DNA of 64,000 bases from Cystobasidiomycetes sp. EMM_F5 (lineage: Eukaryota). The notes beneath the pieces were generated by a model. That model ran no database searches, was not told the origin of the DNA, and saw nothing but the letters and a program-made list of their open reading frames with translations. Positions within the stretch are counted from its first letter, which is position 1. Each line of letters opens with the position of its first letter. The stretch spans positions 496,001-560,000 of the forward strand of contig JBPGPT010000006.1 of assembly GCA_051047955.1 (NCBI GenBank), read 5' to 3'. This document shows positions 1 through 64,000 of the stretch, piece by piece. The position numbers and the translations under genes were made by a program.

Positions 1-1307
1 GTGGTTTCAGATGACCGGAATGAAACAAATTCATGGACAGATGCGGTTGTAAAAGGAGGATGACTGGACGAGCTTTCAATGCTGGATGTTGCTCGAAATA
101 TGACAGGCAGGAAGCATACTGGGCCAGGCCCATCCCCAGTCCATGTATGAAGATCATCGGACGAGTCGCTTCAGTGCCATCGATCTTCCAATTGGGTGGC
201 ATGCGAATAAGGTATTCGAGGCCGCCGTCGTGGACATGCTTGTAGCCGAAGCGTTTGGTGGATGATCGTATAAGTAGATTGAAGAAGCCTGTTACGAGGT
301 ACTTGATGAGCGGTCTCGAGGTAGCGCGCACAGGGTCCAAGTGTAGGCGTATTGATCTGGCGTTACTCCTTCCTTCTGGCGCGGTCATCCCTGCTCGAGT
401 CTCCACCATGTACAGACCGTGATAACAGAATGCCAGCTTGCCGGTCCACAAATCATCCTCATCGCTCTCGTGAAAGATGCTATCAACTTCGGCCAATTGA
501 AGGGGAAGTTTCGGTTTCCCTTCCTTCTTCCACTCCTCTATTATCTCCTCGAGGCTCATGCCATAAAAGCTCCATGCTAGCCATTCGAGAATATTCTGAC
601 GTTTCAACTCTTCCCAAGGAGTTCCCAAAAACCATTGCGAGAATTGGATTCGAAAGTCAATGGCTCGAGGGTCGTCTTTCGTCAAAGGATCGTTCCTCTC
701 CATAAATGACAGTCTACTGAAATTTGCTCGACTGAATGTTGGGCGCCTTTCGCGAATACCGAGACTGCGCGATCTTTGACGCTGAGCTGTTGTGTGCTGC
801 TCAATCGTAGCAGAGTCTTCCATCTTCATGCCGTCCTCAAGCGCGCGTGCCAGAGTCTGCCGCAAGAATGCATGATTGTATCTCGGCAGGTCAACTTTAC
901 GCTGAATCTTCCTGACGAGCCAAGCATAGTAAATGGAGAAGAGGCACTCGATGACAGCGTACGCGAGTATGGACGAATGTAGGATGTGACCGCGCCCAGA
1001 AGCAGGCGGTAATGGCAATGGCAGAGGTATTGTTTTTGCAAACGCCGAAGTGGCGCCGGCCGACCACGCTACGTAGAGCCAGGCAGCTGGCGTTATTCCC
1101 CAGACCAACAGGACAATCTATGGACGCAATGTTAGTTGAAGTTCATCGTCGTTGGGGCTCTTCCGCAGCGCGACTCACACCTCGACAGGCTACTGCACTC
1201 CATGAAAATGTCCCAGCTGGCGGCCCTCCGGAAACGACTACCGTTTCAGCCCCTCGATGCGGCAGATGGGCATGAGCTGCGACTTCTTCCCGCTCTTCCG
1301 CGCCCAT
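1..1307 (-). CDS. Alpha/beta-hydrolase-fold protein with N-terminal hydrophobic segments (3' end outside window)
   Basis: Not in the ORF track because it runs off the edge. Manual translation: MGAEEREE...ACRG | intron ~1118-1178 (GTGAGT..CTAAC..TAG) | IVLLVWGITPAAWLY...NILEWLAWSFY...SIRLHLDPVRATSRPL...RPMIFIHGLGMGLAQY; the 'FIHGLG' segment is typical of alpha/beta hydrolases. Confidence 0.75.
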
Positions 1308-1883
1308 CCCAGATATGTGCTTCCTGCAATGGCGCAGACTGAATCCTGCCGGAAGGATAGCAGCCAACGCTGCAGATCTCGTCGCGGCGACCGTCAAAGT
1401 CATTGAGAAGCGGCAATCCGATGACCATCGACGCACAGCTGGAGAGCAATTCAGGTGCACTCAAGAAAGCCGTCGAATCATACATTTCATCAGTTTTCGC
1501 TACTATCGACAGCGCATGCTGCTTGCTACTCTATCCGGCCTTGCCATTTCTGGCGGCCGCTGAATAAACTACGCCCATTGCAACAGGGTTTGCATTGGCT
1601 AACAAGAGAACATCATCGAGTGCAGATTGCTCACTAGAGCATCCACCTCGGTCTTGGTGTCTACGCCTCGGTGACGGGTTTCCGCAGTCCAGACACGAGA
1701 TGTCATGCTGGAAGCCAAATTGACGGCAGAGACCTCTCCAAGCAGTACTTGGCTTTAGCATATTTGTCCATGTCTCGCTACAAGACATCCGTTGAGAATG
1801 CATGTAGTGGCTCTTTTGTTTGCAGCGTTGCAGCTCTTTTACAGTACATCAGCAAATCAATGACGTTGTGCCCAGCGCCAACC

Positions 1884-3349
1884 ATGGACACTTCTGATGA
1901 CTCCGCCAGCGCGGCAGATGATTCCAAAGATGTAGCATATGCTCGCAATGTCAGTCTGTCGCTGCAATTGCAGGATGCGTGTCGTGCGGGCGACACGACA
2001 AAATGTCAAGATTTGATTCAAAAGGGCGCTGCAGCCTGGTATCAGGATGAGATTGGATGGACGGCACTGCACTACGCGGCAGGTGGGCAGACGTATTCTG
2101 ATTTGGTGTGTCCAGGCTGATTCGGAATTTGCATTGGCGTCCAACAGAGTCTCAGAGCATTGATATAGTGAAATACCTACTCAAGCATGGGGCAACGTGG
2201 AGCATCAGTATGTACTCTCTAATATACGCCTTCAACCTAGGCTGATATTCATGCTTACACAGCTGACCGCTTTGGATTCGTACGGTCATTATTCCGCTAT
2301 GACGGTGTGCGACTGATGTTGTGACTGACATCTTCGTGGTTGCAGACCGCCGGTGACGTTGCATATTCACTGAATGATGACGAAATATATCAGGCAATCA
2401 ATATGGAAGGTGTCCGAGAAGAATTACTCAAGGCCGTTCTCGAGGCTGCAGTCAATGAGGACGCTATGTCGGATGCGGGGTCAACGGACAAATCTGCTCA
2501 CGGAGATTCAGCCGACTCTGGTCATGTCGTGGAACAGCCATCTACTGCCTCCGACAATGTATTCTTGCAAAGTAAATTACGCTTTGAAGGTTCCGGTGCT
2601 GATCTGCGCTGCGTCGATGAGGAGCACAATGGTGTAATGATGGGCTGGGAGACTCCAATCATGGAGGAGACTGCGCGACTGTTGTGTCAAGCGAGGAATC
2701 CTGACGACGATGACCAGGAATTTGCAGTCCTTAATATCGGTTTCGGTCTCGGTATCGTCGACACAATGCTACAGTCGTACAAACCGACTAGGCACGTTAT
2801 CGTAGAGCCGCATCCTGATGTCATTGCTTTTGCAAAAAGCAACGGCTGGTATGACAAGCCTGGCGTGCGCATATTCGAAGGCACCTGGCAACAATACATT
2901 ATAGCATTTGAGCGCGGCGACGAGGAAGCCGAATTCGACGCCATTTACGTGCGTACAGGGTCTCTTCGTGTGAAAGAGATGCTGACCTCCAACGTACAGT
3001 ACGACACCTTTTCGGAGCAGTATGCTGACCATCGTGCATTCTTCGAGCATTTGCCCAATTTATTACGAGATGAAAGTGCATGCTTTTCATTTTTCCACGG
3101 TCTTGGCGCTACAAGTATGTCTCTTTACGAATGCTATACACACGTTGCGGAGATACACCTGCGAGAAATCGGCTTGATCACGGAGTGGCACACCGTCGGG
3201 ATGCTCGACAAGGGCGAGGTAACCTGGGACGGCATTGTTCGTAGGGTGAGTAGCATCGAAATGAAGACATCACCATACTGAGTATCCAGCAACAGTACTG
3301 GAATATACCTTGCGCTTATCGTCTCCCAATCTGCCGCTTGGAGGTCTAG
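1884..3349 (+). CDS. RMT2: Protein arginine N-methyltransferase 2 (ankyrin repeat plus SAM-dependent methyltransferase)
   Basis: GWTALHYAA ankyrin segment; GVMMGWETPIM, VLNIGFGLGIVD, IVEPHPDV, YDTFSE, FSFFHGLGA, YRLPIC; several short introns including a 17-nt microexon. Confidence 0.93.
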
Positions 3350-3518
3350 CTTTCGCCACGCAAACTATCCCCTTTGAAACAGCCGGCAGTGAAGTGCTGT
3401 CCACGTATGGCACAGCATGTTGCACGTCGCAACACCCACCTGAGCAGATCTGAGTCCTGATGGCTCTCTTTCGTCAAGGCGTGCTTTATCTCCCAAAATA
3501 ACCAGTCCATACCATAGT

Positions 3519-5018
3519 ATGGAAGACGCTTCTCACCCTCTTCTGCGTACACAGCATCGAGAGCCAACGAAAATGGATGCGAACTGCATCATTGAGCGTA
3601 TAAGCCGCTACATCCCTGGCCCCGATGACGATGACCTCGAACAGGGATCCGAGTGTGCTGCCAGTGCCGGCTTGGTGGACGAGTGCCAAGAAGACGAGGA
3701 GGATTCTGCGTCAGAAGTTTCGGAAAGCAGTGTCACCATTGAAGATGTGCTGTCTGAATACGAAGATATGCCATACGACTCTGGCCATGAAAGCGACGGC
3801 GCTAGTCTCTTGCAGGCGGATTTGAGCCGATGCAGGCACGCATCTGGGCCTTCATCAGTACTTCACGAACTCATCGCGGATCTGTCGTTTGGCAGCGAAC
3901 ACGACTCCTCAAATGCAAGCGACTGCAGCGACTCCTGGGAAACTATAGAAGATGAGGACAGCGCCGTCTACCACGGTCCATGTGTCAGCATTGGCTCACT
4001 GCACGTAAGCGATGGTAATGCGTTCTGTATCGCCGTAGGTCAAGATGAAGGCGGTCATGTGTTCAACCTCATAACTGGGCAAAATTTACATCAGTCGGAT
4101 AGCCTTTCAATGCACTATGTCACGCCACCCGCTTGGCAGAATGACATGCACGTAAATGGAGCGCGTTGGGTGATGAGCGAGTCTAATGGTTTACAGCTCG
4201 AGAGCTGGACTGCAGAGACTCCATACTTGGACGACGAGGCAGAGCAGGACGACGACATCGTCCCCGTCGCACCCGCTGACTCATTTGAGCCGGCAAGATA
4301 CCATATCTTGACTCTACCTGAAGCCTCTGCTTCCTCAACCGCTGGCATAAGTACCCACTCGCCGCAGCCTTTGCTCATTCAGGCGTGGTCTATTGAAATG
4401 GACACGTCCTCCCTAAGCCCTGTCCACGCTGCTTCAATCGAGATGGCCCAAATGCTAGATGCTGGTGTCTTCAACGACCCTGCATTCTGTATCGAGGAGA
4501 TTCACGAGTTTGAACCTAATCGCTGCTATGACTTGCCGTATTCGATGGCCACGATTTACGAAGAAGACGAAGAAGGTCTTCCTGATAGCGGTACGCTGCC
4601 ACCGCTGGAAGACATCGATGAGTACACCGATGACTGCATCGATGTTGTCCACAATATCGACAGCCACCCTGATGATGAGCAAAATCGCGAGCTCAGCCTG
4701 CCGCCTTCCGCATCTTTAGCTCCTTCTCCTGGACACTCGACCTCAGTCGCGGATGCAATGAGTCTGCTCGATCAACAGATTGACGGCCGAATCGACCAAT
4801 TGATTTACGGACCGCCAGTGGGCTTTGTGTCGGATAAAGAAGCGCTATCGATGGAATTTTTGGATGACTATCCGCTTGAAGCGATGTGCACGTACAAGGG
4901 CAACGTTTATTGTGCATCAAGGCCAGCCAACCAACACGAAAATTGGCTTGTGAACGTAAAGCCTGACTCAACTCACGATCGGATGATGGGTTGCTGGATG
5001 CAGCTAGAAAATGCTTAG
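3519..5018 (+). CDS. Acidic (D/E/S-rich), probably disordered 499-aa hypothetical protein
   Basis: Uninterrupted 1.5-kb ORF with strong D/E/S bias; no recognisable domain. Confidence 0.75.
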   Translation: MEDASHPLLRTQHREPTKMDANCIIERISRYIPGPDDDDLEQGSECAASAGLVDECQEDEEDSASEVSESSVTIEDVLSEYEDMPYDSGHESDGASLLQADLSRCRHASGPSSVLHELIADLSFGSEHDSSNASDCSDSWETIEDEDSAVYHGPCVSIGSLHVSDGNAFCIAVGQDEGGHVFNLITGQNLHQSDSLSMHYVTPPAWQNDMHVNGARWVMSESNGLQLESWTAETPYLDDEAEQDDDIVPVAPADSFEPARYHILTLPEASASSTAGISTHSPQPLLIQAWSIEMDTSSLSPVHAASIEMAQMLDAGVFNDPAFCIEEIHEFEPNRCYDLPYSMATIYEEDEEGLPDSGTLPPLEDIDEYTDDCIDVVHNIDSHPDDEQNRELSLPPSASLAPSPGHSTSVADAMSLLDQQIDGRIDQLIYGPPVGFVSDKEALSMEFLDDYPLEAMCTYKGNVYCASRPANQHENWLVNVKPDSTHDRMMGCWMQLENA

Positions 5019-5509
5019 AGTGCTCGTCCGCACTGTCGTAACTCCCTCAGGTTTTCGCGTTGACGAATTTTGCTGTTATTTCTGTCCCGAACCCGATTCA
5101 AGTCCCCATTCAATTTACTTCCATTGTCTATCTATTTTTTCAGTTGTCACGCCTTCGACCGTGGACACAACATCACTAAGCGCAATTTGGGGTCGCTATC
5201 TCCATTTTCATGTGCTTTACTTGCGACAGCTCATACACACATCACCGCCAACGCTGTTGTCACGCTCTCAAGTACAGTAATTTACCCGTTGTCTTCGCAG
5301 GATCAAAGGAATGGCGGAGTCGCTCCCACAGCAAGACCATGCGCATATTACACGGCTCAGTAAAGGCCTCCGAATTCTCACGTGTTGCTCATCGGTGTCG
5401 ACGCAGCAGCAAACCGCGTCGCTCACGTGGCATGCTCTCCCTCCTGCATCTTGAATTAAGACAGTAAACATTGACGATACCTCGATTCCGAACTATATAG
5501 CCTAGGCAA

Positions 5510-5731
5510 ATGTTCAAGTTCTTGCCATGGCTGCAACAGCGCTCAACAACCATACAAACACCATACCAACGCTTCTATCCAATTGCCGATCCACCACCCA
5601 CTTTCAATCCCGCACATGTTAGTGCGCAGAACATGCTGGGCCTACAAGCGAAGGTATCGTTCTGTCATTTGGCTTGCTGCTACCCGAATCCGGTGAGAAA
5701 CGCGCGCGTCAAAATAAGACCTGCTCTGTGA
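5510..5731 (+). CDS. Small orphan protein, H-x7-G-x7-C-x4-C family member 1 (73 aa)
   Basis: ATG in AAATG context; motif HVSAQNMLGLQAKVSFCHLACC at 5615-5680 shared with three downstream ORFs. Confidence 0.6.
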   Translation: MFKFLPWLQQRSTTIQTPYQRFYPIADPPPTFNPAHVSAQNMLGLQAKVSFCHLACCYPNPVRNARVKIRPAL

Positions 5732-6053
5732 TCTATGGATAAGTGAACATTATGGTCGATCCGAAAGTGTCTCGCCCCTCATCAGTGTGCTCTATCAAAG
5801 TCTCTCATCGCTTCGAACCGTTCTTTCCATCGCATACCGCCTCGAACTTGCCAAGAGATCCCTGTGCTTAGCGTCCTGTGAACATAATCAAAGGAGACTC
5901 AAGGACAGCATAGTGTTCGGCTCATCTCCTCGCAGCCGGAGCACTGCTTTTTGTTCGAATGGTATCCGCAAAACTATCAAACTTAAGCCATCGTCCTTCA
6001 CTCTGTCACTTTCCCTACCTGAACTGTCTGACAGCTTCACCCCTCTGGCCGTT

Positions 6054-6341
6054 ATGTCTTTCTACATTCGTCGCAGTGACAATCTGCAAAATCTCTTATT
6101 AGGCACAGCGCCAATTGCAAACTCGACACCGATAAGCAATCGAAATCAGCGTTCTTTGACACAGACCCCGCTCCGACCCGAAGATACTATCGCAGATCAG
6201 GGGCATCTCGGGGCGCAGAGGCTTTTCGGTAATCAGGGAATAGTACCCAACTGCCGCCGAGCTTGTTGCTTTCCAGTCAAAGGCCAGTTAAACCAAGGCC
6301 GACCGCAATCTAGATCACAAGCGCTTTCACGGCCATTGTAG
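6054..6341 (+). CDS. Small orphan protein, H-x7-G-x7-C-x4-C family member 2 (95 aa)
   Basis: First in-frame ATG within track ORF 5787..6341, after a pyrimidine-rich leader; motif HLGAQRLFGNQGIVPNCRRACC at 6204-6269. Confidence 0.6.
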   Translation: MSFYIRRSDNLQNLLLGTAPIANSTPISNRNQRSLTQTPLRPEDTIADQGHLGAQRLFGNQGIVPNCRRACCFPVKGQLNQGRPQSRSQALSRPL

Positions 6342-6824
6342 CCTTGCAACTTCATTATACTGCGCGGTAGTGCGCATCGTTATCTTTATACTTGACTTTG
6401 ATAATACCATAACCTTTCACTCTCACTCGAACGCGTTGCGCAGAAGGTCTTCTCCTGGGAATACCTCTGTCCAAGCTAGCTGCAGGCGAGTGTAACACCG
6501 AGATGGGCTGGCGCAGAATGCCGGTCCAGCAAGGCTGACGCCTGGTACCGTATTCACCGCCCTGACATCGCTAACACTTTCAGCAGAATCTAACTTGCGC
6601 AGTAAGGGCGCGGGCGCGCGCTCTGCTATAAGATTGAGGCTTTGACATTCTCTCTTTGCCTTCACTTCACTCGGCTTTCGCCTTCACATCCCGCATTACT
6701 CAGACGCAGCTGTTCCCTGAATACATTCACGCATACCGTCAACATATCCTATCGCAACCCTACTCTACGAAATCAATCAAGAGCGCCATCAAACGCGTGA
6801 GTCCAAGGCTCGGTGACCGTGACA

Positions 6825-7145
6825 ATGCGGATACCAGCCAATCGAACGGCGGTCAGACCGTCCCGCCTCGAGCGCTTTACGACAGCGGGTAGACAGGCGC
6901 GAAAGGAAAGAGATGCTCAAAACACCATCGTACACCAGCACAATGCCCGGATTACCGCAAATGGCGATAGCTCTTTCGTGACCGGCTGCAACCGATCCTG
7001 GTGCGCACCCGCTCGAGAAAGAGCAAGAGCTGACCACGAGAAGCGAAGACTGTCTTGGCAGAGAATGGATGCTGCCTCCAACGGCTCACTGAACTCCTTC
7101 GGGAGTTTCAAGTCCCGCCGGGAGCATGTTCAGGACAGCGGCTGA
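6825..7145 (+). CDS. Small orphan protein, H-x7-G-x7-C-x4-C family member 3 (106 aa)
   Basis: First ATG (ACAATG) downstream of a TATAAG near 6626 and a CT-rich leader; motif HNARITANGDSSFVTGCNRSWC at 6939-7004. Confidence 0.6.
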   Translation: MRIPANRTAVRPSRLERFTTAGRQARKERDAQNTIVHQHNARITANGDSSFVTGCNRSWCAPARERARADHEKRRLSWQRMDAASNGSLNSFGSFKSRREHVQDSG

Positions 7146-7700
7146 GCAAATTTTAGCGTCAGTATGCGGATACGGCTTTTGACTCCATTTGATTTGATTT
7201 GAACATAACACGTATAGAAGTCAGCCTCGCGCAGCTACTTCGTCATCCTTCATCTACTTTATGACTGCTGATATTGTACAAACGCCTTCGCGCCAGAACT
7301 GCTGAAAATGCTCATCGTTCCCTACTTTGTGGCACCTTACGATTGTGCAACACTTTGAAAACGAGGCTGACGGGTCCATGCACGCTGAGTGGGCATAGAG
7401 AGCGACTTGAAGAGTTACGCGGGCGAAAGTTGGAGTTCAGCTGAGCTCTTCACCGCTTCGACCGGACTACCGGGGCCGGCTGTCAGCCTAAATGGAAATA
7501 TCAGCTGATCTGTGAAGCTGTTGTTCGACAATAAGGCGATGCTATTTGTCAGCACACCCTTCAGCCGCATTTAGATTGCTCAATTGGTCATCATCTCTCT
7601 CTGCTACTAAAAACCCCACCCCTAGAGCAGCATACGTGGAGACCTCTCTCTCTGACTGCACAATCCGCGCATATCAACATTCTCATCAGCCCGAGTGCGC

Positions 7701-8385
7701 ATGAGTCCGTGGTGGTGGAAGTGGAGCAATACGAAGAGAGTGCCTGCAAATGAACGCAGAAGATCAGACGACGCTGGTGTGCGTACCACGCAAACCTGGA
7801 CTACAGGGGACTCTAGTAAGCTCTCCTAAAGATAGCTCGGGGAGACTGATCAGACGTTACTGACGCGCGCCTCTTGCGTTATTACACCCCACAGAATGGC
7901 AAGCTAGGAGAGATAAATACGAAAGCGCAATGAAGAATGGGGAACGTTCCGCCGCTGAAGAACGCCGGTCAGTACACTTATACGCTCGGTTGTGGTCTTG
8001 ATGATGTACGTGAAGCCTGACGTTGAAACACTTTGATCAATTCCGCGGTATACAAAGACGACAAGCCGCTTTCCAGACTTTGGTAGACCAGTCAGCTCCC
8101 GCAACAGCTGCTGCGCGAAGGGTATCGTCAGATTCACTGGCTTTTCGCGTAGCACTGATGAGATCGCAGACTGCCGCTTCGTCTCAAAGTGGACAGCAGA
8201 TCGATCGCAGGCCAAATCCGAATGCGAAGACCGCTGCCACCCGAGCCGCCGAGAACGCGCTTGCAGAGCAGCAGACGACTATCCAGACGCATCGACGAGA
8301 AATCGAAGTGCTGGGTCCAGCTGCCATCAAGTCTAGCTGCAAATTAGCTTGTTGCGAGGAAGCTAGGAGGCGGCTCTACTCGTGA
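7701..8385 (+). CDS. Small orphan protein, H-x7-G-x7-C-x4-C family member 4 (three exons, about 171 aa)
   Basis: Exons 7701-7815, 7895-7967, 8058-8385 joined by GTAAGC..CTGAC..CAG and GTCAGT..CTGAC..AAG introns give one open frame; motif HRREIEVLGPAAIKSSCKLACC at 8290-8355. Confidence 0.65.
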
Positions 8386-9009
8386 GCTTTAAACCTAGTT
8401 GTGTCGAGAAATCATCATTATTTGCTCTGAGGACGCAGAGAGCAACACTTGCATCCTTTCGAGGTGTTGTCTGCAAATCCCTCACGTGACCCTCTCTTGT
8501 TTTTCTGTGCCTGAGACATGACGAGGGGTAGAAGTTGGGTTGTTTGAATAATGGAGAGCGAAAAGGAGGAGAAAGAGAGAAACAAGGGATGCCTTCTTGA
8601 ATCAACAACACCCAATCTGACCTGTTTATCAACGCACAGACCTCAACAACCCACCCACCCCGCACGGCCCTCGACCGCTCGACTTCGCCGTCCAACCTCG
8701 ATCACATTTTTGACAACCCGCCATCCGAGCTCAGGGGAGCAGTCAAGTCGGGCTTTTGTGCCAGCACCCAATACTCAGGAGACCCACCCACACTCGTTAC
8801 GGAGGACTGCACACCCACACTCGCTCACTCACCGCTGACACTCAGTAACCCCCCCGCCAATCCATTCAACAGCTGCGGCTCACTCCCTCGACATCAAGGG
8901 ATACATTGACACCCGCAAGAGATCCGGTGCTGACTGCATTAGGAGAAATTTGGAGAGAGCAGTCTTGTTGGAGTATCGATAGACCCACTCTCGCGCCATC
9001 CATACCGCC

Positions 9010-10134
9010 ATGAAGTCTGCAACAATCATTGCAATCACCGCCGGCAGTGCAGCTGCAGTCCTGGCAGCAGACTCCCGTGGGTGGATGTGCGACTCGATCC
9101 TGACTTGCAAGCTAATACCCTACTCTGCAGCCTACATTCCCTCTGGCATCAGCAGCAAGTGCACAACCTACCTCACATCCCTCGACACCAATGCCGCCCT
9201 GGCAACTTGCAGCTCGGCCCTCCTCTCCGCCACTGCTCTCTTTGATCCGGCCTCTTCATCCGCACGGTCTGCTACAGACGCTCAGATCAAGTCTTCACTC
9301 TCTTCGCTGTGCAAGGCGCAGTGCGACAGTAGCGTCGTCCAAGCGGCACTCACGTCCTTTTCGAGCGAGTGCGCAGACGAACTGGCAGCTGGAAACGCTG
9401 TAGTAAAGTCAAACTACGACGTCCTCTACCTCCTCTCGCCCTTCACATCAGCAGTATGCACAAAGGACGACTCTGGCAACTATTGCGCTCTCGAGATTGG
9501 CAATGTGCCAGCCTCTTCTTCGTCCTCGTCTTCTGCATCGAGCACTGGATCCGGTTCGCAGCAGTTGCTCGTACAGACCTCCTCATACCAGATCCCGCGA
9601 ATCTCGCTCTCAGATCTCTACGTCTCTGTAGCAGACGCTGCTTCGGCTGCCGTCTCTCGCTTCCGTAAGCGCCAGGCAGTCTCCTCGTCAGTGAGCAGCA
9701 GTAGCAGCAAGCCGGCAACGTCTGCATCTGCGTCTGCATCTTCTGGATCGTCTTCTCCGAGCACCGTCACCTCTTCCAATGCCGTAACGCCGAATGCCAC
9801 AACCTTCCGAAGCGCAGGTCTGCCCTTCCTCCTCATCAACGCAAACATGACTTCTGCTCAACTGTGCACGAGCTGTACAAAATCCATCCTTGCAGCCTAT
9901 GTTTCGTTCGAGACTCAATTCCCCTACGCTTCTGGTTTGTCTTCGAGCCCGATGCTCAAGGACCAAATTACGCTGTGGAACTCCGTAGGTGGAGTTTGTG
10001 GATCGGGTTTCTTGAGCACCATTACAAACCAGGCGGGCGGTGCTGTCAACGCGGCTGGCAAGATTGCGGTAGGAGGCAAACAGGCAGTCGTCGCCCTCGG
10101 TGCGGCCGTCTTGGCGCTTGCTATGGCACTCTAA
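9010..10134 (+). CDS. Secreted Ser/Ala-rich, Cys-containing, putative GPI-anchored cell-surface protein
   Basis: N-terminal signal-like MKSATIIAITAGSAAAVLA; intron ~9078-9130; regularly spaced Cys; Ser tracts; hydrophobic C-terminus AVVALGAAVLALAMAL. Confidence 0.85.
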   Translation: MKSATIIAITAGSAAAVLAADSRGWMCDSILTCKLIPYSAAYIPSGISSKCTTYLTSLDTNAALATCSSALLSATALFDPASSSARSATDAQIKSSLSSLCKAQCDSSVVQAALTSFSSECADELAAGNAVVKSNYDVLYLLSPFTSAVCTKDDSGNYCALEIGNVPASSSSSSSASSTGSGSQQLLVQTSSYQIPRISLSDLYVSVADAASAAVSRFRKRQAVSSSVSSSSSKPATSASASASSGSSSPSTVTSSNAVTPNATTFRSAGLPFLLINANMTSAQLCTSCTKSILAAYVSFETQFPYASGLSSSPMLKDQITLWNSVGGVCGSGFLSTITNQAGGAVNAAGKIAVGGKQAVVALGAAVLALAMAL

Positions 10135-10963
10135 GCGCCGTCGCTGCGAAGGTTGTGGGAAGATCTTCATTTTCGATGAGTGTTCTAGTCTCTGTTCAAC
10201 CTCGACCGACGATATCGCCGACGGCATTACATTTCAACACGATTAATTCAGCAAGACTACGTTACTGCTTCAACTGGCCATCAGATTCGACCTGCTACGT
10301 TCATGGACACTTCTGCAAAACATCGCCCAATCTGGTCAAGTACAAGTCAGCCCTTTTGCTGTTTTACTTCGTGTTTCATCTCCATTCCACCCCTCCTACT
10401 CCTCCCCTTGTTGCCTCTATAGGTACTCAGCAAAGAGACGGCCAACCTCCATCATTTTATATGCCTTTCTCAGTGATCTACGTGTATCAGTATAAAAAGC
10501 ATTTCACCGTTTGTTTTCACTTTGCATTTTCTATCGTATGCGGCCTAGAGTCGACGAAAGACTCACCAATCTCGTTGTATGGAAAAGAGGCAAAGAGGGC
10601 CTGCAAATTTCAGTATCCTTTTCTCATTGGCCTTCGTTTCCTTGTGTTTTCAAACTTGAAAGATTACTGTGAAATTATGATTATTATTGTTTGTCTCCAT
10701 TTGCGGCGTCCTGTTCGATGTACGTTGGAGTGTTGCGGACGCTGAAGACCGTGCGATGAGGGAATCGTCAAGCACCATGTACTACTTGATCCGGTGACAC
10801 GGCCATCGTATCGTCTATGAATGCCCGCTTAGAAGGTCGTCGTCGTCCTTCAGAGCTCTACGAGCTGCACTCACATGCGAAGCCAAATACTACATATCCC
10901 GATTCGATAATACATCAAGAAGCAGGTATTCCCGACTTTGATACGCAAGGTAAAGACTCCATC

Positions 10964-12802
10964 ATGCCGCAACGTGTGTCGTCAGAAGATGCTCCGTTGC
11001 TGAGCCAGCGACTGCCCCCGATTGGAGACAACGGCCATGTACTGCTCACAAAGTACCAGCCGAGAAGGAACGAAAGACTCATTGCGTATTTGTGCTTTCT
11101 TGTACTTGGGGTAAGCGTACACTGCGCGTAAATGGCCAATGCTTCTGACTGGAAACGTTACAAACAGGCTATAGTACTGCTTCCGTGGTAAGATTCGCCA
11201 TACGTCAGTAATCGCACGCTTGATTAAGCTTACAGCCTGTTCGGATGATGTGTAGGAACCTCCTCATCGTGGTCCTCCCATACTTCAGCTACCGTCTTAC
11301 CGGCCCCTCCAATTTCCTGACCAATTCTGCAATTTCATGGATTCCGTTGGTGTTTACGGCAGGCAATCTCGCCTTCCTGGTCCGGGCCACCTTCGCCCAG
11401 ACCCATCAGGGCGTGTCGAATCTCGAAAAGAAAATAAGTGCATCCATTCCCATCCTTGGCGGTGTTGTTCTCCTCCTGCTCCTATCGACATGGTTCGAGT
11501 TACTACATGGTTGGCCGTACTTTGCATTCATTGTGTGAGTGGCGTGCGATGCGACGCTCCGGCACTGCTTGTGCTGACTTCGAGGCTTGTAATAACAGAT
11601 TCATCAGTGTCGTATGTTCGGCAATATGCGCTATTACGCAAAGCAGCAGTGCAGCGCTCGCTGCGCTGTTTGAAGAGCCATTCTATATCCAAGGTGTAAT
11701 GAGCGGTCAGGGTGCAATTGGCTTCGCTGTGGCTGTTGCCCAATTTCTGGCGGCTGTACGAAGCGAGCACGCTACCGCACCATCGCCAGGCAGTGATCTC
11801 GATGGCATCGAGAAGGACAAGCTTGTACATTCAACAAGTCTCTTCTTCCTCATTTCCGTAAGCTTTATCGTCGTGGCCTGGCTGGCCTGGCTCTCGCTTT
11901 TACGACTTCCGGTATATCAGCATATAGTGCATGAGCGGAAACTGCACGACTCGCAGCAAACGACTCACAACCCGGCAGAAGCTTCACTTTCAGTCATTCG
12001 CGCAATCCCAGATAAAGCACCATCACTTCGACATATCGAGCGAAAGATCCGTCATCTGGGCATTGGACTCTTTTACATCTTTACCATAACGATCGGCCTG
12101 TTTCCAGGGGTCACTACGGCCATTGCCTCCACGGATCAAGAGAGCTGGATCGGTCATAGTCTGGTATGGATACCATTCGGATTTGTCCTTTTCAATACGG
12201 GCGATTGGATTGGACGAGCGCTACCTGGGTCGCAGTATTTCATATTTACAAGCAAAAGAGGCTTGATATCTGCAAGCGCTGCCAGAACTTTATTCATTGT
12301 GCGTTGGCGCTGCGTTGATTGTGACATCAAGCTTCGGCAATTCCGGCTGATGTGATGCTCTCTGTATGCTAGCCTTTGCTTTTGATGTGCAATATCGCTC
12401 CTCAAGCCTCACAAGGTGACTCTTCACCGCCGCCTTACTTCAACAGCGACATCGGTCAGTTGTGTGGGATCCGCGAAAGAGGTTTGCATAGCTGACGACC
12501 ATTTGGCGGTGTCATACCCTGTCGGGACTTTAGCATACATTCTCATTCTACTTCTGTTCGCAGTGTCGAATGGGTATCTCTGCTCTCTGCTCATTATGCG
12601 AGCAGTCGTGGATCCAGCTTTGGAAGCAGACGAAGTCGACATAGCCAGCTCTATCATGCTCGTCTACCTTACCGCCGGCCTCGTATCTGGCGCCATCCTG
12701 AGTTTCGTGAGTCACTTTGTTCGCTACTCAGCAATGCTGTTAGCCCGCGCGCTGACCGCGGCTTCGTGCGCCCGACAGATCATTCGCAGTGCGGCAGTGT
12801 GA
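10964..12802 (+). CDS. Equilibrative nucleoside transporter (ENT/SLC29, Fun26-like)
   Basis: LG-AIVLLPWN after splicing, QGVMSGQG, TIGLFPGVT, FNTGDWIGR, FAVSNGY; many transmembrane segments; N-terminal EDAPLL dileucine-type sorting motif. Confidence 0.9.
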
Positions 12803-13057
12803 GCATTCATCGATAGCTGTTTGTCGCGACGAGTGCTTGCATCATACGCATACTCATAGACGGTCGCTTTGGTGCCCTGCATAGACAACTGTACATTTAC
12901 GAGCACAACATTGCCTGTAGCATACACCCTCAGACAGCAAATCGACGCACCACCTCCCTTCCTTCGCTCTTTCGGATCTATTACTACTGAATAAAATTTT
13001 GATTTGGTGTGAGGGCGGATTCCTTTGGATAGGTCTCTTTCATTGTCCATTGTGGAC

Positions 13058-15878
13058 TTATGTTGCGATTGAAGCGCTCTCCTGGCTGGCTGTGGGCGGT
13101 GCCATCAATGCACTATCGTCGCCGTTGTCCAGGGATTCAAGGAGATTCTTGATTAAGACATCGTCTACCTCTTGAGGGTTCATACCGCAGCCGAGTGCAA
13201 TCAGTTTACGGTACTGTGAAATCTTGTCGCCTGTTCCTGCGTCGGCTTGGAGTTTTGCAAAGTTTTCAAACAGATCCTTGCGTACGTGGCGCAGCCGCTG
13301 TAGAGCTTCATACTGCGTTTGAATAGCAGCTTGCAGATTCGCATCGGTCGGTTGACCGTTGACAGCCGGAAGTGGGGCATAGAGACTCTGCAGATCCGCC
13401 GGTGCATGAGCAAGCCCGCCATTTGAGTATGACACGGTCGGAGGCTGGTCGGATCTATTGATGCTGATGTACTTTCGCTGCTTTTCGTCCTCGTCGCGAA
13501 CATACTTTTCCCAGCCTACCCGAAACCTCTTTCCCATCTTGTCTTGTAGCTCGAATTGTAGTTGCTGCTCCTTTGCTTTGCAGGCTTCAAGTGTGTCTGC
13601 TTGCGTACGAAGATGAGCTGCTTGCCTCTGATCTTCTACGACTTCAGCTTGAATGCTCGCAAGCATTGCGTGGGCTTGCGCAATGTCTCGCTCCTTGTCC
13701 TGTAGTTCCGCATCGTATGCAGACGCAAGAGCATCGAGCTGCTCGCTCATTTGAGGAATGACCTGCGCGGCGGTGCGGTGTCCAGTCTCGGAAAAATGCA
13801 GCTGTTGTGGTACTACCTGCACTGCAGCTGCTGCAGCTATGGGGTATGTCGGAGATTGATGTACTGAATTTGCCACGATTTGACCCGAATCGTTTGTGTA
13901 GTACCCATTTGGCTGCTGAATGGCCATTACAGCCTGTGTTTCACTAGGTTGAATTTGCGTCGGGTACACGACCTGCTGCATTACCTGCTCGGGAGTGGGC
14001 AAGCCAGCAATTTCCGAAACTGCGACCTGCTGCTCTGCCGAGCGGAAGCGCTCGTCTTCCAAAATATAGTCCTCTGCACTTTTACCGTCCCTATTTGTGA
14101 TCTTGGGATCCGCACCGTGGTTGAGCAAGATTCGCACAAGATTCTTACTTCGTGCTCGTGCAGCCAGCGTTAACGCAGTTTCGCCTTCTTCATCCTGAAA
14201 ATTCAAGATGTCGGCGACTTCGCGGGGATATTCCTTGAGGCGATCTAAAACGACCTCGAGATAGTATCTCGCGGCGTGCGCCTTGCCCTTCTGTAACGCA
14301 ATGTCCACAATGTAGTGAAACACTGTTCGATCGTTTCGGTCGATATTGATGGTAGACCGATGCAACAGCTCAAACAGCTCTGGAAACTTGCGCAAGTCGT
14401 AATTGTTGGTAAACATGACTGAGCGCATGAGTGCTGTCTGGCCCATCGCATTGGCTCGGAAGATGTCGGCACCGGCTGTCAAGAGGAGCTTTACGATTCT
14501 GATACGTCCCATTGCGCATGCCCAATGCAGAGCTGTATGTCCGTCATCGTCAATGACTACATTCGGATCAAAGTCCGCGGGAGGAGAGATGAGAAACGAG
14601 GGTATCTGTGCTGATTCCGATACGAAATAGTCCAAGATCATACGGGCGTAGACGGCCGGACCACCTTGCGACTGCCGAGCGGCTCCAAGTTGCTGCTGCA
14701 GTTGCGCTGGGATGCCACTGCCTTGATTGTTGTCAACGTCTACCCGATCGTGCTTGCGTTTACGCCCTGTCGGACCAGATTGCTGAGATGGGCGGCCGTA
14801 CACGGAATCGAAATCTGATTGCCCGGCATCGGAGGCGAAGGGCGAGGGAGTACGCGATGCGCTGCTCCCTGCTCCTTCAGAGACTTGCGTAGTTATATCC
14901 CCGTCGTCAAACTGCTCGACTTTGGAGAGTTGCGAGTCTATATACACAGGATGCTCGTTAAGAGGCGCTCTAGACGCGCCAGCGGGCGGTCGAGCTTGTC
15001 GGGATGCAACACCAGACGTACTCGCCGCTGGAAGAGCAGTAGCTTGGGGTGGTAAGGGTGGTAAAGGACCGCCGATCGGAGCGACACTGGCTGGTGTAGC
15101 CGTTCGCTTCTGTCGGGGCCCTTTTGGTGCGGCAGTCAGATGTTTTGGTGCAGGTGGCGGTGAAGCACCCGCAGGTGGAACGTAGTCAATAATGGGCATG
15201 AGAAGCTCAGCTACCATGTATTGCTTGGACAATGCCAATCCCCTATCGGGTGGAATCCAAGTCCCTGCGCGTATTAGTGCCGTCATTTCGCACAGTGAGA
15301 CAATTCGGTGGAAAGATGTGCATCTGATGAGCAATGTGTCGCCTCGAAAGCATAGAAAACCGCCTCACCTTGGTATTTGCCATATCCACCTTGCACTTTT
15401 TCGTGGGTACCCTTCTGCACCTCGCGCTCGAGAACACGAGTCCTCTGCGGTTTATCGAACCCGGCGACCTTGAGGATCTGTGTACAAACATGGGATTGCG
15501 TGTAGTCACGGCACGTCGACGCCAGGGTAGCATTGTTGACGGGAAACGCGGCCGAATGCGGGAGTTGATAGCGATCGCGTCGCGAGCGAGCACAATGAAG
15601 CGAAGACGGAGAAACAAAGCAGCGAGCACAGACAGCTTTCGTCAGTGAGTGCCGACATGGCAGTGCACTACTCTATGAGCCTACCTGTGTCGCGTTGAGC
15701 CAGCCGTCCGACCTGCGCTTCATGACTGCTACGCCTTTACACGGCATTTCGTAGACGGGGACGCTCGAGTACGTCGCCTTGAAGATGTCTGGAGACGACA
15801 CGGTCAAAGTGCTCAGTATATCTGCATGCCCAACACTTTATTCATCACTCCCTCGCCCAGCTCACCCGGTGCCGCCAT
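13058..15878 (-). CDS. MBP1: APSES/KilA-N plus ankyrin G1/S transcription factor (Mbp1/Swi4/Res1/Res2 family)
   Basis: Spliced N-terminus [19 protein letters not shown]...[55 protein letters not shown]; ankyrin [13 protein letters not shown] and [11 protein letters not shown]-terminal coiled coil. Confidence 0.92.
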
Positions 15879-16909
15879 GGCTGGCTGCTTTCTGTTTGCT
15901 TCCTCTAATAGCCAGCGCGTCCAAACTTTCCGAGTTGTCAGTGCCAGCCACGCGAGCAGCGTTCCAATGGCAGTCCTGGCAGCAGTGTGCAGTAGGAGCA
16001 ATAGTAGTCCAGGTATGCGAATGGCCTATCTGCAACTGGGTCAAGAGCAAGCAGGGCGGATTCAATTCCAAAACCCGGTTTCATTTGAGGGCGACCAGCT
16101 TGGAAAACAATCAATCAGCGACAACGACCGTACAAGCTGCTGAGCCATGTCTGAGCATCTGGCGTCAGCGGAGGATATGCGGAGCAACAGGCTGCCGCTC
16201 GGGTGGGCCAGAGGCGTCCCATTTGGCCTAGCCTGGTGGAGCTGATGTTGGCAATGACCGCTGGTCTACTCGCAGCTGGAGGGACAATTGCAGTGGACTG
16301 CTCATACCGCTGCAAAAGTGCAGACATGCGACGCTGTATGCACCGTGGAGTGAGCAGGACTGGTGTCTGATCGCTTTCAAACCAAAGCTGATGGTTGATT
16401 TGACGCAGAGTGCGAGGATGAGAGGTGAGCGGGTGGTGAACTCGTCTGTATTGGGCAATACTCAAGAGATCTACTCGTCCCCAGGCATACCTACGAAAAG
16501 TGAGTAGTGTCACAGCCATCGTTCCTGTAATCGCTTCTGACATTCGAGTACACAGATGCCAATACGACGAGTACGATGATGTATAGCTGCATTCATGGGA
16601 CCCCACTGACTCCTCCTACAGCTTCGTCGCACGCATGAAGCAGTTATCAAGGGAGAAGAGCGAGGAGTAGTGGTCACTCGGCTCCATGGCTCAGCGCTAC
16701 GAGCAGAAAGGCTATGTGGGGCAGAGGTTGATATACTGTACAAGACTGTATAGTGTTGAGCGAGCGAGAATGCATTCCGAGGTGGAACGACAATCTGACT
16801 GCACCGGGCATGCGTCCGAACGTGGTCATCCCGCCGTATACTGTAGTGACGGGTTCACTGGAGCTAACCGACTAATTGCACAACATTGCAATACTAATCC
16901 TGTCGTGTG

Positions 16910-18372
16910 TCACCTCCTAGAATATTTGTGAACGCATTCGAGGAAGACTGTGCATCAAGTAAAGGGTCTCAGTCTACTATGCCACACTCTCTCATCGTGA
17001 CAAGGACGGTGACTTACACTTCATAGCTTCCGGATCGACACTAGGCGTGATACCATGACCAAGGTTGGCAATATGACCCAACTTTCTGCCTGCTTCCGTA
17101 GAAAGGAACCCATATTCTCCCAAGAACATGTCTTTGACTGTTGCATCCAACACTTCGTTGCCCGCGTACAGAGTCGTGGGATCCATATTGCCTTGCAATG
17201 CGACGTTATACTGCTCCGTGATGCTGCGCGCTTCCGCAGGATCGATACACCAGTCCAGTCCAACCACATCAAATCCTGCTCTTGCTAGATCCGGTATCGC
17301 ATAGTTTGCGCCTTTGGCAAACACCGTCACTGGGACGACCCGATCACCTCGTTGTCGTACAATCTCCCTCGTTCCCTCCCTTACGATCCTAAGCATCTCC
17401 ACAAGGACCGGCAGCTCAAACTCTCTAAAATCTCTCGGTGCAAGCTCTCCTGCCCACGAGTCGAAAATCTGAACGAGCTGTGCGCCCGCTCTCACTTGCT
17501 CTACGAGGAACTCGGCTGCCACTCGTCCGATAGTATACAGCAGAGCTTTCGCTTCTTTGCGATGCGTAAAGAGCATCATTTTCGCCTTCATAAACGTCTT
17601 GCTGCCCCCGCCTTCGACCATGTACGCCATCAGCGTCCACGGCGCCCCGCAGAACCCGATAAGCGGTACTTGGCCTTGTAGAAGGTGTCGGGTGAGAGTT
17701 ATGGCTTTGTAAACATAAGAGAGGGAAGATTTTACGTCGTATTGCTTGTTTGCGAGCTCTACGGCTTCTTCGACGCTTTGGATGGGGTTGGGGAAATGAG
17801 GTCCGATGTCAGGCAGCATTTCGACCTGCATTCATACGCAGATATTAGCGAGCGACAAGCGACGGAGAAGCAAGACGCACCTCCATACCCATTGCTTGCG
17901 GAATCACTAGAATATCAGAAAAGATGATGGCAGCGTCCAACAGCCCCGCATAACGTCGTACAGGCTGTATTGTAATTTCCGCTGCGAGTTCTGGAGTCCG
18001 ACAGATCTTGAAGAAGCCGTACTGACTCCGGAGATGCCTGAATTCGGGAAGGTAGCGTCCTGCCTGTCTCATCACCCAGACGGGCGAGCGAGGAAGATTG
18101 GGTCTGCCCAGTGCTGCATCTAGCAGTAGTGTATTTTCGACATGTGGGAAATTGACGGGTTCGTAGAATTCGGAAGGATAGCTGGTGGGAGGGTGGTCGT
18201 AGGAAGGGGTAAATGTGGGAGGGAGATGGTTGGCGGACGACGTGGATGCTTTTGGCTTGCTGTGCGACTGCTGCTTTGGCGGTGAAGCTGCGTCGTCTAA
18301 AGTTGACAATGTCGATGACGGCGCTGCGTCGGCTTGAGCTGCAGAGGGAGGAGCCGCATCTCGGGCAGTCAT
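16910..18372 (-). CDS. HEM12: Uroporphyrinogen decarboxylase
   Basis: [67 protein letters not shown]; two introns. Confidence 0.97.
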
Positions 18373-18647
18373 GGCAGTAGATCAACTCGGTGCAAGGTGC
18401 AAGGACAAGCTGCAATGTCCATTCCACTTGCATCAATATCCCCGATCAATCGATGTATGCACTTCTGAAACCGTTGCTTGAAACGGCCTTCTCGACGAGA
18501 ATTCTGAGCCTGCAATGGTCTGCCTTGAAAATCACACCTGAACCATCCTCAACGAGCTGCGCAGACTCCCTCGCCAGCTCACACTATGCTCGGATAGCAC
18601 ACTCACTCTAAATCACGTCCGGTTATCCACGACCACATCTCGAAACA

Positions 18648-21950
<3,303 letters not shown>

Positions 21951-22323
21951 GGCGCAAATACGATTTTTCACGTCTGTATCATTTCAATCCGGATTTTTCT
22001 TCTTCTTGGACGCGGCACTGTCCACCTGCAGCTATCTATCGTTATTTCACCAGCGGGGCTGTAAGATGCGACTTTGCAAGGAAGCACCGTCGAGGATACT
22101 GATTCTGTCTCGTCCGCCTCGAATATGTTTGCCGACCATGTTTGTTTACGCAGTATCTCTATGATGACCCCGGCAGAGTCGCGTAATCGCGCTGGGACGA
22201 GAGTAGTCTAATATCGTTGTACCAGCGTACACAGAAGCATTGATTGATTGATTGCCACTGATTGCTGTGGATCAAGCGGTGTTGTAACGAAATGATGATA
22301 AGGCCATTCTTTCGCCCCGACCA

Positions 22324-23431
22324 ATGTTCAGACCATGTATAGACTTGCACAATGGTCAGGTAAAGCAAATTGTAGGCGGTAGCCTGTCCGACAATCAAGA
22401 CAGCCTCAAGACGAACTTTGTCGCATCGCAAGTAGGAGTGACGCCTTGTTTACGCGAGCGAAATCTGATTTCGACAGCCTACTGCAGACAACCGCCGGCA
22501 TACTTTGCCAACCTGTACAAGAAGCACAACCTTCGTGGAGGACATATCATCAAACTTGGTCCGGGCAACGATGATGCTGCGAAAGAAGCCCTTCAAGCCT
22601 GGCCAAGTTCGTTGTCCTATCGAGCTTAAAATGCAACTACGCTAACACGAAAATTCAGATGCAATGCATCTAGGCGGAGGCATTACTGCCGAGAACGCGC
22701 AATCTTGGATAGATGCGGGTGCCGAGAAGGTCATAGTGACATCGTACCTCTTTCCGCAAGCGAAGTTCGACCTGCAGCGTTTGAAAACGCTCTGTAGGAA
22801 CATCGGTAAAGACAGGTTGGTAGTTGATGTCAGGTGCATATTCATATCGCATGCGTAGCTTGTCGCAAGCTTATGGATTGCGCCCGTGATAGCTGCCGAA
22901 AGAGGGGCGACCGCTGGATCGTAGCCATGAACCGCTGGCAGGACCTCACAGACATGGAAGTCAATCAAGGTAAGCTCTGACATTATATCTTCGGCCCGCC
23001 AGCATTCAAAGACAGGTCTGGCAGAATGTCTTGCCCTATTGGCTGAATACTGCAGCGAATTCCTCATTCACGCCGCGGATGTGGAAGGCCTGTGTCAGGG
23101 TATCGACGAACAGCTTGTGGAGAGTGCGTAATACACTCTTGTGTATAAGCTTGTCACCGAACCTCGTTGCAGAACTCGGAGATTGGGTCACTATCCCGAC
23201 CACTTATGCCGGAGGTGCTAGAGGTCAGAGCTGCTTTGTGCAGGAACTTTGGCAACAACACTGAATTGTGATCTCTTTGCAGATTTATCGGATCTGGCAA
23301 AGGTTGCTGTTCTGTCCCACGGCAAAGTCGACCTCACCTTCGGGAGCGCTCTGAACATTTTTGGTGGTAAGGGTGTGACGCTCCTCGAGCTCGTAAAATG
23401 GAATGAAGGGCGCTTGGAGCTTTCAAAGTAA
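22324..23431 (+). CDS. HIS6: ProFAR isomerase (eukaryotic His6 type)
   Basis: [67 protein letters not shown]. Confidence 0.96.
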
Positions 23432-23712
23432 CGGCGTCGTTAATGTACGTCGTCGATATAGGGGCTCAGTCAGTATGCCCGCAGTAACGGAAAGCATTAA
23501 AATCCGATGCTCGGTAGATTCTGACCAATATAGATCGTACACAACGTAGCCAGAGCGCGTAACAACGACAAGACTCCTTAAGAACATGTATAACCAAAAT
23601 GACATAAGGTAACAAAGCGCTTCAAATAAATAATGTTACCAACGGCTGTCCCATAACCGCGCACACCCCTTACTCCACCAAGCACTACCGCACCGACTTC
23701 TTGACTGTACTT

Positions 23713-26700
23713 TTATACTGCTTTGGCCTTCTTGCCCTTGCCATTCATGAAGGCCGAGCCCTTGACGGCGCTTTGGAGAATGATCACACTGGAAGCTGAC
23801 CCACTAGCGACTAGAGCCGAGCCAAGATCACCCAGTGTCTTTCTCACTTCGGACGATGCTGCAATACCGAGGGACTTGATGCCGTTCTGACCGGTTGCCA
23901 CCTTCTCCTTCAAATAACTCTCCAGTTCGACGCGATGGCTTGGAGCGGAATGCCTAGATCGACCAACAATGACGAGGACGGATCGCGAAGCGTTGCGCAA
24001 GGACTGAAGTGTCAGAAGAGACGCATGGAGAGGGTTTGGCGTATTTATGGTTTCGAAAATGACACGTCTGCCAGCCTCAGCAAGACGAGGGGTTGCAACG
24101 TTCGAAGCATCGCTAGAACCGGATGCACCGAGGATATTTGCCGGGAAGTAGCGAGCTAGAGCAAGATTATCGGCAGTATCAGAAGCCAAGCGATGTTGTG
24201 TATTATGAGCGCCCGCATAGACCGTATCTTGGTGACCTTGTCCTCCACCAATAGTCAGCTGGTTGATGGGGGAGATCGGAGAAGATGAAGATTCGGGCGC
24301 CAGTCCTCCTGTTGACATGGTTTTGGAGCTGTCGATGTCAAGCGCGTTCGCGGCCGTCCTGACGAATCTTGCAACCGTTGCAGTCATATCGGCATTGTTG
24401 GAGACCAGCTGCATGACAAAGTCCAACGCCGCACGGTCATCTGGACCACCGTGGAAGGGAAGGTAGATGTGTTTGTGGTGTGCGGCAGCAGTGGAATTCG
24501 CGGAGACACCGCCATCGAGAACAAGCGCTACATCCGATGGCGATTCCAGGAAGACCTGTCGGACAAATGATGCGTACTGCGGGGATCTTTCCAGAGCAGC
24601 GTTACCAAACAGGGATTCGAGTCGCATCGCACTCGGCGCTTGGTCGGCCGAAGCATCCAAAGCAGTTCCAGCAGCCCAGGGAACGACCACCATGTCTGCA
24701 TTCCTGTTGGCAGCTTGCGAAATAACGCGTTCCGGGAACTCCTCCTGAGGGACGATGGACATGGAAGTTGTGAAAGGAACGGACGCGAGGTTTGCAAAGG
24801 ATCCAAAGATGTTGAGAATGGGATCGCTCTTCATTGTCTGTTCTTCTTCGGAGGCTTTGAAGAGGGAAGAGGTTCGTTCCGTCAAAGGCAGGAGGCGATG
24901 TGCGCTGATGGACACGGTCGGGTTCCTGAGCATCTGTGCTTGTGAAGGAGAAGTTCGTACAGTGCCCTTCTCGAGCTTGTTGACTGCATCTGCCAAGTCA
25001 TGGTCGCCTTCAGCTTTTCTACCTTCGCTCTCGCTGTCTGAGATCGACGAAGCTGATCCAGGGACTTTCGCGGCAGATGGAGTCACAGGAGCCTCAGCAG
25101 TAGTGTCTGCAATATAAGACGGCTGAAGAAGGCGGACAAACGACATGATAGGTGGAAGACTCTCCAATCGTTCCAATACCACCACAAACCGCTTCCTGAA
25201 GTGCTCCTGGTCGCGCGCGGCGGATGCAGCAGAATCGGCAGCCTTGTCTTGTCCGTGCAGGCCAGCCTTCTCATCATCGCGAGGACCGCTGCCACCAGCC
25301 AGTAAACGTTCTTCGGCTTCCTGCTTGGGCCGCCAGTACGATTCGGGATAGAACCACATAGTAAGAGGTGTGGTTGCAAAAGTAGTGACGAGAGCCATAA
25401 CGACAAACATCGCAAAGACCGAATTATTCAGAATGCCGGCGTTCAGGCCGATATTGAGTACGATAAGTTCGACCAGTCTGTGTGCATGCGAGTCAGCCTC
25501 AAGTCCCCAATGTGAATCCTGTGTGATCCATCATTTACCCTTTGCAGCTCATAAGAGCGCCGACCGCCAGAGACTCGCGTACAGGCATACCACATGCTTT
25601 TGCTACGCCACCGCATGATACAAACTTGGAGACGAAGGCGATGATGATGACGCATATCGCCCAACCCCAGATATCTCCGTTGTTAAGAAGTCCAAGATTC
25701 GTCTTCAGTCCAGAAAGGGAAAAGTAGATGGGAATAAAGAGGATGGACACAAAGTCTTCAATCTTTTCCGTTAGGGCAGTTGCAAATCCGTGGTCGTGCG
25801 GAACGACAAGGATACCAACCATAAATGAACCGAAAATGGCGTGGATACCGATAATGTCGGTCAAGAAAGCTCCTGCCAGGACGAGGAAGAATGTCAAGAC
25901 AAGCACGCCTGGTGTAGGGCCATGTTCCAGACTTCCAGATCGGCGGACATAGTCTGCGATTTTCAATAATGAGAGAATGTTAAAGATTGCAAATGCAGGT
26001 ACCTACAGCCGTAGACTGGGCGGACAATGTAAAATAAGAGCAAGCCAAACCCGACTGCACATAGCAAGATGTATACCGCCGATACGCCATTGCCAGCGTT
26101 CGCCAGCGCGACTGCCAGGGCAAGCAGCTGCGAAGAAAAGGAATTAGCTGGATGGAGTGGACAGACAGCCGGCCGGCTGACACTCACAATCCAGCCAACA
26201 ACGTCATTTCCGACACCGGCGGCGAGGACAGTCAGACCGACAGGGTTGCGAAGGAGCTTGAGTTCAGTCAGGATGCGAGCCAGTACTGGGAAAGCCGTAA
26301 TGCTAGGACAGAGGGGTGAGGTTGTGTCAGGACTCATCCGCCACAAATAAAGGAGTATGCGACAGTTGCAAGTCACCACTCACGCCATTGCGGTACCGAT
26401 AAAAAGCAGGAATATGCCAAAATTGACTTGAGACGTGTCTACAAACTTGTTGTAGATGCCAACGCTGACGGCTGCGCCCAGTCCGAATGGGACAACGAGA
26501 CCGACGGAGCTGATGAGGACTGCACGCCTGCCATTGTGTCTAAAGACTGAAAAGTCTGCTTCCAGACCGACCAGAAACAGAAAGAAGACTAGGCCGAGGT
26601 TGGCTACAAGGGTTAGGTTTGCCATTGAGGCCGCTGGAAAGATGGCGTCTGTGAATCCTGGAATGCGACCAAAAACAGACGGACCGAGCAGGAGGCCAGT

Positions 26701-27015
26701 GATGACTTCACTGATGACCCTTGGCTGACGGAGCTTTGCGAGAAGCACGGCGAGCAGTCTGCAAAGTGCAACGATAATAGCGACCTGGATGATGAAGAGC
26801 TTGATTGGATCTGCGGCATCGTAAATGTTGGGCGCCTTGTGGTCGCCGTCGAGGATGCTCTGTGCAGCTGCCTTGGACGGGGCTGCGCTGGCGGGAATTG
26901 AGATTACTGAAGTGACGAGCTGGCCGGCCGTGGCGACGATGGACACTGTCGGAGTTGCGAGAAAGGTGGTAGTGCGACCTGCGACGAGGCTGCTGACGGC
27001 TGAAGTCGACGACAT
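23713..27015 (-). CDS. KHA1: K+/H+ antiporter (CPA2 family)
   Basis: [77 protein letters not shown]. Confidence 0.93.
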
Positions 27016-27357
27016 GGCGGTGTGGTCTCTGATGAGCGCTGAAGAGTCAAGCCAGGCTCGACTTGCACTGCGAAGCGTTGGCTGATGCGCCAAGGGATAT
27101 CAAAGGAGACGCGATCCCTTGTTCCGCCCTTTCCTTTCAGTGCTGAAGGGCCAGCCCGCAGCTCAGATGCTCAAGTATGTTTGCGGTACTTCGCCAGATT
27201 TCTGCGTTTGTAGGTTCGGTAAAAAGGCTGGGACGCGCTGCCTTCTGCGAGTTTGGGCAACCAACGTGTAGAGTGCACTTTGGCGAAATAAGGGGCTTGA
27301 TGACATAAGCATAGTCAGGCTCGAGGAATGCTAGACTTGACACGACAGATGCAGGTA

Positions 27358-29037
27358 CTACACTAAATCTGATGATGCTAGGCTCGCTTCCCTCTCCTTC
27401 TTCTCTGCGCGCCGCTTTCCAACAGTCTCCATCCACCGCCGATTGATATTCTCGACAAGATCACTTCGGGGCCGGTCAAGCAGCGGAATGTACCGCGAGG
27501 CTTTTATATTGGTGTGATTGCCTGCTCCCGTCTGAATGATGCGGCGTGCATCCGCAGCATCATCGTCGAGGGCGTTAGCGCGCTTATCGTCCTCACTGTG
27601 CAACAATGTGCACGCTTGCAGAAAATGGCGAGATATTGTTGATTTGACGCGCAGTCCGGTGTAATGAGTCCACATGGCTCCCGCACTCTTTAAAGCAGCA
27701 TCCTGGCGCCACGATACCGAGTCTGCGGGGAAGCCGCAATCCCACAGCACTAACGGCAGATCATCCGCCATTTCGTAGCCCGGACGCGATGGCACAATCG
27801 GAATCGTAGCTGTGCTCGTTGAAGCAAAACTCTCGTCGTAGCCCGTATTGGCCAAAGTGTCAATGATGCTAGGTTGCTCTGCACCGCTTCCGACAAGAAA
27901 CAGGACAGCCATGATGTGCCGTACCTGATTATATAGAAATGCGGAGCCTCGCAAATTCAAGACCATCAACCTATCGTCCTCTTCACTCCCACTCGCTGTC
28001 TCAGCCTCATCGACTTCATCGATAGTCGCACTTAGTATCCGCCTTTTATAATTCGTCAGCTGCTTTGTAGGATCTATCTTGCAGAGATTTCGAAAGTCGT
28101 GTTCTCCCACAAGTCTTGAAGCAGCATCCCGCATTGCCGGTATATCCAACGGCGCATACCGCCTGCTGTTTGTGAAAAAGTATTTATAATGCCGATGTGA
28201 GCAGGAGAATCGGGCGTCAAATTCAGGCGATACGGGTGACCAACCCAATATACGTATGGATGGCGGAAGGAAGCGATTGAGAAGTTGCATATAAGGCAGT
28301 TCAAGCTTGACTGCGCTTCTTGCAGCATGTCTCTGCAGATAGTCGTTGCGCTCCGATTTGGAGAGGACTTTTAGAGCTTGCTCATCCAGTGTTTCTTCGT
28401 CATGTTGGGCTGAACCGTTGCTAATAGGATTTTGAGATCCCTTGGGTGTCTTTGCTGGCCACCATCCTAGCTCTTTCGTGCCTTCTTTCTCACGTAGCTG
28501 ACTGCGAACATACAAGGCGACGACCTGGCCGGCGGCGCTGACGCCTCTGTCAGTCCTCCCACATCTTGAGTATCCCAACCCCTCCAACCCATCCTCACTA
28601 TTGCGAGGGCTGATGAGTCGAGCTCTAGCCAGTGCATCTAAGAGTACCCCCTCGACGGTCGGTAACGGTGTTCCTTCGTTTTGTATTGCGAGTCCACCAT
28701 AATGCCAACCTTCATAGCTGAACCTGAGTGCTATCTTGCGAGAAGGATAGCCATCAAAAAATGACTGCGGCGTCTGTTGTGCGCTCGCACTTGTCGAAGC
28801 GACCGGTGGCAGCGGTGCAGAAACGTCGTTAGAACGCCACGCTTGCCGTATAGCTTTAGCAGGTCTTAGACGAGTAGCAGCATCGATGCTATCGTCCAAG
28901 TGTAGAGGTGCGCTGGGATCTTGTCGCAGATTGCGAGCTGACGACAGCTGTTGCTCGAGGTGCGAAATTCGGGCAAGCAGGTCGTCCCGACTCGCAGAAG
29001 CATAGTCTAGCGTGTTGCTAGAGCAGACAGTAGTCAT
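27358..29037 (-). CDS. DEG1: tRNA pseudouridine(38/39) synthase, TruA family
   Basis: RKIALRFSYEGWHYGGL, YSRCGRTDRGVSA, FDARFSC..RHYKYFF, GEHDFRNLCK, AFLYNQVR, PLVLWDC. Start could be the upstream ATG at 29079. Confidence 0.93.
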   Translation of the reverse strand: MTTVCSSNTLDYASASRDDLLARISHLEQQLSSARNLRQDPSAPLHLDDSIDAATRLRPAKAIRQAWRSNDVSAPLPPVASTSASAQQTPQSFFDGYPSRKIALRFSYEGWHYGGLAIQNEGTPLPTVEGVLLDALARARLISPRNSEDGLEGLGYSRCGRTDRGVSAAGQVVALYVRSQLREKEGTKELGWWPAKTPKGSQNPISNGSAQHDEETLDEQALKVLSKSERNDYLQRHAARSAVKLELPYMQLLNRFLPPSIRILGWSPVSPEFDARFSCSHRHYKYFFTNSRRYAPLDIPAMRDAASRLVGEHDFRNLCKIDPTKQLTNYKRRILSATIDEVDEAETASGSEEDDRLMVLNLRGSAFLYNQVRHIMAVLFLVGSGAEQPSIIDTLANTGYDESFASTSTATIPIVPSRPGYEMADDLPLVLWDCGFPADSVSWRQDAALKSAGAMWTHYTGLRVKSTISRHFLQACTLLHSEDDKRANALDDDAADARRIIQTGAGNHTNIKASRYIPLLDRPRSDLVENINRRWMETVGKRRAEKKEREASLASSDLV

Positions 29038-29251
29038 CTTCCTGAAAGCTGCAAGGTAGGCATTAGACCTTACTAACATGCAAAGAGGTAACAGCAGACA
29101 AAGCGTTTGATATTCGATACGCTTGATTTCGGCAGTACGGAAAGGGCTATAGACAGTTTATCTTTTTAATCAAGTGAACAGTCTAGCCATACAACGATAG
29201 ATGCCCGACCTTTGTCACAATTCAAGCAACATCCCATATTGTCAGCATCCA

Positions 29252-30902
29252 CTATGCGCGCTGACTTTGTCCCGCATTGGCCGGATGAGCCAGATCCAGC
29301 TCTCTACTGGCTCGAATGCGCTGCAGTATCTGAATGACCCTATCGTCGCCTGGCGTAGAAGCTGCTGTACCGCTTGCGAAGCCCAGGCCAGGCGTCGGCA
29401 AGCTCGGGGTCTTGTCGCGCGCGCTTGCGGTACTAGGCGTATGACCTATGCTGTTACCAGGTTGCGAGGCTTCTGCTGCCGGAGCCGCTGGAGGGGCATC
29501 TTCGTACGTCTGCCACAGAGCGTACAGAGAAATCATCTCTTGAACGACTTCCAGGACGAGTGGCATTTGCACATTGAGCGAAGCTAGGAAAGTAATGGGA
29601 TCCGTTTTCCCTCGAGCATGGCTGCTTTGTGCAACAGTGACAGGTTTCTCCGGCAAAGGGTGGGCAGCAGGTGGAAGAGATGATTTCGATGACGCGGACT
29701 CGACGTTGGCAGATGTGGAGGAAGAGGATAGATTCGATTGTCCGACAGAGCTGGTGCGCTGACGTTTCAAATCACGTTCTCCGCTCGCTTTCGCTCCTTC
29801 GACACCTTGTGCAACGCTGGCAGCCTTTGGCATTGGTGAGAGACCGACTGCGGCGAACAGATTGGGCGGCATATGTAGCGAAAAAGCAAGATAGATAGCT
29901 GCCGTAGCAATGATGTGCGGAGGGTACAGGAGACACAGATGAGACCGGTAGCTGTCGTTTAGCACGAACCTGGAAGTAACCAGCATCCGATCAGCCATGG
30001 AGGCCGCATCGACTAAGCGGTAAAGTAGCCACACACCAAGCCATCTGCATGGAGTTATCATCCATATCAATCATTGTTTCTCTGATGGCAATCGGTCCAC
30101 CGTCTCTTCCGCTCATGTGAACCAAGCTCCGATACGGATGATAGACGATGAAATGAAATTCTAGATCCTCAATGAGGTCTTGAGCATATCAAACTCAGCA
30201 TAAAAACTGTACCGGGCTATCGAACGTGTGCTTACAGAACTCCATCTCTGCTAGCTTCGTCGCATCGGATGGAAAAGTGGTAATGCCGTATTCTTTTAAG
30301 CATTCAATGAGCCAGACGTCTTGATCAGTCGGCTGTGGATAGAACATTGTCGCAAAATACTCACCACCAAATGTTGCTCGCGCTTCCGTCACAACTAGCT
30401 TCATATGAATTGCAGTTTCTTCCGCTTTTGCAGCGACATACACGCAAGCGGCCGCTACGAGCGGAATGTCCGTTTCTAGAAAGACTGATCAGCCATGCAT
30501 CGCGGGCTCGCTGCTACAACCTACCGCAGTAGCTATTTTTCAAATAGAATCTCCGCAGAAACACCACTGCGGTTGCCGTGACTTGCTGGCGAAGGGATAG
30601 GCGCTTGGCGAGTTTGTGAATGGCTGTTGAGATCCGTGCGCGATTGAGGCAGTAGACACCGACCGAGTAGCGGTTCGTACATACCATTTGCGCTCCATAT
30701 GCCAATCCAGGCGAGTTCCTGCGCGGTCGCATACTTCAAGTCTAGCGTTCGAGCATTCGCCAGTATTCTTCGGTCAACAAGCCAGAAGTTGCTGTGCGAG
30801 CAGACCAAGCCATTCAACAGACGATGTTAGCTGTACGGGGTCGGCGAACTTGTCGTTTGTAGCAGCTCACCCGTGCGATGAGCGCCAAAAGTCGGCGGCC
30901 AT
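29252..30902 (-). CDS. SSN8: Cyclin C, Mediator CDK8-module cyclin
   Basis: MAADFWRSSH, LRQQVTATAVVFLRRFYLKNS, YVAAKAEE, LAEMEF, FHPYRSL, LNDSYRS, LLYPPHIIA. Confidence 0.94.
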
Positions 30903-31097
30903 TAGGATACAACTCAGCGACTACATGGTGTCATTGCAGGCAGTGGTAGCTGAGCATTGTCCCGCTAGATCTGAAGGAAAGGCCCGGCGAGACTGCAGAC
31001 TGCATGATGGTAACGCCGATCGTGCATGTAATGAGACTGCAACCTTACAGCTTGCTTGCCTTGCACCACTGCACACCTTTATCCTATTCTGACAGCC

Positions 31098-32987
31098 ATG
31101 AATATTTTCAACGATGAGGTGCGCTACACCCGGCAATCCCATATCGCTTTGCTATGCTTGCTAAATTATTGATGGCATCCAAATTCGCAGGCGACGCAAG
31201 AGCGCGCCGAGAATGTAGGCAGCTCAATACAAGTGCACCTCAGTAGCACAGAATTCATCGCTAATGTACTGTCGCCGGGTACAGGCTCGAATGAGTTCGT
31301 TTGTCGGAGCAATTGCGTTAGGCGACCTCGTAAAATCGACATTGGGTCCCAAGGGGATGAACAAGATTTTGCATTCCGTCAGTACCGGCGATGTCATTGT
31401 CACAAATGACGGCGCGACAATTCTCAAGAGTATAGCGCTCGACAATCCGGCTGCAAAGATTCTTGTCAATATTTCCAAAGTCCAGGACGACGAAGTCGGG
31501 GATGGAACGACGAGTGTGTGCGTCCTGGCAGCAGAGTTGCTGAGAGAAGCCGAGAAACTCGTCGCCATGCGCTTACATCCTCAAACCATCGTCGAGGGAT
31601 ATCGGATAGCCAGCAGGGAGGCTTTAGCCGCTTTGAAAGAGTCGGCTGTGGATCATGGGTGGGTCTGGTGTTCATTGGTCACGCATTATCTTACAGCTAA
31701 GACTAGTGCATACTCGCAGGCAAGATCCTGCAGCATTCCGGGAGGATCTCCTAAACATCGCTCGAACGACACTTTCTTCAAAAGTCTTGTCGGCCGACAA
31801 GGACTACTTTGCCGAATTGGCAGTCAATGCCGTTATGCGTCTCAAGGGCTCTACAGATCTCGACCACATCCAAATCATCAAAAAGCCTGGAGGGAAATTG
31901 CGCGACTCGTACCTGGACGAAGGGTTCATCCTCGACAAGACAATCAGCGTAAACTGTCCAAGGCGGATAGAGAATGCGAAAATACTCATCGCCAACACCT
32001 CTATGGACACAGACAAGATCAAGATCTTTGGAGCCAAGATCAAGGTGGATGGAACCGGCAAATTGGCAGAAGTCGAGCGGGCTGAGCGGGAAAAGATGAA
32101 GGCCAAGGTGCAAAAGATCAAATCGCATGGCATCAATTGCTTTGTCAACCGACAACTCGTATACAACTATCCCGAATCTCTCTTCGCTCAGGAAGGCATC
32201 ATGTGTATCGAACATGCGGATTTCGAGGGTGTCGAGCGATTGGCTCTTGTCACTGGCGGAGAAATTGCTAGCACATTCGAGCGACCTGATCTCGTCAAAC
32301 TCGGGCAGTGTGACACTATCGAGGAGATTATGATTGGCGAAGATCGGGTGCGCGTTATTGGCAGCATCGTACTATCGCACCTTGACGCTAACATACATTG
32401 CTTCAGCTGATCAAATTCTCTGGAGTTGCGGCAGGCCAGGCGTGTACAGTTGTGCTACGGGGCGCGACATCGCAAATGGTTGATGAAGCGGATCGCTCGC
32501 TACATGATGCCCTGTCTGTCCTCTCGCAGACAATCAAAGAAACACCGATTGTCTATGGCGGGGGCTGTTCTGAGATGCTGATGGCCAACCGAGTCGACGA
32601 TATTGCAAAGAAGACTCAAGGCAAGCAAGCTATTGCTGTTGAAGCCTTTGCGAGAGCGTTAAGACAGGTGAGCGTCAGCCGCCTCCGACAATCAATGGCG
32701 CAACTGATAATCGCTATGACATGCAGATGCCGACCATCTTGAGTGATAATGCCGGCTATGACAGTTCGGATCTAGTCGCGCGTCTTAGGGCGGCTCACTA
32801 CGATGGGCAAAAAGACGCCGGTCTGGACATGCAAAATGGTGCGATTGGATCAATGAAGGAGATTGGCGTGACAGAGTCGTACAAGCTCAAGCGACAAGTG
32901 GTGGTCTCTGCAAGCGAGGCTGCCGAGATGATACTCCGTGTGGACGATATCCTGCGGTCAGCACCACGCAAGCGAGAAGGGCATTAG
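31098..32987 (+). CDS. CCT2: T-complex protein 1 subunit beta
   Basis: [64 protein letters not shown] short upstream coding exon cannot be excluded. Confidence 0.97.
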
Positions 32988-33206
32988 TCGAGTATTAGCG
33001 AGCAGAAGAAGTACGTCTGTCTGTTGTAAGCATACACCGCAGAATAAAGTCGTTCTTGAGATCTAAGGGCGGCGTTCGCTTGACGGTGCAATGAGGGTAT
33101 ATTGTGTCCCCTATTTTCAGCCATGGCATAGTTGTGTCTGGGTGAGCCTCTTTGTCCAGCTGTTGCACTGCACCATGCTGCACTGCAAAATGACGGATGT
33201 CATACT

Positions 33207-36018
33207 ATGAAGCCTACGATGATGCCGAGACGCTCTTCGGCGTCAGTCGTGGCCGTCCCAGCTGCAGCACGAAAGCTCCCGCTGAGCAGACTGCCGACGA
33301 CGACCAAGGGCGAGACTCCGATACCCAAATTCGCTGCTTGCTACGCTGCGATTTTGCAAGGGTCAGAGAAGCCAGCGCCATATTCTCCGACAGACGTCGA
33401 GCGGTTCTACTTTGATCTGTTTTGTCTGGATGTTGACCGACACCTGTTGACCGAGTTGTGTCGCGCCGTGCAAGACTCGCAGCTGACAGAAAGTGGTGTG
33501 ATCAGAGTAAAGGAACTCCGCGTCGTGATATAGTCGCATGCCGCTGATCGCGTTTCATCCGCTATAGAACAATATTCGCGAGCTATTCTTCTACGCAGTC
33601 GGATGTCTCAAAGCACCTGAGTCCGAGGGCGATGTCAGACCAAGTAATGTTCTCGAGGCGGGTCTAACTTGCCTTTAGCATGCGTTGGGCTGCAGTAACG
33701 CCTTTGGATATCAGACCCTCTCCATTGTCTTGGGAGACTTCTTGTCACGACCCTGGCCCGACCGTAGCGTCACGGCTATCCATCTGTTAGCTGGCACGCT
33801 CGACCAAGCAGATGCCGTCTTTACCGTGCATAACCTATGGCAAGGAAGATGGACTTCACTAATGTCGCTGTCACAACAGGATTTCGTCACAGCTGTGGAT
33901 GACCTCTTGCAGAGCTCCGCCCATTCAAGTGTGTATAGGTTTTACAAACGTTCTACTGTGCTCTGATGCGCGAACTGCAGCCATTGTGAAAGGCAGAGCT
34001 ATCTTCTTAGCGCTTCTGTTCATTGCAGCAATCAACCAGGGTTCCGTCAATGCATACTTTCTACGACGAGACCTTTTCAATACTATAATCAAAGTAAGCA
34101 GTACTTCCCATGAACTGTAGAATGCGCTGAGTTGCAGCGTAGCTGGTTTCTGTACCTGCGACTGCGTATCTAGCAGGCGATGGCATGCTGATGCTGGGGA
34201 TACTGGCCAACTATCACAAGTATGAGGCTCGTAACGCTATCCTTGTGCGCTTTGAAGACTTGGTCGATGATGGTATCATGAAGCGTTTGAGAGAGTCGGC
34301 CTCGGCATCCTTGCTGCTAGCGAGAGAGTAGGTCTAAAGCTGGATTGCTTATGGCTTCATCAGCCGACTTTGCCGTCGTTAGCAGAATGTTCAACGAAGC
34401 CGCGTTCGAGGCTACGCCAACTCTAGTTGAGAGCTTGACATCGCTCGTGTCGACATTCTGGTCGCTCGGGTCGCCATCGAGATCGCCAAGCAAACCAGAC
34501 AAAACACTCGTACGCAGCGACGGTAACGAGATTCGTCTAACCATGTAAGAATACTCCCGACAGAATGGGGCAATACCCGACTGAGAATTTCGGCAGACCT
34601 CCTGAAATCACTGCCTTATTATTACCCTTATATGACTTGGTAAATAGCAATAAAGCATTTTGTGCATTTCTGCTGAACGATAGGTCAGATGTTGATTCTG
34701 CTGGTGCGTACCGAGAGGCGCGCGATTAGCTCAGCCACTGATTACGTTGCATCAGAACCCGACTTTCTCGGCACTCTCGTCAGCTATTCTTCGTACTTAG
34801 CATCTCATGCATCACAAAGCACGCGAGCACGATTATATTGCCGACTGGCGTTTGCTGTCGTTGCTATCCTGGTCGAAGAAGGCCCGCAAGTCCTCCTGTC
34901 CACGCAGTATGCCTGTGACGTCCGACTCTGTCGACAAGTAGGTTCCGTCTCTCCCTATTCTTATCACATCTGAATAGTACTCTTTTATGCTCAGCGACAG
35001 CCACTACTTTCACCCAGCAGCGATACTAAGCGACCATGTGTATTGGGCATTCTCGACTGTATTACGCTCTTTCTGCGGTGTAATCTTGCAAGAAAGCAAT
35101 TCGATAGCGAATCTTATCTGTGAGTTATGCCAATACGCCGGTCAGGTATGATTCCGCTGACTTGTACTCCGTCTCAGACTGGTGTTGCAGATAGTACATA
35201 AAATAATGCATCAGCTTAAAAGCACGCGCGTACGATTAAGTAAGTAAGTAAATTATAAAGCCGGGTGACAAACATGCTCAATCATCAGGTAAACCAGATT
35301 ACGATTGGTCACATCTCTTACAAGCCTTGTTGGCGTTAGCGCGGTTTCTTCAATCCCGGCAGGCAGAACTCTGCGATCTCCCTTCGATGGAGGAGCTCAT
35401 CAACCAGCTGATATTGACACTAGATTTCGGCATCGTATGGGCAGATGTTCTTCAGCCCGATGCAGACGCCATCGCGCAACAGCTGTATGAGGTTTTGCGA
35501 GCAGATGAGTACCTGACGAAACTCGGAAAAATTGCGAATCCTGCTATTCCTACAACACCCCGACTACCCTCGCCACAATTTGGAACTCCTCGACGCATTA
35601 GCATGAGCGGCTCTCTTACACCGAAAAGTCCCACGCTGGGATCCATGCCATGTCCATCGCCGCGGCTGGCACCAGAAATGTCGGGCCCTTCCGCTCAAAG
35701 TGTCCGCAATCTAGCTGTCATCAAGTCGCATTTTGGTACACAGTTGGACAACTACCAGGAGAGACATGGGATCACTCATCTTGACGAGGATCAAGTCATG
35801 AGTATCATCAAGAGCTCCATGGACGGTCTCGACTTGCGCGAGAGCATAGCCCTGGAAGACGCAGGCATGCGGTAAGCGTGTTGTATAGATGGCCCATTCA
35901 TTTCCAGCTGATATACATCAACAGGAGGTACTCCGAATCGGAGCACGAGGGCTTTTTCAGCGAACTTGTAGAGACTGTTGCACGAGACGTTCTGATGATG
36001 ACTCGACCCGCAATATGA
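33207..36018 (+). CDS. Armadillo-like helical protein (ARMH3/C10orf76, DUF1741-like)
   Basis: Many small exons: NAYFLRRDLF, LGILANYHKYEARN, LLLPLYDLV, YSSYLASHA, LYCRLAF, VRLCRQR, LYEVLR. Confidence 0.75.
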
Positions 36019-36177
36019 AATTCTCCATCAAGATCAAGGCTTGCACTTGTTCATGTATGGCCAATGCCGTGCTGAGACAGAACAGACGGTCGCAGCCCAT
36101 CGTAGCACAAGCCCGCACGAGCGCCATCAGCATAATCCTGAAATGCAAAGCCAAGCACCTTTGGATCTGCAGGCAAA

Positions 36178-38110
36178 TCAGCTTTGATCTAGCCAAACAG
36201 CTAATTGCGACCCCCTACATAACTCTCTGGCGGTCCATTCTGATTCGTCCTCGTCCGATTCGTACATTGGATCGTCTCGCAGTTTTTGCCAGGCGACTTG
36301 AGACCCGTTACGACAGGACAAAGTATTAGATATACAGTCTCTCGAGCACAAGCAATCGACGTACGATGAAGGAGAGAAGTCGCATGATGCGGACTGGCTT
36401 CCTCCGCTGCCTGCCACTGCTTGCGCACTGCATACAAGCGTAGACCGCATTAATGTGACAAACAAACCCAACTTTCAAAGCGGCATAACTCACATTCTAC
36501 GTCAAGAGCTGTGACACCCGCACTCGTTAGCCGTGGGAATGGCGGTAGTTCTGGCACCACCTGCGCTGCTGCCATTTCCGGAGCTGGAAGAACTGGAGTC
36601 GTTGCAACCACAGATGTAGGACTACGGCTACGGGCATCATCATTCAAAGTGAAGGTGCTCGGCGCCGGGGACGACATGCGAGACTCGACTTTGACTTTTG
36701 CCCTGACTCTTTTGGGCAAGCTGCCTGGTACCAACAAACCACTTGTTGTGGATGGGTTTCTGTCCAAAAGCGCCGGACTAGCTCCACCTGTGACTCAGGG
36801 TCAAATTTGCACCATTCTATGGCGATTGATATACCTTTGGCATTGGAGCTGCTAGCAGCCAAACTTTCCTCGGCTCTGTATTTTTCGAGGAAATCCTCGC
36901 GAAGAATCTTCATGCGAATACCGAAAGCTAGCTCCTCGGCCGTGTCTGCATTTTCGGTCGAGCAGTCGGTCCGATCCAATACTAGAAGCTGACTCGCTGA
37001 CAACTTGTTTAGACCGTCTGCAAAATCAGCAGCGGCGAGTTCGGGTTGTTCCAGGAAGCGGTGTACGAGGTACAAAAAAGCTTGGCTACGCAACCGACTT
37101 GGAATGGATGCGGCATGACTGACAAGGAATCAAGGTCAATGTACGCTGCAAGTCATGGCTCAAGAGGACACGACGTACTTGGCGGGCAGGAATAGATCGT
37201 GAAGGGTGTAGCCTTCGGGGAAATACTTGGTGGTCAAGCGCTGCGAGCAGATGTCAGCGGCATGACACTGATGTTAGACCATTGACTACGTACAATATGT
37301 TGCGTAAACATCAAGAAAAGTAATTGGACGGCACAAGTGGGAGGTTGCCACCCTAGCTCGATCTGTTTCGTCGTCCTTTAGCAACGTAGAGTGTCTTCGA
37401 CATCACCCTCTCACTCTGCGTTGTAGAACCTGTTCGAGAGAATCGGGAAGGTTGTTTTCCTCCAAGGGTAGGCAACAGCCTTTCAGTTGTGCCTTCATTC
37501 GCGGCGCATCCTGCAGATTCCGACTGGTGAAATCGTCTAGTTGCATTGAAGGTATGGAATGGTACGTTCGCAAGACAGTCTTCATCTCTGGATAGACTGT
37601 AGACGCGCATCCAGCGGCCGTTAGTAGGCGACCCACATCAAGCGTGACATGCACGCACATGCTAACGTAGTATTCATCCGCCCAATATTGATCAACAGAC
37701 ACAGTTTTGCAAAACTGACGGCATACTCTGTACTTTCGCCCATCTTCTCTTTTAGGTTCTTTGTAGCCTTTGTACTGTTGCTCAAACAGTCGAGATATAG
37801 CTCTGCGAATGACCATGTTCGGTCGGTGGGAAAGAGCGGGATCGTTGCATCCGTATAAGGCGGCGGAGTGAAGCGATAGTGTACATCGCTGAATATGTCG
37901 TTCAAGAGATCAGCCTGCAAATCCCAGCGCAGAATCGGGTCTCCGTCCCTTGGCTTTAGGTTCTGTTTTGCAGCGTTAGGATTGGTCGCCTTGCGCAGCA
38001 GATGGAGCCCTTTTAACGAGACTTACCCAGAGGGGGCCTCCTGGCATGTTCGTAGTAGCAGAAGTCGTAGTTTCCCCGTCGCCCTCTGCCTTTCGTTTAC
38101 GAGCGGGCAT
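36178..38110 (-). CDS. IES1: INO80 complex subunit 1
   Basis: DGDPILRWDLQADLL, FAKLCLLINIGRMNTTL, YPEMKTVLRTYHSIPS, LQDAPRMKAQLKG, QAFLYLVHRFLE. 3' end uncertain (may extend to ~36051 through one more intron). Confidence 0.85.
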
Positions 38111-38433
38111 GTTTAAAGCTGTTTGCGCGCGATAATGAGCGGAGATGATATAGGCGAACCGCTGTGATGTAACGTGTAAGGACTTGTGGAGAGAGGGTGC
38201 AATTTTTGACCAAATAGGGCTCGTCGTGACTTGCGGTGTGAGTCACCCGGTAATGTGTATGTATGTTTCGGTCTCAGGAGCCAGCTTGCTACGTCTCTCA
38301 GTCCAGACGGTGTTTACAGAACACTAGTAGCATCATATCATTCTTATAAACGCAATTATGCGCGCATGTCGCGTGTCGGACGGAAAGCAAAGCTCCAGCA
38401 TTCTCATAAGTCACTTTCTTGCCAGCTCTGGCC

Positions 38434-40279
38434 ATGTCGCAACGGGAACTCGTCGCCAAAGCGGAAGAGCTGTACCCTGTCGCCAACCAGTATCCTGCAA
38501 GCGAACATGCGCAAAAGGTCTTTACTAAACTCGCAAAGGCAACCGGAACGCAGACGTTGGCTATATACTTGGCCGGCGAAGGCGTAAAGTACCGGTGGGC
38601 TGGGATGGAATGGACACTGCGACGGAGCGACGACTGACAGGCTATTATTCTCAGAAACGATACTGACCGCGAGCTGGCATTCAGGTTGGTTTCACCTCGA
38701 CTTGCGAAATGACGTTGCTTTTATGCATCGAACGCGTGAAGTTGAACTACCATTTACAGGCAGGAGAGCAACTTTTACTACTTGACTGGCTGCGACATTC
38801 CTGGGTCTCACTTGCTTGCCTGGTCTACTCCCGCTCAAGATGCCAAACATGCGCAAGCCGCTCAGTTGGATATCACCGTCGCCCTGTTTATTCCCGAGCT
38901 GGACGAACTCGATGTGATGTGAGACAACCGCTTTTCTGCCGAGCGACATTCTGATGAGCATCCAATTCCAGGTGGTCCGGCATGCCCCTCACGCCGGAAG
39001 AAGTAGCCGAAAAGCTCGACGTCACAAGTGTCAGAGACATGACCGCGTTCCACTCCAGCAGAGACCAGCTCCCTGCTGATACAATTCACGTCCTCCCGAC
39101 GTACAATTTACCCGGCGAGACACCGTCTCGATTCTCGACAACAGATGAATACCTACGAATGTCATGTCAGGAAGCCCGACTGACAAAGACTGCAGCGGAG
39201 ATTGACCTGATACAACGTGCCAACGACATTACCTCTCGTGCGCAAGAGGGAGTCATGAAAGCATGCGGTGGAGGGGAGACGCGCAGCGAGTATGAAGCGG
39301 AAGCAGTGTTTGCGTACTATTGCGCTCGAAAAGGTTCGAAAGCAATGGCGTACGAGAGTATTGCCGCGTCATGCTCGTCGGCAGGAACACTTCACTATAT
39401 CCGCAACAAGGCGTCATTTCCGTCGAGCGGACCAGACGGCCTGCTTCTGCTCGATGCGGGGTGTGAAGTCGACAATTACGGTGCAGATGTGACGAGAACG
39501 TTCCCGATAGCGGAGGGAGGAAAGTTCACGCCCGAAGCTAGAGACATCTACAACCTCGTACTAGAGATGCAGAATGCGGCATTCGGGCGTATCAGACCCG
39601 GTTGTCATTACGATACGCTGCAAAAGCTAATGCACGAAGTTGCAATTGCCGGACTCCTCAGACTTGGGATACTGCAAATACCGCCCAAGGACGAAGATGT
39701 GAAGAGGATCGAGGAATGGGACGATGCGAGAGAAGGTCGAGAGTCGTTGTCGGCCCAGCAGGAAATACTGCACAGTGGCGTATCAACTGCATTCTTCCCG
39801 CATGGTCTCGGGCACAGCCTTGGTCTCGACGTCCATGTCAGTGGAACGATGATTATACTGGTACTATCGCGGCTGACGTTGCCAAAATCCACTACAGGAC
39901 AGTCCGCTTGCCTCACGACCGCAAGGAGCGAGTAGTGACCCTCTCCTCAAATACCTTCGTTTCCGCCGACCGCTTGAAGAGGGCAATGTCGTGACTGTTG
40001 AACCAGGCATCTATTTCAACCCGTTCCTGTTGAAGCCCTTTGCAGAGTCTCCGTACATCAACCAAGAAGTTTTGAAGCGGTACATGTCCGTAGGCGGCGT
40101 GCGCTTGGAAGACGAGTAAGCGGCTACTTCACTCATACCGACCGTTTTCATTGAAGCCCATCTCGAACAGCATACTTATCACTCCTCATGGCTTTCACAA
40201 TTTTACATCCGCCAAAAAGAGCATCGAAGATGTGGAGGCGCTGTGTCAATCACCGGCACCGTCGCTAAAATTACTCTAG
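38434..40279 (+). CDS. Xaa-Pro aminopeptidase/prolidase (peptidase M24B)
   Basis: RLTKTAAEI, GTLHY, LLLDAGCE..YGADVTRTFP, FFPHGLGHSLGLDVHD, VTVEPGIYF, GGVRLED. Confidence 0.94.
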
Positions 40280-40406
40280 GTCATGGATAGCGTTTCGTAA
40301 GCAGACAACCTGTAGCATCAACATTGTAGTTGCGACTGGTTTTGCGTTTGGTCCGAATCGTCATCATATACGTCGACGTGGTGTACTATACATTCTTTTG
40401 GAGCAG

Positions 40407-42942
40407 CTAGTCGCTATCCGAATCACTGCTTGATGAGCTTTCTGACTCATCCTCCGACCCGCTTGTCGAGTCGTCGTCTCCCTCATCGTCTCCCTCGATC
40501 CGCTTGACGGGTTTGCCTCGCATCGATGCCATTTGTCCCGCAAGCGTGTCCTCCTGAAACGCAAATTTAATGTACATTTATGTCATTATATGCATGGCAA
40601 TTACGCACCTCAGGCTCGGATATGTCATCCTCCACATCTTCAGCTTGCGCAGAGGGTTCTTGAACTTGCATCATCATATCTTTTTGCGCGTCCGTACCGA
40701 TATACGAGTCACTTCGCACATACGTCTGGAATGTATACAAGCCTGCACCGGGTGGCGCCTGGAATGTGACTTGCAGAGTGCGGACTTTGTTAAACCCGAA
40801 GCTGGTAAACCTCGTCGGCGGCACAAATACTCTGGATAGCTTATGATCGCCAACGAAAACGAACCAGGCTGGTTTGCGATTCTGCATGATACGTAAAATC
40901 GTGAGCGGGTTGACGGACTACAGAAGCGTACGACTGTAAATGTACCTTCGGGTAATATGGAGCGTGTACCATCACATCGGGAGTCTCGCCCATTGCACCC
41001 GCTTTTCTGCGACCAATCAGCTCATCGATTTCTTTCTCCTCGCCCTGCTCGACAGTCGTCAATTCCTCTGCTTCGCCATTAACTTGTACAGACGGCAGTG
41101 GTTGACTGGACGGCGGAGTGATCTTGACCTTCATCACCAACTGCACAAAGCAGCCCGGCGTGATAACTTTCTCGCCAACAACTATGCGCATGGAACGCAG
41201 CTGCATCAGTGAATGAAGGCTTCGTTATCGACATCGCATCGTACCTTTAAACTTGGCATCAACGACCTGGAGCGTTGGGAAATTCTCGGCAATCTTGACA
41301 GCATGTTCGTAGTCTTTCGAAGACATATCCGACAGAAGTTCCTGTCGTTGAGTGCTATCCATCTTGACGAAATCATGTATACTAGCAGCTCCCGCTTTGG
41401 CTAAACTCTCGGCTTGCGCAACAGACACGTCCGGGAGTTGGAGGACTGGCGATAACGTTGGGTGGACAGCTTGTACCAGATGCTGATGGAGTGCAGATGC
41501 AATCAAATACGTGTTGAGCCAATTGTGCGCTAGCGAAATATTCATGATGGACACGGTGGAAGTAATGGCCTTTTCGACCGTGATGGCTTTCTCTGCGTTC
41601 ACAAAAGGCTCAATAACTTTTCAAGAAGGCAAGAGCCTGATGACTCACCACGAGCTAGGAGTAGGTCGCTGATGGGTACCCGAAACATGTGAGCATAGAG
41701 GAAAGTTGACGCTCGTTTACATTTCGGAGAGTGAAAGATGGGATCTGAGAGGTGGTCTTGCGTTACCGACTTTGTCGCCTCTTTGACAGCCGAGTCCAGT
41801 GTGCAAATATCTTGGGTCTGTTTTCCCAGATCATCTAGCGCTAACCCAGCTGCAACAATCTGAACCAGCTGGTCGAACGTGGCCTCCTCCTTGAGTTGGC
41901 GAAAGAAGAGCTCGGCAGAGGTCGTGAGTATACCATCTTTCGTCACCCTTCTAGAGCCGTACCACCACGATCCGACAAACCACGGCAACCCAACGCCGAA
42001 CAATAAGGCATATAATGCGATGACGTAGCCATTGTTTTGCGTCTCGACAATCCACTTTGGGAGTGCAATTCCCATGGAGAAGTCTTGCTTGCCATCGGGA
42101 TGCCCATACTGCTCATAGTTTTGGCGCACAGTCTCGTCAGTCAGCGCCTTATAGGCCTTTGTGAGCTCAACATAGTGAGAATTGGCAGCTTCCAAAGTCG
42201 CATTGTCGGCGTTTCTAAGCTTGTCTGGGTGGCTGAAAGGATGGGAATGCGTCAGTTTAGTCGAAAGTAGCGCTTCACGACCAGGCTGTCCATACTATTT
42301 CAAGCTGAGCTTGCGGTAATGACTCCGAATTTTGCCTTCAGCCATGCCCTATGACGGAAGAAGGAAATATTAGAGTACCATCCTCTACTGAAGCTGCATC
42401 CAGGTAGCTAGACTCACCGTCGATATGCCGAGTATTTGGTACGGGTCGTACATTATGGTGCCCGACTCGTAGGAGTATGACCTCTGCAGCACAAAGGCGA
42501 ACGCTACCCATCCCAGAGCAAGGACAGTTTGCCTGAATCAATGGAAGTTGGTCGCATTAGCTTTCAGGCACGACCGCCAGAGCAGGAACTCTCGACGACC
42601 AGACTGACGATTTCGATATTCCAATACTTCGCGGAGTGCTCTTGCGCACGCTATCGTGCTTCCTCGTCCATCCCTCGACGGGCGGCTTCGTCTTTGTCAG
42701 ATTTCGGTCTGGGATACGTGTCGCCAGTCAGGCCGTTGGAAATTATTCGGGCCTAGAGCAAAGTACGTACCACCACTACGAAATACGGCGTAATATGTCC
42801 ATGGGACGAGTATGAATGTAAGGAAAGTGATGAGAAAGAACTGCAGCCGAACATGAGGAACATTCAGTCCAGAGTTGCGCCAACAAAGGGCTGTCGCGCG
42901 TACATAGTATTGGCCCGTCTCATCGTAGGAGTAGCTGGCCAT
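40407..42942 (-). CDS. SEC63: ER translocon J-domain subunit Sec63
   Basis: MASYSYDETGQ, YDPYQILG, HYRKLSLK.HPDK, LTKAYKALTDE, YGHPDGKQ..GIALP, FQAPP, SDSYIGTD, acidic C-terminus. Confidence 0.96.
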
Positions 42943-43185
42943 GGTTCATACGGCAGCAGCGGTGATAGCAGCGGTGTTCTGAAGTCGATGGCAGTGTCGA
43001 AATCCTAATCAAACGCGCTTCTAATTACAAGGCGTTTCAAAACGCTTGATCGGGCTGCAAGGAGGAGCAAGGAGCGTTGATTTGGTCTTCGCAGAACACT
43101 CCAACAGGTCGACATCTGCAGTCGCAAGTAGTAGTCTGCCCCATGAATCAGTACCGTCAGTCATAAGTGCCCAGCAGTCTCAGCC

Positions 43186-44045
43186 ATGTCGACTTCGACG
43201 ACTGGCAGTATCGACGGGGTGTCCAATCTTCGCGCAAAGAACCTCCAACTGGCCATCAACGCCAACGCGGCAGTCAAGTCACTCCTCAACGACGCAAATA
43301 TCGCGGCGCTTGAGCGACTGGAGCAGGCTTCGGATGCACTCTCCGAGCTCATCGAGAACCTGGAAGAGGAATTTGTGGCGTAAATAAGGCATCTCGACAG
43401 CTCGTATGCGAGGCTGAAGTGCTTCATGTTTGCATTATTCTACGTTCTGGGGTGCGCTACTCTAGCCGCAGTAGACGCAGTCCACTCGTAAGTGACTTCC
43501 GTACTGTCCGTCCGTTCAATCTCTGACATCATTCGCAGTCGGCCACGCCCTCCCAAGGACCCACGAATTCAGGTTACTCAGAGCTTGTCCTGGCTGTATG
43601 CAACTAGAAGTGTGTCTCAAGCCGATAAATGACTAACTTTAACCATACCAGTCGCAAACATCTTTCATGAAGGATATGGCCGATTTGCTGCGAAAAAAAG
43701 AGGAGGCTATGGAGGTGAGACTCTATCTGTTCACTGACATTTTCTTGCATACTTACGACCGAATCTACAGCGCCTGCGCAAGGATCACTCGGAAACGCTC
43801 GCAGTCGGTTACCATTCATAGAGAAGGGGGATCAGAGAAGAGGGTACTGACGTGTGCGGATGATACAGAGAGTTATATCCTCTCATGAAGAGACCATAAG
43901 GCATATAAACAGAGAAAGAGAAGAAACTCATCGCGTCAGTCTCCTTTCCGGTCCGCTCTTTCACAATGCTGACACGCTAATCCATCAGATGTATGCATCG
44001 CATCTACTAGGCCGAAGTCGATCGCCAGAGTCGCTCAGGCAGTAA
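43186..44045 (+). CDS. Orphan multi-exon coiled-coil protein
   Basis: Seven exons join in frame through canonical GT..AG introns: MSTSTTG...LEEEFVA|RRSPL|SATPSQ...VLA|SQTSFMKDMADLLRKKEEAME|RLRKDHSETLA|RVISSHEETIRHINREREETHR|MYASH...RQ*. Confidence 0.55.
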
Positions 44046-44343
44046 AATCAGAAAACCTGAAGTATTCAGTAGCAACATACCGTCGTCTGTTCTCGGAGCA
44101 CCATCCGCACGCCTCGGTAGCAATCTCAAGCTTGCAAAATATCGAGCGGATTTCCCATGTAGCGATAGTGAAAACCTCACGGGTTGCAGTAGCTTTTCTA
44201 AAGCGAAAGCTTACAGCAAGGAGATTCAGGAATATTCTCTCACATGTACTGACGCCGTAATGCTGACTCACCTCAGTCGCCTCCGCCATCGGTCAACACA
44301 AATGCGACAACAGCAGAGACTATCGGACGTCGCCACGCGGTCC

Positions 44344-45271
44344 ATGCACTGCGCTACTCTGGACATGTCATCTTCCATGCTCAAGGTCATCAACCTTGTG
44401 CGAAGCGAAGCTTGGTGTGACGTACGGGCACCGCCGTAAGCGCACAGACCGCCTGCGTGATCGGTGCAGCAGAAGCGATTGTCTCAATAGTATGAGAATT
44501 TTCGAAGAAAGATCTCTAAGCAGTGCTGCAGTCTCGACCCTTACCCCTTCGCCAGTGGGTCATCGAATGCAAGTCCCACCTGCACAGCTTATCAAGACTT
44601 TACGCTACAACATACCTTATTCGAGCGGCAGAAATGCAAGTCTCGCAAGAGCGCAGCGAAACAGAGTTACGCGAATACTTTGACAAGCTCAGGTGTCGTG
44701 GTATTGCATGGGCAGATCTGTAAGTACCTGTTAGGCTAATATTATTGAGCATAAGCAAGTTCTGAGTTCTGAATCTCGTACAAGGCAGTGTCGACAGGAT
44801 GCTCATGCGCTACGGAAGCCAAGAAGCTTATGTCAGGCTCACAGAAGAGATCAGGCGCCTTAAAGCTGCTAGAAGACAGATAGACGTGAATACCGGTAAG
44901 TACTCGATAACAAGCCCCACACTGCTCATCGAATTTACGGGTGGATAGCGAATGCACGACAGCTTCCATTGCAGCCGGTGTTCGGTTCGGATACGGACCA
45001 ACAAGAGAGCTCTGCAGCAGTAGCGAACGCAGTCGTCACAACACAGGATGAGCCTGCGCAGACCCATGCTGTTGGCCAGTCGTATCAATCAGCACAGGCA
45101 GTTCGTCGTCAACCGCAATCCGCGGCTCGTCAATCTCTGCCATCATCTTCAGCGGCACGTTACTGGCAGGTCACAGCGCGTCAGAGGATCTCTCGAATTG
45201 CAAAGGGCAGAAAGCGTGCACATGCAGCAAAATTTGATCTGCGGTCTTTCCACGGCAGGAATCATATCTGA
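44344..45271 (+). CDS. Orphan multi-exon hypothetical protein
   Basis: Phase-compatible exons MSSSMLKVINLVRSEAWCD|YENFRRKISKQCC...HGQI|CSVDRMLMRY...IRRLKAARRQIDVNT|ANARQLPLQPVFG... with GTACGG and GTAAGT donors; both ends uncertain. Confidence 0.4.
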
Positions 45272-45672
45272 TTGGGGGTTCAGTGTTTCAAGATCTGGAC
45301 TAAGCATAATGAAAGGTCGATCAGCTTGCGCCGGAAACCCTTCGCGCTGTACTGTGACTCAGGGATGAGCAGGAATAGCTGAATATACTCACGTTCACTG
45401 ACCTGTCATGGCCTTGCTTCGATCGCAATTCAATCATTTACGGCATCTCCTAAACTAATGTGCATACTGCCGTATATATGCTCCACGATAGTGGCATAGA
45501 CTCCGTCACTTCTTTAACCACAGACCGCTTTTCTGGCATGCTTTGATTGTTCAACGCTGCTTCCTTAACGTTTGTGACCCCGAAGGGCCGCACAAACCCA
45601 GCTTGACTAGTGGCGACGCACAGACCCCTTCCGCAAAAAGAGAATATCAGCGTAAAGCTGGGTCTTTCCGAC

Positions 45673-47646
45673 ATGTCGTTGGTGAAGGAACAAAAGCCCA
45701 GTGCGAACTGCGCTCTTCAAGTTCGACCATTTTGTCGGTCAGCCACAACATCGTCTGCCCAGCTTCATCAGCATCATCATCACTCGGGCTTCTGGACCAT
45801 GGCACTACAGGGATTCACGGCATCCACCGATGAAACAGCGGCGCACGCATACTTCGTGAGACTCTTGCTGCTTGTTTAATCGAAATGGGCATCGATGTAA
45901 GCAGGCTTTGATGCCGGTAGCCCAGCTCGTGGTACTGACTTTTTGCATATCCACAGAGTAGACAGGGAAATCGGTCAGCTGGATTTGGAAGGTGCTTACC
46001 ATGCATTTCAAACCTGCATCGAGCAGGATGGCGGACTCTGTTTGTTGTAATTGATACGGTCGGCAAGTCGGAATCCAGGCTGTAGCTGGGGCAAGTGCAC
46101 CTCTCTGCTCGGTGCGCACAGCAGATTTGGAAGCACAACGCGGGCGGTTGTGCCCGCCAGAATCCCGCACAGACCCTGTTCCGAGATCCCAACGGCTGAC
46201 GTGATTGTCCAACATGATCAACTACCTGACTTGATCAAGCCAAAACGGTCGTTGGCATTTTACGGGTTGTCTTTCTTCCTTTCCAACTGATATTATGTAC
46301 ATCATATCGGCGGTCACTCTTCACGTCATTAGATTTGCACACGTGAAGCAATAACGGAGCGCTACTTATTGCGTGCATTGAACATTGGTGATGACGGCGG
46401 CATACGCAGAGAGGCAAAAGTTTTACAGCAAAGTCCGCCAATCCGGCCCATCATGGGCGTCCGTGTGAGCAATATCAAGACTGATGTAGCAAGAAGTAGC
46501 TCCCCACATCTGATACCAGTTTTGATTCAATGTAGCGTGGATAAGCTCATTGACAAGCATGGTCACGAAGCGGCTTATCCATTCCTGAAACTGAAGATCA
46601 CAGACGCCAAGCAAGCCAGAGGTACCAAATTAGGGTCAACGCGGCACAATACTACCGTAACAGAGAGTCCTCGAACACCTGCAGTTGATCGTTCGATGTC
46701 AACGTTTTCAACTGCTACGTCGCATCAAACATCAGGTATCGGTAGAAGCAATCGTCACTCGATGGCACAAATTGCCACACCCCCAACGTCAGCGTTGTCC
46801 ACAACTCCGCAGGCTTTTTCGCTCAGCTCGGATGCCGGGAGTACAGTAGGTAAATGTTCGTGCGTGATGTGTACGTGCTAAACCCTTGATATCTTGATAT
46901 AGACCCTCGAAGCCGAAGCGCCAACAACTTTCATCAAAACCACCAAATCAGCGCAAGATGAATCAGATCTCGCATCCTCCCCCACTCTGGCGTGCAAGTC
47001 AACAAATGGCGTGGACATCGTTCAGGCAAAAGAGGAGCATCCAGCAGCATCGCACTCCTGTGAGGACTATCAAGAGATGTTGGACGGCCTTCGTCCTGTC
47101 AAATCTGTGCAACACGCTGTCGATAGTGGCGTGCAGACCAACTCTGAACCGTACCAGCACGCAAGCGGGACCAGCGTATGGTATACGTCTCATGACGAGG
47201 TCCCGACGGTCATTGTGGGCGTACCAGTGTTACAGCCAGCGTCTGATCACGGCAACATTGGGGCTGCTGGTCTGCAGGTGTCTCAACAGCAGCATGGACA
47301 GCAGCATGGTGCTGTTGATGGGCGAAGGGACAGTAACATCAGTAATATTAGACGAAGGAATAACGGTGGTGGTGCGATTCCCAACCCATATATGAACATG
47401 GTCAGCTCGACTAACGAACCCCAAGCAGATGTCCTGCTTGCATCACTCGGCATGGCGCCCTCTATCGCGAATTACCTTCACACTGTGGGCTTTGAGACAG
47501 TCTCGGATCTACACGCCAGTCAAATGGCTAAAGACGACGTTAAGGAAGTTATCGATTTCATCCGGCAGGAGATTCCATCAATCAATTTTGTCGACGGCAT
47601 CATCGCCATTCGCAAAATGAAAGAAGCTCTGGCTGAAGCTGTATAA
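45673..47646 (+). CDS. Orphan multi-exon protein with Ser/Thr-rich middle and possible SAM-like C-terminal domain
   Basis: Long open exons at ~46330-46850 and ~46900-47646; the last exon ends LLASLGMAPSIANYLHTVGFETVSDL...IRKMKEAL. 5' exon structure poorly resolved. Confidence 0.45.
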
Positions 47647-48410
47647 GCCTGTGCACGGTCAGTTCGCACTGCGCGCAATGTGGAACGGGTACCAGCACAT
47701 TAGCGCATCGGGAGTGGTCATTTGGCCCAACCTAGTATCAAATTTTCGAATGAGCGTAAATTACGTGCAACGGCAATGAACATGAACGCTGGACTGATCT
47801 CCGTTCGGACTACCACCACATAGCTGATACCGTCGCCTTCTATGCTGACGTCCGTTTTCTGTCTTTCGTTTGCATCAAAGACTTACAGTCGCAGCACAAC
47901 GTGTAGTGGGGGCTTTATGGGCGTGGAGCGCAGACACTAACACTGCACGCAGATGATAGAATGGGAGAGCGCCACAATACGCGCTGCCGGCTGCAGTAAA
48001 CTACTTCGGCATTTCAACGTCAACGTTGAGATCGGCACGTTCGGGTCTGCCCAATTTGCCACCAAAGGTCAGGCGCGTCCTCGACACGTTCTGTCATACT
48101 ACCATGTCAAATAGGCAGGTATAAACCAAAACAAAACCGCATGTTCCTGACAAAGGCCCGGGGTTCAAACATGCATTGTCGTCGTTTCCGCAGCGTGCCA
48201 TCAACTCGGTCCTTATGCGAGAAAGCAGTGATCCTTAGCATGACCCACTGCACACTGAATAGATGATCATCCTATCACTGATTTTCGACAGAACGACCTC
48301 CATCTATCTGGCGACTTTAGTCTTCAAGATATCGGGACGTGCCTTCGCGTTCACACTGGGTCTCGATTTATCCAAATAATCTGGAAGGTGTCTGTTGGCC
48401 GCAACGACCC

Positions 48411-50451
48411 ATGGATGACTTCCTCCTTGACCGACCTCTTCGCATCGCCATTGTGACGGAGAACTTCCTGCCAAAAGTTGATGGAGTGACGCGGACTTTG
48501 GCGCGCCTGCTTGATTACCTTCGTGAACACGGCCATGAGGCAATACTTTTGGGTCCCGAAGGCGGACTGTAAGGCAGCAGTGGGTCCAAGTGAGACTTAA
48601 GCTCACTGTCTTCGTGCCATACTCAGGACGGAATATGCTGGGCATCAAGTGATTGGCACTCGTGGCATCCCGTTATATTTTTATCCGGGCGTAAGTAACA
48701 TAATGACATCGACATTCGCAGGCTGATGATACGACCAGCTTAATCTCAACTTCTTCCGCTTGTCTTTCTTGAAAAACGTCAAGGCGTTTGATCCAGATTG
48801 CATCCACTATGTAGGCACCTTAGAAGAATCGGTACAGAATACAGCTAAACCCCTGTCCCAGGTTGATCCGATCTGGTTATCAGCTCAAGCACAGCCGTTA
48901 ATCGAACGAAGCCTACCAGATGTCGCAGCTATTTCATCCGTGAGCAGAGACTTGTGAGGTACATTCAAGGCACTGAACCAATTTTGACCAGTATCACACC
49001 AATCTAGCTCGTTATGCGACGTACGCCGAGAATTCTGACGAATTGCGGCTGTAAGACTGAATCTGCGGTATGCGGTTGCAGGATGTATGGTTTCGGTGTC
49101 CTCGTCAGGGCGATGTGGTCGTTACAACGCCGACTGCACGGTCATTGTATGGCGACATTCTGCCCAAGTCCCTCTACACGCGAAATGCTACACGCGAATG
49201 ATTTCCACAATGTAGAAATCTGGCCGCGTGGCATTGATACGCAACTCTTTAGCACGAAGAAGCGCAACTTGGAACTCCGTAACTCTTGGAAGCTTCAACA
49301 ATCGAACAAACCTGAGAAAGTAGTAATTACCTATGTAGGACGGATATCAAACGAGAAGAACATTCATCTTCTCATCGAGGCCTTCCGTGGCCTGGAAGCA
49401 GCCGCCAAGCTCTTCAATCCAGATTTCCCCGGTTGCAAGCTGGTGTTGGTCGGTGACGGTCCGGCTCGAGTACAGCTGGAGAAGTCATGTCAAGACATCG
49501 ATGTCAGTTTTGCCGGCTATCGCGGAGGTGAAGATTTAGCAGCGCACTACGCCAGCGCAGATATCTTCGGCTTTCCGAGTCATTCAGAAACCTTCGGCAA
49601 CGTCGTTCTGGAAGCGATGGCCAGCGGATTGCCTGTCGTAGGACTTCGGGCTGAAGGCGTCTGTGACCTGGTCAAAGACGGATGGAATGGTCTCCTGCTG
49701 GACGTAGAGAATTTAGGAACCGCGGAATCAACAACTGCTCAACGAGATGGCAAGGCGACCTCGAAGTCTATGGAGGAATTGTTCACACCAGGCAGCGTTA
49801 CATTCGACGACGGTGTCAAGCAGTACCGGCTTCTCCTACTGCGTTTGTGCTTGGACAACGAGCTGCGATTACGCATGGCCCAGCAAGCCAAAACGTATGC
49901 TGCCACTAGGGGATGGGAGGAAGCTATGGAATGTCTGATGACAGGTCAGTGGTGGACTTCATTAGCCGCAACGCATCGTTAGTAATGCCTGGGTGTCTCA
50001 AGGATATCGCAAGGCAGCTATTGAGACGAGGCGCCGGCGTGCCGAACGGCTTCAGAATGCATTTTCTCGGTCCAGCAGTACATCCAGCCTGTTATCGGAG
50101 GCGTCGTTCATCGACATCAAGGTAGAACATCCGCCAGAATCGGTTGCTCAGGTCGCTCTGGGAGCCGTATCTTCGCGACTGCTGTTTGGACGGCCCGCCG
50201 TCAAAGGCATTCTGAGACGGTCGACTCGACAAGCAATCGGAAAATCGATATCCTTGAAAATTCAAGCATCGAGAGAGACATATCGCGAGCTGACCACAGC
50301 GAAGCGTCCCGAGCTATACGGATGGCAGATAGTGGCGTGTGAGCACCGTTCAATCAGAAAGATGTGTCAGTGGGCTGAGAATACCGCAGTCTGCATCCTT
50401 TTAGCCCTAGTATGGACAGCTAGACGGTATTTTGATGGTATATACGCTTGA
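48411..50451 (+). CDS. Glycosyltransferase family 4 (SQD2/MgtA-like subfamily)
   Basis: LRIAIVTENFLPKVDGVTRTL, SYHTNL, WPRGID, YVGRISNEKN, VGDGP, FPSHSETFGNVVLEAMASGLPVV; many introns. Confidence 0.92.
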
Positions 50452-50551
50452 ACATGATGGATCTTGTCATATCTACCCTCGCAGCTGGGCTGTGATGCAC
50501 GTCATGTTGCCGTACGTGTAGTGTACTAGATTTGCATCTAATGTTTTCATA

Positions 50552-52403
50552 TTATAATCGCGCATCTTCTTCTTCGATATTTCTTAGCCAAGCCCCTGCA
50601 CAGATGTATACTCAGCACCAACGTTGCCCTCGCTTGCATTTTATTATGCTGCACCTATTGCCCCAAGATAACCTTCGTGCCGTAAGAACAGAGCGCGTTT
50701 AGTGCCTTTCGACCAGAAACGGATTGCATATGAAAGCGTCGAGACTGTTGCGGGATGACCTCGAATGAAACATCCGCCAAAGTAGATGTGATCCAGATTG
50801 TGCTTCTCTGCATTCATGTACCTGTCGCGAAACATGTCAATGTCGTGCAGACAATGAAACAGGGTAAATAGATGTACGCTATCTGCCCAATGTTATTACT
50901 GATAGCGTAGAGGAGAGATTTTGCGATATCCTCAGGCTTGAACTGTTTCTTCTTGTTGCCTTTGCGAAATACTTTGCCAAAGGACGAGGCGATGGTGGAA
51001 GACTTTAATCCAATCTTAGAATAATCCGATCCGTCTGAATAAGAGTACAGCACTGTTTTAGTAGAGTTTCGCATCCTCAGCCGTGTCAGTACTGACATAT
51101 GTCGCCGACAAGCATGTCTACACTAGAGTTATCGCCCTTTTCCGACAACGCCAGCATTTCTGCATTATGATCAGTCAGGTCAGCCATATCCCGAAACTAC
51201 TCCCGCATCTAGTGACTTGCCATCAAACGACTCTGCACCGGTCAGCATACTCAACAAGCCCCACAGGGTTCCGCCGCCCAGACTCGTCCCGCTTATACGC
51301 TCGTACTGGCCAAAGTCAGTCACTTTGATGATAGATACTCCGGAGCCAATGTTGACCAGCATGCACGGAAATTGCGGAGCGGGATAATCGTCGAAAGCCA
51401 TGGAGTATTGCGGAGGATTGGGCGACGGCCTCGGCAAGTCATGGTTGCCGTTTATTACAGGTTTCGTTATCGGCTCTTGAGCTAGTTGCGGATGTGATAT
51501 CTCCTGGACCAGCTCGTCGGAGTACCAGAAGACCTCGTGTGGAATTTCCATGCAAAAGGTCAAACCTGCAATCAAGCACTCCATCTCCTCCTCCTTCCGG
51601 ACCTCAATGCCCAACCTCTGTGCCAATTCGTCGTAGAACAGATGCGCACCACCTCCAGTCGCCATCAGCTTGACATGCTTTGCCTTGAATTCCGTACACG
51701 GTATGTTGTGGGAAGCGGCGGAAGACTCGACGAGTTGGTCTACAAAGTTGATGCAGCTTTCCATGTCGGACGTCTCAAACTTTGTAAAGTTGAGCCATCC
51801 GCCTGGTATCGTTCCGCTTGTGAGCGAATTTGATCTTGCTGGTCGAGAACCGCCTCCATTGGTAAGCGCCGGACGAGATGAACGGTCTTGACTGCGAGAG
51901 GTGGAGGAGAACTTGCGAGAAGAAGTAAAGCCATATCGAAAGCCATTGACGGACGCTAGAGATTCGGGGCCAAGTACTCCATTCGGCGCAGGAGTTAGCC
52001 GACCTGGGGAAGAAGGTCTACTGGAAGTGGGTGTTCGTAGGTTGGGAGTTTGCGTAGAGCGAGGCTGAAAGTAAGAAGCAGCATTCTCTTCATAGTCTTC
52101 ACTGCTGCCATCGTTGTTCTGCCCGTCATCTCGAGCTTTCCCCTTGCCGTTCAAACTGCTAGCACTCGTGCTTGCCGGGGAGCGGGAAAAGTAGACTACC
52201 TTTGCGAGCGAGCCGCCAATGTCGAGTGCAACGTGGCTCAGCCATTCCGTGTGGGCGGGCAGGTAGATATCTCTGGAATCTCTAGCGCCGTACTCGGCTG
52301 CAGCTGCGCTCGTACCGGCTTCGTTGTCGGTATCGACAATTACCGCGCCAGACGTGTTGACGTGCACCGCAGTCCGCGAGGAAGGCAGGTAGCGGTCTTC
52401 CAT
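50552..52403 (-). CDS. CAB1: Type II pantothenate kinase
   Basis: [88 protein letters not shown]. Confidence 0.96.
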
Positions 52404-52595
52404 TTTGTGTGCTGTAGACGGCAGCAAGTCTGCATGAAGTTGCAACGGCGAGCTTGTTGTTGTTTAGCTTGCAAGGCTCGAATGGCTCGCTTGACTCTGG
52501 ACTGAATCAGCCACCCAGTCATGCGTTTACGGATATAAAATGTGTCAACTGTGAGGGGTCTGCAGCTTGGACAGCTTCCATTCACCGCGTTCACC

Positions 52596-53791
52596 ATGTA
52601 CAACATGCCCGGCGGCGTCTCTGCCTCTTCCTACCGCGAACCAGCCGTTCATGCAGACTACGACAGCCCTGATGATGACGGTGAAGACCAGTTCCACGAA
52701 GCCTCGTCGAATGTCGACGTGCCCCGATACGGCAGCGAAGATAGTGAATCTAGCTCAGAGTCGGATGACTGGCAAGATGCTGCCGAACTAGCAGTAGGTT
52801 ATTAAATCATCTACTTGCATGTCGGGCTCAAAATAGCTAATAATTGATGCCGCAGGACCTCCTTGCTCAGGCATCGAAGCACAAGACGGAAGGCAATGTC
52901 AACTTTGGTGCTATGCGCGACCAAGATGCCCTGGAAGCATACAATGCTGGAGTGGCCTGCCTGCCAGCTCGCAAAGTACCGAAACCCAAGAAGGCAGCAA
53001 ATGGCAAGAATGACGGCAAGACGGATCTCTCCGACGACGAAGATGATGTATATGCCATCAAGAAGCCTGCCAACGTTAGCGGCGCTTCTTCAGGACAAGC
53101 CAACGCCTCGCAAATTCATGAACTTCAAGACGATACGGACGCAAAGGCTTTCATTGCGGGCAGCGCCCTGTCCAAGGAGGAGGCAGAGCTCGTCGAGCTG
53201 AGAAGCACACTCTGGTCGAATATCGCAGCCTGCTATATGCGCATGGTAAATGCTTTGATTTATACTTTGTTTGCAGCATTCTGAACCTGGACCGCTGCAC
53301 AGACTAAATACAAGGAGGCTGTCGAGGCCGCAACTGAAGGTGGGGATGTGCATGTGTCAACACGACTAGTCTAACAGTCTACCATTAGCCCTCGCAGATA
53401 AGCCAAATTACACAAAGGCCCTTCAACGCAGAGCCAATGCAAATGAAAAGCTCAATACGTGGACCAGCTTGTCGGCTGCGCTTGACGACTACAAGAAGCT
53501 GGCTACTCACTCGGATGTGCCAAAGTCTGCTCTTGGCGCTAATCGCGTTGCTCTGCGGACTCTGCCTGGGCGTATCGAGGAGCGCAAGAATGCCGAAACC
53601 AAGGAGATGATGGATAAGCTGAAAGGACTTGGCAACAGCTTGCTCGGTATGTGAGAGTAAAAGGTCGTGTAGGAAGTGCTAATGCAGTCACTCTAGGCAA
53701 GTTTGGCCTCTCGACGGACAACTTTCAGTTCGTAAAGAACGACGAGACTGGGGGATATTCGATGAATTTCTCGCAAGCTCCGGCAAAGTAG
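52596..53791 (+). CDS. TTC1: Tetratricopeptide repeat protein 1-like
   Basis: KTEGNVNF, LWSNIAACY, YTKALQRRA TPR segments; C-terminal EMMDKLKGLGNSLLGKFGLSTDNF...GGYSMNF typical of TTC1. Confidence 0.88.
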
Positions 53792-54029
53792 AGCGTTGTA
53801 GTGGAGACTGTCGTTGTACGCGTATTATCCCATTGCAGCTGTCGTTGTACTGTCTGTTGGCACTTTTTCTACAGTTTGCTCTCGATCCAGACTGCCACAA
53901 GCCCTGGACCATCGTCACTTCATCGCGTAAAGTCGCTGCGAGGCGGGATGAGCTCGGTGGACACGAATTGTAGCATAAAACAGCACCGATACTGCGTATG
54001 GCTTGCACAAGCTGCACACTGCGTCAACC

Positions 54030-57000
54030 ATGAAGCGCACACTCAAGCGACTCAGTGCAAACATCAAGCCGTCGACCGAGGGCGATGACGTCGAGCAGGC
54101 AGAGAGCGCGAGCACGACGAGCCTGTCGCCAGCCTCGAGCTACGAGCTGGGAAGGCAGCAGCAGCACGACGAGCACCTCACGAGGAGCACTAGCAGGCTC
54201 TCCCTCGACGGCAAGCTGTCTGCCATCAAGCTCAGGCTGTCCAAGGTGACCTCGACCCCGTCAACGACGCAGCCAGCACGGTCAAGCGCGACCCACCCTG
54301 CCTCTGCCCGGGCGTCATTTGCAGCCTCAACAGCCCAGCGACCCACAGACTTGGACTCGCTGCACAGCAACAATAGCACAACGAGCAGCAGCAGCTCTAC
54401 GTTTGTCGAGGCGGAAGAGCCAAAGAACCGATTGCTCCTCCAGGCCGAGTCTGTGCCTGATTTGGGACAACCCCAAGAGATCTATCTCGGAGACGACGAG
54501 GAAGCCGCAGCGGCAGTCCAGGCTGAGGTGGGAGCTGGCAGAGTGGTCGTGGACCTCTCCCCGCAAGACCGTCACTACCTCAACAAGGCATTATGCCAGT
54601 GGGTAGTAGTACATACGAGGGTTGTGATGGTGCGCGCTGACGTGCGAGTCCCTGCTGCGTGAAGCCTTCAAATGGCAGAAGAGTGGGCGGCATTGTCAGA
54701 GATTGGCGAGCTGTCCAAATATCCAGCAGTACGCTTGATGTATACTTTGCCGTCTTCATTTCTGACAAAACCGCAAATCCGTGCAGCCATATCTACCACA
54801 CGCAAACGGACCACGCTCACGACCAGACTCGAAAGCCAAGGACAAGATGCCCGCTGATGTCAATAGGCTATCGGACGCTCCATTCATGAGCTACCTTAGT
54901 TGGCGGCTACTATTCGTGGGTGCACAAGCTCGTTCTGTATGCCTTAAAGCAGTGTGTCTGACCATATCTTCAGACCTTTCCTGGATTACGGTCGAACCCA
55001 GACGACCAATGGCACAAACTACAAGCTTTTTTCGATTCAATGGCCGAACACAATTTGAGCACTACATCCGACAGAGGAGAAGTGACAAAACGGTAAGACC
55101 CTTCCCCATAAGCCTCGCTATTCATCTAGACTCATGTGCAATGGACATGGCAGCCGAGTTATGGCAATGGCATTCAATCGACTCTTTGCAACTTTCGGAG
55201 CCATGGGAGTGAGATCAGCTGGCGATTCACGTCCAGCACGCATGGATGAGCAGCTCGGCACGAGCATCGATGACCTGTACGCCACTGCATCTGAGGCAGA
55301 CCGAGCGCTGTGGGTCAAGGCCGGCGAGCAGGTTCGTGATCATCGGTCGAATTGGAGAGGTTGGGTCAAGGATCTTTACTTGGACGGTGTGCTTGAAAAT
55401 CACATCCTCAGGGTCAATTTCCTGACGTTGATAATCATTCTTTAGGAGAACTTGACGATACATTTGACCTCATTGCCGAGAAGCCGTCCACCGAGGATCT
55501 GCCAGAGCGGTACCAAAAGCTCATCAATTGGGCCTGCATGTGGATTGCGCAACTCATCTAGTGGGTTTGACAAAAGCTCAGAGAATGTTGTTTTGGCTGA
55601 TTATCATGCAGCGCCATTTTCGTTGCGTCGGATAATGCAAAGGAACACTTGAGCTTGTTTGGACGGTAAATTTCGTCTGGCCTCCGTGGAGTCGACGCCT
55701 GAAGCTGACAGCTCCCTCAGAATTCACCGCATGATTCCATACGGACTCTTCAGGCAAGTTTGCCTTACAAGGGAACACGCGCGCGGTCGATTAACATCGT
55801 TATAACAGACAATCACTCAGGATTGCAAGTCCTGCTTTCCTGGCACGAACAATGGTCAATGTCATATTTTCCGAACCCTTCAGGCAAAAGAGCTTGTTTA
55901 CTCGCGTGTGCACGTCCATTCTGAGTAAGTGACGGTATTCTGTAGCAGATGGATGGAGTTGACAAGGTCCCCAGGTGGCGATCTGAAGAACAAGACTGCA
56001 AAGCTTGCCGAACTGTCCAAGAGTCTCAATGACGCACAGGTGTACAGTATACTCGAAAAATACGTCAATGCACCTCTGGCACAGCAAGAAGTTGTCCGTC
56101 GAATATCCGGTTAGTGTGCTCACTAACGCGGAGGACAATTGACTGACAAGACGAGCAGGTGCACGACGGGAAGACATTGTTCTCGCAGTGTTGCGCAACG
56201 GTGGAGTTGATCAAGCCAGCCTCGCACGGTGGCAGGGGTGCTGTGAAGCGTATCAAGTTGCACTCAAGAAGAGCGACAGCGCTGCGCTCGACTATGAGGG
56301 AGACAATCCCTCTCAGCGCTATGCGCTCCTGAAGGTCATCTTGAAGTGAACTTGCTTGCTGTGACAGCCGAGATACCCGAAGGCTGACTTGTCGACTATC
56401 AGAACGCTGTGCGAAAAGCGAGACCGAGAAGAGATTTCCGAGGTCGTTCTTGAGTCGAACACGCCAGAGGTGAGTCAACAGTTTGTAGCAATATTATCAC
56501 CAGGCTCAAATCCGAAACCCCTTCTAAGGTCATCAAGACGATCATTGCGGCCTTTTATGACACCGTCACATCTATCGCCAGTGCGACAAAGCTCAGCATC
56601 CATGTCACCGATCTCGAGAATTTCATGGGTGATGTTGTCAAAACGTGCGGCAAAGCAGATTGCAGTAGGTCGTATTTGGTTCTGATTGTCAGCAAGGATT
56701 GATTGACACTGCGTTCAGCTCGTGCCGATACCATTCGGCTGGTTCAACGAAACGCCCCTTCCTTCTATCGCTTCATTCACGATCTGCACTCTCACGATCA
56801 AGACCTTATGAGCGGCTTCATCGCTTGGGATCGGACTGCCTTCGACATGATGAAGGATGGTGTACCAACACAAACTGGCCGCGACGATCGCTTCGGGATC
56901 AGCGACGAAATCCTTGCAAGCCTATCGGCAGAACGCCAACAGTCTGTTCTCGCTGAAATTCGGCAACTGACCAGCTGGACGCGCATGCACAAAGCTAAAG

Positions 57001-57341
57001 AAGATATTCGACGAAGAATCGACTTCGCCCAGTTGGCGGACCCTGCTTTCGATGGCGAAGCCGTCAATCTTCTTACCCGTCTCATCGATGCATCACCGGA
57101 ATTCAATGCGCTGCTGAGCGAGCAGTGCGCAAGAGGCATCTCAGAACCGACTGACGCCCTTGAGTGGATTTGGTACTCGAGCAAAGCGAAAGCCTTCTCA
57201 AACATAGCGCCGTCTGGCACGGCCACATCGGGTACAGCAAAGCCACCTGTTCGACTAGACAATGTACGGTTGTTATTGCCAGCATACCGTGCGGCAATCA
57301 GCGACTCTCTCAAGGCAGCTCGTGAAGCGGAGATCAGATAG
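54030..57341 (+). CDS. PX-associated/DUF3818 protein (YPR097W-like)
   Basis: LSPQDRHYLNKAL resembles the PX-associated N-domain; EPFRQKSLFTR and FYRFIHDLHSHD resemble DUF3818; many introns; Ser-rich N-terminal extension. Confidence 0.65.
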
Positions 57342-57595
57342 TGGATGTTTAGGTAGGATAACATGTAGCATTCTCTTGGCTGTGGAATCGTTCAGTGCAG
57401 GGCTTCTGTAGCAATTTCCTTCAGACGTTTAGTGGTCCGCTCTGGTCAGTAGGCTTGTGCCGCGAAGTCCGTAAATGAAGTACTGCCAATTCTGGAACGT
57501 TATTGCATTACCATCGCATGTTTTCTAGACAGCAAAGTTGCATGGCCCGTCTACGTTGCTTGAACGAGAATCTGCTCCCTCTTAAAAAACTCATT

Positions 57596-59006
57596 TCACC
57601 TTGCTGCATTCTGGCCAGCGGGTGCGGGTTGTGCGGCAGCCCCGGCTGGTTGACCAGCAGGTTGAGCCTGCAAGATGCTCGAACTGTATCTTACGATCTG
57701 CTCAGAAGTCGGATCAGTAACTTAATACTATGTCACAGGTGCAAGAACCGACCATATCTCTCGAAAATACGACTCCCTTACGAACTGCATCTGGGCAGCT
57801 TGGGTGTTGAGTGAGCTGGTCTACACGGGCTGACACATCTGCAAAAGCTGCTCGGGTATGCGGAGACATGTAGTATCGCAATCGTAGGAAATGCGCGTAG
57901 AAGAGCGGCGTGAGGAGTCTGCGCGAATCGAGATGGAGGTCAGTCTGATATTTGTGATTGTCGTTCATGGTCTTACGAATTGCGGAAACTGGAGGATTCG
58001 GCAAGCGTTAGATTTTGCAGGCTATGCGTAGCCACTCGCTGCTCACGTAATAGCCCCCAACAGCACTCGGCCCATGATGACCACTACTTCGAAATAGCTG
58101 ACGAAGATCATTGCTCCTTCATAATTCTTCTTGATCCATACTTGAAGTCTCTTGTTCAGCTCAACAGCAGGGCCGCTAGCGGGCGGCGGCGCAGGAGTAG
58201 AGGATGGCTTGTCAGTCTTCTTCGCTGGGGCACTTGGCTTGGGGAGGAGTGTTCTGACGAATGTCAAAGTATGGAAGAGCGAGAACGTTGCGAAGGGTAC
58301 GAGAGCCAGCGGAATGGGTTTCTGGCGGGGCGATCAAGATACGGGTCAGCATATTGCAAACTGGCTGCGCAAGGGCCTGTCATTGATATACCTCGACTGG
58401 AGAAAGCAGGAACAGGGAACGTCAGTTTCGCTACTGCGCTTGCGCATCCAGTCTTTTGTACCTAGATTCCAGTAAAGTGCCAATAGCAGGAACTGCACAT
58501 TCTCGTCCAACAAAGCTTTTTGGAGATATGCACGGCTTGCGGAGGGAATACCTAGAGACTTGTACTGCACGAAAGTCGTCCATGAGTCCCACGCATCACT
58601 ACATCATTGGCTTGCAGTGTCAGCAAACTTACAACCACAATGCCCTGCTCAGAATCAACGTTGTCAGAGCAAATCACGACATATCGAATAGCAGTTTGCA
58701 CTCGCCCATGAGACTATGGCATACACGGTCAGTAAAAGCATCATGGACCAGCTCAGCAGGGGCCGGTTACGTACCTATAGCACCAGAGAAGGCCAGCTTG
58801 TATGCGTAAGGATGCGGTTTGAAGGTAACGACGCCGATAAAGCAGTACAGAGACGCCAGCAGTACGGCAGCGTGGCCGCCAGCCCAGACCTAAATAGTTA
58901 TCGTTGGACGTTCCAAATTGTCAGCAAAAGCTACACCATCTCGCCAAACTGAAGTCCATCATGAACCCTAACGCACATAGTGCGGTATCGAGGTTCGAGT
59001 CGCCAT
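57596..59006 (-). CDS. POM33: TMEM33/Pom33/Per33 family ER and nuclear-envelope membrane protein
   Basis: AYKLAFSGAIGTYGIV, LLDENVQFLLLALYW, PFATFSLFHTLTFVRT, YAHFLRLRY, HPSCP. Confidence 0.88.
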
Positions 59007-59141
59007 ACTGAGTAGCCTGGTCCGTGTGTTCGGTTTGCGAGACTTGGTCGATGTTAGTCTACAACCAGGAGCAGCCCGAATTTCGCGTCGCAGCAGGTTT
59101 CCTTCGTTCCAAATCTTCCCTAACTGCTGCACTCGCCAGTC

Positions 59142-62100
59142 ATGGCCTCAGCAGATTCTGATATGAGTGTCGAGGACACGGCTGCGCCAACTGCAGACGT
59201 GCTGCCGCTGCCTACTGAGGCGTCTGCGGCGATGGAAGCCAATCCGACGGACGAAACTGCTACGATAAGCTCTGCAAAGATTCCTGGCTTTGATGTCGAT
59301 GCAGCTGTCGCTCTGGAAGAGGAGAAGGAGTCTCAAATCGCTATGGAAGGGCTGCTTGCATTCGCCGACACCTCTGGCAACGCGACTGGATTGGACATTG
59401 CTGCCGATGAAGACGCCCAGGCGACTCCCTCCACGGCGCTTGAAACTGTCCCACAGCAGCCAGCTGAGGGGACGTTAGCAACGCAGCAAGATCGGTCTCC
59501 GCCTACGTTTCCAGACCCAGAACTACCAGGATTGAAAGCGGATGCCCCGACAACCCTACCTGCTGCCGATTCAACAAGCCTTATTCCTGATGCAACCGTG
59601 GTGAAAGAAGAAGTCGCTACACTTCCATCGCTGTCGTCTACGGACATAGTTGTTGACGAAGCAACAGAAGCAGCTGCAGCGCCATCAGATGAAGTCATAC
59701 TGAATTCTGCGCCCATCTTTTCCGAAATTGCCCCGCAGTCCGTTGAGCAGCCTTTGCCAGCCGTCTCGAATGTCGTACCTCCACTAGAGCATGTGCAGGT
59801 CAAGCAAGAGGCCCAGTCCGCTTCTGCACTTCCCAATGTGACCGAGAATACCGTTGCAAAGCAGGCTGCTGCCTCCTTGCTCAATCGGAAACCGCAGACT
59901 TTGACTCGGCTTGCAAAGTTGAAGCAGAGGGTTGACAAAGATCGCTTCGATGGGGAGGCCTGGTCTGAGCTCATCATAGACGCTTTGCAAAAGGGTGACC
60001 TTGAGCGCACACGCGATGTATATGAAGGCTTCCTCAAAGCATTTCCTGACAATGTAGGCCGATTTCTCTTTCTGCATTCCCTCCGCTTCCCAGTCAAGCC
60101 GCTCTGCACTATCAGTGATGTGGAGCAAAGCTATATGGAACTCTTTTCTAATTTGATGTTTTCCACTCTTTGCATCGATGTTCCAATTGCAATGAACAGG
60201 CTGCAGAATGGATTGCGTACGCCGAGCTGGAGCTATCACACGGCAACAACGCCAAAGTCAATCAGATCTTCAGTCGATGTTTGCGCACTTCGGCGTCCGT
60301 CCGGCTTTGGCACTTCTACTTGACGTACATTCGCCGCACAAACCCGATTGACCGGTCCAGCCCAGAGCGAGCTTTGCCTGCCCGTGATACTATCACCAAG
60401 GCGTTCGAGTTTTCCCTGGCGCACGTCGGTTCCGATCTTGATGCTGGCGTTATATGGCACGACTACCTGGAGTTTCTGAAAGAAGGAGATGTACGCGTTT
60501 ACCACTTTTAGTAACCTTCGTGTCAAGACTTACCTTGTGTGACATAGGTTTCGAGCACGTGGGAAGGTCAACAGAAGATGGACAAAATGCGTCAAACTTA
60601 CCAGCGCGCGGTCTGCATACCTCTCGACAATGTAGAGCACATTTGGAGAGAGTATGACGCGTTCGAAAACACGCTTAATCGAGCAACGGCAAGTTCCCTA
60701 AGACACCGCTACGAAAATCGTGCTGATGCATCGTATCGCTGTAGGCGAAGAAGTTTCTGCAAGATCGCTCACCTGCGTACATGACCGCGAGAGTCATGTC
60801 AAAAGAGCTACAAAGACGCTCACAAAACCTGGCCAGACCAGCCATTCCTCAACGCCCAGAGTGGTCATCGCAAACCGACAGAATGAGAGGCGATGCATGG
60901 AAAGATATTATATCGTATGAAGAGTCCGACCCTCTGGAGCTGGGCGACCCTGCTGCTCTCAGATCACGAGTGTCGCTAGTTTATCGCAAAGCCCTCGCAG
61001 ATCTACGCTTCTACCCCGAAATATGGTGAGACACATTGTTCGGCTATCGACTTTGGCTCACAGTAAGCACAGGTACATGGCCGCAGCGTTTGTTATGAGG
61101 ACCGGCAAGCCCGATGAAGCGCTAGTCTTCTATCGATCAGGCATGGAGGCCAATCCTACCAGGCAAGCTCTACCTTGTACTACATGTATCAATCTAATCG
61201 AGCTTCCAGTCTGCTGCTAAACTACGCTTATATCGAATTCGAGGAGGGTAGAGGAAATCTGGAAGAATGCAAGACTGCCTACAATAACCTCGTAGATCGT
61301 CTTACAAGCGATACCGACATCAACATTGCTAGCACCAAACAAGACATCGAAGATGCTCTGGAAGAAAAGCGAAGGGTAGAGGCTCAAGAGCAAGCCACAC
61401 GCGCTCAGCAGAATCATTTTGATGAAACCGAAGTAGTGAGCGAGGAAGCGCGAAAACAGGAAGCGGAAAGTATCAGAAAAGCCATCGAAGACAGCCGAAG
61501 TGGCAAGCTAGAAGAATTACGGCGCTTGGGAACGAATGTCTGGATTATGTATATGCGATTCGCTCGAAGAGCAGAGGTTGGTGGCACCTATAGAATGAAG
61601 AGACGTAGGTTGACGGCTCTTTCCAGAGTATTCAAGCAGCGCGCGCAATCTTTTCTCGCACTCGACGATGGCCACACGTCACTTGGCACGCCTTTGTCGC
61701 GTCCGGTATGCTTTGACTAATTTTACGCTGGCCGATTGTCGCTGATCTTCACTCACAGCTATGCTGGAGTTGCGATGGAACAAGGAACCCAAGGTTGCAA
61801 TGAATGTTTTTGAAGTTGGATTGAAGCGGTTCCCAGATGAAGTAGAGTTCGTACTGCATTACCTAGACTTTCTGATTACCACCAATGATGAGGGTAGTAC
61901 GTCCTTGACACACCTTCGCTTCACATATCGAGGTATGCTGACGCAAGCACACAGACGCACGAGTCGTGTTCGAGAAGACAGTATCTAAATTATCTCCGGA
62001 GAAAGCGAAACCCCTCTGGAAACGTTGGGCCGAGCATGAATACATATACGGCGAGCTTGCTGCGGTCAAACAGCTTGAAGCGCGTTTATCGGAAACATAT

Positions 62101-62930
62101 CCCAACGATCCTCCAATCATTCGCTTCACCGACAGGCACTCATACCTCGATTTGAATGACATTGCAGCCGTTGATCTAGGACGACAACTGACAATTTCGG
62201 TACCGCAGCAGACTGGCGAATCTTCGACACACACGACAAAGAAGCCGGAAGCGGTGCCGCCTGCTATACAACCGCCAAATTTCGACGCTCCGCCTTATCA
62301 ACAGCCTTACCAGCCTGGTCCTGAGATGGTGCAGCCGCCGTACGGGGCGACTCCCCAACAGCCTCCGATGCAGCCGCCAATGTTCGCCAACCCACCAATG
62401 AATTATCCTAGAGGTCCCCCAAGTATCGATGGCAGTCTGGATAGCGCACGCCGGTCGAGCAGGGCAGGTGGCAACAATAGACGCCGCAGATCACCATCTC
62501 CGCAACGATATCCTAGCAAACGTGCACCCAGTCCACCTCGAGTCAGTAGGCACACGCCGCCCTCTGACTTCCCTGAAAGCATACCGTGGATGATGAGCCA
62601 GCTTCCGAGCAAGACCGTATTTGCACGTAAGTTCGCGGCGCTTGTTATGTGGTCTCTTAACTAATTGTACGAGTGCACAGCGCACGGACCGATACTGGAT
62701 GCTCAGCAAGTCATACACGCTCTCATGAACGCGCCTCTGCCCCCTGGTCCAGAACATAGCCGTGGTCGCGACCGCTCCATTAGTCCTAGACGGCGCATGG
62801 GCGGGCCTGGCGGACCTATGGGTGATCGTAAGGGAGGATCAATTGCGTTGTTTTCCCGCTACTAAGTCCAGCCACATTCCATTTGTTAGGTCGGCGTTCT
62901 CCCGATTATGGCCCTAGGCGGCGCGGATAA
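59142..62930 (+). CDS. RNA14: mRNA 3'-end processing HAT-repeat protein Rna14/CstF-77
   Basis: HAT repeats (AAEWIAYAELE, SVRLWHFYLTYIRR, AFEFSLAHVG, YQRAVCIPLDNVEHIWREY, SPAYMTAR, FYPEIW, VWIMYMRFARR, VFEVGLKRF); Pro/Arg-rich tail. Confidence 0.94.
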
Positions 62931-63053
62931 GGAGGCAACAGCGTCACCGGGCTATTGTACTGGATATGATTGCAACAATATATAGTTGTAATTCAAGTAT
63001 TACAAGCCACCTACAGCTTGATAATGGTAAATGCCTGGGCATGCCCGATCACC

Positions 63054-64000
63054 TCACAGTCCACTACTGTCCGCACACTCGCCAGTCGCTTCATCGACGG
63101 ATATCATCTGTAGAGCACAAATTTCAGTCGCCCAGTATCGAATAATAGGAACCACATGCTGACCAGACCATCGAAGCATGGCTGCATTCTGATTGGGCCT
63201 TTCGGTCCGCCCTCCCATTCTTCCAAAGACTCGAGTGCAATCTGGATTAACTCGTCCCCATTATCGCTGTGTCGCATCTTGGGGTTAAAAGCACCAAACG
63301 ACATCTTTTCTGCTCGCGATTGAAGGCCACCAGGCTCTGTCTGTGGTTTGATCGATGGCCGCTGACCGCTGGACACTGCCGCAAAGGCACGCTCCCAGGT
63401 GGCGTGGGTGACGCTGCGGGTTCAAGCACATAAATTACAATGCACAGCCGTCATGTGTATGAGCTTTACCGGTGAGCGAAGCCTAGCGTGTAGGTGCGCT
63501 TTGCCTGCAATCGGCGCGCAGTGGCGACGGCTTGCGCAAAGCTGCAGAAACGCTTGAGCATGAAACGCTGTCAATGACCGATTATTTACCCAAAGTGCGA
63601 GGTATGCGGATATACCCGTAAGCAGTCTATTAGCAGAATTTGAGGCCTTGTCGCGTTACGGGGTGTTTGTGACCCGCCCAAAATGGATGCCTTGCCGTTC
63701 GACAGCTTTGCCATTTCAAGGCTCTCCTTCGCTTCGTGCAGCACGTCGCTGGCGTCTTTAGAGGAAGCGGCGGCCTCTATCTCTTGGTTGCCCTTTCGTT
63801 GCGTGCTCCCCTCCAACAATTCCCAAGTGGATTCGGGAATGAAAGATACGTCCGATATGTATACTATGCTTCTGTTGAACATGAAGCCTAAACACCAGTA
63901 GGGCTCTTTCTTTATGAAGTACACTCCGTGGTGCACTGGTAACGGTGTGACGGTGACGCCGCACACATCGAATGTATTGTTTTCGTCAAATATGATCCAG
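63054..64000 (-). CDS. Metallo-beta-lactamase superfamily hydrolase (PhnP/YycJ-like), 3' part
   Basis: VTPLPVHHG, CLGF, YISDVSFIP, LLIDCL...HTSHF, RTYTLG, PCFDGL; 5' end outside window. Confidence 0.85.

Follow-up and report, generated by a model that had tools for sequence, protein, structure and literature searches.

In basidiomycetes, some small secreted proteins that contain cysteines are encoded in tandem clusters, such as the mig2 cluster of Ustilago maydis, and the lipopeptide pheromone precursors of these fungi are encoded by small, often multicopy ORFs with an essential cysteine near the C-terminus. Small His/Cys zinc knuckles and metallothioneins are short metal-binding modules, and the kinds of fungal RiPP precursors include MSDIN peptides, which go with a prolyl oligopeptidase, and dikaritins, which go with DUF3328. 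In addition, tandem-expanded orphan or de novo small genes have been described in fungi (PMC12684174). Here, a 64-kb stretch of DNA from Cystobasidiomycetes sp. EMM_F5 (the window) was analysed, and a group of co-oriented short ORFs in it was compared with these systems. With a probability of roughly 0.5, the locus is a small protein-coding tandem array of orphan genes, translated at present or until recently, that carry a putative His/Cys metal module.

Motif Sites and Genomic Context

In all six frames of the window, the pattern H-x7-G-x7-C-x4-C has exactly four matches, all on the + strand, at 5615 (o1), 6204 (o2), 6939 (o3), and 8290 (o4), which confirms the four co-oriented 22-residue motifs of the preliminary description. 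H1, G9, C17, and C22 are invariant, positions 20 and 21 read A/A/S/A and C/C/W/C in o1/o2/o3/o4, and synonymous codons differ between the copies at invariant residues (CAT/CAC, GGC/GGT, and TGT/TGC); both the invariant residues and the codon differences had been described before and were reproduced. Each motif lies in its own stop-to-stop ORF. From ATG to stop, o1 (5510..5731, within 5501-5731) encodes 73 aa with a pI of 10.1, its motif being located at 5615-5680 (HVSAQNMLGLQAKVSFCHLACC) and its conserved stretch at 5531-5728. The o2 ORF (6054..6341) encodes 95 aa with a pI of 11.4, has its motif at 6204-6269 and its conserved stretch at 6141-6338, and is enclosed by a 207-codon frame (5718-6341), while o4 (8158..8385, enclosed by 8014-8385) encodes 75 aa with a pI of 9.7 and has its motif at 8290-8355. 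The borderline, diverged o3 (6825..7145, within 6801-7145) encodes 106 aa with a pI of 11.6, and its motif is found at 6939-7004 (HNARITANGDSSFVTGCNRSWC).

These ORFs occupy the gap between the end of a 524-codon ORF at 5018 and the start of a DUF7729 gene at 9010. The 524-codon ORF stands between them and the upstream neighbour previously labelled RMT2, a label for which Pfam and PDB sequences gave no verification. Among the 50 window ORFs of at least 140 aa, Pfam recognised only housekeeping families (URO-D, TCP-1, Na/H exchanger, pseudouridine synthase, etc.), and none of the ORFs in the 4-kb gap was recognisable by Pfam (the four family ORFs and 59 others of at least 40 aa). The genome that is likely the host's is ~58% coding (10.7 of 18.6 Mb), and its description was based on DNA reads and ab initio gene prediction only (PMC12697161). 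The exact ATG ORFs of o1-o4 are absent from the protein collection with the deposited annotation.

It is rather improbable that the conserved blocks belong, as exons or domains, to a larger unannotated gene with introns, or to several such genes, instead of being free-standing small genes. The homology begins abruptly just after CAG in o1, o2, and o4, donor-like GTGAGA and GTGAGC occur downstream of the motif in o1 and o4, and the 207-codon frame around o2 lacks an ATG throughout its first 112 codons, all of which would suit exons. However, the one documented intron here measures 54 nt, whereas the copies lie 589-1351 nt apart in three frames, and a stop follows each copy within 12-46 codons. 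The gap ORFs also have neither gene-like coding potential nor a Pfam domain, and inspection by eye found no convincing in-frame splice junction joining them. Free-standing small coding units are the preferred reading.

Homology among the Copies

As judged by their sequences, o1, o2, and o4 are real homologues. When each was used as the query against the ~128,000 six-frame 22-mers of the window, the other two were its two best matches. A profile search, which had been suggested earlier, was run on 1,982 six-frame pieces of the window, where background starts from E ~0.3, and the three ORFs recovered one another: the o1+o2 profile found o4 as its best non-self match (E 0.0028), the o1+o4 profile found o2 (E 3.2e-6), and the o2+o4 profile found o1 (E 1.4e-10). 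The best unrelated triple of the real window scores 91, as compared with 133 for o1, o2, and o4 jointly, and the pair o1-o2 (42% identity over 50 columns, 33.1 bits) is the top pair of the six-frame all-against-all comparison. The flanks of the motif had been called unrelated-looking, which was wrong: o1 and o2 have QRSxTxQTP...IAD in common upstream of the motif and both terminate in RP(A)L-stop, and TTIQT is common to o1 and o4, where it stands directly upstream of the His in o4.

Chance, by which the motif would have been picked out afterwards from translations of non-coding DNA, is a very improbable explanation of the whole and is disfavoured for o1, o2, and o4. No other pattern of four sites and four columns in the window is as rare as the four invariant columns (p 2.6e-6), but they are only the top of a smooth distribution in which the next-rarest four-site patterns reach 3.2e-6 and 3.9e-6. 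None of 15 shuffles attained 2.6e-6, the best coming close with 3.2e-6, and an analytic count gives ~30 quartet and ~1.3 trio invariant sets of equal quality as expected per window; these columns alone are only marginal. Chance would also agree with the o1-o2 pair score of 54, which was equalled in 2 of 70 shuffles, and with the behaviour of o3, which as a query alone brought up no family member above background in six-frame 22-mers or in the profile search. However, the signal is carried by the 18 other columns, for which sum-of-pairs scoring gives +13 and the null lies at -98 (sd 24; P 7e-5). Moreover, the triple score was reached in none of the 70 shuffles (maximum 103, a 30-point margin), the profile of each pair recovers the third copy (E 0.0028 to 1e-10), the best matches of o1, o2, and o4 are reciprocal, and the similarity in the flanks was not used in defining the pattern. 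Recurrence in shuffled sequence had been named beforehand as evidence against the motif; the invariant columns taken alone are marginal by this measure, and the joint score of o1, o2, and o4 lies beyond all the shuffles.

Chance is a live option only for o3 and two further sites. Against the trio, o3 scores 72, where background reaches 62, with an E of 0.1 for the trio profile and 0.023 for the o2+o4 profile, and its ungapped alignment with o4 covers 48 aa (27.7 bits); it may be regarded as a borderline, diverged family member. The second site, c0 (4880..4963, + strand), is a stop-bounded open stretch of 28 codons with a motif-like HVQGQRLLCIKASQPTRKLACE at 4889-4954, and it is the best non-family match of the trio (score 73, profile E 0.017). 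Its 66 bases agree with those of o1, o2, and o4 at 28-30 sites, least often at the third codon position. It overlaps, in a different frame, the 524-codon ORF (3444-5018) at its 3' end, and chance might account for it, because across c0 this host ORF keeps a coding appearance in its own frame; a fifth, decayed copy is possible there. The third site, o2a (5853..5900, + strand), lies in the o2 frame upstream of the o2 ATG and resembles the C-terminal part of the motif, its KRSLCLASCEHNQRRL being 56% identical over 16 aa to KSSCKLACCEEARRRL of o4 (19.2 bits); with an E of 0.12 for the o4-only profile, it is not significant alone.

Successive units from c0 through o1, o2, and o3 to o4 are spaced by 726, 589, 735, and 1351 bases, and six-frame scores, best matches, and profiles revealed no extra copy in the 1351-base interval between o3 and o4. 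Elsewhere in the window, a 22-mer at 35916 (H-x7-G and CRDCC, the first Cys shifted by one) scores 62-74 against the family, had no profile support, and was treated as chance. Of the four members proposed in the preliminary description, o1, o2, and o4 are solid, while o3 is borderline and c0 is about as good a candidate; the family would, therefore, comprise three, perhaps five, old tandem copies.

Selection on the Encoded Peptide

Comparison of reading frames shows a similarity that was evidently shaped by selection on the peptide. The trio scores 133 in + frame 0 and -8 to 9 in the four shifted + frames, and the best minus frame, an antisense shadow, reaches 97 but is interrupted by stops in o1 and o2. 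At codon positions 1/2/3, o1-o2 match at 14/15/7 and o1-o4 at 13/14/7 of 22 sites, counted over ungapped codons in the frame chosen as best-scoring, which inflates the contrast somewhat. The third position has the fewest matches in all 10 pairs and is near random (5-8 of 22), and in longer alignments the similarity resumes in frame after indels of 1, 6, and 18 codons. Confinement to one open frame, a third position that is weakest, and in-frame indels together form the pattern of purifying selection. Positions 1 and 2 are ~60-65% identical in o1-o2 and o1-o4 with the third position saturated; therefore, selection would have been at work during most of the period after duplication. Neither blastn with 7-base words nor a repeat finder detected a direct DNA repeat between the copies, and together with the frame scores and the near-random third positions this bears out two earlier claims, namely that conservation is at the protein level in otherwise unalike DNA and that the tandem family is old.

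It is barely credible that the copies represent a repeated DNA or RNA element, such as a regulatory repeat, a non-coding RNA, or a transposon relic, whose translation merely mimics a peptide motif. The units are co-oriented with roughly regular spacing, which would fit such an element, but the absence of any direct repeat among the copies and the period-three conservation with its weak third position argue against it. In addition, an Rfam scan gave nothing above noise (best E 0.86), a tRNA scan gave nothing, the copies have no consensus RNA fold (-0.12 kcal/mol), and a transposon domain is present in 0 of the 63 gap ORFs. Selection on a peptide, thus, accounts better for the similarity, and what it implies for the present state of the ORFs is considered below.

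Coding Status and Orphan Character

In codon and amino-acid usage, o1-o4 score -0.02 to 0.05 bits per codon. They resemble random ORFs of comparable size in this respect (mean -0.005, sd 0.086) and differ from the window's known genes, falling below most of the 21 training ORFs (0.02-0.18). The language-model recognition score of o2 (1098) is one that shuffled sequences typically give, and ESM Atlas offered no lead for it (best score 0.80). An AlphaFold2 model from the four-row alignment has a single helix at residues 27-36, and no site can be read from it because its pLDDT (55.1) and pTM (0.24) are too low. The proposal that no signal peptide is present stood for o1 (0.17), o3 (-0.06), and o4 (-0.52) in a heuristic that takes the best 10-residue hydropathy (DUF7729 control, 1.88), and is ambiguous for o2 (1.33).

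A profile search of 1.84 billion protein representatives returned only P0001, a singleton of 184 aa that is the GTG-start version of o2 itself, and word-based protein searches at near and longer lengths likewise returned P0001 only. Pfam had no match for o1-o3, with no zinc-finger or metallothionein family at E up to 1, and no match below E 2.4 came from profile searches of NCBIfam or PDB, in agreement with the earlier remark that the family was not recognised. A Pfam match of o4 to AlgF (E 0.0028, 17.6 bits vs. a cut-off of 34.4) was rejected as sub-threshold noise. With no homologue found outside the lineage, the ORFs are taxonomically restricted orphans; the nearest relative with data, however, is only 52% identical in the neighbouring gene, and fungal ORFs of this size seldom enter protein annotation.

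The copies could be dead relics of an anciently duplicated small coding gene that is now neither expressed nor selected, with open frames that are the remainder before decay; we consider this unlikely, if far from negligible. The codon usage resembling that of random ORFs, the non-protein-like appearance of the sequences to ESM and AlphaFold, the apparent decay of c0, the loss in o3 of one Cys and most of the similarity, and the missing annotation at the locus are all consistent with such relics. Against them, third positions are saturated beside well-kept first and second positions, o1, o2, and o4 are open from the ATG through the conserved block to the stop, and the common RP(A)L end has been kept in o1 and o2. 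Tentatively, the ORFs might be working genes for a hitherto unseen family of basic microproteins of ~75-95 residues, in which a putative metal-binding or acylated H-x7-G-x7-C-x2-A-C-C is kept by selection in the course of tandem birth and death, in a Microsporomycetaceae-like lineage of Cystobasidiomycetes with no other sequenced genome. Our verdict is that the locus probably holds an orphan tandem small-ORF family, consisting either of functional microproteins or of recently dead ones.

Proposed Array and Comparison with Known Systems

In the array reading, the gap from 5018 to 9010 would hold an old tandem array of one small protein-coding unit. Its copies o1, o2, and o4 would keep open frames of 73-95 codons for basic, probably disordered proteins with the C-terminal module [QT]-T-x-Q-T ... 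H-x7-G-x7-C-x2-A-C-C, while the o3 copy would have diverged and the c0 copy may have decayed. We infer that the ORFs are genes of a lineage-restricted family under birth-and-death evolution that are translated now or were until recently, and that the His and three Cys might cooperate, with coordination of a metal ion (Zn or Cu) as their likeliest role. Adjacent cysteines are not typical of a zinc site, and acylation or disulfides are alternative roles for the Cys.

If expressed, the array would be a clean unannotated microprotein family that is recognisable from a single genome and was revealed by codon-structured similarity between old tandem paralogues, an example of the blind spot of ab initio annotation in compact fungal genomes, and the source of a new short His/Cys motif that is a candidate for metal binding. 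If silent, it would document a small gene family in decay. Its importance is local either way, as no known pathway or phenotype is connected with it.

Like the mig2-type clusters, the locus has co-oriented, tandem, fast-diverging small genes in which few Cys are kept near the C-terminus, but o1, o3, and o4 have no signal-peptide-like N-terminus, each ORF has only 2-3 Cys, and no sequence similarity was found. Pheromone precursors are similar in their small ORFs, several copies, and Cys near the C-terminus, whereas the ends found here (RPAL, SRPL, QDSG, and RLYS) have no CaaX box, and Pfam detected neither a STE3 receptor domain nor genes for RiPP tailoring enzymes among the 50 long window ORFs, although introns could hide short exons of the latter. 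The short module of one His and three Cys could, like zinc knuckles and metallothioneins, bind metal, but it differs from them in having no CxxC, CxC, or CCHC spacings and only ~2-4% Cys. Fungal orphan or de novo small genes resemble the array in their short ORFs, basic and disordered-looking products, non-coding-like codon usage, absence of homologues outside the lineage, and absence from ab initio annotation. Most definitions of such genes include expression, and the array is a candidate for this class. It differs in comprising three paralogues with saturated silent sites and a kept motif, which point to long-term selection rather than to a very young proto-gene.

Open reading frames sharing the motif

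A six-frame translation of the 64-kb window contains H-x7-G-x7-C-x4-C at four places, one in each of four ORFs (o1-o4), and nowhere else. The motifs start at 5615, 6204, 6939 and 8290 within the stop-to-stop frames 5501-5731 (o1), 5718-6341 (o2), 6801-7145 (o3) and 8014-8385 (o4), all on the + strand, whose translation reproduces the residues of the preliminary description; the synonymous differences it listed (CAT/CAC, GGC/GGT, TGT/TGC) are also present in the DNA. The frames are separate from one another; each contains an in-frame ATG, from which the ORFs run for 73, 95, 106 and 75 residues, respectively, with pI values of 9.7-11.6 and 2-3 cysteines apiece. The flanks had been called unrelated-looking, but similarity runs past the 22-mer in o1-o2 and o1-o4. 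The o1-o2 alignment (50 columns, 42% identity, 33.1 bits) outscores every other pair in the six-frame all-against-all comparison and takes in QRSxTxQTP, IAD and Y/F-P after ACC, and both ORFs end in RP(A)L-stop. In addition, TTIQT upstream of the His is common to o1 and o4, across an 18-codon gap.

Homology and chance

The invariant columns H/G/C/C by themselves are weak evidence against chance. A census was taken of all four-column patterns spanning at most 22 residues and found at four places on the same strand inside 3 kb; of the 4,640 in the window, H/G/C/C is the rarest (site probability 2.6e-6), followed by patterns at 3.2e-6 and 3.9e-6. The rarest pattern in each of 15 dinucleotide shuffles lay between 3.2e-6 and 7.7e-6, so that none of the 15 matched the observed rarity, by a small margin. 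By analytic count, a window should contain about 30 quartets and about 1.3 trios whose invariant sets carry as much information or more.

The signal is in the rest of the alignment: over the 18 columns that played no part in the selection, the sum-of-pairs BLOSUM62 score is +13, where the null gives -98 (sd 24; P = 7e-5). When all 22-mers on the same strand and no more than 3 kb apart were scored pairwise and the best third site was then added, o1, o2 and o4 (the trio) scored 133 versus 91 for the best unrelated triple; the maxima of 70 whole-window shuffles were 67-103, none reaching 133, and the o1-o2 pair score of 54 by itself was reached in two of them. Tests independent of the score model agree with this result. 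With o1, o2 or o4 as single query, the other two members are the two best matches among the ~128,000 six-frame 22-mers of the window. Likewise, when two-member profiles are run over the window's six-frame pieces of at least 20 residues (1,982 in all), the third member is the best non-self match (o4 from o1+o2, E 0.0028; o2 from o1+o4, E 3.2e-6; o1 from o2+o4, E 1.4e-10), the first unrelated pieces appearing at E ~0.3, as expected of a calibrated search. Chance is an improbable source of the trio, and a much more probable one for the weaker candidates (o3, c0 and o2a) taken singly.

Weaker candidates

Against the trio, o3 scores 72 (background up to 62), with E 0.1 under the trio profile and 0.023 under the o2+o4 profile; it aligns with o4 over 48 ungapped residues (27.7 bits), and a six-frame search of the window with o3 alone as query brings up no other member above background. 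A possible fifth copy absent from the preliminary description, c0 at 4889 (HVQGQRLLCIKASQPTRKLACE), lies in a 28-codon open piece between stops (4880-4963, +) and is on par with o3 (score 73, profile E 0.017). It is read in a different frame from the 524-codon ORF (3444-5018) within whose 3' end it lies, and which is still coding-like in its own frame there; if c0 is real, the 3' end of this gene overlaps an old family copy. The window's two best non-family matches are o3 and c0, both on the + strand and in or beside the array; they are probably diverged or decayed copies. The motif-to-motif distances along c0-o1-o2-o3-o4 are 726, 589, 735 and 1351 bases.

A 16-residue partial match (o2a, 5853-5900) in the o2 frame upstream of its ATG is not significant by profile search. 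The 22-mer HQQEVLRIGARGLFQRTCRDCC (35916-35981, +), in the ORF 35889-36326 directly downstream of an ARMH3_C-domain ORF, has H-x7-G followed by C-R-D-C-C, the first Cys being shifted by one; its family score is 62-74, and, supported by no profile search, it is probably a chance resemblance. At 6970-7024 an imperfect palindrome, peculiar to o3 among the copies, overlaps the end of its motif; the two 20-base arms are 80% complementary with 15 bases between them (blastn: 72% over 58 bases).

Peptide or nucleic acid element

The trio blocks share 36 (o1-o2), 34 (o1-o4) and 30 (o2-o4) of 66 bases, versus 16.5 (sd 3.6) for random pairs. Direct DNA repeats linking the copies were found neither by blastn with 7-base words nor by a repeat finder, Rfam gave no family (best E 0.86), no tRNA was found, and the copies have no consensus RNA fold (-0.12 kcal/mol). 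Matches at codon positions 1/2/3 are 14/15/7, 13/14/7 and 11/11/8 for the three pairs in the same order, the third position has the fewest in 10 of 10 pairs, c0 included, and the trio's 133 in + frame 0 falls to between -8 and 9 in the four shifted + frames, contrasts somewhat exaggerated since the frame was picked by score. The antisense frame with the common wobble position scores 97, is shadow-like and has stops in o1 and o2, leaving + frame 0 as the only high-scoring open frame. The homology is therefore codon-structured, with silent sites saturated, positions 1 and 2 kept and the frame held across gaps, which is the mark of prolonged purifying selection on a peptide. The earlier claim of selection on protein rather than a DNA repeat thus stands, and a nucleic acid element is very unlikely.

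Coding status and genomic surroundings

Under a codon log-odds model, with 21 clear ORFs of the window as training set, o1-o4 have -0.02 to 0.05 bits per codon, real genes 0.02-0.18 and 298 random ORFs of 60-130 codons -0.005 (sd 0.086). ESM recognition of o2 (1098) is typical of shuffled sequence, no ESM look-alike of o2 exceeds 0.80, and AlphaFold2 with the four-row alignment gives a low-confidence model with a single short helix (pLDDT 55.1, pTM 0.24). The copies might now be dead relics, a reading to which we attach a minor though appreciable probability.

The gap holding the array (5019-9009) has no gene-like ORF by the codon model, and Pfam gives no significant match among its 63 ORFs of at least 40 residues; this 4-kb stretch, on both strands, lies in a genome reported as ~58% coding (PMC12697161). 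The + strand is C-rich (GC skew -0.19 and -0.15 over 5001-7000). Downstream, a gene with a DUF7729 domain starts at 9010; it matches the NCBI protein EMMF5_001911 (Cystobasidiomycetes sp. EMM_F5) identically save for an 18-residue gap, and the next relative is 52% identical. Compared with the NCBI entry (P0002), the gap corresponds to a 54-base intron (9076-9129, +; GTGGGT...CTGCAG ends), through which a continuous 383-codon ORF runs in frame. In the upstream region (1638-3278, +), for which the earlier label RMT2 is provisional, the ORF 1638-2117 carries an ankyrin repeat, and the ORF 2325-3278 has no Pfam match (E up to 0.05) or PDB sequence match (E up to 0.01). The remaining window holds ordinary housekeeping genes with introns. 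The blocks could also be exons of larger unannotated genes, but the copies lie in three different frames with stops nearby, and the intron documented here is 54 bases long, which makes this unlikely.

A four-sequence profile searched against 1.84 billion cluster representatives gave one match, P0001, a 184-aa singleton that is o2 itself from a GTG start; word-based searching gave nothing besides it, whether at near or at longer lengths, and the exact ATG ORFs of o1-o4 are absent from the protein collection. Missing annotation and homologues are weak evidence, because gene prediction for this 18.6-Mb genome (10.7 Mb, ~58%, coding) was ab initio, without RNA data and without a sister genome (PMC12697161).

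Comparison with known gene families

We put at about 50% the probability that the array is a tandemly duplicated orphan family made up of small protein-coding units, whose age has let silent sites saturate and in which selection keeps a C-terminal module, H-x7-G-x7-C-x2-A-C-C. Its history would follow a birth-and-death pattern, with three copies intact, one diverged and one perhaps decayed; the His and Cys of the module might together serve as metal ligands, acylation or disulfides being the alternatives. The observation is real and its protein-level signal is good for a single genome; any expression, structure or function of the ORFs is putative.

A set of pheromone precursors is ruled out: these have CaaX, whereas o1-o4 end in RPAL, SRPL, QDSG and RLYS. 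By the signal-peptide test the array is not a secreted effector cluster; the earlier statement that signal peptides are lacking holds by hydropathy for the N-termini of o1, o3 and o4, and o2 is ambiguous. Nor is it a metallothionein or a known zinc knuckle, as no Pfam zinc-finger or metallothionein family matches o1-o4 at E up to 1. In general type, the array agrees with taxonomically restricted small genes that have multiplied by tandem duplication (reviewed in PMC12684174); the family is new, and its kind is already known.
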